Origin: a virus
DNA: 64,000 nucleotides
Reading direction: 5' to 3' (one strand)
Virus record (IMG/VR): IMGVR_UViG_3300031963_000020
Coordinates: 84,341-148,340 of that record
The notes under the pieces are model-generated. The model did no database searches. It was not told the origin of the DNA and saw only the letters and a program-made list of their open reading frames with translations. This document shows positions 1-64,000 of the stretch, one piece after another. A program made the translations under genes and the position numbers. Every line of letters begins with the position of its first letter. Positions within the stretch are counted from its first letter, which is position 1.

Positions 1-96
1 AAACTCAGGATGTATTTATCCCCTTCGTGATGCAGGTGTTCTATACTCACGAAGGGGATTTTTACTTATAAAATCTATTTGTATCAATTGAAATGA

Positions 97-114
97 TACT
101 TATATAGAGGTAGA
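97..114 (+). promoter_or_regulatory. Putative late-promoter/regulatory element TACTTATATAGAGGTAGA, identical copy at 19985-20002
   Basis: Exact 18-nt match upstream of two structural genes (140 and 20025); core TA[CT]TTATA recurs upstream of other structural genes. Confidence 0.55.
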
Positions 115-139
115 AATATTTTTAACTTGGGTGTGTAAT

Positions 140-487
140 ATGCCACAATTAACAGAATTACGAGTGGGTCAAGGGGAAACATTTGAAGTACTCGTAACGT
201 TATTACAAACTGTCTCAGGCACACCATTAGATATTACACATTACAATATCACTGGTCAAGTACGTGAAAATTATACAACAGATGAAATTGCTACATCATT
301 TAATGTAGCAAAAGTTTTACCATATACATCTGGTAGTTTACGTATTACATTAAATGAAGATCAAACAATAAATCTTACACAACGTAGATATGTGTATGAT
401 ATTTTAATTACAAGCGGTTCAGGCACCCCAGTAAATCGTCGTATTTTAGAAGGACCACTCACCGTTCGTCCAGCTGCAACGAGATAA
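140..487 (+). CDS. Small virion adaptor/baseplate-fibre attachment protein (BppU-like Ig fold)
   Basis: QGETF...LDIT...GQVR...YVYDILIT...RILEG-x-LTV-x-P signature typical of phage fibre adaptor proteins; ATG at 140 preferred over GTG at 131; precedes the fibre genes. Confidence 0.6.
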   Translation: MPQLTELRVGQGETFEVLVTLLQTVSGTPLDITHYNITGQVRENYTTDEIATSFNVAKVLPYTSGSLRITLNEDQTINLTQRRYVYDILITSGSGTPVNRRILEGPLTVRPAATR

Positions 488-490
488 AAG

Positions 491-3400
491 ATGAGCTTAC
501 CAGATATTACTGTTGTTATACAAAAACCAGATGTAGTTGTCAGAAACTTAGGTGGTTCAGGATCATTTTTAAATGTCGCTGATTCCGCAGTAAGTTCTTC
601 TTATGCATTGACTGCAAGTTATGCATTAAATGGTGGTGGTGGAGGTGGTGGTGGAGATGGTGCAACAGGTCCAACTGGTGCAACTGGTCCTCGTGGTGCA
701 ACGGGTGTTGCAGGCTCTCCAGGTGGTGCAACGGGACCAACAGGTCCATCAGGTAGTCAAGGTGCAACAGGTATTCAAGGTTTAACAGGTGCACAAGGTG
801 CAACAGGTGTACAAGGTACCACAGGTCCTACTGGTGCGCAAGGACCAACTGGTAGCACTGGTCCACAAGGTATTCAAGGTGTCACAGGTCCAACTGGTGC
901 AATTGGTCCACAAGGTGTAACAGGTAGTACAGGACCACAAGGTATTCAAGGTGTTACTGGATCTACTGGTCCTATCGGTCCACAAGGTGTAACAGGTAGT
1001 ACAGGACCACAAGGAATCACGGGGCCAATAGGTGCAACTGGTCCGGAAGGTCCAACAGGTGCATCTGGTCCAACTGGTAGTACAGGTCCTACGGGTATTC
1101 AAGGTATTCAAGGACCAACTGGTAGTACAGGTCCGCAAGGTGATACAGGTCCACAAGGTTCAATTGGTCCAATAGGCCCAACAGGTCCAACTGGTAGCAC
1201 AGGTCCACAAGGACCACAAGGTGATATTGGTATTACTGGTGCAACAGGTATCCAAGGACCAACAGGGTCAACAGGACCGCAAGGTATCCAAGGTGTCACA
1301 GGTCCAACAGGTCCAATTGGTCCTGGATTAAATATTAGTGGTAGTTTACCAGATACGGGTAGCCTTCCTCCATCGGCGCCAACTGGTTCTGCATTTATTA
1401 TTGGTCAAGATTTATGGGTATATAATGGAACTTCTTGGGTAGACGTTGGTGATATCTACGGACCATCGGGTTCTACAGGCCCAACAGGTCCACAAGGTAC
1501 CACAGGTCCAACAGGCCCAATAGGTCCACAAGGTGTAACAGGCAGTACAGGCCCAACAGGACCAGAAGGCCCAACAGGTGCATCTGGTCCATCTGGTAGT
1601 GTTGGTCCACAAGGTCCAGTCGGTCCAATAGGTCCAACAGGTCCAACTGGTAGTACAGGTCCACAAGGACCAGAAGGTAACCAAGGAGAAACAGGTCCAA
1701 CAGGTGTACAAGGTGCAACAGGTATTCAAGGGCCAACTGGTAGTACAGGTCCACAAGGTATAACAGGTCCAACAGGACCAATTGGTGTAACTGGACCAAC
1801 AGGTGTTGCAGGACCAACGGGTTCAACAGGTCCAGCAGGTACTGCTGGACCAACAGGTAGCACAGGTCCAATTGGTCCAGAAGGACCAACGGGTAGTACA
1901 GGACCAACAGGTCCACAAGGTGTAACAGGTAGTACAGGTCCAGTAGGTTTACAAGGTGTTACTGGTTCTACAGGCCCAACAGGTCCACAAGGTGTAACAG
2001 GCTCAGAAGGTGCAACTGGTCCAATTGGTGTTACTGGTGCAACTGGTGTTACAGGTTCCACAGGTCCAACAGGTCCAGTAGGTCCAACAGGTAGCACAGG
2101 TCCAACAGGTCCACAAGGAACCACGGGTCCAACTGGTGCAACTGGTTTACCTGGTGACATCTATTCTACAACCAGTAGCACATCACTTTCTATCGGAACT
2201 GGTTCAAAAACATTAACTATTGCAACGGGACTTGCATATAGTATTGGTCAATCTGTTATTATCGCATTCGATAATAGTAACAAAATGGAAGGTAGTGTTA
2301 CCTCATACGATAGTGGAACAGGTCAATTAGTAGCTAATATTACAACGGCTACTGGTTCGGGTACATACACAGCATGGCAAGTAAGTTTGGCAGGTGCACC
2401 AGGACCAGCAGGTGTTACAGGTCCAACTGGTCCTGCAGGTCCAATTATTGCAGGACTCGTCAGTAGTTCTGCACAATACCCAGGATGGGTCACTAGTTCC
2501 GCACAAATTGATTATAACGCAATCACTAATAAGTTGAGTGGTGTAATATCCTCCTCAACTCAGTTTAATGCATTAACTGGTACATCTGCCTCATATTCAG
2601 CTACCGCATCGTTGTCTACAGCAGTAAGTGGTGGAACAGAAGATTATATACCACTTTGGTCATCAGCAAATACACTTACACGTAGTAGATTATACCAAAC
2701 TGGTTCTAGTATTATATTTGGTGGAACGACATTCTATGATGAAACCGCACCAGATATCTTTGGCTTGTACGGTGGTATAACAGACTCATTTAATTTAATC
2801 ACTGCGCACGCAATAATTGACAACTACTTACAAATAAATGTTCGTAACTTAAGTACAGGTTCTTCTGCATCATCAGATATAGTTGCGGTTAAGAGACTAG
2901 GAACAGAAACATCTGGCTTCATTGATATGGGTATCAATGATGACAATTATGTTGGTACGGAAATTTATGATGTTGCGGGTGATGCATACCTTTATACAGT
3001 AGGTGGAAATTTAGTAGTAGGTTCTGCAAGTGATACAGGAAGTGTAGTATTATTTACTGGCGGTGATACTCCATCGGATAAAAAAGTAGAATTACGAGCA
3101 AATAATTTACACGACATCACTGGTAGTCTTACAGCAACACAAGGATTTACTGGTTCGTTATCTGGTATAGCAACGACCGCATCATTTGCAACAGCAGTTA
3201 GCGGTGGAACTACAAACTATATTCCATTCTTTAATACAGCAAACACGTTATTTAGAAGTAGATTATATCAAACTGGTTCTAGTATTATATTTGGTGGAAC
3301 TACATTCTTTGACGAAACCGCACCAGATATCTTTGGTTTATATGGTGGTCTAACAAATTCATATAATTTAATCACTGCACACGCAACAATTAACAATTAC

Positions 3401-6319
3401 TTACAAATCAATGTTCGTAACTTAAGTACAGGTTCTTCTGTATCGTCTGACATAGTTGCAGTAACACCATTAGGTACAGAAGATTTTGGTTACATTGATA
3501 TGGGTATCAATAGTGATAACTACGTTGGTAATAGAATTTATGATTTACCAGGAGACGGTTATCTGTATACCACAGGTAGTAATTTAGTAGTTGGTACATC
3601 AACCGCAAATAGTAACGTTACTATTTTCGCAGGTGGTGACACTTACGCCAATCGTAAGTTAACATTAAAAGCAAGTAATCAACACGAAATAACAGGTAGT
3701 GTAAATATCAGTGGTAGTATATTACCATCAAATGATTCTGTATTTGACCTAGGTTCACCATCATTAAAGTTTAGAAGTTTATATCTTTCTGGTTCTACTT
3801 TATATCTTGGCACGCTCGCAATCTCTGATAATAATGGTACATTATCTATAACACCATCGGGGTCATCGACTCTTTCACCTGTATCTGGTGCATTTACTGG
3901 GTCGTTCCTTGGTAATTTGATCGGAAATGCTAATACAGCAACAACAGCATCGTTTGCAACCACAGCATCATTTGCACTAAATGCACAAAACGTACCACTC
4001 GGTACAGTATCAAGTTCAGCACAATATCCTGGTTGGGTCACAAGTTCTGCGCAAATTGATTATAATAGTATACAAAATAAGTTAAGTGGTGTAATATCTT
4101 CATCAACACAATTTAACTCATTAAGTGGTACATCAGCATCATTTGCAACAACCGCAAGTTATGTAGCAGGTGCAGCAAGTGACTGGGCATCATTAGCAAA
4201 TAAACCAGCAGATATCGTAAGTAGTTCTACCCAAGTCAAGGCGTTCTTACCTGGTGGCACTGTAAGTGCATCGGCACAATATCCTGGTTGGGTAACCGCA
4301 TCATCACAAATTGATTATAATAATATTACCAACAAATTATCTGGTGTAGTTTCCGCATCAGCACAAGTAGTACCATTACTTCCTGGTGGAACCGTTTCAA
4401 GTTCAGCACAATACCCAGGATGGGTCACTAGTTCCGCACAAATTGTGGTGCAAAATACCACTGGTATTGGTGCGTTAGCAACAACTGGTTCAAATACATT
4501 TGTTGGTAATCAAGTAATTAGTGGTTCATTAACTACCACCGCAGATACAATGACCTTCAATGGGTCGATGGCCGTATCGGGAACACTTTCATTAACTGGT
4601 AGTTTAAATGTATTAAACGGTGGATTTACTGGTTCATTAACGGGTAGTGCAACTACAGCAACATCGGCGTCATTTGCAACTACCGCAAGCGCAGCAACCA
4701 GTATAACATTTATACCAGCAACGTCATCATTTGCATTAACAGCAAGTTATGTTCCTGGTGCAGCAAGTGATTGGAATTCTGTAGCAAATAAACCAGCAGA
4801 TTTGGTCAGTAGTTCTACCCAAGTCAAGGCGTTCTTACCTGGTGGAACTGTTTCAAGTTCCGTACAATACCCAGGATGGGTAACCGCATCAAGTCAAATT
4901 GACTATAACTCAATTCAAAATAAGTTAAGTGATGTTGTATCAAGTAGTGCACAAGTTCAACCACTACTTCCTAACGGAACAGTATCAAGTTCCGCACAAT
5001 ACCCAGGATGGGTAACCGCATCAAGTCAAATAGAATTAAATAGTATTACAGGAACCACATTTGCAACAGCAAACTTTACTTTCCCACAAAACTTAACTGT
5101 CGCTGGAACACTTACCGCTCAAGAAATACAAACCGAATACGTAACATCATCTATTATTTACGAATCTGGTTCAACTAAGTTCGGTGATACAGCAGACGAT
5201 ACACATCAATTTACAGGTTCATTAAGCGTTCTTGGAACAATTAGTGGTGGATTGGTATTACCAGCAGGAACTGTAACAGCATCATCACAAATTGATTATA
5301 ACTTAATTCAAAATAAATTAAGTGGTGTGGTAAGTAGTTCATCACAAATTCAACCACTACTTCCAGCAGGAACAGTATCAAGTTCTGGTCAAGTAGATGT
5401 TCGTAACACAACTGGTATTTCAACACTTGCAACTACTGGTTCAAACACATTTACCGCAACACAAACAATAATTGGAAACGTATTCTTAAGTTCATCGTTC
5501 CCATTAGTTTATAATAACGATAACACTAACAATATGTTGTTTGGGTTCTTTGATGGTAGCTCCATTTACGGTGCATATTATCAAACATTTGGAAATAACT
5601 ACACGGCACTAAATCAACGTGGTGGTGCAGAGTTTGTATATGATATTAGAAATAATAGTGGTGCAAACTTCCATATCGCATCATTTAATGGTGCAACTTG
5701 GACTGAAAAGTTTAGAGTAGATGATAACGGAGCACACGTAACTGGTTCATTGGTATCAACTGGTGGTATTACTGGTTCATTACTTGGAACAGCAAGTTTC
5801 GCAACTACAGCTTCATTTGCATTAGCAACCGCAGGAACCGTAGAAAATGCAAATACAGCATCATATGTAGCATATACAAATATTGATGGTAAACCAACAC
5901 TAGTATCTGCATCATCACAAATAGATTACAATTCTATTACGAATAAGTTGAGTGGTGTATACAGTAGTTCGGCATTCGCATCACCAAACCAAGGTACTGT
6001 AAGATTAACATTAAATGGTGTTCAGTTAACTGACGTTGATTTGGGTGTACAAACATCTGATACCCCAACATTTGCTGGAGTAAGTAGTTCAAATCATATC
6101 ACTCCAACCGCAGATAATACTTATAACTTGGGTGCACCTGATAAGAGATGGGCAAACATATACACGGGTGACTTAATATTATCTAATGAAGGTTCTTCAG
6201 GTAATACCGTAGATGGAACAACAGGTAACTGGACTATTCAAGAAGGTGAAGAACATCTATACATTATCAATAACAAGTCTGGTAAGAAGTTTAGATTTAT
6301 GTTATCGGAGATTAACTAA
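491..6319 (+). CDS. Giant tail/collar fibre protein (1942 aa) with collagen G-X-Y region, duplicated 191-aa domain and [10 protein letters not shown] repeats
   Basis: About 500 aa of GPT/GAT/GPQ triplets; C-terminal GDLILSNE...[31 protein letters not shown] domain typical of large myophage fibres. Confidence 0.75.
656..2156 (+). repeat. Collagen-like (Gly-X-Y)n coding repeat with one short interruption
   Basis: 9-nt periodic ggt-ccN-acN pattern; translation [10 protein letters not shown]... Confidence 0.9.
2621..3720 (+). repeat. Tandem duplication of a 573-nt (191-aa) domain inside the fibre gene
   Basis: AVSGGT..YIP...[31 protein letters not shown]...[15 protein letters not shown] begins at 2621 and again at 3194. 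Confidence 0.85.
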
Positions 6320-9300
6320 TGCCAATTATAGCAGGTCAGATTACAGGTTCAGCACTTAGTGGTTCGTTAAATTATACGTTCCTATCTAATATTCCTTCTG
6401 GAATAGTATCTGGAGCTGCCCAAGTAGCCGCAAATCTACCAGCAGGGACAGTATCAAGTTCTGGTCAAGTAGATTATAACTCAATAACAAATAAACTGTC
6501 TGGTGTTGTTTCTTCGTCAACGCAAATTCAACCATTATTACCTGATGGAACAGTTAGTGCATCAAATCAAGTAGATATTACAGCAACTACCAACTACTCG
6601 ACATTTAGTTCATCGTTGGCAACAGTTGATGCAGGTCAAACCACTCGTATTGATAATCTAGCAAGTTTGACCAGTTCGTATGCAATTAACGCAACTATTC
6701 AAGGCCAACTTGCTGGAGTTGCATCAAGCAGTGCACAAGTAAAAGCATACTTACCAGCAGACACAGTATCAAGTTCTGGTCAAGTAGATATTACCGCAAC
6801 TAGTGGTTATTCAACCTTTAGTTCATCAATTGCAACCAAAAACGATACACAAGACGTATCTATCGGTGCATTAAATGCAGCAACCAGTTCATACGCAATT
6901 AACGCAACTATTCAAGGACAACTTGCTGGTGTTGTTTCTTCTTCTACACAAGTTAAACCATTACTTCCTGGTGGAACTGTATCAAGTTCCGCACAATATC
7001 CTGGTTGGGTCACTGCGTCATCACAAATTGATGTACGTAATACTACAGGTATTGCAACAATTGCAACTACAGGATCAAACACATTTAATGGTACTCAAAC
7101 CGTTACAGGTAGTTTATTTACTAGTGGGTCAAATAGTTTAGTAGGAAGCACTACGTTATCTGGTAGTTTAGTTGTCTCTGGTGCAGCAATTACCTCGACT
7201 CCAAATATTCAAATTTACGGAGATACAGAATTTACTGGATATGCAAAGTTTAACCCAGTCACCAGTAATATTGATACCTCAATTTCCGCATCCTACATTT
7301 ATGTTAGTGGGTCAACCCAAGATTTATATTTCTCTCAAAATAGTGCTGGATATAATAACGTTACTCGTTTACGTTGGTTAGAAAGTAACCTCTACACGGG
7401 TCTATTAAAGGGTGGAATACTAACAACAACAACAGGATCTACCACGTTTAATATCAGTGCAGGTGAAGGTATTGTTGTAACTCTTAACGCATCAACAACC
7501 CAAGACCCATATCCAACAATTAAGTTGGTTCGATGGGACGCAAAAACCAACGTTCCTATTACGTTTTCGGGTTCAGCAAAGATTACCTACGTTGGATTAG
7601 ATGTTGCAGGTAATGTTATACAACAAGTTGTTCCTTGGGGTAGTACCGACATCAATCAATTTGATACCCAAATCAATTTAGGTGTTATTTTACATTCAAG
7701 TGCATCAATATCAACAGGAGCATATAACGCTCCACAAATTTCATATGGAGCTCCGCAAAAGGCGGACGACTTCTTTAGATCATTTGGTCCACTAAAAGTT
7801 TCTGGTCACACCTTACAAGCAAGTGGTAGTAGCCCATCACTTAGTATTAAAAAGACCGCTGGTACATCATATCGTGAAGGGTCAAATTATGCAAATAATC
7901 CAAACCATCCCAACACGGTCACAGAAGAAAGTGATATTACAATATCTAAGATATATCGTTATTATATCTCAGGATCAACTCCTGTTATTGATACGGGTGC
8001 TAGTGGATCAGGATATCCCACTCTCGATAACCAAAACCGCGTTGATACAGCAACGGGGTTATTAACATCAATTGGTTTAAGTAATTGGTCTATTCAACGC
8101 GTATTCTGGGTTCCAGGGTCACCAACCAACGCGTTTATTGTCTATTATGGTAACACCGCATACAGCACACTACTCAATGCAGTTAACGCAATTAATACGG
8201 AACCATTCACGGAAGCACCAGATACGGCAGCTAATGCTGTATTCATCGGATACATCGTAATTCAAGGTGGTAGTAATCGTGACTTACTAAACGCGACGGA
8301 TTGTACTATTATTCAAGCTGGATTGTTCCGTAACATTGCTGGTGTTGGATCGGGTGGAACACAACCAGTAGCAACCACGTTAGCAGGATTATCTGATGTC
8401 GGTATTAGTAGTCCAGCTATTGGTGACTTGTTGGTATATACTGGGGCAACGTGGAATAATACAAAGTCATTAAATGGTAGTTATTCACTTACTGGTAGTT
8501 TAGCAACAAATGATGGTATTACGGCAATAACAATTAATGCAACAGCAGTATCCGCATCACTTTCTGGTAGCGGTGCTGGAGTATTTGGCGTCAACTATAA
8601 TACCTTATCAAATATTCCAGCAGGTATCGTCAGTAGTTCAACACAAGTTCAACCACTACTTCCTGGAGGAACAGTAAGTAGCTCAGCACAATATCCAGGA
8701 TGGGTCACGAGTTCAGCACAAATTGATATTACCGCAACAACTGGATATTCTACCTTTAGTTCATCACTAGCCACCGTAGATGCTGGCCAAACCACTCGCA
8801 TCGATAACTTGGCAAGTCAAACAAGTTCCTACGCAATCAACTCAACAATACAATCGCAACTTGCTGGTGTAGTATCAAGTTCCACACAAGTTAAACCACT
8901 TCTTCCTGATGGAACTGTTTCCTCATCAGCACAATACCCAGGATGGGTCACTGCATCATCACAAATAGATTATAATAATATTACTAACAAGTTAAGTGGT
9001 GTTGTAAGTAGTTCTGCACAAGTAGTACCATTACTTCCTGGTGGGACAGTATCAAGTTCTGGTCAAGTTAGTTTAACTGCCACCTCAGAATACTCTACAT
9101 TTAGTTCATCAATTGCAACTAAAAATGATTTGCAAGATGTTTCTATCAACGCACTGAACGCAGCAACTGGTTCATATGCAATTAACGCAACAATACAAGG
9201 ACAACTTGCTGGTGTCGTATCATCGTCGGCTCAAGTTAAACCATTACTTCCTGGTGGAACGGTATCATCATCTGGACAAGTAGACATCACAGCAACAACC

Positions 9301-10827
9301 AACTATTCAACATTTAGTTCCTCGTTGGCAACAGTTGATGCAGGACAAACTACTCGTATTGATAATCTAGCAAGTTTGACCAGTTCGTATGCAATTAACG
9401 CAACTATTCAAGGTCAACTTGCGGGAGTAGTTTCTTCTTCAACACAAGTTAAGCCACTTCTTCCTGGTGGAACAGTTAGTGCATCAAATCAAGTTGATAT
9501 CACCGCAACTACGGGATACTCTACATTTAGTTCATCACTAGCAACAGTAGATGCAGGACAAACTACTCGTATTGACAACTTGGCGAGTTTGACCAGTTCG
9601 TATGCAATCAACGCAACAATACAAGGACAACTTGCTGGTGTTGTTTCTTCTTCAACACAAGTAAAACCATTACTTCCTGGTGGTACAGTAAGTGCTTCTG
9701 GTCAAGTAGACATTACAGCAACTACTGGATACTCTACATTTAGTTCATCACTAGCAACAGTAGATGCAGGACAAACTGCTCGTATTGATAATTTAGCAAG
9801 TCAAACAAGTTCCTACGCAATTAATGCAACTATTCAAGGGCAACTTGCTGGTGTTGTTTCTTCTTCAACACAAGTTAAGCCACTTCTTCCTGGTGGTACA
9901 GTAACCTCATCAGCACAATATCCTGGGTGGGTAACCGCATCAAGTCAAATTGACTATAATAGTATTCAAAATAAGTTAAGTGGGGTAGTATCGTCATCAA
10001 CACAAATTGTTCCGCTATTACCAGCAGGAACTATTAGTGCGTCATCACAAGTGGCATTAAATGCTATTACTGGAGTTACTTTTAGTAATTCCTCATTCTA
10101 TTTCCCAAATAATTTACGAGTTGAAGGAACATTAACCGCACAAGAAATTAATACAGAATATGTTTCTTCATCGATTATTTATGAATCTGGTTCTACCAAA
10201 TTTGGTGATACAGCTGACGATGTAATGAGTGTTACTGGTTCTATTCGTGTCTTGGGTGGAAATATTAGTGGGTCGTTTATTGGATTGGTTTCTTCATCGG
10301 CACAAATAGACTATAACTCTATACAAAATAAATTATCCGGTGTTGTTTCTTCATCAACACAAGTTCAACCACTGCTTCCAGTTGGAACTGTTAGTAGTTC
10401 CGCACAATATCCAGGATGGGTAACTTCGTCAACACAAATTGTTTGGTCATCAGTAAACTACAACGGAGGTATCGTCAGTAGTTCGGCACAAGTAAAACCA
10501 TTACTTCCTGATGGAACCGTATCAAGTTCAGCACAATATCCTGGTTGGGTCACCGCATCAAGTCAGGTAACAATTACTGGTATATCAGGATTGGGTGCTA
10601 ACGTAGCGACATTCTTGGGAACACCAAGTTCTGCAAATTTAGCAACAGCAGTCACAGATGAAACAGGTACGGGTGCGTTAGTATTTGCAGGAAGTCCAAC
10701 ATTAACTGGTACGGCTACTGCAAATAACATTGTAATGTCTGGGTCGCAATTCTCAGGAATAGTATCAGGTAGTGGATTACAATATAGATTAGTGGTTCCA
10801 GTCGGAACTAACCAATACGCAACCTAA
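6319..10827 (+). CDS. Large Ser/Thr-rich repeat virion (fibre) protein, 1502 aa
   Basis: 71-aa (213-nt) tandem repeats (e.g. at 9340, 9553, 9766), [14 protein letters not shown] repeats, central non-repetitive domain; C-terminus shared with ORF 10941. Confidence 0.7.
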   Translation: MPIIAGQITGSALSGSLNYTFLSNIPSGIVSGAAQVAANLPAGTVSSSGQVDYNSITNKLSGVVSSSTQIQPLLPDGTVSASNQVDITATTNYSTFSSSLATVDAGQTTRIDNLASLTSSYAINATIQGQLAGVASSSAQVKAYLPADTVSSSGQVDITATSGYSTFSSSIATKNDTQDVSIGALNAATSSYAINATIQGQLAGVVSSSTQVKPLLPGGTVSSSAQYPGWVTASSQIDVRNTTGIATIATTGSNTFNGTQTVTGSLFTSGSNSLVGSTTLSGSLVVSGAAITSTPNIQIYGDTEFTGYAKFNPVTSNIDTSISASYIYVSGSTQDLYFSQNSAGYNNVTRLRWLESNLYTGLLKGGILTTTTGSTTFNISAGEGIVVTLNASTTQDPYPTIKLVRWDAKTNVPITFSGSAKITYVGLDVAGNVIQQVVPWGSTDINQFDTQINLGVILHSSASISTGAYNAPQISYGAPQKADDFFRSFGPLKVSGHTLQASGSSPSLSIKKTAGTSYREGSNYANNPNHPNTVTEESDITISKIYRYYISGSTPVIDTGASGSGYPTLDNQNRVDTATGLLTSIGLSNWSIQRVFWVPGSPTNAFIVYYGNTAYSTLLNAVNAINTEPFTEAPDTAANAVFIGYIVIQGGSNRDLLNATDCTIIQAGLFRNIAGVGSGGTQPVATTLAGLSDVGISSPAIGDLLVYTGATWNNTKSLNGSYSLTGSLATNDGITAITINATAVSASLSGSGAGVFGVNYNTLSNIPAGIVSSSTQVQPLLPGGTVSSSAQYPGWVTSSAQIDITATTGYSTFSSSLATVDAGQTTRIDNLASQTSSYAINSTIQSQLAGVVSSSTQVKPLLPDGTVSSSAQYPGWVTASSQIDYNNITNKLSGVVSSSAQVVPLLPGGTVSSSGQVSLTATSEYSTFSSSIATKNDLQDVSINALNAATGSYAINATIQGQLAGVVSSSAQVKPLLPGGTVSSSGQVDITATTNYSTFSSSLATVDAGQTTRIDNLASLTSSYAINATIQGQLAGVVSSSTQVKPLLPGGTVSASNQVDITATTGYSTFSSSLATVDAGQTTRIDNLASLTSSYAINATIQGQLAGVVSSSTQVKPLLPGGTVSASGQVDITATTGYSTFSSSLATVDAGQTARIDNLASQTSSYAINATIQGQLAGVVSSSTQVKPLLPGGTVTSSAQYPGWVTASSQIDYNSIQNKLSGVVSSSTQIVPLLPAGTISASSQVALNAITGVTFSNSSFYFPNNLRVEGTLTAQEINTEYVSSSIIYESGSTKFGDTADDVMSVTGSIRVLGGNISGSFIGLVSSSAQIDYNSIQNKLSGVVSSSTQVQPLLPVGTVSSSAQYPGWVTSSTQIVWSSVNYNGGIVSSSAQVKPLLPDGTVSSSAQYPGWVTASSQVTITGISGLGANVATFLGTPSSANLATAVTDETGTGALVFAGSPTLTGTATANNIVMSGSQFSGIVSGSGLQYRLVVPVGTNQYAT

Positions 10828-10848
10828 TAAAAGTTGATATTTTATGGT

Positions 10849-10878
10849 AAAAAAGGCATCCAGACGGGTGCCTTTTTT
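10849..10878 (+). terminator. Intrinsic (probably bidirectional) terminator
   Basis: AAAAAA-GGCATCC-agac-GGGTGCC-TTTTTT just after the stop at 10827. Confidence 0.85.
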
Positions 10879-10900
10879 CGTTTATTCCGGTATAAAATGA

Positions 10901-10908
10901 TATTTATA
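10901..10908 (+). promoter_or_regulatory. Putative late promoter core TATTTATA
   Basis: Follows the terminator and precedes 10941; same 8-mer upstream of 15889 and 27589. Confidence 0.45.
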
Positions 10909-10940
10909 CGGGGGTGTATACACTTTAGTTTGAGTCTAAT

Positions 10941-13900
10941 ATGAGTTTATTAAAAGTCAATAATATCGAACTTGCTACATCTGGTAGTACTAACGTTACA
11001 TTTAATGACGACGTTACATTCGGTGCCGCAGTTAATATTTCTTCGGGATCTATCACAGCAAGTTTCGCTATTGCAAACGCATCTATCGAAAAAGAAAAAC
11101 TAACAAATGACGCCAGAGACTTCGTAAATATTCTTAATAAACCAGCAGGTCTTATCAGTAGTTCTGGTCAGTTCGTTAGTGCAATTTCTGGTTCCTCTTT
11201 AGAACTTGGTGGTATATTAGCAACGGGTAGTATTAGAACAACGAGTGTATTTAGTGGTAGTGGTGCACAACTATTTGGAATTCCAAACGCAGCATTAAAT
11301 AATAGTTCTATTACAATCAACGGTGGTGCAGTTTCACTCGGTGGAACTAGAACGCTTACCACAAGTGATATTACAGAAGGAACAAATCAATATTATACTG
11401 ACGCACGTGTAAAATCAAAATTAGATAGTGAAACCGTAGTCAGTAGTTCTGGTCAAATTAATTATCAAGCTGTAACGGGGCAACCTACAGTTAATACGTT
11501 TGGTGGAGATGGTAATCAATCGTTTACTATTGTAAATGGTATTTTTATTAGTGCATCTGGTGGTGCAGATGGTATTATTGTCACAAACGATTCAGGTAAC
11601 CAACTATTACGTTTTAGAACTGTTGGTGGAACAGTTTCGTCCTCCGCACAAGTAACAGCAGCATTACCTGCTGGTGTAGTATCAAGTTCAACACAAGTTC
11701 AACCATTACTTCCTGGTGGAACAGTTAGTGCATCGGCACAATACCCAGGATGGGTGACCGCATCAAGTCAAATTGATTATAACTCAATTACAAACAAATT
11801 AAGTGGTGTTGTTTCTACATCAGCACAAGTTCAACCATTATTACCAGCAGATACAGTTTCCGCATCAGCACAAGTTAAAGCATTTTTACCAGATGGAACA
11901 GTAAGTGCATCGGCACAATATCCTGGATGGATTACTTCATCTACACAAGTAGTTCAATCATTACCTGGTGGAACTGTATCGGCATCGGCACAATACCCAG
12001 GATGGGTTACCGCATCATCACAAATAATTGTACAAAACACTACTGGTATTGGAGCTATAGCAACCACTGGATCAAATACCTTTATTGGTAATCAAATTAT
12101 CTCAGGTTCTACAACAATTACTGGTGACTTAACAGTACAAGGAACCTCGTCTGTTACGTATGTTACCTCGTCGCAACTTAACGTAGGATCAAATACCATT
12201 ACACTAAATACTACCGATGTACTTCGTTACGGTGGGTTAACAGTATTTGATTCTGCTTCTGCTGGACAATCTGGTTCACTTCTCTGGGACAGTGTAAATA
12301 ATGTATGGTTATATGTCCACGCAGGAACCAGTAATACCAGTAGTATATTGATTACAGGTCCGGAAAATACTGGTGCGTTGGGTAGTGAACAGTTCTTAAC
12401 ACCTAATTTATTACCAAAGGCTGGACTAACTGGTGACCACATTGTAAATTCACAAATTAGTGATAACGGAACACAAGTGGGTATCGTTGGTGGGCTAAAA
12501 GTTACAGGATCCATCACATCGTCTCATATAGTTCCCGCAGTTACTGATACCTTTGATTTAGGTTCACCAACCTTAAAGTTTAGAGACTTGTATCTTTCTG
12601 GTTCAACGTTATATCTTGGCTCATTAGCAATTAGAGATAATGGTGGTGCGTTATCTATTGGACCATCTGGGTCAGCAATTGGAACCAATTCACCTGTATC
12701 GGGTGCATTTACAGGATCATTCCAAGGTAACGGTAGTCAATTAACTAATATCGCAAATGCAGCACTTCCTGGTGGTATAATTTCATCATCAACACAACTA
12801 CCAGCAGGTACAGTATCCGCATCGTCACAATATCCTGGATGGGTCACCGCATCAAGTCAAATTGACTACAACTCAATCACCAATAAACTTTCTGGTGTTT
12901 TTAGCAGTTCAACACAAATTGCAAATAATTTACCAGCAGGTACAGTATCAAGTTCTGGTCAAATTAATGCAGGTGCAACAGCAAACTTTGCAACTGCAGT
13001 AGCAGCACAACTTGGTACAGTACACTCTGGTAGTTTTATGAGTACCGCAACTACTAATAACTTACCAGAAGGTGTCACTAATCTTTACTACACGGATGCA
13101 CGAGTAAAAACCAAGATGAGTGGTGATGTTGTTCATTCTGGTAGTTTCCTTGGTACCGCAACCACTGATAATTTAACACAAGGATCAACTAACAAGTATT
13201 ACGCAAATTCCTTAGTATTAAGTTATATTGACTCACTTTCAGTTCTCAGTAGTTCACAACAAGTTGTCAATAGATTACCAATTGGAACAGTATCAAGTTC
13301 AAATCAAATTTCAAACGTATTAGTTACTAGTGCAAGTTACGCAGCAACTGCAAGTTTAGCACTTGGGGTATCTGGGTCACTTGCGGTCAGTACTGATGGA
13401 TTAAATGAAGGTAGCATAAATCTTTATTACACAGATGCACGAGTTAAGACCAAGTTAAATGCAGAAAATGTACATTCGGCAAGTTTCTTAGGAACGGCAA
13501 CCACTACCAACTTAACAGAAGGTATTAACTTATATTTTACCAATCAACGTGCGAAGGATGCACTTCCTGGGGTAGTATCATCGTCAGCACAAGTACCAAC
13601 ACTTCTTCCTGGCGGAACGGTATCATCATCAGCACAATATCCTGGTTGGGTCACCGCATCAAGTCAAATTGACTATAACTCAATACAAAATAAATTATCT
13701 GGTGTTATATCTTCTTCTACGCAAGTCAAACCATTACTTCCTGATGGAACCGTCACATCATCAGCACAATATCCAGGATGGGTCACTAGTTCAACACAAG
13801 TTGTCTGGTCATCGGTTAACTACAACGCGGGTATCGTCAGTAGTTCTGGTCAAGTTCAACCACTATTACCTGGTGGAACAGTATCATCATCAGCACAATA

Positions 13901-14297
13901 TCCTGGTTGGGTAACAAGTTCTGGTCAAATTGATTACAACTCAATTACTAATAAATTAAGTGGAGTTGTTTCATCATCCGCACAGACAGTTGCATTAATT
14001 GCATCACAAGATATCGCACCGGCAACAGTAAATGCAACAACGATAAACGCATCTATCGTAACAGCATCAAACTTAACTGCAAATCAAGCAGTATTTACAA
14101 ATGGTAGTGATGGATTGGTCAGTAATGCAATTACCGGAACTGGTAATGTGGTAATGAGTGCAAGTCCAACGTTAACAGGAACATTTACGGCAGATAAATC
14201 AATTATGTCTGGTTCACAATTCTCGGGAATAGTATCAGGTAGTGGATTAGAGTATAGATTGGTGGTTCCTGTTGGAACTAATCAATACGCAACTTAA
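10941..14297 (+). CDS. Ser/Thr-rich repeat fibre protein, 1118 aa
   Basis: T(T/D)NL(T/P)EG..NLYYTDARV repeats typical of myophage fibres; [10 protein letters not shown] repeats; [21 protein letters not shown] domain shared with ORF 491. Confidence 0.7.
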   Translation: MSLLKVNNIELATSGSTNVTFNDDVTFGAAVNISSGSITASFAIANASIEKEKLTNDARDFVNILNKPAGLISSSGQFVSAISGSSLELGGILATGSIRTTSVFSGSGAQLFGIPNAALNNSSITINGGAVSLGGTRTLTTSDITEGTNQYYTDARVKSKLDSETVVSSSGQINYQAVTGQPTVNTFGGDGNQSFTIVNGIFISASGGADGIIVTNDSGNQLLRFRTVGGTVSSSAQVTAALPAGVVSSSTQVQPLLPGGTVSASAQYPGWVTASSQIDYNSITNKLSGVVSTSAQVQPLLPADTVSASAQVKAFLPDGTVSASAQYPGWITSSTQVVQSLPGGTVSASAQYPGWVTASSQIIVQNTTGIGAIATTGSNTFIGNQIISGSTTITGDLTVQGTSSVTYVTSSQLNVGSNTITLNTTDVLRYGGLTVFDSASAGQSGSLLWDSVNNVWLYVHAGTSNTSSILITGPENTGALGSEQFLTPNLLPKAGLTGDHIVNSQISDNGTQVGIVGGLKVTGSITSSHIVPAVTDTFDLGSPTLKFRDLYLSGSTLYLGSLAIRDNGGALSIGPSGSAIGTNSPVSGAFTGSFQGNGSQLTNIANAALPGGIISSSTQLPAGTVSASSQYPGWVTASSQIDYNSITNKLSGVFSSSTQIANNLPAGTVSSSGQINAGATANFATAVAAQLGTVHSGSFMSTATTNNLPEGVTNLYYTDARVKTKMSGDVVHSGSFLGTATTDNLTQGSTNKYYANSLVLSYIDSLSVLSSSQQVVNRLPIGTVSSSNQISNVLVTSASYAATASLALGVSGSLAVSTDGLNEGSINLYYTDARVKTKLNAENVHSASFLGTATTTNLTEGINLYFTNQRAKDALPGVVSSSAQVPTLLPGGTVSSSAQYPGWVTASSQIDYNSIQNKLSGVISSSTQVKPLLPDGTVTSSAQYPGWVTSSTQVVWSSVNYNAGIVSSSGQVQPLLPGGTVSSSAQYPGWVTSSGQIDYNSITNKLSGVVSSSAQTVALIASQDIAPATVNATTINASIVTASNLTANQAVFTNGSDGLVSNAITGTGNVVMSASPTLTGTFTADKSIMSGSQFSGIVSGSGLEYRLVVPVGTNQYAT

Positions 14298-14315
14298 TAA
14301 GAGGTTTTATTAAAT

Positions 14316-15170
14316 ATGGGTCTTAATGAACAAATTCTCGCTGGGGCAGCAGCACTAAAGCGTGAAAATATAATAATTCCAATAGAAACAGCAAGTGTTC
14401 AGTATACAGGGTCAATTGAAATGGGCCGTGTATTTGCTATTACTGCTGTGCAAGGTTCCAAAATCTGCCGTATAAGATTATATATGGATTCTGGTAGTCG
14501 TAATGACGGCACGGAATTAGCAAGACCATTTATTTCGCAAAGTATCCCATCGGCAATTAGTTTAATAACAGATATTAGTTTAGATAACGAATCGTTATTT
14601 CGTTTGGCTCCTCCTGTCTTTGGGGTGAACCTTGACAATCCTATTAAGAGTAGTATATATTACACTATTGATTCCAGTTCTGGAGCAAATCTAGATGCTG
14701 GAGATAAAATAACACTTACTAGATTTTTGATGGAAGATCCTGCGGTAAGTAATTTAGTAGGAGTAGATACACACAAGACATTAATTATTAGTGCATCGGG
14801 ATTAGCATCTGGTAGTCACAGAACTGGTAGTATTAGTTCACCACGAACATATCTAGCATACGCAGTGGAACCAACAGTTGCACCTATTAGATTACGACTA
14901 TACACTAGTCAAAGTTATAGAGACGATGTTGGTGAAATTTCTAGGTCATTTACAACAGAACCATCACAGAGTAACGGACTTATCGCTGACTTTTATATGG
15001 AAGATGTTGCAAAGACACCAATGACACCTATACTCATTGGTAGAAATGATGCAGATTTATTAAATCCAGCATTATTGTCGGCAGACCAAATAACATATTA
15101 CACAATTACAAATGGATCTGGCACAGGAACTATATCTGGGTCAGTTTATATATTTTCACTAGAAGATTGA
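14316..15170 (+). CDS. Hypothetical virion protein with internal two-fold repeat
   Basis: RIRLYMDSGSRND..E.ARPF and RLRLYTSQSYRDD..E.SRSF; GAGG SD upstream. Confidence 0.55.
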   Translation: MGLNEQILAGAAALKRENIIIPIETASVQYTGSIEMGRVFAITAVQGSKICRIRLYMDSGSRNDGTELARPFISQSIPSAISLITDISLDNESLFRLAPPVFGVNLDNPIKSSIYYTIDSSSGANLDAGDKITLTRFLMEDPAVSNLVGVDTHKTLIISASGLASGSHRTGSISSPRTYLAYAVEPTVAPIRLRLYTSQSYRDDVGEISRSFTTEPSQSNGLIADFYMEDVAKTPMTPILIGRNDADLLNPALLSADQITYYTITNGSGTGTISGSVYIFSLED

Positions 15171-15177
15171 GGTTATT

Positions 15178-15843
15178 ATGAGTGTACAAATGTTTCGTGA
15201 GTTACAAGAACTAATCGATACGGCACAACACATAGTTATTGCTGTTATTGTGGCCGAAGGGTGTGAAAATTACAAGGGTAAATTCTTGACTGATTTGGAA
15301 AATCAAATCAAGGGTCAACAGAACCCAGTACATTTACACACCATTTGTTATCGTGAAGAACCAATTATGTTTCCACGCCCAATGACACAAGCGGTGTATT
15401 ATTTCGCACCAAAAAATTATACACCACTTTTTTATCGTCAAGGTGCAAGAGCGATGGACGCACCAATAGATATTGTAACGGCCATCAAAATGAGGCAGGG
15501 GATGTCCTATGCAGAGGCTGCATACGGTGCGGATAAGATGGAAAGTTACGAACGAACAGAAAATTTGGTAAAGAACGAAGATACATCAAAGTTTCCTTCA
15601 TTGTTTCAACAAGCACGTAATTTTGCAAAAGAAATGTGGCACGCAGGTAAAAATGCAGCAGTTGGATTACCTGTATTAGTAGATGCGGATATTGCATACA
15701 ATAGATTTGAAACGTGTCGTGGTTGTGAATTTTTAACACAAGATAGTTTTCGTTGTGAAAAATGTGGGTGTTTTATGAAAACAAAAACACAAATTGCAAC
15801 TTCTTCATGTCCAATTGGAAAATGGCACGCTATAACGCAGTAA
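15178..15843 (+). CDS. Protein with C-terminal Cys-rich domain (DUF6171-like) and possible degenerate thioredoxin-like N-terminus
   Basis: R...CRGC...CEKCGCFMKTKT.....CPIGKW. Confidence 0.55.
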   Translation: MSVQMFRELQELIDTAQHIVIAVIVAEGCENYKGKFLTDLENQIKGQQNPVHLHTICYREEPIMFPRPMTQAVYYFAPKNYTPLFYRQGARAMDAPIDIVTAIKMRQGMSYAEAAYGADKMESYERTENLVKNEDTSKFPSLFQQARNFAKEMWHAGKNAAVGLPVLVDADIAYNRFETCRGCEFLTQDSFRCEKCGCFMKTKTQIATSSCPIGKWHAITQ

Positions 15844-15870
15844 AAACAAAGTAGACAACTTGTTGGTGAA

Positions 15871-15878
15871 TATTTATA
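15871..15878 (+). promoter_or_regulatory. Putative late promoter core TATTTATA
   Basis: Intergenic, 10 nt before the ATG at 15889. Confidence 0.4.
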
Positions 15879-15888
15879 TTAGAATACT

Positions 15889-16620
15889 ATGTTAAGATTT
15901 TTTCCGTATAGAACATTTAGTTCGTCATTTGCATTCACGGGGTCCGCAGCACAAACTGCATCATTCGTGCTGTCTGGAACCACCGCATCGTTTTCACTAA
16001 CTGGTGGTGGTCCAACTGGTCCTGTTGGGCAAACGTCGGTAGTACAAGGTATTACAGGTGTATCAGGACCAACAGGTATAGGTCCAACAGGTCCACGTGG
16101 CACCACAGGTCCAACAGGCCCAAGATCAGCAACAGGTCCAACAGGACCAACTGGTATTACAGGACCAACTGGCGCTACAGGAGCAACTGGAGCTGCATCA
16201 ACTGGTCCAACAGGACCAATAGGAGTTTCAGGTAGTACAGGTCCAACAGGACCAACAGGTGCAACAGGTATTATCGGTATCACAGGTGCAACTGGTCCGA
16301 CAGGAGCAACAGGTCCAAGTGGTCCAACAGGTATTCAAGGTATTGCAGGGCCGCAAGGTGTTACTGGTGCTACGGGTCCAACTGGTGCAATTGGTGTCGC
16401 AGTATCAGGTATCCAAGGTCCAACAGGTGTAACAGGGCCGTCAGGTCCATTTGGTTCTTCTGGTCCACAAGGTACAATTGGTGTTACAGGTCCAACAGGA
16501 CCAACAGGTGCACAAGGAACCGCATTTACAGGGCCAACAGGTGCAACAGGTGCAACTGGTGCTACGGGTCCAACAGGAGCTGTGGGAGCTACTGGTCCAA
16601 CTGGTGCGAACACACCATAA
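15889..16620 (+). CDS. Collagen-like protein with N-terminal FFP motif
   Basis: MLRFFPY..SSSFA..TASF leader, then about 200 aa of G-X-Y to the C-terminus. Confidence 0.8.
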
Positions 16621-16635
16621 TAGAGAGAAAGTGTT

Positions 16636-18279
16636 ATGACGTTTAAATTTTTTCCGTTCGGTGTACCAACTACTAGTTCGTTTGCAATAGGAGTCGGAGT
16701 AACAGCTACCGCATCTATTGCAATTAATAGTGGTTCTGCGTTCTCTACGGCGTCATACGCACTGGGTGGGTCCACGGGTGCCACAGGTCCAAGTGGTCCG
16801 CAAGGAGCAACAGGTCCAACAGGTCCAACGGGTCCAACAGGCATTTCTGGATCAACTGGTGTTTTGGGTACTTCTGGTTCAACAGGACCACAAACGTCAG
16901 GGTCAACAGGTCCGACTGGACCAAGTGGTATTACTGGAGCAACAGGTCCAACAGGACCAACTGGTATTACGGGTTCTACGGGTGTAATAGGTATTACAGG
17001 ACCATCTGGTATTCGTGGTGCAACAGGTGCAACTGGAGCAACAGGTCCAACAGGCCCAACAGGTAGTGTTGGTATAACTGCTGGTATCATAGGTGTATCA
17101 GGTGTTACAGGCCCAACTGGTTCATCTGGTCCAACTGGTGTACAAGGAAGCACGGGTCCAACTGGTGTGGGGCCAACTGGAGCAACAGGTGCAACGGGTC
17201 CATCTGGTTCAGCAGGACCAACAGGACCAGTGGGACCAACAGGAGCAACTGGTGCAATCGGACCATCTGGATCTTCTGGTCCAAATACATTCGGAATAGT
17301 TGGTATAACTGGAGCAACTGGTCCTACTGGTGTTATCGGACCAACGGGACCACAAGGAAACGCTGGTCGAGCTGTATTTTTCATAACAGGATCATGTAAT
17401 CAAACACATTCCGATATCACCGTTCCTCACAGTGACGTTGCAGCAAGTCATACTGATATCGCAGCAGCACACACAGATACTACCATTAATGCATCACATA
17501 GTGACATTGTTACCACAACACCAGCATCACATACAGATAATACTACACCATTCGTAAATACGACTATTAACGCATCACATAGTGACACAACAATTAATGC
17601 ATCACATAGTGATATTGCGCATAGTAATATTACAATTAACGCCGCACATACTGATAATACCACACCATTTAATAATATCGCATTTACTAATATTGCAAAA
17701 TCACATACGGATATTTCACACAGCAATATATCACATACGAATATCGGAGCAGCACATACAGATAATACTACACCATTTAATAATATCGCGTTTAGTAATA
17801 TTGCATTCACAAATACCACTATACCATTTAGTAACATAGGATTTAGTAATTCGTATACTCCACATTCAAACATTGCTAAAGGTGCAGTTCATAAAGACGA
17901 TTACGGTCCACCAGCACATACAAATAGTACAACACCACATAGTAATATTGCATTCTCAAACACAGGATTCTCTAACTCGTATACTCCACATACAAACGTG
18001 GGTCATACGGATATTGCGTTCTCTAATACAGGATTTAGTAATAGTTATACTCCACATACTAATATTGGTTCAGCTCACACCAACACTACAATCAACGCAT
18101 CACACACAGATAATTACACGGCACATCAAAACGTAGCGCATGGAGATATACCGTTCGTGAATAGTTATACACCGGCACAATGTTCGCAATGTCCTGGTGG
18201 AGATCCGTCTGAATGTGATTCGTTCTGTGAATGTTATCCAAACTGTGGTTGCTTCGGTAATACGTGCATCGGTATATAA
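16636..18279 (+). CDS. Collagen + 38 x [HF]-x-[DN] repeat + 8-Cys tip protein (zipper chain C)
   Basis: MTFKFFPFG leader; G-X-Y to about aa 244; repeat array aa 258-509; C-terminus CSQC...CDSFCEC..NCGC....C. Confidence 0.85.
17407..18162 (+). repeat. [HF]-x-[DN] motif array (38 motifs, spacings 5/7/9/11 aa)
   Basis: Hand-parsed from translation ([21 protein letters not shown] ... HGDIP FVN). Confidence 0.9.
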
Positions 18280-18305
18280 TAAATGTTTATAATAGGGAAT
18301 AAATA

Positions 18306-19082
18306 ATGCCAGGTCCAACACATACAAATATAGGCCACTCCGATATAGCGTTTGAGAATGTCTACGCTGCGCATACTGATTTTACACAAAATCCGGCACA
18401 CACTGACAATACCACACCATTTAATAATATTGCAGCAGCTCATACCAATATCGCTCATAGTAATCAGGCATTTCTTAATACTTCATTTAGTAATATAGCA
18501 AAATCACACACCAATGTATCACATACAAATATTGGGCATACAGACGGTACGGCAGCACATACAGACAACTATTCACCAGCATCGCATTTAGATAATACTA
18601 GTGCACACTCAAATATCGCAGCAGCTCATACAAATATTGCACATAGTAATATAGCAACATCACACACAGATATATCTCACTCAAATATATCTCATACTAA
18701 CATCGGTGCATCACACACTGACAATACCACACCATTTAACAATATTGCGTTTAGTAATATTGGGTTCGTAAACACCACTATTCCACATACTAATATTGGT
18801 CACACTAATATAGGTGCAGCGCATTCAGATAATACAACACCAGCAGATCACAGCGATATCGCATTTAGTAATATTACGATTAACGCAAGTCACACGGATA
18901 TTACAATCAACGCAAGTCACACGGATATTGCAGCATCACATACCGATACTACCATTAACGCATCACACACGAATATAGTAAGTACCACTCCAGCTTCACA
19001 TACCGACAGTACAACACCATTTACAAATAGTACTACACCACACTCAAATGTTGCGGCCGCTCACAGTAACGCATTCCTATAA
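18306..19082 (+). CDS. Pure [HF]-x-[DN] repeat protein, 38 motifs (zipper chain D, mirror partner of 16636)
   Basis: Almost entirely HTN/HTD/HSN/FSN units; AGGGA SD-like element upstream. Confidence 0.85.
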   Translation: MPGPTHTNIGHSDIAFENVYAAHTDFTQNPAHTDNTTPFNNIAAAHTNIAHSNQAFLNTSFSNIAKSHTNVSHTNIGHTDGTAAHTDNYSPASHLDNTSAHSNIAAAHTNIAHSNIATSHTDISHSNISHTNIGASHTDNTTPFNNIAFSNIGFVNTTIPHTNIGHTNIGAAHSDNTTPADHSDIAFSNITINASHTDITINASHTDIAASHTDTTINASHTNIVSTTPASHTDSTTPFTNSTTPHSNVAAAHSNAFL

Positions 19083-19088
19083 TACACT

Positions 19089-19952
19089 ATGTCGCAATTT
19101 TTTCCACTAGGTACACCAACAACTGCAAGTACAGCACTTATCAGTAGTTTAGCATTTACCGCAACGTATGCTGTGAATGTGAATGTGTTGACAGCATCAT
19201 ATGGTCCTGGACCAACTGGACCACAAGGTGATAAAGGACCAACAGGACCACAAGGTGCAACTGGATTGGCAGGGTCAGGTTCTACAGGACCAACGGGCGC
19301 AACAGGTCCAACTGGGCTAACTAGTTCAGGTCCAACAGGTCCAACAGGACCGCAAGGTGTAATCGGTATTACTGGTATTACAGGCCCAACAGGTGTCACA
19401 GGTTCTACAGGCCCAACAGGTCCAATAGGAATTACTGGTGTAATTGGTGTTACAGGTATTTCTGGTGTAACTGGTATTGCTTCATTTACTTCGGGTTCCA
19501 CAGGCGCTACTGGGCCAACTGGAGCAACAGGTGCTACTGGTGTGGTGGGTATTACTGGTGCAACTGGTATTATTGGAATCACAGGACCAACAGGATTGAC
19601 TAATTTGGTGGGCATTACAGGTCCAACAGGTCCAATAGGATTACCAACCACGGGTTCTACAGGTCCAAGTGGTCCACAAGGAGCAACTGGTGTTGTAGGT
19701 ACTGGTGGTGTTTCTGCAGGAGCGGCGGCATCTGGAGTCATCGGTATTACGGGTATTACTGGTGTACAAGGTACCACAGGACCGCAAGGAAGTCGTGGTG
19801 TGGACGCCGAATGTCCAGCAGGATTTGTAACCTGTACGGAAGGGGCTCCGTCATCGGGGTCAAATACATATACAAACCCAAATAGTAGTATATATTCTGT
19901 GGTTTGTGCCGCAAGACCAGTAGGTTGTTTAGGAACATTTACGTGTGTATAA
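19089..19952 (+). CDS. Collagen-like protein with FFP leader and 5-Cys C-terminal domain
   Basis: MSQFFPLG leader; G-X-Y to about aa 237; ECPAGFVTC...VVC....GC....TCV. Confidence 0.8.
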
Positions 19953-19984
19953 CGTTATTTTATAAGTAAAGGTATGGAAAATAC

Positions 19985-20002
19985 TACTTATATAGAGGTA
20001 GA
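19985..20002 (+). promoter_or_regulatory. Second copy of TACTTATATAGAGGTAGA element
   Basis: Identical to 97-114; upstream of GGAG SD and ATG 20025. Confidence 0.55.
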
Positions 20003-20024
20003 CGTTATGTGGAGAGTTTAATAT

Positions 20025-21218
20025 ATGGCTAAAGCACCTGGTAGTATTTGGGTAGATGGTGAAACCTTTAGATTTATTGACGCAACTGGAAACGAGTACT
20101 ATTACACTGGTACTGCGGGGTCTAGTCCTGCGGGAGCTAAGGCTGGTTCAATTTGGGTAGACGGAAATGATTTTCATTATATTTCTGCTACTGGTGTTGA
20201 CCGTACAATTGCATACACCGATTTGGGTGTAGCAGCGGGATCAAAACCAGGTTCAGTATGGGTGCAAACCACATTCTGGCAATGGATATCATCGGCAGGA
20301 AACGCTCGTCGTGGTCACACCGACGTAACAGCAGCACACACCGACAATACCACCCCAGCATCTCACACAGATATTGCATTCGTTAATACTACAATTAACG
20401 CGGCACACACAGATACTACAATCAACGCAAGCCATACAGATATAGCAAAAGCACACACGGATAACACAACACCAAATAGTCACACGGACAACACTACTCC
20501 GTTCAATAATATTGCGTTCGTTAATACTACAATCAATGCCGCTCACACGGATAATACAACGAACGCAAGCCATACAGATATAGCAAAAGCACACACGGAT
20601 AACACAACACCAAATAGTCATACTAACAGCTATACTCCACATAGTAATGTCGCACACACCAATATTGGTGCAGCGCACACGGACAACACTACTCCGTTTA
20701 ATAATATCGCATTCACTAACACCTATATTGGTAACAGTCACACCAACAGTTATACTCCACACAGTAATGTCGCACACACCAATATTGGTGCAGCGCACAC
20801 GGACAACACTACTCCGTTTAATAATATAGCATTTACCAATTCATATACAGGTAATAATCACACTAACAATTACACACCACACACCAATATCGGTCACAGT
20901 AATATCGGTCATACTAATATCGGATTTAGTAACATAGCATTTAGTAATATTGGATTTACCAATACAACTATCAATGCATCACACACAAATATCAGTCATA
21001 GTAATATTGGTGTATCGCATACAAATATCGGTCATAGTAATGTTGGATTTAGTAATTCGTATACTGGACACACAAACATTGCACATAGTAATATAGGCGT
21101 ATCGCATACAAATATTGGACATAGTAATGTTGGATTTAGTAATTCGTATACAGGATTTGTAAATTCTTACACACCACAAAATCACACAAATTCGTATCAG
21201 GGTGGTCCTTCAGCCTAA
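20025..21218 (+). CDS. Three GS[IV]WV repeats + 44 x [HF]-x-[DN] repeat protein (zipper chain A)
   Basis: N-terminal 97 aa with PGSIWVDG/AGSIWVDG/PGSVWVQ; array from aa 98 (nt 20316). Confidence 0.85.
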   Translation: MAKAPGSIWVDGETFRFIDATGNEYYYTGTAGSSPAGAKAGSIWVDGNDFHYISATGVDRTIAYTDLGVAAGSKPGSVWVQTTFWQWISSAGNARRGHTDVTAAHTDNTTPASHTDIAFVNTTINAAHTDTTINASHTDIAKAHTDNTTPNSHTDNTTPFNNIAFVNTTINAAHTDNTTNASHTDIAKAHTDNTTPNSHTNSYTPHSNVAHTNIGAAHTDNTTPFNNIAFTNTYIGNSHTNSYTPHSNVAHTNIGAAHTDNTTPFNNIAFTNSYTGNNHTNNYTPHTNIGHSNIGHTNIGFSNIAFSNIGFTNTTINASHTNISHSNIGVSHTNIGHSNVGFSNSYTGHTNIAHSNIGVSHTNIGHSNVGFSNSYTGFVNSYTPQNHTNSYQGGPSA

Positions 21219-21238
21219 TGCATGAAAAGGAATAATAT

Positions 21239-22144
21239 ATGAATCATAGTAATTCGACAACACCAGCATCACATACGAACATCGGTGCATCACATACTAA
21301 TATCGGGTTTAGTAATGTGGGGTTTAGTAATAGTTATACTCCATTTTCAAATGTTGGGTTCGGTAATGTCAATGCATCACATACTGATATTGGATTTAGT
21401 AATGTGGGATTTGCAAATTCTTACACACCATTTAGTAATGTAGGGTTTTCCAATAGTTACACACCAAATTCACACACTAATATTGCACACAGCAATATTG
21501 GTCATAGTAATATTGGATTTAATAATATTGCGTTTAGTAATATCGCATTTGGTAATATTGCAAGAACACATACCGATAACACTACAAATGCAAGTCATAC
21601 CAACATTGGTCATACAAATATTGGTGCTGCACACACGAATAACACCACACCATTTAATAATATAGCGTTTAGTAATATTGCGAAGGCACACACAGATAAC
21701 ACTACAAATGCAAGTCATACCAATATCGCGCATACAAATATTGGTGCTGCACATACGGATAACACCACACCATTTAATAATATAGCGTTTAGTAATATTG
21801 CGAAGGCACATACGGACAATACTACAATTGCCTCACACACGGACAATTACACTCCGCATACAAACACTACAATTAATGCGGCACATACCGACAATACAAC
21901 ACCAGCATCACATACGGATATCGCACATACTAATATTGCTGCAGCACATACGGACAATACTACTAACGCAGCCCATACGGACAATTACACCCCGCATACA
22001 AACACTACAATTAATGCCGCACACACGGATACCACAATCAACGCAAGTCATACCGACATTGCGCACACTAATACAACAATTAATGCTGCACACACGGATA
22101 ACACCACACCACATAGCGACCAACCAGTATTTGTTGGTCCATAA
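21239..22144 (+). CDS. Pure [HF]-x-[DN] repeat protein, 44 motifs (zipper chain B, mirror partner of 20025)
   Basis: AAGGA SD at 21227-21231; ends HSDQPVFVGP. Confidence 0.85.
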   Translation: MNHSNSTTPASHTNIGASHTNIGFSNVGFSNSYTPFSNVGFGNVNASHTDIGFSNVGFANSYTPFSNVGFSNSYTPNSHTNIAHSNIGHSNIGFNNIAFSNIAFGNIARTHTDNTTNASHTNIGHTNIGAAHTNNTTPFNNIAFSNIAKAHTDNTTNASHTNIAHTNIGAAHTDNTTPFNNIAFSNIAKAHTDNTTIASHTDNYTPHTNTTINAAHTDNTTPASHTDIAHTNIAAAHTDNTTNAAHTDNYTPHTNTTINAAHTDTTINASHTDIAHTNTTINAAHTDNTTPHSDQPVFVGP

Positions 22145-22151
22145 TTAGGGC

Positions 22152-22180
22152 TTGACAAGTGGTGTGCGGTGTTGTATATT
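22152..22180 (+). promoter_or_regulatory. Sigma70-type promoter TTGACA-N17-TATATT upstream of radical SAM gene
   Basis: Perfect -35, 17-nt spacer, intergenic. Confidence 0.75.
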
Positions 22181-22209
22181 ATAAAATGATTTATTAATCA
22201 CGAGGTTAT

Positions 22210-23529
22210 ATGACTATTGAATTAGAACCAGTTGGTGTAGTATGTAATTTAAGTTGCCCGTATTGTTACGAACATCCCATGCGAGATGCGGGTAATTTCC
22301 GACATAAAACATATTCCGTTGAAAAAATGTTAGAAGGTCTTGCCAAAGAAGGTGGTAATTTTACCCTCTTTGGTGGTGAACCATTATTAACTGATATTGA
22401 CGATTTAGAAACTATTTTTAAGTGGGGGTTTGACCGATATGGATTTAATGGTATTCAAACAAATGGTGTTTTAATTACTGACCGCCACATAGAAATGTTT
22501 AAGAAGTACAGAGTTCACGTCGGAATATCACTTGATGGTCCTGACGAAATGAACGACACGCGTTGGGCAGGGTCATTAGAAAAGACCAGAGAGGCTACCC
22601 GCAAGTCATTTGAAGCTATTAAAAAGTGTCTTGACAACAAGCTCTCACTTGGTTTAATTATTACTATCCATAAGAAGAACGGATTACCAAAATATCGTGA
22701 ACGTTTCAAGGCATGGATTAAAGAACTTCAGTCGTGGGGTGTTGATGGAGCAAGACTTCATCCACTAGAGATTGACCATAGTTCTGTTGGTGAAACATTA
22801 GCTCTTACACCAGAACAAAATATTGAGTTCCTATTAGATATGTGGGACTTTGAAATCAGTGAACTAAATGTTCCTGGTAAGAAATCATTTCAGTTTGATA
22901 TCTTCCGTGACGTAGAATATATGTTGCGTGCAGACGATGCAAACGCAACCTGTACATTTATGACTTGTGACCCATATACCACGCATGCGGTGCAAGGTAT
23001 TGACTCGCAAGGTAATAAAGCAAACTGCGGTCGTGGTAACAAAGAAGGTATTAACTGGATTAAAGCCGATGTTGACGGATTTGAACGTCAGATGGCACTA
23101 TATAATACACCACAAGAACATGGTGGATGTCAGGGGTGCCGATTCTTTATTATGTGTAAGTCACACTGCCCAGGTACAGGTGCAGATATGGACTGGAGAA
23201 ATAGAACGGATACCTGTATGAATTGGAAGGTAGCGTTTAGTATCTATGAACGAATGATGGTTGAACGTGGTGAGATGCCATTATCTCTAGACCCAAAATT
23301 AAAGAGATATGAAGATATTTTGATGTATGGTTATAGTAGAGGTGCAGAACTTAGATTAGAACACATTAAAAAGTATCTTGACCCAAATATTGGATTTGAT
23401 ATTGAAAGATACATCCAATCATATTTGATGAACCAAGCTATGGGTGGACACAAGCCACACGCAGACCATACAGATGAAACAGGAAGATACGCATTAGAGT
23501 TTAAAGAGAAGTACGGATATTTACCTTAA
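22210..23529 (+). CDS. Radical SAM enzyme with SPASM-type C-terminal domain (peptide/protein maturase-like)
   Basis: CNLSCPYC (CxxxCxxC), FGGEPLL, QTNG, GISLDGP; C-terminal CTFMTC...NC...CQGCRFFIMCKSHCP...C; tail HADHTD. Confidence 0.92.
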   Translation: MTIELEPVGVVCNLSCPYCYEHPMRDAGNFRHKTYSVEKMLEGLAKEGGNFTLFGGEPLLTDIDDLETIFKWGFDRYGFNGIQTNGVLITDRHIEMFKKYRVHVGISLDGPDEMNDTRWAGSLEKTREATRKSFEAIKKCLDNKLSLGLIITIHKKNGLPKYRERFKAWIKELQSWGVDGARLHPLEIDHSSVGETLALTPEQNIEFLLDMWDFEISELNVPGKKSFQFDIFRDVEYMLRADDANATCTFMTCDPYTTHAVQGIDSQGNKANCGRGNKEGINWIKADVDGFERQMALYNTPQEHGGCQGCRFFIMCKSHCPGTGADMDWRNRTDTCMNWKVAFSIYERMMVERGEMPLSLDPKLKRYEDILMYGYSRGAELRLEHIKKYLDPNIGFDIERYIQSYLMNQAMGGHKPHADHTDETGRYALEFKEKYGYLP

Positions 23530-23547
23530 TATAAAGAGGATACGTAG

Positions 23548-23946
23548 ATGATACCAGGATTACACGCAGACCACGTTGACACATCGGGTGCATATGGTCA
23601 AAAATTTGAAGTCGTAAAAGACTTGTTAGAAAAAGGAATGTTGAAAGAAATTCCAGAAGAATTCCGTGATAAAGGAAATACTTCCGAAGAAGTTCCGGTT
23701 ATTACTAATTCACAAACAGTTGTTGGTAATCAGCAATCGGGATGGGATATGTCTCGTGACCATGCCGACCACGTTGACGAAACTGGTCGTTATGCACAAT
23801 CGTATATGGAACGATTTGGTTCGGATTCCTTAAATAATAACGAAATTTCACAAGGAACTACAGAACAACAGCAAGATACTGGTAATTCTTGGAAGTCTTT
23901 CTTGAAGAAGATTATTGCAGAAGAAAAGAGTAAGTTGAAGGTTTAA
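23548..23946 (+). CDS. Small protein with two HADHVD motifs
   Basis: HADHVDTSGAYG and HADHVDETGRYA match the tail of the upstream radical SAM; GAGGA SD. Confidence 0.7.
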   Translation: MIPGLHADHVDTSGAYGQKFEVVKDLLEKGMLKEIPEEFRDKGNTSEEVPVITNSQTVVGNQQSGWDMSRDHADHVDETGRYAQSYMERFGSDSLNNNEISQGTTEQQQDTGNSWKSFLKKIIAEEKSKLKV

Positions 23947-23965
23947 TTTAAACAACGAAGGGGTT

Positions 23966-25447
23966 ATGCAAAGAATAAAGCATGTCTTGCCTGATTGGAC
24001 TCGGGTGCAGTGGACTTCTATAGAAAATAGAAACAAATACGAACCTATCATTGCGTCTATCAATAACGCATGGAAACAGATTGAACGTATGTCGGTTGTT
24101 CACGATATTCGTCCATCTTCACTAGATATATTATCACCAGAAGAACTCATAAATTTAACTGCGGAATACGAAAAACATGGAGTACTCGTAGTTCCTATTG
24201 GTAAAGAAGGAAAAGCAGGAACTTACTCGTCTACAAGTACACCATATAATGGTGGTGATTACAATATTCGTGTTGTATTCACAAAGTCTGAAGCTATAGC
24301 AGATGAATGGTTTAATATCTGGCAAGCAGAACCCCGCATTCGTGACCGTGAGGCTGGTCGTTTACTTGGGTATCCTACCTGCTGCACCAATCATTTTATG
24401 AAGTATTGGGTAGACCAGGAATTTGTTGATACTACGTGGACGATGGCAGCGGAAAATATGCAGTTAAATGATGACGATGAAACGCATCGTACTATTCATA
24501 TTAAGGCAGATACTCCACCTGAAGCAAACATAATGTGGCGTTGGCAAGGTGTACGATTGGTATCACATCTTCCGTGTTCGTTTGATTGCAAGGCAACAGA
24601 AGAACTTGGTATGAAGATGGCAGAACTTGGTCGTACACTTGGGTTTGAAAAAGAAGTAAATTGGATATATGAATTACTTTCGTGGCCTGTTGAATGGTCA
24701 GCACTGCATGGTATCGCAGAAATCCGTACACCAATCAACAAGATTTCATCCAGAACTGATATGACCCCGTGGAAGTATGTGGTACAGAAGCATGCACACG
24801 AATATCCTATTGATGGTATGTCTGGTATAACGTATCCGTATAATCAAAAGAAAATTAAAGTCAAACCCGTCACAAAAACTATCTCGTTCGCTAAATCTCT
24901 TGAAGATACTTCCGTATGGGAAGAAAACGGATTTAGTAATAAGGAAGCTATGGATCACTTCCACCAAGTTATCATTGACGCAATCGGGGATATGAAATAT
25001 ATTCCTGGTGGTAATGTCCTCGACCTCGGTTGTGGAAATGGTGTCTTGTTAGGTCGTGTAGTTGGAGACAGATTTGATCTCATCCCACACGGTGTTGAAG
25101 CAGACCGTCAACGTTGTATGTCCGCAGCAACTACCATCCATTGGGGTGTCTTTACAATGGGTAGCATCTTTGACCTTAATACGTGGAAGGAAGATACATA
25201 TAGTTTGGTACTTTTGATGCCAGGCAGACTTCTTGAAACCACACGTGTAGTATCAGAACAAGTGCGTAAGCAACTCTATGACAAGACAGACCTTGTTCTT
25301 ATCAACCTAACTTGTGATTGGACACAACAATATGGCTCGATTGAGAATATTATGAAGGTCACAGGTCTTGACCAAGAATGGGAACCAGCAGGTAAGTTAA
25401 TCCATCGTCAAGATGATATGGCACAACTTTTCAAGCGTAAGGTGTAA
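23966..25447 (+). CDS. DUF483-like domain fused to class I SAM-dependent methyltransferase
   Basis: GRLLGYPTCCTNHF and HLPCSFDC in the N-terminal part; VLDLGCGNG motif I in the C-terminal part. Confidence 0.65.
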   Translation: MQRIKHVLPDWTRVQWTSIENRNKYEPIIASINNAWKQIERMSVVHDIRPSSLDILSPEELINLTAEYEKHGVLVVPIGKEGKAGTYSSTSTPYNGGDYNIRVVFTKSEAIADEWFNIWQAEPRIRDREAGRLLGYPTCCTNHFMKYWVDQEFVDTTWTMAAENMQLNDDDETHRTIHIKADTPPEANIMWRWQGVRLVSHLPCSFDCKATEELGMKMAELGRTLGFEKEVNWIYELLSWPVEWSALHGIAEIRTPINKISSRTDMTPWKYVVQKHAHEYPIDGMSGITYPYNQKKIKVKPVTKTISFAKSLEDTSVWEENGFSNKEAMDHFHQVIIDAIGDMKYIPGGNVLDLGCGNGVLLGRVVGDRFDLIPHGVEADRQRCMSAATTIHWGVFTMGSIFDLNTWKEDTYSLVLLMPGRLLETTRVVSEQVRKQLYDKTDLVLINLTCDWTQQYGSIENIMKVTGLDQEWEPAGKLIHRQDDMAQLFKRKV

Positions 25448-25448
25448 T

Positions 25449-25679
25449 ATGACAGAAGAAATCAAAGAAGCACCAGTTCCAATAGCAATTCGTCAATTAG
25501 TTGATTTACATAACACCCGTATCCGTGAATACCAACAACGTTCATTACAAGAACTTCAAGATGCAAACATTGAACTAATGTTAATGATGGGTTTAAGCCC
25601 ACAAGACGGATGGCGATTAGATATGGAAACAATGAAATACATTAAAGTTCCAACAGATGGAAATACACAAGTCGGCTGA
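25449..25679 (+). CDS. Hypothetical protein
   Basis: ATG directly after the stop of 23966, with AAGG upstream. Confidence 0.5.
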   Translation: MTEEIKEAPVPIAIRQLVDLHNTRIREYQQRSLQELQDANIELMLMMGLSPQDGWRLDMETMKYIKVPTDGNTQVG

Positions 25680-27549
25680 ACACGTAATATTTACGTGGGG
25701 TAGGTTCAAAGGGCACTCCTTAGCACACGTTGCAAGGAGTGTTCCTTCGTATTTGGAATGGATGTCTGGTCAAGATGGTTTACCTGAGCAATGGAGAATT
25801 GCAGCAGCAAAAACCTTGATGAACGAAGATATTAGTGAACTTGACCTTCCCAGAACGAACAATCCAACTATCTCATATAAAGATTTACCCAAGCAATCAA
25901 GTGATAAGGTAGAGGTGTTATTAGTTGATAATAAAACCGCTGCAATCATTATGCCATACGACAAAGTGATGTTGGCAAAGTTTAAGTATGAAATTGATGG
26001 TCGCAAATGGAACAACGATGAGAAGCATTGGGAGTTTCCAGTTGTGCATCTTCCAAAACTATTTACGATATTCACCAATATTAAGTGTGATAAGAAAGTA
26101 TTAGATAAAGTTGAGGAACTTAAATCTCGTAGACAAGACCTCGACGAAATCCGTAGTCAAGAAGATACAGACTTCCAAATCAAGGGGATGCAACTCAATC
26201 TGTATCCATATCAGAAAGTTGGTGTACAGTTCGTGGATAGAGCAGGTGGTCGTTGTTTGATTGCAGACGCACCTGGCTTGGGTAAGACGGCACAAGCGAT
26301 TGGATATGCACAACATCACAATCTCAAAACACTTATTGTCTGTCCATTATCTGTTGTAGTCAACTGGCAACGTGAAATCAAAAAGTTTACTGGTAAGAAA
26401 TCTACCATTTGGGATAGTAAACATTATTACGGAGAGTTGGATAATCAGTTCCACATCGTGCATTATGATGCGGTGGCTAAGATTAGTAAATCACTTCGTG
26501 AACAAAAGTTTGACCTCTTGGTGTGTGATGAAGCAACTTACTTAAAGAATAGACAAACCATCAGAGCAAAAAGTATCTTGGGGTCGTGGAAAGAAAGACG
26601 AAAGTATCCTGGGATTAAAACCAAGTATTCTATCTTCTTAACGGGAACACCAGTAATGTCTCGTCCAATCGAAGCATTTAGTTTATTAAACTTTTTAGAT
26701 AAAGAACGATTTAATAACTTTTACCATTTCGTCGAACGCTATGGTGGATGGAAAGGTGATGCTCCACGAAATCTCCAAGACTTGCATGACCGTACAAAAG
26801 ATTTGGTCATCCGTAGAAAGAAAAGTGAGGTGCTTACAGAACTCCCACCAAAGCAACGAAATGACCTGTATGTAGAACTTACCAAAGAAGAAAAAAAGGA
26901 ATATCAAGAACTACTCAAAGAAGTCTTTGGTAAATGGAAAATGGACGGTAAACCCTCGGTCACCCATATGCCAAAACTCCAAGCATTCCTTATCCAAAAG
27001 AAAATGCCACGATTAATGGAAATGATTGACGAGTTCTTGGATAACGACAGGTCAATCTTGATATTCAGTAACTATCTTGGCCCCCTTCGTTTCCTGACGG
27101 AACATTATGGGGACAAAGCCGCCCTCTTGACGGGTGATATGAACAGAGATAAACGGCAGGAAAGTATTGATAGATTAACCAGCGGAAAAGCTAAAATCGG
27201 ATGTTTTAGTCTCTTGGCGGCGGGTATGGGTATCGACGGATTACAGAAAGTCATAGATACCGTAGTATTTCTCAACTGTGATTGGGTTCCTGCAAACCAC
27301 GAACAAGCAGAGGACAGAACCCATCGTATCGGTCAAACCTCCCAAGTCCAAGCCTATTATATGTTATGCGAGGACACCATAGACGAATATATGCGGGACA
27401 TTCTCAAAGAGAAACAACAGGTCGCAGACCTTATTGTGGACGGAGCATTGGTCACTCCTGATAGTAATAAATCATTTTTTAAGGAATTTGTCCGCAGAAT
27501 TAGTTCGGTATATAATACCCATTTTACCGATGAAAATATAGAAGATTGA
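25657..27549 (+). CDS. SNF2/HARP-like SF2 helicase
   Basis: LYPYQ, IADAPGLGKT, CDEA, LTGTP, QAEDRTHRIGQ; N-terminal WGRFKG...SYLEWM small domain. Confidence 0.9.
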   Translation: MEIHKSAEHVIFTWGRFKGHSLAHVARSVPSYLEWMSGQDGLPEQWRIAAAKTLMNEDISELDLPRTNNPTISYKDLPKQSSDKVEVLLVDNKTAAIIMPYDKVMLAKFKYEIDGRKWNNDEKHWEFPVVHLPKLFTIFTNIKCDKKVLDKVEELKSRRQDLDEIRSQEDTDFQIKGMQLNLYPYQKVGVQFVDRAGGRCLIADAPGLGKTAQAIGYAQHHNLKTLIVCPLSVVVNWQREIKKFTGKKSTIWDSKHYYGELDNQFHIVHYDAVAKISKSLREQKFDLLVCDEATYLKNRQTIRAKSILGSWKERRKYPGIKTKYSIFLTGTPVMSRPIEAFSLLNFLDKERFNNFYHFVERYGGWKGDAPRNLQDLHDRTKDLVIRRKKSEVLTELPPKQRNDLYVELTKEEKKEYQELLKEVFGKWKMDGKPSVTHMPKLQAFLIQKKMPRLMEMIDEFLDNDRSILIFSNYLGPLRFLTEHYGDKAALLTGDMNRDKRQESIDRLTSGKAKIGCFSLLAAGMGIDGLQKVIDTVVFLNCDWVPANHEQAEDRTHRIGQTSQVQAYYMLCEDTIDEYMRDILKEKQQVADLIVDGALVTPDSNKSFFKEFVRRISSVYNTHFTDENIED

Positions 27550-27557
27550 TATTTATA
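27550..27557 (+). promoter_or_regulatory. Putative late promoter core TATTTATA
   Basis: Intergenic, at the start of the tail/baseplate block. Confidence 0.45.
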
Positions 27558-27588
27558 TACAAGTATTTACAACCCAAGGAGTTATTTT

Positions 27589-28332
27589 ATGTCAAATGTT
27601 TCATTCCCTACCGAAGTAATCGATTTACCAAGTAAGGGTAAGTTTTATCCAGAAGGTAGTCCACTCAGTAGTGGTCAAATAGAATTAAAATATATGACTG
27701 CAAAAGAAGAGGATATTTTAACTTCACAAAACCTCATTCAAAAGGGTGTTGTATTAGATAAGTTAATCGATAGTCTTATTGTTACAAAAGGTGTACACGG
27801 TGAAGATTTACTTTTGGGTGATATTAACGCGGTAATGGTAGCAAGTCGTATTATGGGATATGGAAAAGATTATCCAGTTACAGCAACATGTCCATCATGT
27901 TCAAATAGAGAAGAGTTGGATATAGACTTATCACAATTAGAAACAAAAGAAGTATCGGAACGTAATTTGTCAGTAACATTACCAGCTAGTAAGAAAACTA
28001 TTAAAGTAAGATTACTTACCCGTAAGATTGAAAAAGAAATTCAAAAAGAATTGGACGCTATGAAAAAAATAAAGTCCAATATAGATCCAGAAGTATCAAC
28101 CAGACTACGTTATATTATTGCCGAAGTGGATGGGGCATCTGACCAAAAAACTATTCGTGAAACGGTAGAAAACATGTTGGTTGCAGATACACGAGCACTT
28201 CGTGAATTCTACAAGTCGGTGACACCAGACGTAAAGTTTGAAGTATCACATACTTGCGAAAGTTGTAATCACGAAAGTACACTACCAATCACAATCGGCA
28301 CGGACTTTTTTTGGCCTGACGCAAGAATATAG
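27589..28332 (+). CDS. Baseplate hub/tail assembly chaperone (T4 gp26-like)
   Basis: LPSKG..YP, MTAKEEDIL, two CxxC pairs, ends FFWP; upstream of tape-measure-like gene. Confidence 0.75.
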   Translation: MSNVSFPTEVIDLPSKGKFYPEGSPLSSGQIELKYMTAKEEDILTSQNLIQKGVVLDKLIDSLIVTKGVHGEDLLLGDINAVMVASRIMGYGKDYPVTATCPSCSNREELDIDLSQLETKEVSERNLSVTLPASKKTIKVRLLTRKIEKEIQKELDAMKKIKSNIDPEVSTRLRYIIAEVDGASDQKTIRETVENMLVADTRALREFYKSVTPDVKFEVSHTCESCNHESTLPITIGTDFFWPDARI

Positions 28333-28339
28333 GTTGAAC

Positions 28340-28513
28340 ATGCACAAGGTCATCTTTTCTATGGTGTATCATGGAAAAGGTGGATTTACCTTTCAAGATT
28401 TATATAATATGCCAGTGTTCTTGCGCGGCTTCTATTTGAAGGAAATGAATGACGCAGTAGAAAAAGCAAATGAAGAAATAGAAAAGGCTACGAAACGATC
28501 ACCTCGTAAATGA
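28340..28513 (+). CDS. Small tail assembly chaperone partner (possibly reached by frameshift at 28306-28312)
   Basis: YHGKGGFTFQDLYNMPVFLR motif; frame open from 28238 and overlapping the end of 27589. Confidence 0.55.
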   Translation: MHKVIFSMVYHGKGGFTFQDLYNMPVFLRGFYLKEMNDAVEKANEEIEKATKRSPRK

Positions 28514-28521
28514 GATAATAG

Positions 28522-31059
28522 ATGGCTGTAGATCCTAATATGGAAAAAGCAAGTCTAGCAGCGGATGGACTTACTTCTGAATTAAATAATGTGGCTAGCG
28601 AAGCAAAAAAGTTTGCTACCACTATGAATGCCATAAACGAAAAAATAAAAAAGACTGCAAATTTAACACAGGAAGAACTTGAAGCTGCTGGTAATGATAT
28701 AGGTAGAATGCGAAGAGATGCAGCAACACTTGGTCAAGCTTTTAAACGAGGAACGGTTCTTCTCAATGGTTTATTTGATGGTATAAAAGTTACTGACCAA
28801 ACTGCAATAGCATTATTTAATAAAAATGCAATAAGAGTTGGTTCTAATTTTAATACATTCGCTGCAAGATTACAAAGTATGCAAAATACTTTGGCAAATA
28901 CTACTAATGAATTTAATAACGTTAGAAAGGGAATGGGTACTGTAGGGACGGCATTCCTTTATACTAGAACTGCGTTGTTTAGTGTAGGACAAGCATTTAC
29001 ACAATTACGGACAGCAGTTTTTGGATTACAAAAACAAGTAGGTACAACATTTGGGTCCGCTTTAAATGTTGGTGTAGGTGCATTTACTAACCAAATTACT
29101 TCATTTTTTTCTGGTGGTCCACCACTAACCTTTCAAGAAAGTGTTGATGCGATAAATGCATTTCAAAGAGAATTTGGTGGTATATTAACAAGAGGTGAAG
29201 CTCAAAAGATAGCACAAGCTTCCAAAGCATTAGGTATAAGTTCCGCTACTTTCTTACAAGCACAACGTTCATTTTTAGTAGTTGGTGGGGAAGCAACCAA
29301 AAATACATTTATTGGGCAATTTAGAGCAGCAGGTTTAACGGCAGCAAACGCACTAGAATTCGCAGCAAAAAATGCAAATTTAGTTGCAATAGCTGGTACC
29401 AAGTATGCAGCAGCTCTAGCACAGGCAGCAGCAAACGCACAACGTATTGGTGTTGGATTGGATAGAACCGAAGCATTAGCTGACGGTATAGTTGGTAATT
29501 TTGAAGGAGCACTAGAACGGTTCTCTGAACTTCGAGCAATGGGTGTTGAAGTTGATTTTAATAGACTAGCTGCTGTTGCTGGAACAGGTACACCACAAGA
29601 AGTATTATCTGAATTACAAAGTCAACTTGGTGGAAACCAACAGTTATTAGCAGAATTACAACGTAATCGTTTCTTAAAAGTTGCACTGGAACAAGATTTA
29701 GGTCTTAATGTTGCAGAAATCACAAGATTGGCTGCTGGTGGTGGTGCTGTGGCAACAGAGCAAACGCAAGAAGAAAAAGATAGAACTACACGAGATAAAA
29801 TATTAGAACGTGTAGGAACCGTTGCAAACTTTTTAGCAGCACTGATTGCAGTAATACCAGCTCAAACAGTAGCTACTGCACTTAATACGAAAGCTTTATT
29901 GGCTAAAAAAGTCTTGGGGGTAGCTGAAAAACCACAAATAGCAGCAACTACAGCACCAACATCATTACCTAGACAACAAGAACGATTAGCATTACCAGCA
30001 CCTAAATCAGACAGAACTTTTTATCAAGGTGGACAAACACCACCAATACCAGGAAGACCTGGTATACCTGCCGGTAGAGTACCACCTGCGACGACATCTG
30101 GTGTACGTGGATTATTACCAGCATCAACAACAGCAGTGGCTGGACAGACACAACAACAATTACAAAATCAACTTAGTGTTAGACTGGCGGAAACAACTAG
30201 AATTGCCGCCAATTTACAATCACAAGGATTGAGTACAGCCGCCGCAGCGCAAAAAGCATTAGCAATACAAGCAAGTCAACCAGGTACAGTTGCATTAGCA
30301 GCTAGCATGAGACAATCGAACCCAGATATGCCAGCATCACAAGCGTTGGCACTTGCTCGGGGACAATCTGCAATACCAACGCAACAAATAGCGACTACAT
30401 CAACACAAATGACACGAGCAGTTGCAGCACCAACAGTAGCGGCTGGAGGTGGAATGTTTGGTAATGCTATGGCAGGTGCCGGCGGTGGAGCAGCGGTTAC
30501 AGGAGCTGGTGTACTTGGAGGTGCTGTTGCAGGTATAAGTGAATTCCAACAAACAAAAAGTATTAAACGAGCAATCGCAGCAACACTGATTGGAATAGTC
30601 ACATCGGTATTGGCAACACTATTAATTGGAATGATACCAGGTGCACAATTGGTAGCTCCAATAGTTGGTGGTATGATAGGTAGTGCAGTTACTCCGATGT
30701 TAACAAGTTTCTTTATGGGTTCTGCAAAGGCGGCCGGTGGATTAATTACAGGTCCAGGTACCGCAACAAGTGATAATATATTGACACCAACATCACCAGG
30801 TGAATACGTGGTGAATGCAAAGGCAACTAAGGCATACGGTGCCGATATGTTGGATAATATTAACAAAGGAACATTCACACCAACACAAACACCATCGGTT
30901 AACAATGTGGTTAATGTCAATATGGATAAGATGGAAGCTAAATTAGACAAGTTAGCAGCGGCATTCTCAAATATGAAGATTGATATGGACGGAAATACAG
31001 TTGGACGGGTTTCATTAAACGCACGGTCACCACTTGACCGTCTAGCTGTGGTGGGTTAA
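28522..31059 (+). CDS. Tape-measure-like tail protein
   Basis: Ala/Gln-rich helical sequence, hydrophobic segments, C-terminal GGLITGPGTATSDNI...PGEYVVNAKAT. Confidence 0.7.
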   Translation: MAVDPNMEKASLAADGLTSELNNVASEAKKFATTMNAINEKIKKTANLTQEELEAAGNDIGRMRRDAATLGQAFKRGTVLLNGLFDGIKVTDQTAIALFNKNAIRVGSNFNTFAARLQSMQNTLANTTNEFNNVRKGMGTVGTAFLYTRTALFSVGQAFTQLRTAVFGLQKQVGTTFGSALNVGVGAFTNQITSFFSGGPPLTFQESVDAINAFQREFGGILTRGEAQKIAQASKALGISSATFLQAQRSFLVVGGEATKNTFIGQFRAAGLTAANALEFAAKNANLVAIAGTKYAAALAQAAANAQRIGVGLDRTEALADGIVGNFEGALERFSELRAMGVEVDFNRLAAVAGTGTPQEVLSELQSQLGGNQQLLAELQRNRFLKVALEQDLGLNVAEITRLAAGGGAVATEQTQEEKDRTTRDKILERVGTVANFLAALIAVIPAQTVATALNTKALLAKKVLGVAEKPQIAATTAPTSLPRQQERLALPAPKSDRTFYQGGQTPPIPGRPGIPAGRVPPATTSGVRGLLPASTTAVAGQTQQQLQNQLSVRLAETTRIAANLQSQGLSTAAAAQKALAIQASQPGTVALAASMRQSNPDMPASQALALARGQSAIPTQQIATTSTQMTRAVAAPTVAAGGGMFGNAMAGAGGGAAVTGAGVLGGAVAGISEFQQTKSIKRAIAATLIGIVTSVLATLLIGMIPGAQLVAPIVGGMIGSAVTPMLTSFFMGSAKAAGGLITGPGTATSDNILTPTSPGEYVVNAKATKAYGADMLDNINKGTFTPTQTPSVNNVVNVNMDKMEAKLDKLAAAFSNMKIDMDGNTVGRVSLNARSPLDRLAVVG

Positions 31060-31062
31060 TAT

Positions 31063-33171
31063 ATGGCAAAGATATTTAGTACTATCGCTAAAACCACAAA
31101 AACTTTATCCGAAAGATACGCGGACTCCGTTGTGAATAATGAATTTACAACATTTAAGTCATTACGTGGTACAGTAAGTGGAGATTTAGTACCTTCACGA
31201 TTATTGATTACGAATCGTCCGAAAAAGGTATACGACGATTATACAGATCCTAGATTAACATCTATTCCGTTAGTCAAAGAGTATCAAGAAAGTCAATTGA
31301 TAACAAAAGCATTGATAACTAGATCTAGACGTACTGCATTCTACGAAGCGTTCAGAAGTACAAGTTCAAATCAAACAGCTACGAACCCAGCAAGAAATGA
31401 TACTCTTGTAGAAATTAAACCGTACTCCCAGAACGGTGAAAATGAAACATACGTAATAGACACCAGTAGAATGTTGCAAAATTCACAATCATTACCACTG
31501 GTATCCGGTCCACGTGATATTCAGAGAATGAACAGATACTTCAGAACATCAGATGGTCAAAATTTTAAGGTATTTCAACAATTACTGCAAGCAGGTAATA
31601 CCTTCGGTCAGTCTCGGTCATACAACCCAGCATCAGTAGAAAATATGGTGCTGAATTACAATAATGCAAATCTACTAAACCCACTAAATCGTGTATCACG
31701 ATTGATAGAGGGAACAGCAATACGAGATAGTAGATTACAAGGTAGATTACAAAAGGAAACTGTAATTAATGTACAAACAAAATTACCATTAAAGTTCGTT
31801 GGTGGATCACAACCATCGCAACAAAGTGGATTTACTGGAGCATTAAATAGTGCGTTTGGTGCATATGTTCAAAATAGAATTAATCAAGTTAATTTCAATA
31901 TTGGTGGTCGTACATTTAATGTTGGTCAAGTAGGAAACGCATTAAACGCACTCACTACAGCACAACAAGCACTTGGTGCAGCATTCAGTATAAATGATGC
32001 AACTCTAGTAAAAGACCAAACAGCATATGATGCACTGTATTTAAATAATTTATGGCCATTAATGAAGGAAAACGATGGTACAGTTAAAAATTTTCAAGGA
32101 CCACAAGGTTCACGACAAGCATATCTTGATAGAGCAAGAGCAGCAGTACAAAAAACAAACTTTACAAGTATCAATAGCGGTCTAGGAAATGCATTAAAAG
32201 ATTATCCAACTGATGACTATAGAAGTTCTGCGGACTACACAGAAACATTACGTTCTGTTAGTAGAGGGACGCCACGTGGAAGTAATCTTACAAGTGCAAG
32301 ATATACAAAAGACGTATTCAATTTAATTGATGACAAACGTATAACAAAACTTTCTGATTTACAAACTGCTGGTGATCCATCAACAGAAAAAGATTATGTT
32401 ATGTTTAAAATTGCAGTACCAGGTGTACCAGAATTAGCAAATGGAATAAAGTTCAGAGCATTTATTAGTGATTTGAATCACAACGCACGTGGTCAATACG
32501 AAGAAGTTAAGTATGTCGGCAGACCAGAAAGATTTATAACGTATAAGGGTATGAACAGAAATGCGACATTCTCTATGTATCTTGTCGCATTTAGTGAAGC
32601 AGAATTAAATGGTATATGGGCTAGAGCAGATATGTTAAATAAGTTAGTGTTTCCTATAAAAGATGCTGGTGGATTTATGGTAGCACCACTAGTAAAACTA
32701 ACAATTGGAAACGTATTTGTAGACCAACCAGGATATGTAGAAAACGTTGATATGAAGTTGACCGACATTCCATGGGATATTGACCAAGAACTTCCTATGG
32801 CAATCCAGTTGACTATGGCATTCAACGTAATAGAAAATTCATTTATTACACAACAAGCTAACAGTGCAGAACTATTCAACTACGCTGCATTGAACGCATT
32901 ACAACGTGCAAATCCACAAAACGGAACGGGTGTACAATCGGCACAACAAGCTGGTGGTGCGGTAGCACAAGCAACGCAGCCAGCAGGAGTGGGTACAGGA
33001 ATATCACAAGTAGACACTACTAGTAGAATACGAGCAGATGAAATAAGATACAACCCCAACTATTCTGAGCAAGTGACATCTACAAATCCATTATTGGAAT
33101 ACCAACAAAGAATTCAAAGACAATTACGAGTACCACGCATTGGTTCGACAACCTCAACAGCTGGACGATAA
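31063..33171 (+). CDS. Baseplate/tail-tube initiator-like structural protein
   Basis: FRAFISD...YVGRPE.F..YKG..R..TFS...P.VKLTIG...PG....V motif typical of tube-initiator proteins. Confidence 0.55.
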   Translation: MAKIFSTIAKTTKTLSERYADSVVNNEFTTFKSLRGTVSGDLVPSRLLITNRPKKVYDDYTDPRLTSIPLVKEYQESQLITKALITRSRRTAFYEAFRSTSSNQTATNPARNDTLVEIKPYSQNGENETYVIDTSRMLQNSQSLPLVSGPRDIQRMNRYFRTSDGQNFKVFQQLLQAGNTFGQSRSYNPASVENMVLNYNNANLLNPLNRVSRLIEGTAIRDSRLQGRLQKETVINVQTKLPLKFVGGSQPSQQSGFTGALNSAFGAYVQNRINQVNFNIGGRTFNVGQVGNALNALTTAQQALGAAFSINDATLVKDQTAYDALYLNNLWPLMKENDGTVKNFQGPQGSRQAYLDRARAAVQKTNFTSINSGLGNALKDYPTDDYRSSADYTETLRSVSRGTPRGSNLTSARYTKDVFNLIDDKRITKLSDLQTAGDPSTEKDYVMFKIAVPGVPELANGIKFRAFISDLNHNARGQYEEVKYVGRPERFITYKGMNRNATFSMYLVAFSEAELNGIWARADMLNKLVFPIKDAGGFMVAPLVKLTIGNVFVDQPGYVENVDMKLTDIPWDIDQELPMAIQLTMAFNVIENSFITQQANSAELFNYAALNALQRANPQNGTGVQSAQQAGGAVAQATQPAGVGTGISQVDTTSRIRADEIRYNPNYSEQVTSTNPLLEYQQRIQRQLRVPRIGSTTSTAGR

Positions 33172-33174
33172 CAT

Positions 33175-33447
33175 ATGATATTCAGATATCTAGAAGATTT
33201 TGAAGTATTAACAACCCGAGATGGTAGAAGATATTACCAAACTGGGATTACAAATATTATACCACCTGATATTTTTGAATATACGATAATCGCACAAGAT
33301 GGAGATCGTCTTGACACACTAGCAGCACGTTATTACGGGGACGCTTCAAAATGGTGGATTATCGCAAAAGCGAACAACTTAGTTAACGGTACGTTTTTCT
33401 TAAAGGGTGGAACACAATTAGTTATACCATCAGCAGGTCTACAATAA
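33175..33447 (+). CDS. LysM-like baseplate wedge protein (gp53/tail X-like)
   Basis: QDGDRLDTLAARYYGDASKWWIIAKAN...GTQLVIP. Confidence 0.8.
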   Translation: MIFRYLEDFEVLTTRDGRRYYQTGITNIIPPDIFEYTIIAQDGDRLDTLAARYYGDASKWWIIAKANNLVNGTFFLKGGTQLVIPSAGLQ

Positions 33448-33450
33448 TCT

Positions 33451-36006
33451 ATGGCACTAAACCCAGTAGAAACATTAAATGTATTTGACAAAGACTTACG
33501 AACAGAATTAAGAAATCGTTCGTTTAGTAAAAATTTGGTGCGTATTAGAACACCATTTTTACGGTTCACCACTGCTACCGATATGTCAAACATTGATAAT
33601 GCTGGGTCATTGGGACCAACATTTGGTGCATATAAGGATTGTAGATTTTTTACTTTAGGATTGCATGGATGGGATAATAAAAATTATTCTGCAGCAGATT
33701 TATATGGCACACAATCTGACAAAGGATTGATTATCGGTACAACATATAAACAGTCTGATACTGGTGGTGAACAACGATTGATGTATACCCAAACCACCAA
33801 AGACACAGCAGCACAAAATTTTCCACCACCAGGTATAACAAGTGCGACTGTAGAACGTTTGCGCAATGGAAACGTATTAAAATTTACTCTTGAAATTCAA
33901 TGTTATACCCAAGAGCAGTTGGAAATTTTAGACGCTGTGTGTTTTATTCCCGGAATGACTTCTATATTGGAATGGGGAACTATACATTCTACTACAGATA
34001 CAGTAGAAGAACTAACTACTCTGGATTTCAAAAGAACCGGAGTAGAAACCGATATAAGGTTAGCGATTGCCGATTCAAGACAAAGCTTTATAGACAAGTG
34101 GTGTAAACCAAATAAGTTTAATTATGATTTTGCCGTAGCAAATATTGCAAATGTAAAAACAAGTTTACAAAATGATGTCTACAAAATCACCGTGGTAGCA
34201 TACGGTAGAGCAGATAATTTATTGTACATCTCTGCGTATTCAACATCAAATCCACTTGACCCAAATCAAGTTAACGCCGATCAAGCGGTAGTCAAGTCTG
34301 TATCAGAATATTTTAGAATAAATGGTCCGTTCTCTACATACTTGAAAGACAACGTTAATAATACGGCTGGAAACATAATACGATTTTATGACCCCATAGA
34401 CAGAGCAGCACAACCAGGAACAGATGTTCCATCGTCTGCTGATTCTGGGACTACTAACGATTTGGGATTGGAAGATTCGTATTTTATAAGTTTTGGACAC
34501 TTTGTAGACGAAATTTTGAATAGACAGGTTGTGTCTATTATTAACTCTGCTACAAATGGTGAAGCACAACTATCTAATTTGGTATCTCCACTAATTGATG
34601 GAACTGATGTTATCGTTGTTGGATTTAATGAATATCTACGGTCAACAAATCCAGAAACAATGATTATCTTCAACGAAGCTGCTATAGCTAAAGCAAATAG
34701 AAGAACTACAAATGAAGCACAGCAATCTGGACTTATCAATCAATTACAAAGAAGTGATGGTAATGGTTCGTGGAGTTATAATAACAGAACTCTTGTTGGA
34801 GATACAAGTTTACTTGGAGCAGGTGGTGCAGCTGGTAATGCAGAACGTGAGGGAACTTATAGCGCGTTACAAAGTAGAAAATTTGGATCAAACGTAATTA
34901 CGGAAAGTGGTATAACTTCACTAGCGACGGGTGTATGGTTGAATAGTAAAGGAATACAATCAGTGTTTTTGAACGCAAGAACTATTATGGAAGGACTAGA
35001 AGCACTCCTTCGTAATATCAACGCAGCAACAGAAAATTACTGGGATTTGAAGTTATTTTATGATGACGACAGACAACAATTTCGTATCTTGGATGATAAC
35101 GCAAGAACAATAGCTATTAATTCAGAAGATAAAATCTATGAGTTCAATAAAAAATTATTAAGCACAGATGTAGTAAATGACAAAGGACAACCAGACATTT
35201 TGGGTCCTGATGTGTTGGATATACAGGTAAGTACCGATTATCCAAAAATGTTGTTCTCGCAATTAGCGGTGTCGGGAATCAACGGTGGTAATTTAATAAC
35301 TGCTCCTGAACGTAGAGATGCAGACTTTGTAAACAATAAAGGACTCACCGATATATTTGCTAGAACGAATAAACCACAATCTGGTGTCGAAACTAGCACA
35401 CCACCAGCATATCCTCCTGGGGGATTGAGTACAACAGATATAGCGAAAACTTTATCTGGTCAATTATTAGGAGATGCGAGTGGAACAGAAAATATATCTG
35501 GCTTACTTGCACCATTTAGTGTTGCTGGAGCACAGGGTGTACCACCACAAGTTGCACAATTTATTACAACAATATTCAATAATAGACAATTTTTAACAGT
35601 ACAGCAAGCTAGAGCTTATCGTTCTACATTTGAACGATTTAGAAGAGATTCTTTAATAACCGAGGCACAAGCAGCAGCTATAACCGCACTATTCGCTTAC
35701 AGAACAAAAGCATTGATTGAACGTGAAAAAAATAGAGAAAAAGCTGAGTGGGGTTCAAGTTTTTATGCATGGAATCGTGATTATGCAGATGCAAGAATAG
35801 CTGCTCGTGCACGTATTATAGTAGAAAATAAAATTGAAGAATCAAAACAATATTTTAGAAATAAAATTGATGCTATAACCAAAACACAAAGAGAAGCGGT
35901 TGCGGCAGCTCAACAACAAATAGATGCGCAAAAACCACAACCAGAAATAGTAGGAGTACCAGGAAGAACAGGTCCAGGTGCCATAGCTGCACGAGGGGGA
36001 CTGTAA
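33451..36006 (+). CDS. Large baseplate hub-like structural protein
   Basis: PPPGITS..V...PGMTSILEWG motif; position after the LysM wedge gene. Confidence 0.5.
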   Translation: MALNPVETLNVFDKDLRTELRNRSFSKNLVRIRTPFLRFTTATDMSNIDNAGSLGPTFGAYKDCRFFTLGLHGWDNKNYSAADLYGTQSDKGLIIGTTYKQSDTGGEQRLMYTQTTKDTAAQNFPPPGITSATVERLRNGNVLKFTLEIQCYTQEQLEILDAVCFIPGMTSILEWGTIHSTTDTVEELTTLDFKRTGVETDIRLAIADSRQSFIDKWCKPNKFNYDFAVANIANVKTSLQNDVYKITVVAYGRADNLLYISAYSTSNPLDPNQVNADQAVVKSVSEYFRINGPFSTYLKDNVNNTAGNIIRFYDPIDRAAQPGTDVPSSADSGTTNDLGLEDSYFISFGHFVDEILNRQVVSIINSATNGEAQLSNLVSPLIDGTDVIVVGFNEYLRSTNPETMIIFNEAAIAKANRRTTNEAQQSGLINQLQRSDGNGSWSYNNRTLVGDTSLLGAGGAAGNAEREGTYSALQSRKFGSNVITESGITSLATGVWLNSKGIQSVFLNARTIMEGLEALLRNINAATENYWDLKLFYDDDRQQFRILDDNARTIAINSEDKIYEFNKKLLSTDVVNDKGQPDILGPDVLDIQVSTDYPKMLFSQLAVSGINGGNLITAPERRDADFVNNKGLTDIFARTNKPQSGVETSTPPAYPPGGLSTTDIAKTLSGQLLGDASGTENISGLLAPFSVAGAQGVPPQVAQFITTIFNNRQFLTVQQARAYRSTFERFRRDSLITEAQAAAITALFAYRTKALIEREKNREKAEWGSSFYAWNRDYADARIAARARIIVENKIEESKQYFRNKIDAITKTQREAVAAAQQQIDAQKPQPEIVGVPGRTGPGAIAARGGL

Positions 36007-36007
36007 T

Positions 36008-37225
36008 ATGGCAGATGCAGACAAGAAAATAGTAAAAGTACTTAAGGTAGGCGTTGGATATAACATCGTGCAGTACGATGATAACACAACTGCACGGCGT
36101 ACAGGTACGTTTGCCGCAAGAAATAATAATCCTGGTAATTTAGAAAATGGGTCTTTTGCTAGAAGTATGGGGGCATTAGATTTAAGTCAAGCCGAAATAG
36201 ATAGAACTGGACAACAACCCCCACCAGGTGGAAATCCACCTGAACGATTTGCTATTTTTCCTACTTATGCGATGGGTCGTGAAGCAAAAAGAAAATTGCT
36301 ATTTGAAGGGTCAAGATATAAAGATAAGACCATTAGTGTTGCATTGAGCACATACGCACCACCCAGTGAAAATAATACACAAAATTACATTAATACAGTA
36401 GTAAGAGCTTTAAACCCAGCAACACCAGCAATTACCCAAGATACACTAATGAATACGTTGACCGAACAACAACGTATAAGATTTATTGATGCCGTGGAAG
36501 CGGTTGAAGGTGGTAGACGAGGACCAACGGGGTCAACACCAACAGCATATACACCTGGAGCTAGTACACCGTTTAATCCAGATGCAGCTATAGATTCATA
36601 TATGCTAAAAACATATACACAACCATTGAAACAAGAATTTTCAAGAGACACCGATGTTGTAAAATTAGCAGACGATGTACGGGGTGGTAATACATTTGTT
36701 AGTTTTGATAAAAAACCATATAGAGATTGGTTAAAAAATACAAACAAACTATATAGCGATTCACAGTTAGATGGAGAATTGGCTCTTCTTAATCTTGCGG
36801 CGGAAGCAAATCTGTCTCTTCAAGCGGAAGCAAAGTCTAATTTAGCAAAGGTAGATAATTTAATACCAGCAGAAGCAGCATTTTTAATACAACGAAACTT
36901 GTTTGAATTACAACCAGACCTTATGAGACAACAAATGTCTGCAAACGCTGGGTCTGGAAATAGAGAGGTAGATTATTCACACGCGTGGAGAGCACCAGGT
37001 AAATTGGCAATCACAGCCGATATTACGATACCTGGTGCATCTGGGTTCCGTATTGGACAAATATTCTGGGTTGGTAGAACATATGAGCATTACAAAAAGT
37101 TTGGTGCATTCCAACTATTCGGACTAACAGAAAATATTACTATTGGAAGAGGATGGAACACAACAATTCATTCTAGGTTCAATGCGATGCCAACAGGTAA
37201 AGTTAAAAATTTAAAATCGGAATAA
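36008..37225 (+). CDS. Virion protein with RNNNPGN (lysozyme-like) domain and hub-like C-terminus
   Basis: ARNNNPGNL...FAIFPT...G...YAPPSENNTQNY...AVEAVEG; C-terminal ITIPGASGFRIGQIF. Confidence 0.6.
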   Translation: MADADKKIVKVLKVGVGYNIVQYDDNTTARRTGTFAARNNNPGNLENGSFARSMGALDLSQAEIDRTGQQPPPGGNPPERFAIFPTYAMGREAKRKLLFEGSRYKDKTISVALSTYAPPSENNTQNYINTVVRALNPATPAITQDTLMNTLTEQQRIRFIDAVEAVEGGRRGPTGSTPTAYTPGASTPFNPDAAIDSYMLKTYTQPLKQEFSRDTDVVKLADDVRGGNTFVSFDKKPYRDWLKNTNKLYSDSQLDGELALLNLAAEANLSLQAEAKSNLAKVDNLIPAEAAFLIQRNLFELQPDLMRQQMSANAGSGNREVDYSHAWRAPGKLAITADITIPGASGFRIGQIFWVGRTYEHYKKFGAFQLFGLTENITIGRGWNTTIHSRFNAMPTGKVKNLKSE

Positions 37226-37228
37226 TAC

Positions 37229-37645
37229 ATGTTAACAAATATACCTCGTCCACTATTTGAGATTTTGGGAGATACAAATACCAAAAATAAATTGTCTTTG
37301 ACAATTACAAATGTCTCACCAAGTATTACTGATGAAGATATACGAAGAAAAGTGAAGTCTCGTTATTTTGCGAAATATACATCGCAAAGATATGGTACCG
37401 TGTTTGAAATAACTGGTGGTATGTATTCCAATATACTTAATAACCCATTATTTAGAAAAACTAAAATAGATTGGATAATATGCGGTAAACTTGAAGATAC
37501 CATCTTGACATTACCAAGTGGTGATAATATATTAATCAAGGGAGTGATTAGCCAAAACAAGGCACTACTTGGACTAGCAGAAGAAGAACTTCCAGGTATT
37601 ACTAATCATTTACGAAACTATATGGAATTCTATTCGGGGGAATAA
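37229..37645 (+). CDS. Conserved hypothetical phage protein
   Basis: Tightly packed ORF; RYF...FEI...W.I.G pattern. Confidence 0.5.
   Translation: MLTNIPRPLFEILGDTNTKNKLSLTITNVSPSITDEDIRRKVKSRYFAKYTSQRYGTVFEITGGMYSNILNNPLFRKTKIDWIICGKLEDTILTLPSGDNILIKGVISQNKALLGLAEEELPGITNHLRNYMEFYSGE
37505..37533 (+). promoter_or_regulatory. Sigma70-type promoter TTGACA-N17-TATATT (intragenic, upstream of PolA-like gene)
   Basis: Exact match to the consensus at 22152 and 52920. Confidence 0.55.
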
Positions 37646-38967
37646 TGGTTGTACAATCGGTTCTGGACTTACAAAAACTACAGAAGCGAATAGATACCGA
37701 GGTGTCGTATATGGCACCTATCCTCGTTGACCAGCACTCGCATCCTGCGGTCAATCAAGTGTCCTCTTTACATATTGCGTTTAACGACGGGGAATACTTC
37801 TGCGTTCCCTTTAATCATCCCGATGGTATCCCTCTATCGGTCGAACTTAAAGACGCATTTAAGATTGTTACCCTATACAAACGAGAAATCCTTCATGCGT
37901 TCCCAAGTGTTCCACACGAACGGGTGCATGATGTTGCGACTATTCTCCACTTATCCAGTAATAGTATTCCAGAAATTCGTGAATACTATACTCCGAATAT
38001 CCAACGAACATTACAGCAGTTTCAGTTTAAGAACCTGCATCTCAGTATCCCGTTGACGATGTGGATGGAATATGGACACAACCTACTTCGTTTCATCCAC
38101 GAATCATACAAGAAGCATACAACACCAGATGGGTATGAGTTTGTCAATAATACAATCATTCCAACGTTGACCACGATTGAGAAGTCGGGGCTATGTATTG
38201 ACCAGAATATCTTGACAGAACACTTTGGGTCAGACATAAAAAAATATATAACTAATAATACAATATATTCAGAATATAATCCATATACTGCTACAGGTCG
38301 TCCAAGCAACAAGTATGGTGGTATCAATTTTGCTGCACTAAATAAATCGGATGGAACTCGTGGAGCATTTACCAGTAGATATGGGGACGATGGACTTCTC
38401 ATCCAGTTTGACTACGAAGCGTTCCACTTACGTCTGGTTGGGGCACAAATGGGATATGACCTTCCAAATAGTTCTGTCCATACCTTTCTCGCTCAGCAGT
38501 ATTATGGTAAAGAGGAGGTCAATCCTGAGGAATATGAGGCGTCAAAAGCAAGAACATTTGCATTGATGTATGGAATGACCGAAGAGTTCGGTAATGTTGA
38601 TTTCTTCCATAAGGTTAGAAAGTATAGTGAACTGATATGGGAAATCTATAGAAGCTCTGGATATGTAAAGACCAAAACGGGTAAGAAACTGGTGGTCGAA
38701 GAACCATCGCAGAATAAAGTGTTTAACTATTCTGTACAATGGTTGGAAACAGAATCAGCACTCACTAATGTCGCAAAGGTGTGTGAGTTATTAAAGGGAC
38801 GATTGACGAAACCTATTCTCTACACTTATGACGCATTACTCTTAGATTTACACAGGTCGGAAGCAGCAATGCTCCCAGCAATCAAGAGTTTGTTAGAGGG
38901 AGAAATGTATCCAACTAGAATGTATAAGGGTAAAAATTACAATGAACTTTTGAAGGTAGAAATATAA
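37645..38967 (+). CDS. Divergent family A DNA polymerase domain protein
   Basis: TATGRPS, motif A LIQFDYEAFHLRL, motif B KARTFALMYG, motif C-like YTYDALL. Confidence 0.75.
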   Translation: MVVQSVLDLQKLQKRIDTEVSYMAPILVDQHSHPAVNQVSSLHIAFNDGEYFCVPFNHPDGIPLSVELKDAFKIVTLYKREILHAFPSVPHERVHDVATILHLSSNSIPEIREYYTPNIQRTLQQFQFKNLHLSIPLTMWMEYGHNLLRFIHESYKKHTTPDGYEFVNNTIIPTLTTIEKSGLCIDQNILTEHFGSDIKKYITNNTIYSEYNPYTATGRPSNKYGGINFAALNKSDGTRGAFTSRYGDDGLLIQFDYEAFHLRLVGAQMGYDLPNSSVHTFLAQQYYGKEEVNPEEYEASKARTFALMYGMTEEFGNVDFFHKVRKYSELIWEIYRSSGYVKTKTGKKLVVEEPSQNKVFNYSVQWLETESALTNVAKVCELLKGRLTKPILYTYDALLLDLHRSEAAMLPAIKSLLEGEMYPTRMYKGKNYNELLKVEI

Positions 38968-39039
38968 GGTTTGACCTTACATAATAATATTTATTAGGAG
39001 TAAAAAAGCAGGAAGTTTTACCCTAATGAGTTTATTATT

Positions 39040-39447
39040 ATGAAACCAGAAACACAGTTACTTTGTACTTTCTGTGCAAAAAAGGATATTGAATCCACCA
39101 TAGAACAAATCAAGAAAATCTACACACTCGCATTTAATTCGGTTTATGTGTTGGATAATGTGAATGATGAGAATCAAGCAATCTTGACGTATAATATCGA
39201 TTTATCGAAACCAGTTCTTGGTGAAGCACCAGAATCTACAATTTCAGTACATAGAAAGAAGCAAACAAACACTATCTACACAATCAATGCTATTAATAAG
39301 TTGATTGAAGAAAAGAATGGTGGTGTATTAGATAAGACCTATAAGATTGATTGGACTGAATTACAAAATACTGTTTTAGTCACCGCATACGGTCGCCTTA
39401 AAAAAGTAAATACTAAAATATCAAATATTATTAATATTCAAAACTAA
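39040..39447 (+). CDS. Conserved hypothetical phage protein
   Basis: QLLCTF...TISVHRKKQTNTIYTINAIN...IDW. Confidence 0.6.
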   Translation: MKPETQLLCTFCAKKDIESTIEQIKKIYTLAFNSVYVLDNVNDENQAILTYNIDLSKPVLGEAPESTISVHRKKQTNTIYTINAINKLIEEKNGGVLDKTYKIDWTELQNTVLVTAYGRLKKVNTKISNIINIQN

Positions 39448-39450
39448 GGC

Positions 39451-39479
39451 TTGACAAACACAACTGACCTCATTATCAT
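39451..39479 (+). promoter_or_regulatory. Sigma70-type promoter TTGACA-N17-TATCAT upstream of SSB
   Basis: Intergenic, perfect -35 and 17-nt spacer; AAGGAG SD downstream. Confidence 0.7.
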
Positions 39480-39531
39480 ACGTGGTGAGGTGTATTAAAC
39501 ACTCAACTCTAAACACTAAGGAGAAAATTGT

Positions 39532-40350
39532 ATGGCACTAGATTTTAATGCCCTAAAGGCAAAGCTCAACACATTCACAAAGCAAAGTGACCGAAGTGAG
39601 TCGCTTTGGAAGCCCACCGAAGGTAAGACAACCATCCGTATTGTCCCGTGGGCAAAGAACCGCGAGAACCCTTTCATTGAACTCTATTTCCACTATATCG
39701 GAAATAAGACTTACATCTCGCCTCTTTCATTTGGTCGCCGCGACCCTATCGCGGAATTCGCAGACAAGTTAGTTGAAGATGCACGCCGTGAAGGTCGTGA
39801 AGCGGAGAAGGCTGCCTGGAAGCAGGCTAACGCTTTCCGTCCGAAGCTTCGTACCTATGTTCCTATCATCGTTCGTGGTGAAGAGGACAAGGGTGTTCGT
39901 TTCTTCTCATTCGGTAAGACGGTCTATCAGGACCTCCTTTCCTACATCGCTGATCCTGACTACGGTGATATTACTGATCCGAAGGTTGGTCGTGATGTTG
40001 TGGTCGAATATATCCCACAAGAGAAGTCCGACACGAACTTTGCCAAGACCTCAGTAAAGGTTAAGCCGAATCAGACCCCTGTGGTCGGTGATGTTGATGT
40101 TGCTAAGAAGCTTCTCTCGGAACAGCCCGATATCTTTGCACTCTACAAGGAACCTTCCTATGAAGAGTTGATGGTTGTTCTCCAGAAGTATCTTGACCCA
40201 GATGGTTCGACTCCCACCCCCGCTCCTGCAAAGGGTAATTCTGAGGTCAAGAGTGTGACCGCCGAAGTCCTTGACGTTAAGACGGAGATTTCTGAGTCGG
40301 CACAAGTCAAGAACGCTCTTGATGAGTTCGATAAGCTATTCGACAATTAA
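39532..40350 (+). CDS. Single-stranded DNA-binding protein (T4 gp32-like)
   Basis: LWKP..GKTTIRIVP, DYGDITDP..GRD, acidic tail DEFDKLFDN; adjacent to recombinase. Confidence 0.8.
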   Translation: MALDFNALKAKLNTFTKQSDRSESLWKPTEGKTTIRIVPWAKNRENPFIELYFHYIGNKTYISPLSFGRRDPIAEFADKLVEDARREGREAEKAAWKQANAFRPKLRTYVPIIVRGEEDKGVRFFSFGKTVYQDLLSYIADPDYGDITDPKVGRDVVVEYIPQEKSDTNFAKTSVKVKPNQTPVVGDVDVAKKLLSEQPDIFALYKEPSYEELMVVLQKYLDPDGSTPTPAPAKGNSEVKSVTAEVLDVKTEISESAQVKNALDEFDKLFDN

Positions 40351-40363
40351 TCGGTAATCAACT

Positions 40364-41530
40364 ATGGCTACCGAAAAGAAAACTAAGAAACCAATTCCTG
40401 CGGCAGACCGTGACGAGTTGGCACAAGTCATCGCAGACTCACTTAACAAATTAAACAAAGACTCTGACCAGATTGCATATTTCCTTGATGGTAAGGAAGA
40501 TACTCCAACGGATTTCACCGATTTTATTTCGACTGGTGCAACAATGTTGGATATCGCAATCAGTAATCGTCCCCACGGTGGTATCGCTGTGGGCCGTATC
40601 ACTGAACTTACTGGATTGGAAGGTTCTGGTAAATCGTTGGTCGGTGCACAACTTATCGCTAATACACAGAAACGTGGTGGTGTGGCAGTATTGATTGATA
40701 CTGAAACCGCAGTTAATCCAGAGTTCTTTAAGGCTGTAGGTATTGATATGAACAAGTTAGTATATGTTCATCTTTCTACGGTTGAAGATATCTTCGATGC
40801 AATCACCAATATCATTGAAAAGGTCAGAGCTGGCAAGGACAAAGATAAGTTGGTCACGATTATCGTTGACTCCGTTGCCGCAGCTTCTACTAAGAAGGAA
40901 ATGGAAGCCGACTTCGGTAAGGACGGATACGCTACTGACAAGGCAATCATTATCAGTAAGGCAATGCGAAAGATTACCGGCCTCCTCGGTCGTGAACGTA
41001 TCGCATTAGTATTCACCAACCAACTCCGTCAGAAGATGAACGCTCCTGCGTTCTCTGACCCGTGGACTACCTCCGGTGGTAAGGCTATCGCATTCCACGC
41101 ATCAACTCGTATTCGTTTGTCCTTAATTGGTAAAATCCAAGACGGAAACAAGAATGTTGTTGGTGTGAATGTCAAGGCGGTTGTGGTTAAGAATCGTCTT
41201 GGTCCTCCACATCGTGTGGCAGAATTCGACATCTACTTTGACCGTGGTATTGATGATTATGGTAGTTGGTTGGATGTCTTGAAGGAAAACAACTTGGTCA
41301 AGCAATCTGGTGCATGGTATACTATGATTGATGAAACTACTGGTGAAGAAGTTAAGTTCCAATCAAAGGACTTCCCGAAGTTCTTAGACTCGAACATCAC
41401 CCGTAAGGAAGAAATCTATAGTAAGATTTGTGATACACTCATTATGAAGTATCGTAGTGAGTATAATCCAGACGCTATGACACTTGATACTGGTGAAGAA
41501 GATAGTAAACAACTTTTACTGGACGAATAA
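40364..41530 (+). CDS. recA: RecA/UvsX recombinase
   Basis: GRITELTGLEGSGKS, IDTE, IVDSVAA, FTNQLR, TSGGKAIAFHAS, VKNR. Confidence 0.95.
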   Translation: MATEKKTKKPIPAADRDELAQVIADSLNKLNKDSDQIAYFLDGKEDTPTDFTDFISTGATMLDIAISNRPHGGIAVGRITELTGLEGSGKSLVGAQLIANTQKRGGVAVLIDTETAVNPEFFKAVGIDMNKLVYVHLSTVEDIFDAITNIIEKVRAGKDKDKLVTIIVDSVAAASTKKEMEADFGKDGYATDKAIIISKAMRKITGLLGRERIALVFTNQLRQKMNAPAFSDPWTTSGGKAIAFHASTRIRLSLIGKIQDGNKNVVGVNVKAVVVKNRLGPPHRVAEFDIYFDRGIDDYGSWLDVLKENNLVKQSGAWYTMIDETTGEEVKFQSKDFPKFLDSNITRKEEIYSKICDTLIMKYRSEYNPDAMTLDTGEEDSKQLLLDE

Positions 41531-41531
41531 T

Positions 41532-41858
41532 ATGTTAGAAGAATTCATTGAGGTTGCATTAGAAGCATTTACTAATGCAAACGGAAATGTTGATAAGTTT
41601 GAACTACAACTTCGTAGAAAATTGATGGTATATAACACTACTGTCGCAACACAGCAATCTGTTGTGAATACTACAATTCCTCCAATTCCACTAAATCAAG
41701 TTGAAAAAGCTATAACTAACATAAGTGAAAATGATCCTATTTTTGCCGAACTTGAAAACATAGATGTTAATACTATGACTGATGAAGATGTATTAGCATT
41801 GGCTCGTCGTATGGGAATAATGGAAAACGTAGCTGAGCAATCAGAAGAAAATGAGTGA
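41532..41858 (+). CDS. Hypothetical protein
   Basis: ATG immediately after the recA stop. Confidence 0.5.
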   Translation: MLEEFIEVALEAFTNANGNVDKFELQLRRKLMVYNTTVATQQSVVNTTIPPIPLNQVEKAITNISENDPIFAELENIDVNTMTDEDVLALARRMGIMENVAEQSEENE

Positions 41859-42921
41859 TTTACAGAAAGTTTTTGAATCAATGAAGTTTGATGTCAGTAA
41901 GGAGGACACGAAGTATAATAGTCGTGTCCTCTTTATTGACGCACTCAATACGTTCTTACGTAGTTATGCAGCAATTCCAACACTTGATGATAATGGTAAT
42001 CATATTGGTGGTATGTCTGGATTTCTGAAAAGTGTTGGGTCTGTTGTTCGTGATTTCAAACCTTCTCGTGTTGTGATTGTATTTGACGGAAAGGGTGGGT
42101 CACAGCGTAGACGTAAAATCTATTCAGACTATAAATCAAATCGTAAGCCGCCGACTCGGTTAAATCGTCAGTACGATATGACAACCGAAGAGCAAGAAAC
42201 AGAAAATATGAAGTATCAGTTGGTGACACTTATTGAGATGTTAGAGTGTCTCCCTGTTACGATTTTCACAATGGATAATATTGAAGCAGACGATGTGATT
42301 GCATATGCATCGGAACTGATCACCGCACAAGGTGGAGAATCTATCATCTATTCTACAGATAAAGATTTCTTGCAAATGGTGACGGAAACTACAAAGGTCT
42401 ACAATCCCGTCAAGAAGAAAACATTTGATGTGCAGACGATTATAGAAACCTATGGGGTGCATCCTGATAACTTTGTATATTATCGGGCACTACTTGGTGA
42501 TAAGAGTGATAATATTGATGGTATCCGTGGGGCTGGTGAAAAGACGGTATTAAAGTTATTTCCAGAACTTGTAGATAATACAAATACAGTTGACTATAAT
42601 TTCATCGAACAAAAGTATACAGATGTAAAGAAGAAACCGAAATTAATTGAGAATATTTTAAGTAATAAAGATATAGTAGAAAGAAATATGCAACTCATGC
42701 AGTTACGAGATGTTAATATTTCAACAGATGCAAAAATGAAAATAGTTCATAAATTAGACATTGTTAAGACGGATTTACGCAAGATGGACTTGACAAAGTT
42801 GATGATTCGTAGTAAAGTTATATCTAACTTTCCGACTTACGATATGTGGCTTGCGTCCACATTTGTTCCACTAACGAGGTTCTCTAATGGTTCCGATAGT
42901 ATCAGCACCACAAAATTATGA
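41851..42921 (+). CDS. 5'-3' exonuclease / T4 RNase H-like flap nuclease
   Basis: IDALN, VFDG, YKSNR, EADDVIA, STDKDFLQ, GDKSDNIDGIRGAGEKT. Confidence 0.92.
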   Translation: MSDLQKVFESMKFDVSKEDTKYNSRVLFIDALNTFLRSYAAIPTLDDNGNHIGGMSGFLKSVGSVVRDFKPSRVVIVFDGKGGSQRRRKIYSDYKSNRKPPTRLNRQYDMTTEEQETENMKYQLVTLIEMLECLPVTIFTMDNIEADDVIAYASELITAQGGESIIYSTDKDFLQMVTETTKVYNPVKKKTFDVQTIIETYGVHPDNFVYYRALLGDKSDNIDGIRGAGEKTVLKLFPELVDNTNTVDYNFIEQKYTDVKKKPKLIENILSNKDIVERNMQLMQLRDVNISTDAKMKIVHKLDIVKTDLRKMDLTKLMIRSKVISNFPTYDMWLASTFVPLTRFSNGSDSISTTKL

Positions 42922-44293
42922 TACGAATGTAGATAATCTATCGAAGTATGGTATTGAGTTTCAAACAAAAGTATTATCGTCGATAATCTCTGCACCAGAT
43001 TTTTTGGAGCAGTCGTTTGATGTTATCAATCCATACTTCTTTGATAGTGATTCTGGTAGATGGATTGCGAAGAAAGCTCTATCCTTTTATAACGAATATC
43101 GCACACTACCAACACTTGAATATTTCAAGATTGAATTATCACAAGAAACCGACGATTCACTTCGTGCGGGAACTATTGAATTGCTTCGTAAGGTGGTCAC
43201 GAAGGTCACCGATACGGATGCAGAATATGTTCGTGATAAGTTTCTTGACTTTGCTCGTAATCAGTCATTAAAGTCGGCAATCATTAAATCGGTTGATTTA
43301 CTACAGAGTGGTGATTACGATAAGATTAAGACGGTTGTTGACCACGCACTTCGTAGTGGACAACCAAAGGAAATCGGTCTAAACTGGTCGGAAGATGTCG
43401 AGGCACGATTGGCTCGTATTTCTCGTGATACGGTTCCGACTGGTTGGGATGTAATTGATGCAATTACTGGTGGTGGATTGGGTGGTGGTGAACTTGGTGT
43501 CATCGCAGCTCCGTCTGGTATCGGTAAGAGTTGGGCATTGTCTACGATTGGTGCAAACGCACTACGTAAGGGAAAGCGAGTGGTACATTACACTCTTGAA
43601 CTTAACGAAAACTATGTTGGTATTCGGTATGATACTATCTTTACTGGTATTGAACCTGGAAAGATTCCTGATAATGTTGATGCCGTTAAAGATGTGGTGT
43701 CAAAGATTACTGGACAACTAATTATTAAATACTATCCTGCCAGAAGTGCAACGTGTAATTCACTTATGGCACACGTACAACAGTTGACAGCATTGGGATA
43801 CAAGCCCGATTTGATGTTGGTTGACTACGCAGACTTATTAAGAGCAGCAGAACGAGTAGATGCCCGTTATCAAGAATTGGGTGCAATCTACGAGGAACTT
43901 CGTGGCATCGCTGGGGAACTGAACATTCCATGTTGGACAGCATCGCAGACACAACGTAGTTCTATTCAAGATGACGTTATTCAGGCAGACAAGATTTCAG
44001 AATCATATAATAAGATTATGACTGCTGATTTAGTCATCTCGTTGAGCCGTAAGTTAGAAGATAAGGTCAATAAGACAGGACGTGCCCATATTATTAAGAA
44101 TAGATTTGGTGCAGATGGTCAAACATTTCCTGTCGTGATGGATACAAGTATCGGTCAGATACAAATTTACGATGAGAAATCATCAAAAGGTATTTTGTTG
44201 AAGAAACAGATGGAAAATCAAGTTGCAGATGAAAAGAATACACTCAGAAAAAAGTTGGCAGAGATGAGTGGATTAGAAAGTCTTGATGATTAA
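42887..44293 (+). CDS. Replicative DnaB-like helicase (T4 gp41-like)
   Basis: APSGIGKS, TLEL, VDYADLL, WTASQ, KNRFG. Confidence 0.9.
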   Translation: MVPIVSAPQNYDTNVDNLSKYGIEFQTKVLSSIISAPDFLEQSFDVINPYFFDSDSGRWIAKKALSFYNEYRTLPTLEYFKIELSQETDDSLRAGTIELLRKVVTKVTDTDAEYVRDKFLDFARNQSLKSAIIKSVDLLQSGDYDKIKTVVDHALRSGQPKEIGLNWSEDVEARLARISRDTVPTGWDVIDAITGGGLGGGELGVIAAPSGIGKSWALSTIGANALRKGKRVVHYTLELNENYVGIRYDTIFTGIEPGKIPDNVDAVKDVVSKITGQLIIKYYPARSATCNSLMAHVQQLTALGYKPDLMLVDYADLLRAAERVDARYQELGAIYEELRGIAGELNIPCWTASQTQRSSIQDDVIQADKISESYNKIMTADLVISLSRKLEDKVNKTGRAHIIKNRFGADGQTFPVVMDTSIGQIQIYDEKSSKGILLKKQMENQVADEKNTLRKKLAEMSGLESLDD

Positions 44294-44377
44294 CTAACAC
44301 ATAATTTTTTCCTAAACAAACACCCTATTTATTTTACCACAACCCATAACATTCAGAGTAGAGATTGGAGTATTCAA

Positions 44378-46228
44378 ATGCAGATTGAAGCAAAGATTTT
44401 AAGTGATATTACCGTATTTATGAAGTACGCAAAGTTTAATCCTACATTAAATCGTAGAGAAAATTGGAAAGAGTTAGTTGATAGAAATAAACAAATGCAT
44501 TTGGAAAAATATCCAAACCTAAAAGAAGAAATAGAGGCAGCATACAAATATGTATATGATAAGAAGATACTTCCTTCCATGCGCAGTTTGCAGTTTGCTG
44601 GGAAACCTATTGCCATTAACAACGCTCGTTTGTATAATTGCTGTTTTCTACCTATTGACCACGTGGACGCGTTCTCAGAAATCATGTTCCTCTTGTTGTC
44701 AGGCACAGGGGTCGGATACTCCGTACAAAGGCATCATGTAGAAAACTTACCTGAGATTAACAAGCCAACAAAGAATCGTCGTTATCTTGTTGGTGATAGT
44801 ATCGAAGGTTGGGCAGATGCGGTGAAGGTATTGATGACCGCATATATGAAGGGTAAGGCAATGCCAATTTATGATTTCACCGATGTTCGTCCAAAGGGTG
44901 CAATGCTCTTGACCTCTGGTGGAAAGGCACCTGGTCCTGAACCATTAAAGGATTGCTTACATAATGTGCAAAAGGTATTGGACAGAAAGCAAAATGGTGA
45001 ACACCTCACTACACTTGAAGTCCACGACATTCTTTGCTATATCGCTGATGCCGTGTTGGCAGGTGGTATTCGTCGGTCAGCAATGATTTCGTTGTTTGAT
45101 ATTGATGACGACGATATGTTGACCTGTAAGTTCGGTAACTGGTGGGAACAAAATGCACAACGTGGTCGTGCAAACAATTCAGCAGTCATTGTTCGTTCAA
45201 AGGTTGAAGCAGAAACATTCTTTGAATTATGGAAGAAAATTGAAGCATCGGGTTCTGGTGAACCTGGTTTCTTCTTTACCAATGATAAGGATTGGGGTAT
45301 GAACCCTTGTGCAGAAATTAGTCTCCGTCCGTTCCAATTCTGTAATCTCACCACCATTCATGCGGGTGATGTTGTAGACCAAGACGATTTGAACGCACGT
45401 GCTAAGGCAGCAGCATTTATCGGCACACTACAAGCAAGTTATACAGATTTTCATTATTTGAGAGACATATGGAAAAGAACAACAGAGAAGGAAGCACTCA
45501 TCGGAGTGTCGATGACTGGAATAGCATCGGGTGGAGTGTTAAAGCTCAACATGAAAGAGGCTGCAAATTTGGTGAAGGAAGAGAATGCACGTGTATCGTC
45601 TATAATTGGTACGATGCCAGCGGCCCGTTGCACGACCGTGAAGCCAGAGGGCACGTCATCTCTCGTTTTGGGTACGAGTAGTGGTATTCATGCTTGGCAT
45701 AACAAGCACTACATTCGTCGTATCCGTGTAGGTAAGAATGAAAGTATCTACGCATACTTGAAGAACAATCATCCAGAACTCGTCACTGACGAATACTTCA
45801 AGCCAAATATTCAAGCAGTTATTGAAGTTCCACAAAAGGCACCAGATGGAGCAATCACTCGTCAAGAAAGTGCATTAGACCTCCTCGGTCGCACCAGTAA
45901 GGTATGGAAGGAATGGGTCAAGACAGGTCACAGAAAGGGTGCAAATAAGAATAATGTATCCGTCACCGTATCTATCAAGGATGGTGAATGGCAAGAAGTT
46001 GGTGAATGGATGTGGGAAAATCGTGAGAACTTTACCGCACTTTCAGTTCTTCCATACTCAGACCACACATACATTCAAGCACCATTTGAAGATGTTGACG
46101 AAGAAACCTATAACGAATTGGTTGGTCATTTACACGAAATCAATCTTGATGATGTCGTAGAAGTTGAAGATGTCACCAATTTACAAGGTGAAGCCGCATG
46201 CTCGGCTGGTGGATGTGAGGTTCAATAA
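44378..46228 (+). CDS. nrdJ: Class II (adenosylcobalamin) ribonucleotide reductase
   Basis: PSMR, NCCF, GTGVG, RRSA, NPCAEI, TTVKPEGTSS, C-terminal ACSAGGCE; no beta subunit adjacent. Confidence 0.88.
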   Translation: MQIEAKILSDITVFMKYAKFNPTLNRRENWKELVDRNKQMHLEKYPNLKEEIEAAYKYVYDKKILPSMRSLQFAGKPIAINNARLYNCCFLPIDHVDAFSEIMFLLLSGTGVGYSVQRHHVENLPEINKPTKNRRYLVGDSIEGWADAVKVLMTAYMKGKAMPIYDFTDVRPKGAMLLTSGGKAPGPEPLKDCLHNVQKVLDRKQNGEHLTTLEVHDILCYIADAVLAGGIRRSAMISLFDIDDDDMLTCKFGNWWEQNAQRGRANNSAVIVRSKVEAETFFELWKKIEASGSGEPGFFFTNDKDWGMNPCAEISLRPFQFCNLTTIHAGDVVDQDDLNARAKAAAFIGTLQASYTDFHYLRDIWKRTTEKEALIGVSMTGIASGGVLKLNMKEAANLVKEENARVSSIIGTMPAARCTTVKPEGTSSLVLGTSSGIHAWHNKHYIRRIRVGKNESIYAYLKNNHPELVTDEYFKPNIQAVIEVPQKAPDGAITRQESALDLLGRTSKVWKEWVKTGHRKGANKNNVSVTVSIKDGEWQEVGEWMWENRENFTALSVLPYSDHTYIQAPFEDVDEETYNELVGHLHEINLDDVVEVEDVTNLQGEAACSAGGCEVQ

Positions 46229-46545
46229 TGTTGAACAAGATTGACACGATTGAACAGTTAAAAGAAGTGGTTCATCACAACGATATTGCAGTGGTGGATT
46301 TATACGCAACGTGGTGCAAACCATGCCAAGAAATGCTTCCAGTTATCGAAGAACTTTCCAATCAAACATCAGTTCCTTTTTACAAGGTAGATATTGATGA
46401 AGTTCCAGATGCAAAGACATTTACTGGAGCAAAGGCTGTTCCAATGTTATACATCTACAAAGACGGACGAATTCGTGAATTTGCATTTGGTGTAAATGAC
46501 AAGTCCAAGATTGAAATGAAACTTAAAAGGGTTATGAGGGCATAA
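46228..46545 (+). CDS. trxA: Thioredoxin
   Basis: YATWCKPC, cis-Pro AVP. Confidence 0.9.
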   Translation: MLNKIDTIEQLKEVVHHNDIAVVDLYATWCKPCQEMLPVIEELSNQTSVPFYKVDIDEVPDAKTFTGAKAVPMLYIYKDGRIREFAFGVNDKSKIEMKLKRVMRA

Positions 46546-46964
46546 TGAAGGTTAAGAAATTATTTGATAATGCGACATTACCAACCAAGGCACACGCTGG
46601 TGATTTAGGATACGATTTATATGCTCAGGCGCAGATGGTTATCTATCCTGGAGATGTAGGATTAGTCCCTACAGGTATTTCCGTACAATTCCCAGAAGGT
46701 TACGGAGCATTACTTCGTGACCGTTCTTCGGTGGCTACAAAACAATACTTATTTGTAGTGGCTGGTGTAATTGACAATGGTTATACTGGTGAAATTAAAA
46801 TAGCTTTATATAATGGTGGTCGGGATGTCGCCAAGATTCAAGAAGGTACAAAAATTGCACAAATGATTTTGGTTCCAACGGTCAATTTTGAAATAGAAGA
46901 AGTTTCAGAAACCACATCAGTAGATGGAAGGGGGAGCAATGGATTCGGTTCAACAGGCAACTGA
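46545..46964 (+). CDS. dut: Trimeric dUTPase
   Basis: GYDL, RSS, GVIDNGYTGEI, AQMI, RGSNGFGSTG. Confidence 0.95.
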   Translation: MKVKKLFDNATLPTKAHAGDLGYDLYAQAQMVIYPGDVGLVPTGISVQFPEGYGALLRDRSSVATKQYLFVVAGVIDNGYTGEIKIALYNGGRDVAKIQEGTKIAQMILVPTVNFEIEEVSETTSVDGRGSNGFGSTGN

Positions 46965-47289
46965 TTTTAATATTACCTTTACCAAAGCAGCACTTGGGGA
47001 AATGAAGAAGTTTGCAGAAGTAGAAAATGCAAACTACTTCCGTATCTCAGTATTACCAGGTGGATGTTCTGGTTTTAAGTATGATTTTAACTTAGTCGAT
47101 AATCCAGAAGAAGATGATATTGTGATTGAACAAGAAAATGGATTGAAGGTCATTGTAGATCCTTTCTCAACATCATATCTCAATGGAACATTGGTGCATT
47201 ATGTAATGTCAATGCAAGCTTCTGGATTTACATTTAATAATCCAAACTCAACAGCAAAGTGTGGATGCGGAAGTAGTTTCGCAGCATAA
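46939..47289 (+). CDS. iscA: A-type Fe-S cluster carrier (IscA/HesB family)
   Basis: GGCSGFKY ... NPN...CGCGSSF; GGAG SD before ATG 46939. Confidence 0.92.
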   Translation: MDSVQQATDFNITFTKAALGEMKKFAEVENANYFRISVLPGGCSGFKYDFNLVDNPEEDDIVIEQENGLKVIVDPFSTSYLNGTLVHYVMSMQASGFTFNNPNSTAKCGCGSSFAA

Positions 47290-47298
47290 GGAGACGTT

Positions 47299-47865
47299 AT
47301 GACAAAAAAGGTTGTGAACTGGTTATTTCAGGTACCCGTAGGAATCTATGACCTATCGTATCTTGTAACAGAAGATATCAATAAAACATTACAAGGTATC
47401 GGGTACACTGAAAATGATTTAGTTGACGGTATTCGTGGTAATCAAGACCCAAGTAAAATGCCAGAACTAAAACACTTGTATACAGAATTCCAAAAGTATG
47501 TTGACGATTATTCAGCAGAAATAGGTATTCAAACAAGTTACATTTATGAAAGTTGGATGAATATTCTAACTATGAATGGTTCTGTTGGTGTTCATCGTCA
47601 TTATGAAAGTGTAATCAGCGCAGCATACTATCCATATGTTGATGAAGGAAGTGCACCAATTGTATTTGTTAGTGCAACGGAAGGATATAGAATGTTGGAT
47701 GTGCAACACACCGCACCCAACGCTCCTGGAAAATATACGTCAAATGTAGAAAGAGTAGAAGCAAAGACTGGACAATTAGTATTATTCCCAGGGTGGTTAC
47801 AACATTATGTTCCACCCAATAAGACTAATATGAGAATTACCTTAAGCTTCAACACCAAATACTAA
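47299..47865 (+). CDS. Putative 2OG-Fe(II) oxygenase (TIGR02466-like)
   Basis: SWMN...HRH..S.ISAAYY...LVLFPGWLQHYV..N...RITLSFN. Confidence 0.8.
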   Translation: MTKKVVNWLFQVPVGIYDLSYLVTEDINKTLQGIGYTENDLVDGIRGNQDPSKMPELKHLYTEFQKYVDDYSAEIGIQTSYIYESWMNILTMNGSVGVHRHYESVISAAYYPYVDEGSAPIVFVSATEGYRMLDVQHTAPNAPGKYTSNVERVEAKTGQLVLFPGWLQHYVPPNKTNMRITLSFNTKY

Positions 47866-47887
47866 TATATGACCCTTTTGATTACGT

Positions 47888-48274
47888 ATGGCTCGTAAAA
47901 AACAAGAGAAACGAGTAATAGGTAACAAAATTGAGAAAACGGTTTCGACAATACTAACGAGATTGAATCTTCCATTCGAAGAACAAGTCTCGGTAGACAA
48001 ATATACCGTTGACTTTTTGGTAAATAAGAAGTATATTGTTGAATGTTATGGTGACTTCTGGCACTGTAATCCACAGCAATATACTTCTTCGTATTTTAAT
48101 CGTGGAAAGAAGAAAACCGCAGAAGAAATTTGGCAAAGAGATACGGAACGTAAGAAAAAATTTGAAGAAATGGGATACAAGTTTTTATGTTTGTGGGAAA
48201 ATGACATACGGAACAACCCAAAGATTATTCAGTCAAAAATAAAAAAACATATTAGATTAAATGAGGGGTTATGA
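47888..48274 (+). CDS. Vsr/DUF559-like endonuclease
   Basis: VDF...VECYGDFWH...RD......GYKFLCLWE. Confidence 0.75.
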   Translation: MARKKQEKRVIGNKIEKTVSTILTRLNLPFEEQVSVDKYTVDFLVNKKYIVECYGDFWHCNPQQYTSSYFNRGKKKTAEEIWQRDTERKKKFEEMGYKFLCLWENDIRNNPKIIQSKIKKHIRLNEGL

Positions 48275-48705
48275 GAATTTTGTTATTTGGATTACCTGGT
48301 TCTGGAAAGACTACATTAGCAGAAAAGTTAGTGAAACTTCTCCCCAACGCAGGACATTTAAACGCAGACGCGGTTCGTAAAGCATTCGAAGATTGGGATT
48401 TTAGTCCCGCAGGTCGAGCACGACAAGCTCTTCGTATGCGAACAATGTCTGATAATTTACTAGAACAAGAAAGTGTAGAATATGTGGTCGCAGATTTCGT
48501 GGCTCCAACTCGTGAGTTACGTGCAATCTACGAACCACATTTCTGTGTTTGGATGGATACTATCGTAGAAGGACGCTTTGAAGATACGAACAAGGCGTGG
48601 CAAGTCCCACAAGAGGACGAATATAATATTCGTATCACAGAATTTAACTCAGACGTAGAGGCAGAAAAATTATGCAATTTAATTCTAAAGCAACCACGGG
48701 ATTGA
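48271..48705 (+). CDS. cysC: Adenylylsulfate kinase-like P-loop kinase
   Basis: GLPGSGKTT, NADAVR, DFSPAGRARQA.R, DFVAP. Confidence 0.7.
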   Translation: MRILLFGLPGSGKTTLAEKLVKLLPNAGHLNADAVRKAFEDWDFSPAGRARQALRMRTMSDNLLEQESVEYVVADFVAPTRELRAIYEPHFCVWMDTIVEGRFEDTNKAWQVPQEDEYNIRITEFNSDVEAEKLCNLILKQPRD

Positions 48706-49028
48706 TGATTGGACGCTTTCAACCGTGGCATAAGGGACACCGAACACTTTTTGAGAAGATTCTTGAAAAGGAAGGTCAGGTTTGTATTGTGGTGCGTGAC
48801 ACGCAGGGAACAAGTGATAAAGACCCTCTTGATGCCGAAACTGTGGTCACTAACATCCATCACGACTTGGAAGAAGATTATCACGGGAAGTATACGATAC
48901 ACGTGTTACCAAACATCACAGGTGTATATTATGGGCGTGATGTGGGTTACAAGGTCGAACAACTCAAACTGGATGACGAAATCGAAGCTATTAGCGCCAC
49001 AAAGATTCGTAAGGAAATGGGGTTGTAA
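48672..49028 (+). CDS. HIGH-family nucleotidylyltransferase (cytidylyltransferase-like)
   Basis: GRFQPWHKGH, YGRDVGY, ISATKIR. Confidence 0.8.
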   Translation: MQFNSKATTGLMIGRFQPWHKGHRTLFEKILEKEGQVCIVVRDTQGTSDKDPLDAETVVTNIHHDLEEDYHGKYTIHVLPNITGVYYGRDVGYKVEQLKLDDEIEAISATKIRKEMGL

Positions 49029-49243
49029 TGGTCCATGTAAAACGCCATATTGCGAAGGCTATATCCTACAGGTTCCTAGGAAGCGTTCAAACAGTAATGA
49101 TAGGATACATACTCACAGGTAGTATTTATATCTCATCTATTGCTGGTGTAGTTGAGTTAGTGGTGAAACCAATAATATATTTTATTCACGAACGTATTTG
49201 GTATAAATACATTAAGTTTGGAGTTGACAAACACGAGGACTAA
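49028..49243 (+). CDS. DUF2061-like small membrane protein
   Basis: RHIAKAISYR...YFIHERIW. Confidence 0.75.
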   Translation: MVHVKRHIAKAISYRFLGSVQTVMIGYILTGSIYISSIAGVVELVVKPIIYFIHERIWYKYIKFGVDKHED

Positions 49244-49252
49244 GGTTATATT
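49224..49252 (+). promoter_or_regulatory. Sigma70-type promoter TTGACA-N17-TATATT upstream of the PolB region
   Basis: Exact consensus match. Confidence 0.6.
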
Positions 49253-49255
49253 TCT

Positions 49256-49552
49256 ATGAGATTGCTGTGGGTATTTATCTTTCAAGTATTATTCAATATT
49301 TTCAAGGTGTTGGAAATACGATTTACGTTACAACATAATGTTCGTAAGTTGTTGGTCAACTCTGTATGGATAAATTTGATGGCTCTTGGGTCAACATTCT
49401 TTTCCGTTGATGAACTCTTGAAAGGAAACTTCTGGGTCATTATATTCTATATCTCTGGAAGTGTGGTTGGTAAATACATCGGCATGAACTTAGAAATAAC
49501 ACCAAAGAAGAAAAACAAACGAGGTTTTCGTGTATCAGAATATTTTTATTGA
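49256..49552 (+). CDS. Small membrane protein
   Basis: Three hydrophobic segments, GSVVGKYIGM. Confidence 0.55.
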   Translation: MRLLWVFIFQVLFNIFKVLEIRFTLQHNVRKLLVNSVWINLMALGSTFFSVDELLKGNFWVIIFYISGSVVGKYIGMNLEITPKKKNKRGFRVSEYFY

Positions 49553-52052
49553 AGATGGTGAAGGTCGTGGTATAGTGCATCTCTGGGATGACCAGAACGG
49601 CTATACCACTTTGCCGTTTTCGCAGTTTGATTACGCATATAAGGCTGACCGCAATGGGTCGAAGTTAAGTATGACGGGTGTTCGGGTCAGCAAGACGAAG
49701 ATGTATAAGTGGGATGACCCCACCCTATTTGAAAGTGATGTCCCTCGTGAAACTCGTGTGTTAACCGATTTATATTTGGAAGAGGATAATCCATCCGCAG
49801 GACACAAGGTTATTTTCTTTGACATCGAAGTGTCAATGGAAAATGGCATTCCTAATATCGAAAACCCCAACAACGAAGTCACTGCTATTACTCTTTACGA
49901 TAATATCACCAAGGAGTATAATGTCCTTGTACTCGACAAGTCGGGGAAGCGGGAAGATTTCGTCAAGGGTGATACCAACACATTCTTTTTCAAGGACGAG
50001 GTAGACTTACTCTATAAGTTTATTGATGTGTATGAAACTATTGGTCCCACAATTATCACGGGATGGAATAGTGATTACTTCGACGTGCCGTATCTCTACA
50101 ACCGATTGAAGCAGCAGTGTGGAAATGGGATTGCCAACCGACTCTCTCCAATCGGGAAGTTGAAGTATTCCAAGTTCCGTAAGAAGTGGATGATTGCGGG
50201 GGTGTCATCCCTTGATTATCTTGACCTTTATAAGAAGTTTACCTACGGACAACAGCAGAACTATCGTCTTGATACGATTGGTCGTATTGAGGTTGATATG
50301 GGTAAGATTGAATACGAAGGGTCGTTGGATGAACTTTTCAGAACTGATTTAGAGAAGTTTATTGAATATAACGTGCGAGACGTGCGTATCATCGTAGAAA
50401 TCGACAAGAAGATGAAGTTGATTGAGTTAGTCCGTGGTATCTGTCACGTGGGTCACGTGCAATACGAAGATTATTGTTATAGTTCGAAGTTCTTGGAAGG
50501 GACGATTATTACTTACCTTCACCGCAAGGGATTGGTGGTCAGTAATAAACCTGCCGATGGTCGGCAGTTGATGAATGAACGAGTAGAGAACGATGACGAA
50601 GGGTTTGCTGGTGCATATGTGAAACCTCCTGTTCCTGGATTGTATGATTGGGTGTATTCACTCGACTTGCAATCTCTTTATCCGTCTATTATTATGTCCC
50701 TCAACATCTCACCAGAAACCAAGCGTGGGTTCATTACGAACTGGGATGTGGAAAAGCATCGCAAGGGTGAGATTGATACCTATCTTATTCGTGAGAAGGA
50801 TACCGATACGATTGTCAAACTTCCAAGAGAGAACTTTATCCAGTTTATGGAAAAGGCAAATCTCTATGTGAGTTCAAACGGGGTAATGTATGATAGTAGT
50901 AAGACTGGTATCATTCCAGAAGTGCTCGACAAGTGGTTCGCAGAGCGTGTTGAGTTTAAGAACTTGATGAAGAAGTATAAGAATGAAGGGAATACGGAGT
51001 TGGCTGAGTTCTATGATAGACGCCAGCATATTCAGAAGATTTTCTTGAACTCACTTTATGGTGTGTTGGGACTTCCTATCTTCCGTTTCTTTGATATTGA
51101 CAACGCTCTTGCGGTCACGGCAACGGGTCAAGATGTGATTAAGAATAGTGCCGACTTTGCCAACAAGTTGTATAACGATAAGTTAAACGACAACAACGAT
51201 TATTGTATCTATATCGATACTGACTCGTTGTATTTCTCGTCGAAGGCATTACTTCCAGAGAACGTTGACCCAAAGGACTTCACGATTAAACTGGCTCGTG
51301 CGGTCGAAAAGAAGTTGAATGATTATTACAATGTGATGTCGAAGGAACTCTTCTTCTGTGATAAGCATCGTCTTTACATCAAGGGTGAGTCAGTTGCAAG
51401 TAAAGGATTGTGGATTGCAAAGAAGCGATATGCGATGAACGCGGTCTATGATTTGGAATCCAATATTGACATCGATAATAAAATCAAGATTAAGGGTCTT
51501 GACGTTGTTCGTTCAACCTTCCCACCCGCATTCCGTGCATTTATGAACGGGGTCTTGAAGGATGTCTTGGGTGGTATTGGTAAAACCGATATGGATAAAA
51601 AGGTATTAGAGTTCCGTGAGAAGTTAAACGATGAACCCTATCTCAATGTCGCACGAAACACTTCTGTCAAGAATATTAGTGAATACGAAAAGGGAACAGG
51701 AAAGCAACTCAACGAGTTTAAGAAGGGCACCCCTGCGCACGTGAAGGCATGTATCAGTTATAACAAACTCCTTCACCACTTCAAGATACAGAACAAGTAT
51801 GAGAAGATTAGTGATGGCGAGAAAATTAAGTATGTGTATCTCACGAACAACCCGTGGAACCTTGAAACTATCGCGGTGAAAGGTTATAATGATCCAAAGG
51901 AAATCACGGATATTGCGGAACAATATATTGACTACGAAGCATTGTTTGTAAACGAGTTAAAGAAGAAGTTGGAAGATTTTTATAGTGCGATGAATTGGGG
52001 ATTACTCCCTACTGATGTTAATCAAAAAGCAGAAGAATTCTTTTCTTTTTAA
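49530..52052 (+). CDS. Family B DNA polymerase (T4 gp43-like)
   Basis: Exo FDIE, GWN...FD, YN..D; pol DLQSLYPS, KIFLNSLYG, YIDTDS, KKRY. Confidence 0.97.
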   Translation: MYQNIFIEDGEGRGIVHLWDDQNGYTTLPFSQFDYAYKADRNGSKLSMTGVRVSKTKMYKWDDPTLFESDVPRETRVLTDLYLEEDNPSAGHKVIFFDIEVSMENGIPNIENPNNEVTAITLYDNITKEYNVLVLDKSGKREDFVKGDTNTFFFKDEVDLLYKFIDVYETIGPTIITGWNSDYFDVPYLYNRLKQQCGNGIANRLSPIGKLKYSKFRKKWMIAGVSSLDYLDLYKKFTYGQQQNYRLDTIGRIEVDMGKIEYEGSLDELFRTDLEKFIEYNVRDVRIIVEIDKKMKLIELVRGICHVGHVQYEDYCYSSKFLEGTIITYLHRKGLVVSNKPADGRQLMNERVENDDEGFAGAYVKPPVPGLYDWVYSLDLQSLYPSIIMSLNISPETKRGFITNWDVEKHRKGEIDTYLIREKDTDTIVKLPRENFIQFMEKANLYVSSNGVMYDSSKTGIIPEVLDKWFAERVEFKNLMKKYKNEGNTELAEFYDRRQHIQKIFLNSLYGVLGLPIFRFFDIDNALAVTATGQDVIKNSADFANKLYNDKLNDNNDYCIYIDTDSLYFSSKALLPENVDPKDFTIKLARAVEKKLNDYYNVMSKELFFCDKHRLYIKGESVASKGLWIAKKRYAMNAVYDLESNIDIDNKIKIKGLDVVRSTFPPAFRAFMNGVLKDVLGGIGKTDMDKKVLEFREKLNDEPYLNVARNTSVKNISEYEKGTGKQLNEFKKGTPAHVKACISYNKLLHHFKIQNKYEKISDGEKIKYVYLTNNPWNLETIAVKGYNDPKEITDIAEQYIDYEALFVNELKKKLEDFYSAMNWGLLPTDVNQKAEEFFSF

Positions 52053-52061
52053 GAGGTTATT

Positions 52062-52904
52062 ATGTCAGACAAACAAGATACAATAACAGTTTATAGAACA
52101 CATGATAATAAACCACTGCCTGGATGGCAATTTCACGCGGCATCACCAAAACGTGCGTGGATGGATGAATACATTCATATGTATCGTTGTCTCCCAATGA
52201 CTATTGCGAACCAAAATGGATGGGTGATTGAGTGTCCTTGTGATATTCAAGCAGTGTGGTTCGGTGGTCAAGATAGACGTAGTATGCATTTTTGGGTAGA
52301 ACCAGAATATAACGCAGTTCTCCGCCCAGAAAATCATTGGGTAAAGTGTCATTTCGTTGGTGGTGTTATCACATTTGAATTTGATTTTATGGTAAGAACA
52401 CCACCTGGTGTAAATTTATTAGTTCGTGGTGCACCAAATTTCTTTGTTAATGGTGCAGTTCCTTTGGAGGGAGTAGTAGAAACAGATTGGTTAAACTATT
52501 CCTTTACAATGAATTGGAGAGTAACGGAACCAAACAAGATTATTTATTTCAAGAAGGGTGACCCAATCTGCTTCTTACAACCAATTCCACATAATTACGC
52601 AGAGAAGTTTGATTTCAAGATTGACTTTATGAATAATAACCCAGAACTGGCAGAAAAGTTTCATACTTACCATGCATCACGTTCATCATTTGCCCAAGAT
52701 AAACGTGAGGGTAAACACAACGAAGATTGGCAACGTCATTACTTTACTGGAACTGATGTTAAAAGTGGTGTGAAGGTAGGAAATGATATGCACTCAATTA
52801 AATTAAATATAAAAGAACCAGATAAACAGAATTTAATACACGAGTCAGCAATAACAAAACCAGTTCACACAGATGTGGCACCCACGTTAAAAGTTATTAA
52901 ATAA
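52062..52904 (+). CDS. DUF6065-like protein
   Basis: RAWMD...YRCLPMTIANQNGW...GVVETDW..YSFTMNW...F.KGDPIC. Confidence 0.7.
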   Translation: MSDKQDTITVYRTHDNKPLPGWQFHAASPKRAWMDEYIHMYRCLPMTIANQNGWVIECPCDIQAVWFGGQDRRSMHFWVEPEYNAVLRPENHWVKCHFVGGVITFEFDFMVRTPPGVNLLVRGAPNFFVNGAVPLEGVVETDWLNYSFTMNWRVTEPNKIIYFKKGDPICFLQPIPHNYAEKFDFKIDFMNNNPELAEKFHTYHASRSSFAQDKREGKHNEDWQRHYFTGTDVKSGVKVGNDMHSIKLNIKEPDKQNLIHESAITKPVHTDVAPTLKVIK

Positions 52905-52919
52905 TATTTAATAAAGGAC

Positions 52920-52948
52920 TTGACATTTTGGGGGATGTGTGATATATT
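52920..52948 (+). promoter_or_regulatory. Sigma70-type promoter TTGACA-N17-TATATT with overlapping hairpin
   Basis: Intergenic; inverted repeat GGGGATGT...ACATCCCC (52931-52960) spans the -10. Confidence 0.7.
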
Positions 52949-52977
52949 TCATACATCCCCTATTCCTTGGAGGTAGT

Positions 52978-53079
52978 ATGGCTACTATTGGGTTGTGGTT
53001 GAGTAGAGGTAACGCTGGATGGGTATCTGCGGCTATCGGGTTCGTTATCATCATTTATCTCGTCATCACAGAGGACTAA
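52978..53079 (+). CDS. 33-aa hydrophobic microprotein
   Basis: GGAGG SD; MATIGLWLSRGNAGWVSAAIGFVIIIYLVITED (translated by hand; below track cutoff). Confidence 0.55.
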   Translation: MATIGLWLSRGNAGWVSAAIGFVIIIYLVITED

Positions 53080-53080
53080 T

Positions 53081-53203
53081 ATGGTATTCAAGATTGGTGT
53101 CGTTCTTGTTTGTGCGTTCGCAATCTTTGTGTTGATTAGCGCCATCTATGCACACATTTCTTACACTCTTATCAAGATGGACGAAGAGAGGGACATTTCA
53201 TGA
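53081..53203 (+). CDS. 40-aa single-TM microprotein
   Basis: GAGGA SD; MVFKIGVVLVCAFAIFVLISAIYAHISYTLIKMDEERDIS. Confidence 0.55.
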   Translation: MVFKIGVVLVCAFAIFVLISAIYAHISYTLIKMDEERDIS

Positions 53204-53286
53204 TGCGTTGGGACTGGTTGTTTGGTGTAAAACTATTTGTGATTTCACTTATTGTTATGTTCATCCTCGATAGGGTAATCAAATGA
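53200..53286 (+). CDS. 28-aa single-TM microprotein
   Basis: ATGA overlaps on both sides; MMRWDWLFGVKLFVISLIVMFILDRVIK. Confidence 0.5.
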   Translation: MMRWDWLFGVKLFVISLIVMFILDRVIK

Positions 53287-54389
53287 AAATTATCAAGTCA
53301 AGTGATTGGCTCATTTCGGAAAACAAGGCTGGTGGTGAGAAGTTCTGGCGGTTGCATATCCTCCAAGATAACAAAGAAGGAGGATTTTATACACAGACGG
53401 AATGGTTTCAGATTAGTAAGACAGGCCGTGAAACCAAACGACAGTTCTCTTCACCCTATTATGCGGAACCCACAAATGTCGGTCGGTCAAACGAGCGTAA
53501 CTCTGAGCAGCAGGCAGAGTTTGAGTTTGACGCCGTAATCAAGAAGCAGAAGGACAAGGGATTCCGTGCGAAGGGTGAGAAGAAGAACATCCGTCCGATG
53601 CCAATGCTCGCGCATAAGTTTACGGACCATAAAAAGAAGGTTGAGTTTCCTATCTATGTTCAGCCCAAGCTCAATGGTATGCGTATGTTGTTTGACGGAG
53701 AGAACGGATGGAGTCGGGGAAACAAGGAAGTTATTCCAGAAGTAATTCAACACTTGAAGTTTGATACTGGTGGTCATATCCTTGATGGTGAGTTGATGCT
53801 TCCGAATAACGTTCTACTCCAAGAGAGTATGACCGCTATCAAGAAGTATCGTCCTGAGTTGTCCCCAAAGTTGCTCTATCACGTTTATGATATCGTGGAT
53901 AGTGACCTTCCGTATTCCGCACGGCATGAATTGATTCGTGAGATTTGTGCAAACGCTCCAAAGAATGTCGTGAGAGTTCCTACGTGGGAGGCTTTCACGG
54001 AGTCGGATGTGTTGGTGTGGCACAAGTCATTCACCAGAGATGGATTCGAGGGAACGATGATTCGTAACCCCGAGATGGGATATGAGATTGGTAAGCGTTC
54101 CTATTCACTTTTGAAACTAAAGGATTTCGTCGATGCAGAATATCGTATTGTTGATGTTATTGATGGTGATGGTAGTGACGTTGGGCTCGCCATATTTGAA
54201 TTGGAGACTGATTCTGGTCAGCGGTTTAATTGCCGCCCAGAAGGTTCACAAGAAAATCGTGCGGACCTATTCAAGAATCGTCGTTCGCTTATTGGCAAGT
54301 ATCTAACGGTTCGCTATCAAGAGTTGAGCAAGGATGGAGTTCCTATTTTCCCTGTGGGTGTCTCTATTCGTGAATGGGGAGAGTTCTAG
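53283..54389 (+). CDS. lig: ATP-dependent DNA ligase
   Basis: PMLA, QPKLNGMR (KxNG), LDGEL, EGTMIR, LLKLK. Confidence 0.9.
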   Translation: MKIIKSSDWLISENKAGGEKFWRLHILQDNKEGGFYTQTEWFQISKTGRETKRQFSSPYYAEPTNVGRSNERNSEQQAEFEFDAVIKKQKDKGFRAKGEKKNIRPMPMLAHKFTDHKKKVEFPIYVQPKLNGMRMLFDGENGWSRGNKEVIPEVIQHLKFDTGGHILDGELMLPNNVLLQESMTAIKKYRPELSPKLLYHVYDIVDSDLPYSARHELIREICANAPKNVVRVPTWEAFTESDVLVWHKSFTRDGFEGTMIRNPEMGYEIGKRSYSLLKLKDFVDAEYRIVDVIDGDGSDVGLAIFELETDSGQRFNCRPEGSQENRADLFKNRRSLIGKYLTVRYQELSKDGVPIFPVGVSIREWGEF

Positions 54390-54397
54390 TTATATTC

Positions 54398-54516
54398 GGC
54401 ACCGCAGTTGGTCGGGACAACGATAGTATGACACGGGCGCTACCCGAGGTTACAAGCATACTATGCTAGCCAAGGACTAGGTGAGAGCCTAGATGGGTTC
54501 GAATCCCACGGTGCCA
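54398..54516 (+). ncRNA. tRNA-like structured RNA (non-canonical, about 119 nt)
   Basis: GGCACCG/CGGTGCC acceptor-like stem + A; T-arm TGGG-TTCGAAT-CCCA; CTAGGT-GAGA-GCCTAG hairpin; ATAGTATG/CATACTAT stem; no canonical anticodon arm. Confidence 0.6.
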
Positions 54517-54530
54517 CTTATGAGGTGAAT

Positions 54531-55115
54531 ATGGCATTACAAGGTTATTTCGTAGAACACATTAGTTTTTCAGAAACCGTCCGAAACTTCTTACACAGAT
54601 GGCATTATGCAGATTATCATAATGTCCAACACAAAGAAGTATTTGGATTGTTTCGTGAAGGTCTATTCCTACCAGAACTGGTGGGTGTTTGTGTTTATAC
54701 GCGTCCCGCAGGTGCTGCGGCAGCACAAAAATACTATCCAGATGACCCCGATAAATGTCTCGAACTTCGCAGGTTGTGTTTGATTGATGACACACCAAAG
54801 AACGCGGAGAGTTTCTTTGTCAGTAGAACACTAAAATGGTTACGAAAAAATACTGATTGGAAGTTCGTGGTCAGTTATGCTGATGAAGCACAAGGACACA
54901 AAGGCACCATCTATAGAGCAGCAAACTTTAAGTATGAGGGAATGACTGGAGCAGGAACAACACTTTTGGTTGATGGTAAAGCATTTCATGTCAGAACGCT
55001 CACGATGTTAGATAGACCATATGGTGTAGAAATCAATAATCGATACAAACGTGGTGACCCTGGGATACAAATAATCAAAACCAAACCCAAACACATTTAC
55101 ACATATCAATTATGA
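54531..55115 (+). CDS. Mom-like (GNAT-fold) DNA modification protein
   Basis: HY...LELRRL...PKNAESFFVS...VVSYAD..QGH.GTIYRAANF.Y.G. Confidence 0.75.
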   Translation: MALQGYFVEHISFSETVRNFLHRWHYADYHNVQHKEVFGLFREGLFLPELVGVCVYTRPAGAAAAQKYYPDDPDKCLELRRLCLIDDTPKNAESFFVSRTLKWLRKNTDWKFVVSYADEAQGHKGTIYRAANFKYEGMTGAGTTLLVDGKAFHVRTLTMLDRPYGVEINNRYKRGDPGIQIIKTKPKHIYTYQL

Positions 55116-55474
55116 AAGTGAATATTGGAAGATATAAAAAAGTTGGTGACCGCACCATCAATGTGCAAATCCAAGATTGGGATACTTGGAGTTTAGACCA
55201 TACACTTGCATTGATTATTCATCCAGCATTGATTAAGTTTAAACAAGATAGTATGGAAACGGGTCATCCATGTTTAAAGGGTGTGGTAAATTGTGAAGGA
55301 TGCACCTGCCAAACTGAATGGTTGGAAATGCTGGATAAAATGATTTGGTCGTTCGGTCAAATAGTAAATGATGAAGTTTATGTGTTCGAGGAAGGTAATT
55401 ATAAAAACTATAACGAACGAGTGCAGGAAGGATTGGATTTGTTTGGAAAATATTTTCGGTCACTTTGGACATAA
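55112..55474 (+). CDS. Conserved hypothetical phage protein
   Basis: DTWSLDHTLALII.P.L..FK...W...LDKMIWSF...EGLDLFGKYF..LW. Confidence 0.6.
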   Translation: MKVNIGRYKKVGDRTINVQIQDWDTWSLDHTLALIIHPALIKFKQDSMETGHPCLKGVVNCEGCTCQTEWLEMLDKMIWSFGQIVNDEVYVFEEGNYKNYNERVQEGLDLFGKYFRSLWT

Positions 55475-55475
55475 T

Positions 55476-55847
55476 ATGGATGATGAAAAGAAAAACCCAA
55501 ATGCATTAACATACGGTATATCTCCCAGCGCACCTGCGTCTATTAAACCCGTAGATATTGATAAATGGAAAGCGGTGGTCGCACCTACATTTAAACATTA
55601 TTTTACTGAGCGATATAACGAACTGGTCAAAGAGTATGAAAAACTTGTAAAAGATTACCAAATAAATCAACTTTTATACGAAAGTTCTATAGGTTTTAAG
55701 CCGATTATCGGGCAAACCTATTATTTATATAAGAAGGAAAACGGCTCGGCATTCATCTCTATGGTCAGTCCTGAAGAAACATTTTGGGATGGATATATCG
55801 GAGCATACAAATTCAATGCGCAATACGCGTGGGAAGAGGTTCTATGA
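55476..55847 (+). CDS. DUF2452-like protein
   Basis: FKPIIGQTYYLY......FISMVSPEE. Confidence 0.6.
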   Translation: MDDEKKNPNALTYGISPSAPASIKPVDIDKWKAVVAPTFKHYFTERYNELVKEYEKLVKDYQINQLLYESSIGFKPIIGQTYYLYKKENGSAFISMVSPEETFWDGYIGAYKFNAQYAWEEVL

Positions 55848-56701
55848 CAATAGACTATAGCAGAATTATCAACGCACAACAAGATGGATACGACATCCAG
55901 GCCTATCAACAAATCAAAGCAGAGAAGGGATTTGTCAAGAAAGAATTTCCATTCAAGAAAATGGCAGGTATGTATGTGCATACGTGGAAAACCACAGAAG
56001 AAATGGGTGCTCCATTCAATCCAAATGATATCCATCTTCGTCAAGTAGAACAGGAAGCAGAAAAAGCTGTTCCTGTTATTTGGAATACTATCAAATCACT
56101 AGTAGATGTGTATATGCCAATTCATCTTGCGGATGATGGTAATGAATTTTCATGCCAGCATGCATCAAAGGAATATCCTAATTCTTGGATTGTGATGGCA
56201 CCACTTACAGACGATCCTGTTATTACTATTCGTAATATGTATCACGAAATGATTCATTGGAAATTTACAGCACTTGGGTTTGGTAAAGGTGTCAGCCCAG
56301 AAGTATTTGATATGTTGCACACGACAGATGAGTTTGTATTGAATCCTGTATCGGAACTGCATCATTCAATTGTGAATAGCTACCCAGATACCGCACAACC
56401 ATCCGTTGGTAATAAACCAACAGGCCGTCCTATTAGTGCCTCACTTCACGCATATGGTTCTTTCTTAGGTGAGGCTGAAGTCGCTATGAAATTCGTCCAG
56501 TATAATCCACGAAAGTATTATAGTTGGTTGGGATACGCAAAGAAATGGGGTGACCGTTTAGACGAATCACTTGAAGCTATAATGAAAGGAACCAAAGCAA
56601 CTGCAAAGGGTGCACAACTTCTTCTTGGATTGTATCGTTGGACTAAAGATTATCAAGAAGAATATAATGATACACTTAAAACTTTGTCAAAGTTGATGTG
56701 A
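55844..56701 (+). CDS. HExxH-motif protein resembling alpha-KG-HExxH peptide beta-hydroxylases
   Basis: YHEMIHWKF followed by RPISASLHAYGSF; GAGG SD before ATG 55844. Confidence 0.6.
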   Translation: MTIDYSRIINAQQDGYDIQAYQQIKAEKGFVKKEFPFKKMAGMYVHTWKTTEEMGAPFNPNDIHLRQVEQEAEKAVPVIWNTIKSLVDVYMPIHLADDGNEFSCQHASKEYPNSWIVMAPLTDDPVITIRNMYHEMIHWKFTALGFGKGVSPEVFDMLHTTDEFVLNPVSELHHSIVNSYPDTAQPSVGNKPTGRPISASLHAYGSFLGEAEVAMKFVQYNPRKYYSWLGYAKKWGDRLDESLEAIMKGTKATAKGAQLLLGLYRWTKDYQEEYNDTLKTLSKLM

Positions 56702-56710
56702 GGATAGAAT

Positions 56711-57070
56711 ATGGGCATGTTCGATACCATTCAAGTTAATATACAATTACCAGGATATTCATTTATTACTGATGAAAAGTTTCAAACAAAATCGTTCGAA
56801 TGCTTGCTAGAAAATTATGTAATTTCAGATAATAGACAGATATATCGTGAGTTGTGGGATTACGAATGGATTGAAAACCTAGATTCCCCATTTGGAAAAC
56901 AATTAGTTAAAGTAGACGGAACTTATCGCCGCGACTACTTGACAGACTTGCATGGTGATATTATATTCTATAGTGGTGAATTAATAGAAGGAAAACGATA
57001 CGATTATTTCGCTCGGTTCAGTTATGGCACACTTGACCGAATGTGGATGGAGGAATGGGACAGATGGTAA
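56711..57070 (+). CDS. Conserved hypothetical protein
   Basis: MGMFDTI...FQTKSF.C.L..Y...HG.I.FY. Confidence 0.55.
   Translation: MGMFDTIQVNIQLPGYSFITDEKFQTKSFECLLENYVISDNRQIYRELWDYEWIENLDSPFGKQLVKVDGTYRRDYLTDLHGDIIFYSGELIEGKRYDYFARFSYGTLDRMWMEEWDRW
56939..56967 (+). promoter_or_regulatory. Sigma70-type promoter TTGACA-N17-TATATT (intragenic)
   Basis: Exact consensus match upstream of the JmjC and clamp genes. Confidence 0.5.
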
Positions 57071-57732
57071 AGGATGAAGTATTTGAACGGATTTTAGAAA
57101 ACAAAGAACGTGCGTTCGTTCTTACCAATTCATGCACCCCAGAGAGTATTCTTACTTGGAATGATGTAGAACGTTATTTAAACGATAATACGCACAATAC
57201 AGAAATTACTATTATCGGTGATAACAAACAAAAGAAAGATGTATATAAGAGTACAGAAACAAGTGGCACTCCGTCTGATGTAATATTTGATGAAGTAAAT
57301 AATGGAAGTTCTTTCATATTAAATTATATGGAACGCCATACAAAAGGTTTGTTTTACGCATCAAATATGTGTTCTCGTATTCACAATATGTACGTCACGA
57401 CAAACATATATGGTGGAATAAAAAATAATTCCAAATCTTTTGAGACACACGCAGACTCACAATATGTTTTGATACTACAGTTAGACGGTGAATCTGATTG
57501 GACTATATATGGTGAAACATGGAATGGAAAATCAAACGAGGTAGTGTGTGTAAACGACAGTATATTAACTGTTGATTTTCGATACACTTTACAACCTGGA
57601 GATGTGTGTTATATTCCATACAGACGGTATCACAAGTGTATTCCGTTAAGTAAGAGGTTGTCAGCAAGTGTAAGTGCAGATTATGATACAGTAAGACCAG
57701 AGAATTATGGTAATTGGTTCGGTTTAAACTAA
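57064..57732 (+). CDS. JmjC/cupin-4 2OG oxygenase (ribosomal oxygenase-like)
   Basis: FETHAD..YVLILQLDG...W...LQPGDVCYIP...YH. Confidence 0.75.
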   Translation: MVKDEVFERILENKERAFVLTNSCTPESILTWNDVERYLNDNTHNTEITIIGDNKQKKDVYKSTETSGTPSDVIFDEVNNGSSFILNYMERHTKGLFYASNMCSRIHNMYVTTNIYGGIKNNSKSFETHADSQYVLILQLDGESDWTIYGETWNGKSNEVVCVNDSILTVDFRYTLQPGDVCYIPYRRYHKCIPLSKRLSASVSADYDTVRPENYGNWFGLN

Positions 57733-57750
57733 AACAGAGGTTAAAAGGTT

Positions 57751-58470
57751 ATGGAAAAGTCAAAGTTAGAGAAGTTTATTGCCAAGTATAATCTTGGTGG
57801 CTCGTGTGAAAGTGTGCTGTGGAAGTCTGACGGTACGGACATCACCGTAAAGTGCATCTCCGATGACAAGAATGTTCTTGGTGTCGTGACGGTCAAGGAT
57901 GCAAAGTTGGATGAGGGGGAGTATGGTATCTTTGATACAAAGCAACTCTCCTCAATGTTGTCGGTTCTTGGTGAAGGCATAAAGATTACGACCAAGAAGA
58001 ATAGTGGTAAAGTTTCAGCTATCCACCTTACTGATGATAATGCAAAGGTTGATTATGTGTTGGCCGATAGTGCAGTCATCCCCGCTGCTCCCGATTTAAA
58101 GCAGCTCCCATCATTTGATATTGAGATTAAGCTTGACCAGAAGGTAATGAACACCTTTCTGAAAGCTAAGGGTGCGTTGTCGGATGTCGAAACCTTCACG
58201 ATTCTAAGTGATGGTGACTCCGCTCAGATTGTTCTTGGATATTCCGATATGAACACCAATCGTATTACGATGGATGTGGAAACCACCAAGAACGCCAAGG
58301 TCAATCCTATCAACTTCTCTGCACGATACCTAAAGGAAATCATCTCCGCTAATCGTGAAGCGGCAAGTGGTGTGTTAAAGGTAAGTGCAAAGGGATTGGC
58401 GTATGTCAAGTTCGGTGTCACGGAATACAACACCGATTACTATCTCGTTCAAATCCAGACTGCTTCCTAA
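57751..58470 (+). CDS. Sliding clamp (gp45/PCNA-like)
   Basis: Size and beta-rich composition, FSARYL.EI, C-terminal YYLV; near clamp loader. Confidence 0.65.
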   Translation: MEKSKLEKFIAKYNLGGSCESVLWKSDGTDITVKCISDDKNVLGVVTVKDAKLDEGEYGIFDTKQLSSMLSVLGEGIKITTKKNSGKVSAIHLTDDNAKVDYVLADSAVIPAAPDLKQLPSFDIEIKLDQKVMNTFLKAKGALSDVETFTILSDGDSAQIVLGYSDMNTNRITMDVETTKNAKVNPINFSARYLKEIISANREAASGVLKVSAKGLAYVKFGVTEYNTDYYLVQIQTAS

Positions 58471-59906
58471 TGTCATTCTTTGAGTTCAACGATACTCCAA
58501 AACAAACAACACAAAAACCCCCTTCTGCGAAGAAACCGCCGAAGGGTGGTGTTGTCTTAAATACCTCCGCCACCGATTTCTTTAGTGGTGAGGGGGCATC
58601 GTTTGACTTTGATGTAGAGAAGGTCAGATTTAAGGAGCATATGGATAAGCTCAAAAGTCAAAGTGTGCAGGAAAGCACGTTGTATAAGAAGTGGAAGGAA
58701 CTTTCTACCGACTACAACAATACCAAAGATATTCAGATGGCACAAATCGTGCAGGCAAAGATTTGGCAACCCACGGATATTTTTAATAAAGAGTTGACTA
58801 TCCAAGAGGTCAGTGCGATTGACCCAGAGATTATTATTGTTGAACCAGATGATTTACAATATTTTAATGATTGGAAATATATCAGAGTATTCTGTCACAC
58901 AATGGAGTTCACGGCAAATGTTGGTCGTTTGATTCGTGTATTGATTCGTGACCGCAGCTCTGGAAAGTATGTGGGTGCCGCATCACTTGGTTCTGATGTT
59001 GCCTCCATTAATGTTCGAGATAATTGGATTGGATGGTCAAAGGAAAATAAGTTTGAGCAGGGATTACTGAACTCAACTGCTATTTGTACCACTATTATTC
59101 CAACACAACCATTTGGATATAACTTTCTTGGTGGTAAGATGATTGCATCATTACTTACTACGAAAGTGATTCGTGATGAGTGGAAACGTAAGTTTGGTAA
59201 TACATTAGTCGGAGTGACCACAACCTCGTTGTATGGGTCGCATAGTATGTATCAACGTATTCCGTTCTGGAAGGAGCTTGGGGTCACCGCTGGAAAGATT
59301 TCACTTAAACCAGATGATGATGTCTTTAGTGAATGGGCAAACTATCTCAAAGTCAATCACTCCGAAGCATTTGATAAATGCACCATTCCATATTTTGGTG
59401 ATATTACCCAAGATGGTGAGATGTGGATTTGCACAGATGGCACAACCAAGATTACCGCATCTTCTCGTGATGAACTGGTGAGTATGTTAGAAGGAGACAA
59501 CTACTCTGTGCATAGCACTGGTGAAGTCTATGATAAGAAATGTCGTTGCGGCTCACCACCAACAGGTCCAAAGTTGCAACAGATGTTGTTGTTATATAAA
59601 ATCTTGGGTATTAAATCAAGTGATTATGAGCATGGGTTCCAACGAGGTGTCTATTTCGCACCACTCTACGAAAATACCCGTGAATATCTCCGTGGTGAAA
59701 TCGGTGATGACCAACTAAAGTTGTCAAGCCGATTGACAAAGGATGTGGAAAGTGTTATGTTATGGTGGAAGGAAAAAGCACTCAACAGATATAATAATCT
59801 GTTAGCGAATAATAGAATAAATCCAGATATCTTGTATTATCGGAAGATGGTGCAAATGACTTGGGATGAAGCCAAGAACACTTACTTAGGTGAGGTTGGA
59901 CGATGA
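58470..59906 (+). CDS. DUF4338/DruA-like protein
   Basis: GRLIRVLIRD..SGKYVG...LGS....RDNWIGW...PFGYNFLGGKMIA...TTTSLYG. Confidence 0.65.
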   Translation: MSFFEFNDTPKQTTQKPPSAKKPPKGGVVLNTSATDFFSGEGASFDFDVEKVRFKEHMDKLKSQSVQESTLYKKWKELSTDYNNTKDIQMAQIVQAKIWQPTDIFNKELTIQEVSAIDPEIIIVEPDDLQYFNDWKYIRVFCHTMEFTANVGRLIRVLIRDRSSGKYVGAASLGSDVASINVRDNWIGWSKENKFEQGLLNSTAICTTIIPTQPFGYNFLGGKMIASLLTTKVIRDEWKRKFGNTLVGVTTTSLYGSHSMYQRIPFWKELGVTAGKISLKPDDDVFSEWANYLKVNHSEAFDKCTIPYFGDITQDGEMWICTDGTTKITASSRDELVSMLEGDNYSVHSTGEVYDKKCRCGSPPTGPKLQQMLLLYKILGIKSSDYEHGFQRGVYFAPLYENTREYLRGEIGDDQLKLSSRLTKDVESVMLWWKEKALNRYNNLLANNRINPDILYYRKMVQMTWDEAKNTYLGEVGR

Positions 59907-60817
59907 GTGATAATACACTTTGGGTTGAGAAGTATAGACCCGATACATTAGAAAACTATATTGGTAATGATAATCTCAAAGCCAAGCTGGAGCAGTTTAT
60001 TAAGAATCAAGATATTCCACATCTCTTATTCTGTGGAACAGCGGGAACTGGTAAAACGACTGCTGCAAAGATTTTGATTAAGAATATCGAATGTGATTAT
60101 CTTTTCATCAACGCATCCGATGAAAACTCGGTTGATACGATTAGAAATAAGATTAAGAACTTCGCTGCAACAATGAGTTTTAAGCCGATGAAGATTATCG
60201 TGCTGGACGAGGCGGACTTCATTACTCCACAGGCACAAGCAGCACTCCGTAATCTAATGGAAGTGTTTAGTAAGAATACTCGTTTCATCTTGACTTGTAA
60301 TTATGTGGAACGAATTATTGACCCACTTATCAGTCGGTCGCAAGTCTTTAAACTGACCCCACCCTCGAAAAAGGAAGTGGCGGTGCATGTAATGAAGATT
60401 TTGGATACAGAAGGCGTCTCGTATGAAAAGGGAACCTTGGCGGCGTTGGTCACTTCCTATTATCCAGACATCCGTAGAATATTAAATAACTCACAACTCC
60501 AAACTACGGGTGGGAAGTTAGAACTGAATGTGGATGAGATTATCGCAGGTGATTACAAGCTCCAAGTCTTAGATGTCTTGGCAAGTAATCTCCCACTAAA
60601 GGATAAAGTCAACTCGGTCAGACAGATTGTAGCAGATAGTAATGTAAAAGACTTTACAGAGTTGTATAGGTTATTGTTCGATAAGGTTAATGATTACGCA
60701 GCAACCAAGGTTCCACAGAGTATCTTGGCAATCGCAGAAGGGCAGTATCGTGATAGTTTTGTAGTAGATAAAGAAATAAACTTTGTAGCAACACTTTATA
60801 ACATTTTGAATAGTTGA
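59903..60817 (+). CDS. Clamp loader small subunit (RFC/gp44-like AAA+)
   Basis: LWVEKYRP, GTAGTGKTT, NASDE, LDEAD, SR. Confidence 0.93.
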   Translation: MSDNTLWVEKYRPDTLENYIGNDNLKAKLEQFIKNQDIPHLLFCGTAGTGKTTAAKILIKNIECDYLFINASDENSVDTIRNKIKNFAATMSFKPMKIIVLDEADFITPQAQAALRNLMEVFSKNTRFILTCNYVERIIDPLISRSQVFKLTPPSKKEVAVHVMKILDTEGVSYEKGTLAALVTSYYPDIRRILNNSQLQTTGGKLELNVDEIIAGDYKLQVLDVLASNLPLKDKVNSVRQIVADSNVKDFTELYRLLFDKVNDYAATKVPQSILAIAEGQYRDSFVVDKEINFVATLYNILNS

Positions 60818-60824
60818 GGCAGTT

Positions 60825-61139
60825 ATGGCACGAGATAAGTTTGGTGGTCCTCCCCCAATGGCTCCGCAGATGAACGTTGATTTGTCTAAGGCTGATGATG
60901 TAGTATGTGAACGTTGTGGAAACTACACATTCCAGAACGTAATGTTGATGAAGCGAATGTCTGCTCTCATCTCTCCAACTGGTAAGGAAGCTATCGTTCC
61001 TATTCCAACTTTCGCTTGTAACGCATGCGGTCATATCAACAAGCAATTCCTTCCAGTAATCCCCAAGGGTATGCAGGAAGAAACAGTACCAACGCAAGAA
61101 GAGGTACCTAAGAAGCCCACTTTAATCTTGGAGAAGTAA
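60825..61139 (+). CDS. Small Zn-ribbon protein
   Basis: CERCG...SALISPTG...FACNACGH. Confidence 0.6.
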   Translation: MARDKFGGPPPMAPQMNVDLSKADDVVCERCGNYTFQNVMLMKRMSALISPTGKEAIVPIPTFACNACGHINKQFLPVIPKGMQEETVPTQEEVPKKPTLILEK

Positions 61140-61140
61140 T

Positions 61141-61710
61141 ATGGCTACGGCACCATCACCGATGATGCCTCCCACCACGACCAGTATGCGGGACGCTGGT
61201 ATCTATTACCTTTGTGATGAGTTTAACACGAATGTTGCAAAGGATGTAGTCTCGTGGATTATGGAGGCAAACTTAAACAATAGCAAGAAGTTCGACCATC
61301 TCACGTTAATGATTACCAGTTATGGTGGTGACTTATCAGCAGCATTCTCAATTATTGATGTGATGCGGGGAAGTAAGATTCCTGTGCATACGGTTGGTTT
61401 GGGATGTATCGCATCGGCAGGATTATTAACCTTCATTTCTGGTGCAAAGAAAAATCGTGTCATCACACCAAATACCAGTATCTTGTCTCACCAATGGTCG
61501 TGGGGTCAAGTTGGTAAGGAACATGAACTTATCGCAACGATGCGTGAGTTTGAGTTGACTACCATCCGTATGATTAATCATTACAAGAAATGCACGGGAT
61601 TATCGGACAAGATGATTCGTGAACGACTTCTTCCACCACAGGACGTATGGCTTTCACCACAGGAAGCATTGAAATACAAGCTCTGTGATGCGGTAAAGGA
61701 TATTGCGTAA
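61141..61710 (+). CDS. clpP: ClpP-like protease
   Basis: ITSYGG, GCIASAG (Ser), SHQ (His), D.WLSPQEALKYKLCD. Confidence 0.85.
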   Translation: MATAPSPMMPPTTTSMRDAGIYYLCDEFNTNVAKDVVSWIMEANLNNSKKFDHLTLMITSYGGDLSAAFSIIDVMRGSKIPVHTVGLGCIASAGLLTFISGAKKNRVITPNTSILSHQWSWGQVGKEHELIATMREFELTTIRMINHYKKCTGLSDKMIRERLLPPQDVWLSPQEALKYKLCDAVKDIA

Positions 61711-62426
61711 TGAAAGTATGTGTGTTTTCTTCACCACGAACTCTTTCTATGTTGATACCAAATTTACTAGAACGATATTTAGGATTAACAAACTATAGAG
61801 AAACATTTGCATATCCTAAACGTGTTTATGAAGTTGATTATCATCGTTTGATGAGATTGGTTGATAATGACAACTACGTTGTGAAGATTACACCATCGTC
61901 TTTTCACCATGGAACATTTTTACGACCTGATATTTTTCCGTGGTTAGCGTTTGATAAGATTATAATATTAAATCGTAAAAATATAGTAGAACAAGTTGCG
62001 AGCTGGTTGGTTCTGTCGTATGCACAAACAATAGACCCAAATAATATTTTAGATAGTATAGTAAAAGCATTGAAAGACGTAAAACAAATACGAATTCCTG
62101 TCAGTTTACTACGGTATTCTTTACGATGTATAAATGAGTTTTACCAAATAAACGAACTTATACAAAAGCAAGGAGTTACTACACTTACCTTGACATACGA
62201 AAATTTTGAGGTAAACTCAACAGAATATATATCTACACTTGGTAATTTCTTTGGAGTAAAATTTACACAAGAACACGTAGATAGCGTCAGTGTAAATTTT
62301 ACTGGTGTAGATTATAGTGAATATATTGAATACAAGCAACTAGATTTAATGTGTAGAAATATTATAGAAGAAGATAACTTATCTTACTTAAAGGAACAAA
62401 TAAATCTTGGAAACATCATTTGTTGA
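61710..62426 (+). CDS. Sulfotransferase-like (Stf0-type) protein
   Basis: SSPRT.S...E.F...VVK...IILNRKNIVEQVASW...LTYE. Confidence 0.5.
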   Translation: MKVCVFSSPRTLSMLIPNLLERYLGLTNYRETFAYPKRVYEVDYHRLMRLVDNDNYVVKITPSSFHHGTFLRPDIFPWLAFDKIIILNRKNIVEQVASWLVLSYAQTIDPNNILDSIVKALKDVKQIRIPVSLLRYSLRCINEFYQINELIQKQGVTTLTLTYENFEVNSTEYISTLGNFFGVKFTQEHVDSVSVNFTGVDYSEYIEYKQLDLMCRNIIEEDNLSYLKEQINLGNIIC

Positions 62427-63234
62427 TATCTCCCGTGTATCAGTCCGTGAAATCAGTAAGGCTGTGGCACGGGACTTTATCGAAAAGCACCATTACACAC
62501 ATAAGTTCAGTTCGACCCGATATGCCTTAGGGATTTTTTATCGGGAGGAAACTGAGCATATGTTTTTTGCCGGTGAAAACGAACAACTGATTGGATGTAT
62601 GACTTATGGGCATCCTGTGAGTAATCGCACGGTAGATAGTATTGTTGATGGATTGGAATTAGACGAGGTATTAGAACTCACCAGATTGGTGTGTTTAGAT
62701 GGGTATGGTAAGAACTTGGAAAGTTTTGTTATCGCACAATCCTTTGAATGGATGCGACAGAACGATAAAAGAGTAAAGGTATTAGTCAGTTACGCAGACC
62801 CCGAACAAGCACACACAGGTGGGATTTACCGAGCAACTAACTGGATTTATCAAGGATGTGGATATTCTAAACTGATGCCTGATTTTAGTCTCAGATTAAA
62901 AGAAGATGACCTCTGGATACATTCCCGAACCGTGGGGGCTAAGTTTGGAAATAAGAATGTAGAAAACTTGGCAAAAACAATCGGTCATACGTTCTGGAGA
63001 AAAGAGGAAACCGCAAAGCACCGATATATTTATTTCCTCTGTAACAAGAAGGAAAAGAAACAGATGATGAAGAACTTAAAGATACCCGTTATTCCGTATA
63101 ATGACATCAAGGAGTATGTACAGTTGATACAGAAGGTGCACGTAAAAGATGGAATAATTGAAAAGATTGAAGTGATACAAGGTGTGGACAATGGATGGAA
63201 ACCACAGAAGGTGGAATTACAGGAGAAAGTATGA
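62407..63234 (+). CDS. Second Mom-like (GNAT-fold) DNA modification protein
   Basis: FIEKHHY...LELTRL...KNLESFVIA...LVSYADPEQAHTGGIYRATNWIYQG...KHRYIY. Confidence 0.75.
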   Translation: METSFVDISRVSVREISKAVARDFIEKHHYTHKFSSTRYALGIFYREETEHMFFAGENEQLIGCMTYGHPVSNRTVDSIVDGLELDEVLELTRLVCLDGYGKNLESFVIAQSFEWMRQNDKRVKVLVSYADPEQAHTGGIYRATNWIYQGCGYSKLMPDFSLRLKEDDLWIHSRTVGAKFGNKNVENLAKTIGHTFWRKEETAKHRYIYFLCNKKEKKQMMKNLKIPVIPYNDIKEYVQLIQKVHVKDGIIEKIEVIQGVDNGWKPQKVELQEKV

Positions 63235-63935
63235 GAATAGTTGTGGTGTGTACGTCTAGGTCAAGTGGAGCAGCTGTTGCAAATATACTAGAAAAGAAAT
63301 ATAGTCTAAACAACTTGTCAGAGGTATTTGCTGACGGAAGTGGACTAACAGGTAATATACGAACAAAGTTAAAGAAGTTGAAGAAGATAGATAACTACGT
63401 GGCACGAGTGACTAGTACCACATTTTTACAAGCAAAATATTTTACATATAAAAACTTTCCGTGGAAGATATTTGATAAGATAGTGTTGGTCGAACGAGAT
63501 ATGGTAGAAACATGCGCAAGTTGGTTTTTGACGGGATATTGCCAAATAGAAGGATATAGTGAAGCGTCAGAAATGAATACGTTTCTAGAAGAAAAACTTA
63601 AAACACCAAAAGATATTTTGTTAGACGAAGGGCAATTGCAGAATATAGTAGAGGACATAGATTTCTTCTATTCTGTTATCAAACCATATATGATAACAAA
63701 TTATCCACAGGTATGTATAATATCTCGTGAATTAGTCAGCAGACCACAAGAAGAATTTTTACCAATATTATCTAACATTCTGGGTGATGAAATTACCACA
63801 GAACATTTAGAAATACAGCGATTTCCAAAAGATTACTTAGATTTCATACAACAATCTGGATTGGCAGATGTTATAAATTCTATTAGAGAGAAATTACATG
63901 CTATACCTGATACGCCACGGGACAACGCAGTTTAA
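63231..63935 (+). CDS. Second sulfotransferase-like protein (paralog of 61710)
   Basis: TSRSSG...L.NLSEVF...DNYV..VT...FPW..FDKI.L..R..VE..ASW shared with 61710; AGGAG SD. Confidence 0.5.
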   Translation: MRIVVVCTSRSSGAAVANILEKKYSLNNLSEVFADGSGLTGNIRTKLKKLKKIDNYVARVTSTTFLQAKYFTYKNFPWKIFDKIVLVERDMVETCASWFLTGYCQIEGYSEASEMNTFLEEKLKTPKDILLDEGQLQNIVEDIDFFYSVIKPYMITNYPQVCIISRELVSRPQEEFLPILSNILGDEITTEHLEIQRFPKDYLDFIQQSGLADVINSIREKLHAIPDTPRDNAV

Positions 63936-64000
63936 CTCACGAGCAGAAGTGCAAGAACACGGAGAACGTATTCGTGGGTGGTTAAACATATCGTTAGACG

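Follow-up and report, generated by a model that had tools for sequence, protein, structure and literature searches.

Introduction

The coiled coils of SMC and Rad50 proteins consist of antiparallel arms that are matched in length and show an alpha-helical periodicity. In heteromeric collagens and intermediate filaments, interruptions are matched in parallel register, the periodicity being Gly-X-Y or alpha-helical.

The chain of the gp37 needle of the T4 long tail fibre (PDB 2XGF) runs out to the tip and back. Its domain D10 comprises residues 811-881 and 1010-1026; along the axis, histidines bind seven iron ions (PMC6957217). The radical SAM enzyme HtkB, a synthase of triceptides (three-residue cyclophanes), links His-C2 to Lys-C-beta on the motif HTK, and Phe is accepted at position 1 (PMC11499958). 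For the 'rSAM module' of the Thermus phages Cumys and phiMa, a role in DNA modification has been proposed, the repeat protein of this module being left undiscussed (bioRxiv 10.1101/2024.08.14.607894).

Here, we describe two adjacent genes, A and B, of a viral DNA segment of 64,000 nucleotides, which is named the window in the following. No description of the fibre that they would form was found in the literature.

Results

Genes A and B possess mirrored triad arrays

Both genes were deduced from open reading frames and their translations:

20025..21218, + strand: gene A, 397 aa
21239..22144, + strand: gene B, 301 aa, putative returning arm with 44 triads

A and B are neighbouring genes that probably encode phage tail-fibre proteins. 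Gene A is preceded by the ribosome binding site GGAG. Gene B has a ribosome binding site of its own, AAAGGA, at a distance of 8-9 nt from the ATG; its reading frame differs from that of A. Residues 1-97 of A constitute an N-terminal domain with three GSxWV...Y/F.D..G repeats; a homologous domain occurs in 338 representative clusters, and a word-indexed homologue search with this domain yielded one protein. Residues 98-389, the putative outgoing arm, contain 44 triads of the type (His/Phe)-x-(Asp/Asn). The 44 triads of B are followed by the C-terminal motif HSDQPVFVGP, which is found family-wide and is kept in single-chain relatives. In both arrays the triads are spaced by 5, 7 or 9 residues; triads with Phe invariably have the form FxN.

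All 43 spacings of A are identical to those of B read in reverse. Shuffled spacings matched at 14.8 of the 43 positions on average and at no more than 27, and a comparison of A and B in the same order gave 9 of 43. These values confirm that the mirrored spacings are far beyond chance. In the numbering used below, unit u of A lies opposite unit 44-u of B, and rung i of A opposite rung 45-i of B. Inverted DNA repeats between A and B were not found; the mirror is therefore not an inversion, and an inverted duplication at the DNA level was rejected as its source.

A second pair of the A/B type is located in the window at 16636-19082 and begins immediately behind a collagen triple-helix domain. Its mirror has local exceptions, namely (9,11) versus (11,9) and 9 versus 7. 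The preceding collagen domain suggests that the shaft is trimeric and thus made up of six chains.

At positions that would face each other, the arms complement rather than copy one another. Phe is typically opposed by His and stands opposite Phe at only 4 of 314 rungs (about 36 expected). Among the 7-residue units, a Pro-containing linker is opposed by a Pro-free one in 107 of 121 cases.

Fused relatives mirror about their own centre

Related proteins exist in which both arrays are fused in a single chain of 199-869 aa, and these forms mirror about their own centre. In the longest one (L009, 869 aa) 102 of 102 triads are mirrored; the corresponding values are 24 of 25 for L010 (288 aa) and 16 of 17 for L018. 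For gp13 of Thermus phage Cumys, 38 of 57 triads are mirrored, compared to a shuffled maximum of 30. The fused forms combine the N-terminal domain of A with the C-terminal HxDQPV motif of B. The point at which A and B are split is the mirror centre, where a Cys-rich knob is present in some A proteins.

The mirrored spacings, the fused relatives that mirror about their own centre and the knobs at the split point are strong, if indirect, sequence evidence that A and B are the outgoing and the returning arm of a fold-back, hairpin-like tail-fibre shaft. Each arm would consist of 44 three-residue rungs (His/Phe-x-Asp/Asn), with linkers that set the unit length to 5, 7 or 9 residues. Because B lists the unit lengths of A in reverse, each rung of A would lie opposite its mirror partner in B along the whole shaft. 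A linker with Pro at its end would face a linker that lacks Pro.

Equal arm lengths might also be selected without lateral pairing, if A and B were both measured against a third, dyad-symmetric partner or formed an arch with both ends fixed. Neighbouring genes encode collagen-like fibre proteins, which could act as a scaffold. However, an equality that holds unit by unit is far beyond what an arch or a ruler needs, and the same is true for the Phe/His and Pro/non-Pro complementarity of the rungs. Moreover, the single-chain forms retain the mirror without any change in the neighbouring genes. We consider this explanation highly improbable.

Three tandem duplications occur at mirrored places in both genes

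Each gene contains three tandem duplications:

20371..20620, + strand: 138-nt (46 aa) duplication in A (TRF: 91% matches, 1.8 copies)
20619..20858, + strand: 120-nt duplication in A, units 14-19 (20619-20738) and 20-25 (20739-20858)
20981..21155, + strand: 87-nt (29 aa) duplication in A, near the tip (TRF: 88% matches)
21286..21447, + strand: mirrored 87-nt (29 aa) duplication in B, near the tip (TRF: 80% matches)
21569..21808, + strand: 120-nt duplication in B, units 19-24 (21569-21688) and 25-30 (21689-21808)
21793..22073, + strand: mirrored 138-nt (46 aa) duplication in B (TRF: 80% matches)

The order is thus 138, 120, 87 nt in A and 87, 120, 138 nt in B, at mirrored places. A first-pass annotation of the DNA had assigned the 120-nt duplications to motifs 14-19/20-25 of A and 19-24/25-30 of B, and the same units were found here. 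The further matched blocks of about 29 and 46 aa that it mentioned correspond to the 87-nt and 138-nt pairs detected by TRF in both genes.

In the 120-nt duplication of A, the unit lengths 7,5,7,7,5,9 occur twice; in that of B, 9,5,7,7,5,7 occur twice, and units 14-25 of A are the exact mirror partners of units 19-30 of B. The unit-aligned copies differ at 14 of 120 nt in A, which causes three amino-acid differences, and at 8 of 120 nt in B. In A, TRF reported 20616-20883 with a period of 120, 2.2 copies and 87% matches; in B, 21533-21831 with the same period, 2.5 copies and 88% matches. With the boundaries 20613-20732/20733-20852 (repeat family D4), the A copies are 89% identical. A 57-nt core of the A copies is 98% identical. 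Identity plots at offset 120 contain long perfect runs of 65 nt (A) and 52 nt (B). The 138-nt duplication of A comprises units 9,9,7,9,7,5 followed by 9,9,7,9; its unit-aligned copies differ at 8 of 102 nt, those of its B partner at 22 of 102 nt. The 87-nt duplication of A consists of units 5,7,5,5,7, present twice, with 10 differences in 87 nt, compared to 25 in 87 nt for B.

Copies within a gene are 88-98% identical, versus about 80-86% for orthologues between genomes. Gene conversion therefore blurs the ages of the copies, and the order of events is unreadable. For this reason copy divergence was rejected as a duplication clock, homogenisation being likely.

The mirror persists through length changes in related lineages

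Among relatives, 11 distinct lineages with differing spacing patterns were found. In all of them the spacings of A are the reversed spacings of B, with small local exceptions such as (5,9,5,9,5,5) versus (5,5,9,5,9,5) in L007. The arm spans of A/B are 289/289, 316/316, 295/295, 266/267, 244/244, 290/290, 289/289, 311/311, 279/279, 293/293 and 302/302 aa. They thus measure 244-316 aa, with no difference between A and B in ten of the 11 lineages and a difference of 1 aa in the remaining one (L005). A minimum spanning tree of the 11 patterns requires at least 70 blocks of change, all of which are mirrored. The 120-nt duplication is present in both genes of the window, L025 and L032, and in neither gene of L026, L029, L004 and L003. 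L032 has a (7,5)x3 expansion of its own, whose copies are 97% identical at the nucleotide level in A and 94% in B. For 27 duplications, copy identity in A correlates with that in the mirrored part of B (Spearman 0.57, p = 0.002). The mirror test was not significant in many distant members of the family that possess dense HxD arrays. Arm length in relatives varies from about 8 to 51 rungs. The DNA of the A-B region gave no match to isolated phages, and a second scan of viral contigs recovered only contigs that were already known.

The proposal of the first-pass annotation that an expansion in one gene has to be answered by an equal expansion in the other, with strong selection on register, is thus supported by 11 lineages. 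It had named one-gene indels in close relatives as the observation that would speak against it; the 11 lineages contain no indel above 2 aa that lacks a counterpart in the partner gene. Short-lived intermediates would be invisible at the divergence of about 15-20% that separates the relatives.

The annotation had also considered a mechanism that coordinates the length changes. A change could be copied from one gene to the other in one step, by ectopic gene conversion of a self-complementary block or by template switching. In line with this, the A and B blocks share a homologous core of 20 residues whose rung pattern is self-complementary if antiparallel, L007 and the other pair of the window have a direct block copy in both partners, and the copy identities of partner duplications correlate, as mentioned above. 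However, the shared core has the same amino acids but is only 81% identical between A and B at the nucleotide level, versus 96-98% within a gene, which led us to reject a recent A-to-B copying of the 120-nt block. Between the DNA of A and that of B, no match is better than 51 of 60 nt, and inverted repeats are lacking. Furthermore, the sequences that flank the blocks complement each other instead of being copies, and in two of the three pairs the copies have diverged less in one partner than in the other (8 versus 22 and 10 versus 25 differences, p ~0.01). One-step copying is therefore very unlikely, and there is no sign of a coordinating mechanism of this kind; two separate events plus selection on register are sufficient.

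Another possibility is that most matched pairs were acquired by import. The distal part of A is followed without a break by the tip and the start of B, so that one double crossover in the conserved proximal parts could swap both arms of a distal cassette. The duplications of the window would then have arisen elsewhere and come in already matched. The window and its relatives indeed share the proximal spacings 7,9,5,9,9,7,9,7,5,9,9,7,9,7,5,7,7,5,9 and differ mainly distally; likewise, DNA identity falls and gaps cluster in the middle of the A-B region, compared to 82-100% identity at the start of A and the end of B. On the other hand, an exchange only moves pairs, each of which still required two events in some genome. 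The 138-nt pair sits in the proximal part, the matched expansion of L032 is recent and lineage-specific, and a background divergence of ~80-86% is found everywhere, with no clean recombination break points. We thus regard import as an unlikely main source of the pairs.

A radical SAM enzyme is encoded next to the fibre genes

Two further genes follow downstream:

22210..23529, + strand: radical SAM/SPASM enzyme (Pfam Radical_SAM 1.4e-15; Fer4_12 also matched)
23966..25447, + strand: DUF483 and methyltransferase-like protein (Pfam DUF483 5e-6), third conserved member of the module

The translation of the radical SAM gene contains a C-terminal CxxCx5CxxxC cysteine cluster. Its best NCBIfam matches were the anaerobic sulfatase maturase (top) and cyclophane-forming maturases, all below cut-off; YhhB, AmcB, GrrM/OscB, FxsB and XyeB matched with 38-65 bits versus cut-offs of 310-450. 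The gene adjoins the fibre genes in all related loci and in the Thermus phages, and the order of genes in the module is the same in Cumys. The enzyme is a candidate maturase of the triads.

Structure predictions cover the terminal parts of the fibre proteins

For the single-chain form L010, AF2 without an alignment resulted in a pLDDT of 41. With an alignment of 24 sequences, the model was limited to the N-terminal domain and the C-terminal 10 residues, and the array had a pLDDT below 50; the N-terminal domain of a single-chain homologue reached a pLDDT above 90. A model from the ESM Atlas had a pLDDT of 0.53 and no meaningful neighbours. A Foldseek search of the modelled part against the PDB gave nothing at E <= 0.001, and a PDB sequence search no match below E = 0.8.

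Pentapeptide repeat proteins are defined by at least eight contiguous A(D/N)LXX pentapeptides together with a Pfam match above threshold. Here, runs of 5-residue units reach only six, and the scores were 19.7 bits for Pentapeptide_2 (cut-off 26.4) and 18.7 bits for Pentapeptide_4 (cut-off 38). A pentapeptide-repeat beta-helix was rejected because of these sub-threshold scores and the irregular units of 5/7/9 residues.

Discussion

A fold-back fibre with paired arms, which change in length by slippage in each gene and stay matched through selection on register, best explains the findings; judged from sequence, we assign it a probability of roughly 78%. As the arrays are repetitive DNA, replication slippage or unequal recombination within one gene would often duplicate or delete several whole units at once. 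If only one arm changed, a bulge of dozens of residues would remain, beyond which register is lost. Such a change would therefore survive only if the opposite arm changed as well, at the mirror position, by the same length and with complementary content. The 138-, 120- and 87-nt duplications of A and their mirror partners in B may be compensated pairs of this kind, comparable to the compensatory changes of RNA stems but at the protein level. As both arms of the tip adjoin on the DNA, recombination could in addition transfer a distal cassette, already matched, from one phage to another in a single step.

A more far-reaching interpretation is that (H/F)x(D/N) arrays represent a type of protein fibre not seen before, a ladder whose two chains are antiparallel and whose register is encoded. 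The irregular order of unit lengths together with Phe/His and Pro/non-Pro would specify a unique pairing, as the order of bases does in the stem of a nucleic acid, and the rungs would be stapled or rigidified by the radical SAM enzyme. We put this forward tentatively, as somewhat less probable than its negation. If it is true, fibre length evolves by compensatory duplications, which would give phages an easily tunable reach.

If the arms pair rung for rung, the locus is a natural record of compensatory indels between two proteins. With at least 70 mirrored changes in 11 lineages, it offers a case of clean compensation that is very rarely seen. It makes testable how register is kept in fibrous heteromers, to what extent bulges are tolerated and how phages tune the length of their fibres. 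The module, tentatively attributed to DNA modification in the literature, would on the present reading consist of a fibre and its likely maturase, and a programmable protein-pairing code might become available for design work.

How does this locus relate to the systems described so far? The Cumys module is homologous and also comprises three genes. Its HxD-repeat protein starts with the N-terminal domain known from A and is accompanied by a radical SAM enzyme (45% identity) and a DUF483 protein; the module is placed right after baseplate and tail-collar genes. In contrast to A/B, however, the fibre of Cumys consists of one chain, in which the spacings measure 3-6 residues.

Like T4 gp37, A and B would form a receptor-binding, probably trimeric phage fibre with outgoing and returning segments, a tip at the turn and regular His triads. 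In contrast to gp37, the triads are H/F-x-D/N and a series of HxH is not present; shafts of the A/B type have 33-51 rungs and a unit-length code of 5, 7 and 9 residues. Furthermore, the arms are often separate polypeptides, and a radical SAM/SPASM enzyme is always adjacent. There is no similarity in sequence or fold to gp37 or gp12 that was detectable in the PDB sequence search or, for the modelled part, with Foldseek.

With the triceptides of HtkB and HaaB (PMC11499958), the locus shares repeated aromatic-x-x motifs beside a radical SAM/SPASM enzyme, and the interchange of His and Phe in the H/F-T/S-D/N triads matches the Phe tolerance of HtkB. However, the putative substrates are fibre proteins of the virion, 300-870 aa long and with up to ~100 motifs, instead of short leader-core peptides. 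The radical SAM enzyme scores below every curated family cut-off; an aromatic-to-C-beta cross-link, which would cost 2 Da per motif, is putative. Triceptide biology gives no reason to expect a mirror code between two chains.

As in SMC/Rad50 proteins, collagens and filaments, pairing would extend along the length of the molecule, so that insertions must be matched in the partner. Duplications of 1, 2, 3, 5 or 6 rungs are tolerated, and a fixed helical phase is therefore absent. The unit-length code of A and B differs from all of these systems in being irregular and in being read in opposite directions by two genes.

Mirrored triad spacings and matched duplications in genes A and B

The two tail-fibre genes are adjacent and lie on the same strand; gene B has its own ribosome-binding site and a frame other than that of A.

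20025-21218, gene A, same strand as B, ORF of 397 aa
21239-22144, gene B, same strand as A, ORF of 301 aa
20371-20620, 138-nt duplication in A (TRF)
21793-22073, 138-nt duplication in B (TRF)
20613-20732 and 20733-20852, copies of the 120-nt duplication in A, 89% identical
20616-20883, 120-nt duplication in A (TRF, period 120)
21533-21831, 120-nt duplication in B (TRF, period 120, 88% matches)
20981-21155, 87-nt duplication in A (TRF)
21286-21447, 87-nt duplication in B (TRF)

The 120-nt duplications that a first-pass annotation had claimed for both genes were recovered by repeat tools, TRF and offset-120 plots, the plots showing uninterrupted identity over 65 nt in A and 52 nt in B. Its numbering of the duplicated units, 14-19/20-25 in A and 19-24/25-30 in B, is correct and exactly mirrored, and the further matched blocks that it reported are the 138-nt and 87-nt pairs found by TRF. 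The duplications follow each other in the order 138, 120, 87 in A and 87, 120, 138 in B.

Gene A encodes 44 triads (His/Phe, any residue, Asp/Asn) C-terminal to its N-terminal domain, and B likewise encodes 44. Their start-to-start spacings are 5, 7 or 9 residues only. The unit string of A is 7,9,5,[9,9,7,9,7,5],[9,9,7,9],{7,5,7,7,5,9}x2,7,5,5,5,5,5,9,(5,7,5,5,7)x2,9; that of B is the exact reverse, so that 43 of 43 spacings match. With B's spacings shuffled, 14.8 positions agreed on average and never more than 27; comparison in the same direction gave 9. Inversion as the origin of the mirror is ruled out: there are no inverted DNA repeats between A and B, and single blocks run in the same orientation in both genes, the mirror being confined to unit lengths. 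It must therefore be selection that maintains the pattern.

Conservation of the mirror in related lineages

Searches that used the neighbouring radical SAM gene and the N-terminal domain of A as anchors yielded 22 viral-contig loci and 15 metagenome loci. The mirror test is without power in many distant members, which carry dense HxD arrays. Split A/B pairs with distinct spacing patterns were found in 11 lineages, and in all of them A is the reversed B, with small local exceptions.

Arm spans (aa) in the 11 lineages with split pairs
Lineage, A, B
Window, 289, 289
L003, 316, 316
L004, 295, 295
L005, 266, 267
L007, 244, 244
L025, 290, 290
L026, 289, 289
L027, 311, 311
L029, 279, 279
L031, 293, 293
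L032, 302, 302

The two most similar lineages, the window and L025, still lie two blocks of change apart, and the minimum spanning tree of the eleven patterns comprises at least 70 blocks of change, each of which has its mirror counterpart in the other gene. Both genes of the window, L025 and L032 contain the 120-nt duplication; neither gene of L026, L029, L004 and L003 does. L003 contains in its place a repeated (7,5,9) unit in A, mirrored in B; L032 has its own (7,5)x3 expansion, whose copies are 97% identical in A and 94% in B. The proposal that an expansion in one gene is answered in the other thus holds: unmatched indels, named beforehand as its refutation if common in close relatives, are absent at multi-unit size from the 11 split lineages.

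The exceptions are found in L005, whose arms differ by 1 aa at the tip, and in L007, where spacings are locally reordered without a change in their sum. In the latter, the last block of A (6849-6983) and the first of B (7220-7354) are direct homologues (80% aa and 76% nt identity, higher in the centre), which puts two rungs out of register despite equal arm sums. This homology may reflect copying of a block from one side of the tip to the other.

Fused forms and proposed fold-back topology

Fused single-chain relatives combine the N-terminal domain of A with the C-terminal HxDQPV motif of B, and their arrays mirror about their own centre. Mirrored are 102/102 triads in an 869-aa chain (L009; (7,9)x16 outward, (9,7)x16 back), 24/25 in a 288-aa chain (L010), 16/17 in a 199-aa chain (L018) and 38/57 in gp13 of Thermus phage Cumys (shuffled maximum 30). 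From this we infer, at the sequence level, that A and B are two halves of a fold-back structure, with the turn as the point of separation. In several A proteins a Cys-rich knob is located at precisely this point.

Fused and split forms occur side by side in related phages (L009 2680-5289, L010 7076-7942, L012 715-1936), the L012 form being split, with a Cys-rich domain at the N-terminus of the returning chain. In loci where a Cys-rich knob terminates A, an additional ORF of ~130 aa without triads separates A from B (L027 5369-5761; comparable gaps are present in L005 and L031); its product might act as a chaperone of the tip or as an adhesin partner.

The window contains a second mirror pair at 16636-19082, consisting of a 547-aa protein (collagen stalk, 38 triads, Cys-rich C-terminal knob) and a 258-aa protein. 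The 38 triads of the latter have reversed spacings save for one 9-versus-7 (2-aa) difference and a (9,11)/(11,9) swap, which is due to a directly homologous block (17470 versus 18939, 76% nt identity). The pair begins directly after the collagen triple-helix domain, which suggests three outgoing and three returning chains. Upstream genes encode collagen-like tail-fibre proteins. Long Pro/Val/Gly-rich antisense ORFs at 16335-17384 (-) and 19061-19777 (-) overlap collagen-like genes; ORFs of this kind are expected from GGN-NNN-NNN repeats read in the antisense direction, and the two are unlikely to be genes.

Facing positions are complementary. Phe is opposite Phe in 4 of 314 rungs from seven lineages, compared to ~36 expected, the rest being Phe/His and His/His; among 7-residue units, 107 of 121 cases pair a linker ending in Pro with one that contains none. 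The block answering a duplication is therefore complementary to the original and does not copy it.

Origin of the matched duplications

Within a gene, copies of the 57-nt core of the 120-nt duplication are 98% (A) and 96% (B) identical, whereas between A and B this core shows only 81% DNA identity, at identical amino acids; the best A-to-B DNA match anywhere is 51/60 nt. These figures argue against gene-to-gene copying of the 120-nt block, and the two duplications are, as judged from their sequences, separate in-gene events. Of the two explanations offered initially, strong selection on register is supported, and a coordinating mechanism in the form of such copying is not.

Copy divergence of the partner duplications
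Pair, A, B, p
120 nt, 14/120, 8/120, 0.26
138 nt, 8/102, 22/102, 0.009
87 nt, 10/87, 25/87, 0.008

By synonymous differences alone, the check proposed at the outset, partner duplications are indistinguishable. The 27 tandem duplications considered, from seven lineages, show a correlation between the copy identity of a duplication in A and that of its mirror partner in B (Spearman 0.57, p = 0.002), and all 11 young duplications have a partner of at least 70% identity; the figure is inflated by shared ancestry of the lineages. Copies within a genome are 88-98% identical, compared to ~80-86% for orthologues between genomes. The lone exception is the second copy in A of L025, which is nearer to the second copy of the window than to its own first copy; accordingly, the duplication is no younger than these lineages and has probably been homogenised in part.

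The data fit a model in which slippage or unequal exchange would be frequent inside each repetitive gene, and selection would then discard all but matched, complementary combinations. Duplicated blocks comprise 1, 2, 3, 5 or 6 rungs, which argues that register matters and a fixed helical phase does not. Since DNA identity drops centrally in the A-B region, recombination could spread matched pairs as a contiguous distal cassette, but it could not create them.

Structure prediction and the radical SAM enzyme

For the single-chain homologue P0003, AF2 gave a pLDDT of >90 for the N-terminal domain, ~81 for the last ten residues and <50 for the array. The N-terminal domain (three GSxWV..Y.D..G repeats) is confidently predicted to consist of beta-hairpin repeats and matches no PDB fold significantly; no fold or sequence relative was found in the PDB. 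Confident modelling of the conserved C-terminal HxDxPxxVG tail hints at its docking on the N-domain.

Matches of the adjacent radical SAM/SPASM enzyme to sulfatase maturases and cyclophane synthases are all below family thresholds. Conserved adjacency and the analogy to His/Phe triceptide motifs (PMC11499958) suggest that it may act on the triads. In Thermus phage phiLo, the enzyme's own C-terminal tail is HxD-rich (L001 9001-10449). In the window (23443-23946), the radical SAM protein ends C-terminally in HADHTDETGRYA, and the next small ORF (23548-23946, 132 aa) contains HADHVDTSGAYG and HADHVDETGRYA, back-to-back HxD triads that resemble the fibre arrays.

Comparison with known systems

A single paper on the homologous Thermus phage module was found; it proposed DNA modification and did not consider the repeat protein (bioRxiv 10.1101/2024.08.14.607894). 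The Cumys homologue is located after baseplate and tail-collar genes. In phiLo, two large HxD-rich proteins are encoded near the radical SAM gene on the minus strand of the locus (L001 14807-18601), namely phiLo_136 (782 aa, 113 motifs) and phiLo_137 (474 aa, 81 motifs). A central WTNPHSDYHYD segment is common to phiLo_137 and Cumys gp13.

Coiled-coil arms and collagens provide, in principle, known cases of insertions that are matched between chains that pair. We know of no mirror code that two genes share and that has persisted through dozens of compensated indels. There is a real chance that a structure would place this fibre in a kind of its own. In working principle it is closest to the T4 gp37 needle, which folds back and has His-metal sites along its axis (PMC6957217); the HxH motifs that define the needle are absent from A and B, which are without sequence or fold similarity to gp37.

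Follow-up and report, generated by a model that had tools for sequence, protein, structure and literature searches.

Two Thermus phages, Cumys and phiMa, carry a three-gene "rSAM module", for which the available text of the study describing it suggests a role in DNA modification (PMC11437467); that text mentions neither H-x-D arrays nor a tail on the radical SAM enzyme, and leaves the third protein, encoded upstream, without an assigned function. Triceptide synthases (HaaB, YhhB, HtkB, ChlB) are radical SAM/SPASM enzymes acting on repeated aromatic-X-X motifs, and their defining product is a crosslink from an aromatic carbon to C-beta, with a loss of 2 Da. In the accessible portion of their description the His motifs named are HAA, HNR and HTK, and His with Asp or Asn as X3 is not among them (PMC11499958). 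In the HXS antiphage system (HxsA-D), a bacterial defence, two radical SAM enzymes mature a protein with five repeats of an H-x-S motif rather than a small peptide, and the small accessory protein HxsD (TIGR03976) binds one of them, as far as the part of that report at hand goes (PMC13128918). Our literature search on H-x-D repeat/rSAM systems yielded only these three relevant papers; within it the combination of H-x-D array, rSAM and DUF483 is known just as the unexplained "rSAM module", and no report was found of a synthase bearing its own motif on a tail.

We have analysed a stretch of viral DNA of 64,000 nucleotides, referred to below as the window, in which a radical SAM gene, a DUF483 gene and a third, H-x-D array protein again lie together (Table 1). 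The enzyme is homologous to that of the Cumys/phiMa module (45% identity over 97% of the length; 45-51% when the enzymes of Cumys, phiMa and phiLo are taken together), and a DUF483 gene follows in both. The unassigned third protein of the Thermus phages proves to be an H-x-D array, and the Cumys enzyme also carries HGDYTDHGDAPHGDHWDG at its end. In contrast to the Cumys/phiMa module, which has no small gene between rSAM and DUF483, the window has a small protein at that place (ORF132), as well as four array proteins.

Table 1. Features of the locus, with nucleotide positions in the window.
Feature	Position	Strand	Remarks
Four fibre proteins with H/F-x-D/N arrays	16636-18279, 18306-19082, 20025-21218, 21239-22144	+	presumed substrates
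Collagen-like protein amid the arrays	19089-19952	+	Pfam collagen repeats
Radical SAM/SPASM enzyme, 439 aa	22210..23529	+	Pfam Radical_SAM, E 1.4e-15
Enzyme tail module HADHTDETGRYALEFKEKYG	23458..23517	+	residues 417-436
ORF132, 132 aa, three conserved short segments	23548..23946	+	84 homologues of 83-143 aa
ORF132 copy 1 HADHVDTSGAYGQKF	23563..23607	+	residues 6-20; HADHVD at residues 6-11, nt 23563-23580
ORF132 copy 2 HADHVDETGRYAQSYMERFG	23761..23820	+	residues 72-91; HADHVD at residues 72-77
ORF132 conserved C-terminal segment SWKSFLKKIIAEEKSKLKV	23887..23943	+	alignment of 64 homologues
DUF483 protein with class I methyltransferase-like C-terminal half, 493 aa	23966..25447	+	DUF483 27 bits, cut-off 25

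With 58.3 bits against Pfam PF04055 (cut-off 29.5), the enzyme falls within the radical SAM/SPASM superfamily. Its SAM-cluster motif CxxxCxxC (C12, C16 and C19) already begins at residue 12, so that an N-terminal recognition domain is absent; lacking a leader-binding domain, the enzyme must therefore recognise a short motif itself. Eight more cysteines are conserved in 93 sequences (C248, C253, C273, C307, C310, C316, C320 and C336). When the AF2 model (mean pLDDT 89.4) was submitted to Foldseek, the top solved folds were anSMEcpe 4k39 (E 1.2e-14, TM 0.57/0.68) and the triceptide synthase ChlB 9gm3 (E 1.3e-13), with CteB and SuiB as further matches. The enzyme shares with anSMEcpe (PDB 4k36-4k39) the lack of an N-terminal leader-binding domain and the presence of eight auxiliary-cluster cysteines, and 4k39 was solved with a bound substrate peptide. 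The two differ in that identity in the structural alignment is just 17-18%, no sulfatase context is found in the window, and the enzyme has an extra helical C-terminal extension followed by the H-x-D tail; the score against the anaerobic sulfatase maturase model TIGR03942 is 71.8 bits, below its cut-off of 349.45. Among the best 25 of 53 matched NCBIfam families none reached its cut-off, and HxsB and HxsC were not among these 25. The cyclophane-synthase models of NCBIfam were all far under cut-off (bits/cut-off: YhhB 65/445, AmcB 58.2/425, GrrM/OscB 48/310, FxsB 45.1/370, XyeB 37.8/450). The enzyme, a SPASM radical SAM protein, is so far uncharacterised; 423 protein clusters (50% identity) match its profile at E <= 1e-30.

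The array region spans 16636..22144 overall, with genes for a tail fibre, a baseplate hub and a tape measure nearby. Of the 115 His in the fibre arrays, 114 belong to H-x-[DN] (55 HxD and 59 HxN), with x nearly always T or S, and 51 F-x-N are present as well. Motifs of the aromatic-X2-X3 type given for triceptide substrates in the available part of PMC11499958 are present in these fibres, in the enzyme tail and in ORF132 (HAD, HTD, HVD). The presumed substrates in the window are large virion proteins, unlike the substrates of triceptide synthases; across the family, cellular presumed substrates are peptides of 63-155 aa, whereas viral ones are long fibre proteins. Of 40 viral loci, 38 have H-x-D array genes near the enzyme, as do 15 of the family's 26 cellular loci, compared to 3 of 53 other rSAM loci. 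The three array-bearing loci in the latter set belong to distant family members themselves. The array gene usually abuts the enzyme gene, normally upstream rather than downstream. The DUF483 gene is the enzyme's conserved partner in the Thermus phages and in most loci; its product has four invariant cysteines (C139, C140, C204 and C208) and weak MetW/MTS matches. For the DUF483 fold Foldseek returned nothing at E <= 0.001 (best NleE, E 0.11), and the candidates from a wide VIA search (2guk_B best, with Z 8.7, rmsd 3.2 and 106 aligned; NleE, Z 5.8) were too weak to name. Judged from the 423 clusters and these gene neighbourhoods, the phage system of H-x-D array, rSAM and DUF483 is widespread.

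A preliminary description of the window had pointed to HADH[TV]D on both the enzyme tail and the next small protein, and this is borne out at three sites, one in the tail and two in ORF132. Its coordinates and quoted strings were correct, except that the enzyme extends five residues beyond "...KYG": the C-terminal end reads ...KPHADHTDETGRYALEFKEKYGYLP, with HADHTD at residues 417-422 (nt 23458-23475). The two copies in ORF132 stand in the contexts LHADHVDTSGAYGQKF (copy 1) and DHADHVDETGRYAQSYMERFG (copy 2). No other H.DH.D string occurs among the 127,996 six-frame residues of the window, where chance would give ~0.02 per frame, and BLASTP of the last 47 enzyme residues against ORF132 aligns both copy 2 (17/36 identities, E 2e-9) and copy 1 (8/16 identities, E 1e-4); the resemblance exceeds chance. 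The tail and copy 2 have 13 of 20 residues in common, and 34 of the 60 nucleotides are identical. Just three of the 13 common residues use the same codon: the module copies are old and maintained at the protein level, and on codon usage we reject both gene conversion and a recent duplication of DNA as the origin of the likeness between tail and ORF132.

We favour the view, with a probability of roughly 45%, that the module serves as a specialised element of the substrate type, engaging the enzyme in cis when on the tail and in trans when on ORF132. H-[A/G]-D-H-x-D would then copy, in specialised form, the motif that the enzyme itself recognises, aromatic-x-Asp/Asn; in the window's clade the module continues with x-[S/T]-G-x-Y and then a short helix. 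The enzyme most likely modifies H/F-x-D/N triplets in the adjoining fibre proteins, and our best guess at the chemistry is a triceptide-type, three-residue crosslink from His or Phe to C-beta. We infer that the tail, being flexible and of the same grammar, may reach the same active site in cis, where it could be modified as a self-substrate or, as a pseudo-substrate, fill the site or control access to it; the two copies on ORF132 would come in trans, making this protein a further, small substrate or a bivalent adaptor. In the AF2 model the tail blocks have pLDDT values of 73 (residues 411-420), 86 (421-430) and 82 (431-439), with a helix at 426-435, and disorder is therefore not predicted for the tail. 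The modules on both proteins are probably built-in mini-substrates or handles for a putative fibre-modifying chemistry.

The grammar of the tails is strict: ~91% of tail His have Asp at +2, and H-x-E never occurs. In 60 distant tails with ~348 His, H-x-D was observed 317 times (47.5 expected), while H-x-E was seen 0 times (18.1 expected), H-x-H 3 times (39.3) and HD once (47.5). The arrays follow it too, as in 22 cellular array ORFs with 298 of 356 His in H-x-D. The modules had been described as tandem versions of the fibre motif, which is right as to grammar but not as to form, since tandem H-x-D-H-x-D, HAD and HVD are all absent from the four fibre array proteins of the window. When tails and arrays of the same loci are compared, Gly takes the x position in 66% of 58 tail motifs vs 16% of 565 array motifs, and only ~3% of the array motifs (16/565) are tandem units; tail forms include HGDHTD (33 times), HGDHYD (11) and HGDHWD (11). 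On these counts the tails are a distinct variant, mostly H-G-D and tandem, that shares its grammar with the arrays but is unlike them, and the tail may thus serve a separate function. The lack of HAD and HVD in the window fibres and the different use of Gly both speak against a substrate-type element.

This conserved variant, which does not track the local arrays, would also suit a metal-binding element, in which tandem H-G/A-D-H-x-D, on the enzyme as on ORF132, chelates Fe, Zn or Ni for Fe-S cluster supply or for loading metal onto the H-x-D rungs of the fibres. His and Asp are classic metal ligands: 2-oxoglutarate oxygenases bind their metal through an H-x-D dyad, and the T4 gp37 needle binds iron through His motifs. 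D (13.6%), G (13.5%) and H (11.3%) are moreover abundant in the tails. The grammar described above is, however, much stricter than that of known His-rich metal tails. Tyr replaces the second His (HGDYTD/R) in 7 of the 92 sequences having that column, and fibre H-x-D alternates with H-x-N and F-x-N, of which Phe is no metal binder; the swap and the alternation together fit an aromatic position and not a metal ligand. In addition, the eight conserved cysteines outside the SAM cluster are, going by what we take to be the anSME ligands, the full set for two auxiliary clusters, leaving no open site that requires a His or Asp ligand. We thus regard metal binding as rather unlikely.

The preliminary description had made its case depend on conservation of the tail, and such conservation is evident in the family. 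H-x-D follows the core in 55 of 87 homologues of <=57% identity, and tandem H-x-D-H-x-D in 43 of the 87, as well as in 32 of 33 enzymes of the window's clade; the density of H-x-D per 100 aa is 8.36 in the extensions vs 0.065 in the cores. In an alignment of 122 sequences the motif residues are kept as follows: H417 90, D419 89, H420 83 and D422 80. Among diverse viral loci, 19 of the 29 that could be scored have tails, as do the Thermus phage enzymes of phiLo and Cumys; tail length ranges from 1 to 14 units, with 9 units in phiLo and 14 within the first 90 residues beyond the core in one homologue (P0246), so that enzyme tails grade continuously into real arrays. The claim that the motif ties the enzyme to the H-x-D arrays beyond mere adjacency is hence supported in part, through family conservation, common grammar and co-occurrence with arrays. 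At the same time, the tail can be dispensed with: roughly one enzyme in three lacks it, including nearly all cellular ones (2 of 18 scorable have it) and every DUF483-fused form; 27 of the 87 distant homologues have no extension, and a tail-less phage clade (L016-L023) still has its array and DUF483 genes. That the system can work without a tail counts against the substrate-type reading.

Variable length, together with at least 13 gains or losses of the tail on a quick tree (6 forced by well-supported branches) and array genes that mostly abut the enzyme gene, might suggest that tails are evolutionary leftovers of read-through fusions with adjacent substrate genes, ORF132 being an ordinary minor substrate. 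We find this very improbable, as the array gene normally lies upstream of the enzyme, the tail unit occupies the same alignment columns among enzymes that are <=57% identical, the tail has a conserved form of its own unlike the arrays, and the residues common to the tail and ORF132 copy 2 are mostly encoded by different codons.

ORF132 begins 18 nt after the enzyme, in a gap containing an AAGAGG ribosome-binding site, and lies between the rSAM and DUF483 genes in 12 of 12 close viral loci, all of which retain both the enzyme tail and the small gene. Both module copies are kept in 81 of 84 homologues, and the only full-length ones without copy 2 are two (P0206 and P0207). An alignment of 64 homologues shows no variation in copy 1 at L5, H6, A7, D8, H9, D11, G14 and Y16; in copy 2, H72, A73, D74, H75, D77, E78, T79, G80, Y82 and G91 are >=90% conserved; and in the C-terminal segment W115, K116, F118, L119, I123, E126, K127, K129 and L130 are invariant in the 64. 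A search for longer or fused forms found none, which is weak evidence. An apparent insertion in the L004/L006 enzyme (a tblastn match of 1596-1611 nt to the 439-aa query) was rejected, the ORF ending at 9311-9314 and the match continuing into the small gene. No small H-x-D-H-x-D protein like ORF132 was found near the enzyme in 40 more distant viral loci. The single candidate there was an antisense ORF of odd composition, which was discounted. Tblastn against phage records and a search of the ESM Atlas gave nothing either, and by these comparisons ORF132 belongs to no known family and is confined to the phage clade of the window.

The build of ORF132, three conserved short segments joined by linkers of variable sequence and length, is also what a docking handle might look like, that is, a short linear motif through which the enzyme, as well as a two-headed adaptor in the form of ORF132, would be tethered to a partner, either the DUF483-methyltransferase or the H-x-D ladder of a fibre under assembly. 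HxsD, a small protein that binds the rSAM HxsC, is a precedent in the part of the HXS report available (PMC13128918), but ORF132 matches neither HxsD nor any other family model in Pfam, NCBIfam (E <= 0.01) or PHROG. The prevalence of tails on viral enzymes with long fibre substrates, and their rarity on cellular ones, is in line with docking and may indicate that tails help to handle large structural substrates. H-x-D after the core is likewise seen in 0 of 15 enzymes strictly scored as DUF483-fused vs 28 of 53 with a short or no extension (14 of the 19 other long extensions lack it), yet this contrast is confounded by descent, since on the quick tree the fused forms all fall within the tail-poor half, and some loci (L016-L023, L125-L127) have an enzyme that is neither tailed nor fused beside a separate DUF483 gene. 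Complex prediction for enzyme residues 1-410 with ORF132 (both as alignments) gave a score of 0.00 twice, with the fold of the partner uncertain, and weighs neither for nor against an interaction. Docking, like metal binding, seems to us rather unlikely.

A further idea, and a long shot in our estimation, is that the modules are spare "rungs" that pair with the H/F-x-D/N ladder of the fibres and template the enzyme on the assembling shaft, perhaps stapling the tail or ORF132 by an intermolecular His-Asp crosslink. If so, ORF132 would be a covalently bound decoration or clamp of the fibre, and the enzyme would help to assemble the virus particle, guided by its substrate and possibly consumed in the process. 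For the substrate-type element that we favour, the presence of the motif on the enzyme and on a soluble-looking, two-site ORF132 would mean that the chemistry could be tested with one or two small constructs, which would spare work on the repetitive fibre proteins. Should the tail be a pseudo-substrate gate or a tether, it would represent a mode of control that we have not found described for peptide- or protein-modifying radical SAM enzymes.

The radical SAM/SPASM enzyme ends in ...PHADHTDETGRYALEFKEKYGYLP, and the small ORF that follows it, ORF132, carries two related modules, at residues 5-20 (LHADHVDTSGAYGQKF, copy 1) and 72-91 (HADHVDETGRYAQSYMERFG, copy 2); the strings and positions quoted in the preliminary description are correct. 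In BLASTP, the last 47 enzyme residues match copy 2 with 17/36 identities (E 2e-9) and copy 1 with 8/16 (E 1e-4), and across all six frames of the window (127,996 residues) H.DH.D occurs at these three sites only. The tail (enzyme residues 417-436) and copy 2 have 13/20 residues in common, yet the same codon is used in only 3/13 of these, and 34/60 nucleotides are identical. The codon usage rules out a DNA repeat as the origin of the likeness, and argues that the copies are ancient and have been kept by selection on the protein.

Genes of the locus, in order, with positions in the window
Feature	Positions	Strand	Remark
Collagen-like proteins		+	first in gene order
Protein with long H/F-x-D/N array	16636-18279	+	
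Protein with long H/F-x-D/N array	18306-19082	+	
Protein with long H/F-x-D/N array	20025-21218	+	
Protein with long H/F-x-D/N array	21239-22144	+	
Radical SAM/SPASM enzyme	22210-23529	+	439 aa
ORF132	23548-23946	+	132 aa
DUF483 + methyltransferase-like protein	23966-25447	+	

The window is a piece of a large tailed phage; the locus is flanked by tail-fibre, baseplate-hub and tape-measure genes, and genes for UvsX, DnaB, ribonucleotide reductase and DNA polymerase lie downstream. The collagen-like genes are directly preceded by the gene of a 221-aa protein (15178-15843), whose Cys-rich C-terminus matches DUF6171 (28.2 bits, cut-off 27) and which also matches phrog_13558. Long antisense ORFs on the minus strand (15879-19777; 134-349 aa, P/V/G-rich) overlap the collagen-like genes and look like by-products of GPT/GAT codon repeats, not genes.

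The preliminary description had named absence of the motif from homologous enzymes, together with no effect of its deletion, as the result that would speak against it; instead, H-x-D follows the core in 55/87 homologues at ≤57% identity, and in Thermus phage enzymes (45-51% identity). These figures come from the best 120 of 1587 database homologues (E ≤ 0.001), aligned with two Thermus phage enzymes (122 sequences). The conserved core ends near residue 393, and beyond it H417 is found in 90 sequences, D419 in 89, H420 in 83 and D422 in 80. Within the window clade (n=33), 32 enzymes have the tandem H-x-D-H-x-D, one has a single H-x-D, and the other classes are empty; the 87 at ≤57% identity comprise 43 tandem tails, 6 with two or more H-x-D, 6 with one, 5 extensions without it and 27 enzymes lacking an extension. 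The six single-motif tails (P0073, P0075, P0105, P0111, P0115, P0121) are a degenerate form, HGDYTR, with the second His replaced by Tyr and the second Asp by Arg. Extensions contain 8.36 H-x-D per 100 aa vs 0.065 in cores, the most frequent units being HGDHTD (33), HGDHYD (11) and HGDHWD (11). Among the Thermus phages, the Cumys enzyme ends in HGDYTDHGDAPHGDHWDG, and that of phiLo (locus L001, 9001-10449) has a tail of ~90 residues with 9 units. Whole arrays are also carried C-terminally by the enzymes P0246 (567 aa; 14 H-x-D in 90 residues), P0038 and P0082, and array-bearing enzymes such as P0246 and phiLo form a continuum with one-unit tails. A second tail type beside the HADHxDxTGxY of the window clade is a recurrent five-unit form, HGDHWDAP(D/E)G..H.D......HGD.G.T..HGDS, kept among otherwise diverged viral enzymes (L120, L121, L124, L144).

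The grammar of the arrays also governs the tails. Among 60 distant tails (3079 aa, ~348 His), H-x-D occurs 317 times vs 47.5 expected from composition, H-x-E 0 times vs 18.1 and H-x-H 3 times vs 39.3, with 4 H-x-N and 1 HD. Similarly, 114/115 His of the window's four fibre proteins lie within H-x-[DN], and 298/356 His of 22 cellular array ORFs within H-x-D. Tyr stands in the second-His column of the tail in 7 sequences, and in the fibres H-x-D/N alternates with 51 F-x-N. That Asp is strictly kept at +2, that Tyr can replace His and that Phe and Asn alternate in the fibres all speak for a chemical recognition motif rather than a metal site; a chelating role of the tail module, to which its own conserved tandem, Gly-containing form would lend itself, is unlikely. 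Triceptide substrates, defined together with His motifs in PMC11499958, share the motif form, and the aromatic-x-Asp/Asn pattern fits. In the 14 viral loci with both tail and array, Gly takes the middle position in 66% of the tail motifs (n=58) vs 16% of the array motifs (n=565), only 16/565 array motifs are tandem units, and HAD, HVD and tandem units are all absent from the window fibres; the tail is thus a distinct variant conserved in its own form, and not a drifting copy of a neighbouring substrate.

The enzyme is coupled to array genes, taken as ORFs in which a stretch of 60 residues contains 5 or more H-x-D. Such an ORF is present, mostly immediately upstream, in 38/40 diverse viral loci where the enzyme ORF is complete, and in 15/26 cellular family loci vs 3/53 loci of other rSAM enzymes, these three (L052-L054) being distant family members at 30-35% identity. 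Cellular substrates are mostly peptides of 63-155 aa, some with twin-arginine-like N-termini. Such N-termini occur on H-x-D peptides of 93-140 aa at L037 12784-13206 and L041 12219-12500 and 12693-13022, which suggests that these are RiPP-like products destined for export and not parts of a virion. For Thermus phages, PMC11437467 names a three-gene 'rSAM module' and proposes DNA modification, with H-x-D repeats and enzyme tail unmentioned in its accessible text, and PMC13128918 reports a protein with H-x-S repeats that is matured by rSAM enzymes, together with a small accessory protein binding to an rSAM enzyme. No account of a system pairing H-x-D repeats with an rSAM enzyme, or of an rSAM enzyme that carries its own substrate motif, turned up in a literature search that barely covered subscription journals.

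ORF132 is a genuine gene, and a conserved one. In each of the 12 viral loci with enzymes 74-89% identical, several of these loci being near-identical to one another, a 118-127-aa ORF with two H-x-D-H-x-D motifs lies between the enzyme and DUF483 genes. Two motifs occur in 81/84 database homologues (83-143 aa), the other three being one N-terminally cut fragment and two short forms without copy 2. Three short segments vary hardly or not at all (LHADHxD..GAY...F, HADHxDETGxY and a C-terminal WKxFLxxIxEEKSKL), and are joined by variable linkers. No family match was found in Pfam, NCBIfam or PHROG, no counterpart among 40 more remote viral loci, and a search for a longer fused form likewise found none, which is weak evidence. 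This two-copy small protein is restricted to the window's clade.

The tail is unevenly distributed. Tails could be scored in 29 viral loci: two or more H-x-D are present in 15, a single one in 4 and none in 10; any tail H-x-D is seen in only 2/18 scorable cellular enzymes. In a second sample (150 representatives of 50%-identity clusters, of which 63 without the core-end pattern were dropped and 87 kept), H-x-D follows the core in 0/15 enzymes clearly fused to DUF483 and in 28/53 with a short or no extension, and 14/19 other long extensions are without it. These natural rSAM-DUF483 fusions (627-998 aa) occur in cellular genomes (L026, L028, L029 at 10001-12061, representatives P0210-P0262), and their linker has H-x-D in 0/15 clearly scored cases. 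A docking role of the tail module would account for its enrichment on viral enzymes, its absence from fused ones and the segmented build of ORF132, though we consider it improbable, about on a par with chelation. A quick FastTree of 78 enzyme cores places 28 tailed, 9 plain and 0 fused enzymes in one half, while the other comprises 6 tailed, 16 plain and all 19 fused; tail state changes at least 13 times, and well-supported branches force 6 of these changes. On this tree the contrast between fused and tailed enzymes largely reflects descent. That the tail is a mere fusion remnant is very improbable. A phage clade whose enzymes (383-387 aa) have no tail, L016-L023, retains array and DUF483 genes, and the tail is dispensable for the system; since the clade nests among tailed relatives, its position suggests loss. 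These loci also have two extra conserved genes without H-x-D (311 aa and 179-211 aa) between DUF483-methyltransferase and enzyme (e.g. L019 6054-7621).

A CxxxCxxC motif occupies residues 12-19 of the enzyme, no domain precedes it, and eight further Cys are conserved. Among solved structures the enzyme best matches anSMEcpe (E 1.2e-14) and a triceptide synthase, ChlB (E 1.3e-13); the best 25 of 53 matched curated NCBIfam models all score far below cut-off, so that it probably belongs to an unnamed family. The AF2 model (mean pLDDT 89.4) predicts an ordered tail, given pLDDT values of 73, 86 and 82 for its blocks and a helix at 426-435. The DUF483 domain (23966-24880), whose model is confident (pLDDT 86.5), has invariant C139, C140 (PxCC), C204 and C208 (PCSFxC), D155 and W244 across an alignment of 17 homologues; the search among solved structures gave no clear relative, the best hits being 2guk_B (Z 8.7) and NleE (Z 5.8, Foldseek E 0.11).

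The sequences thus show that the motif is conserved, old, of array grammar and coupled to arrays, while its contact with the active site, its modification and the chemistry are inferred. Without a leader-binding domain, and beside proteins built of one short motif, the enzyme would have to recognise this motif directly, and a flexible tail with array grammar would reach the same site as the substrate motif. We thus tentatively suggest, with a probability of about 0.45, that the tail and the two copies in ORF132 are specialised substrate-type elements, which may either be truly modified or act as pseudo-substrates occupying the active site.
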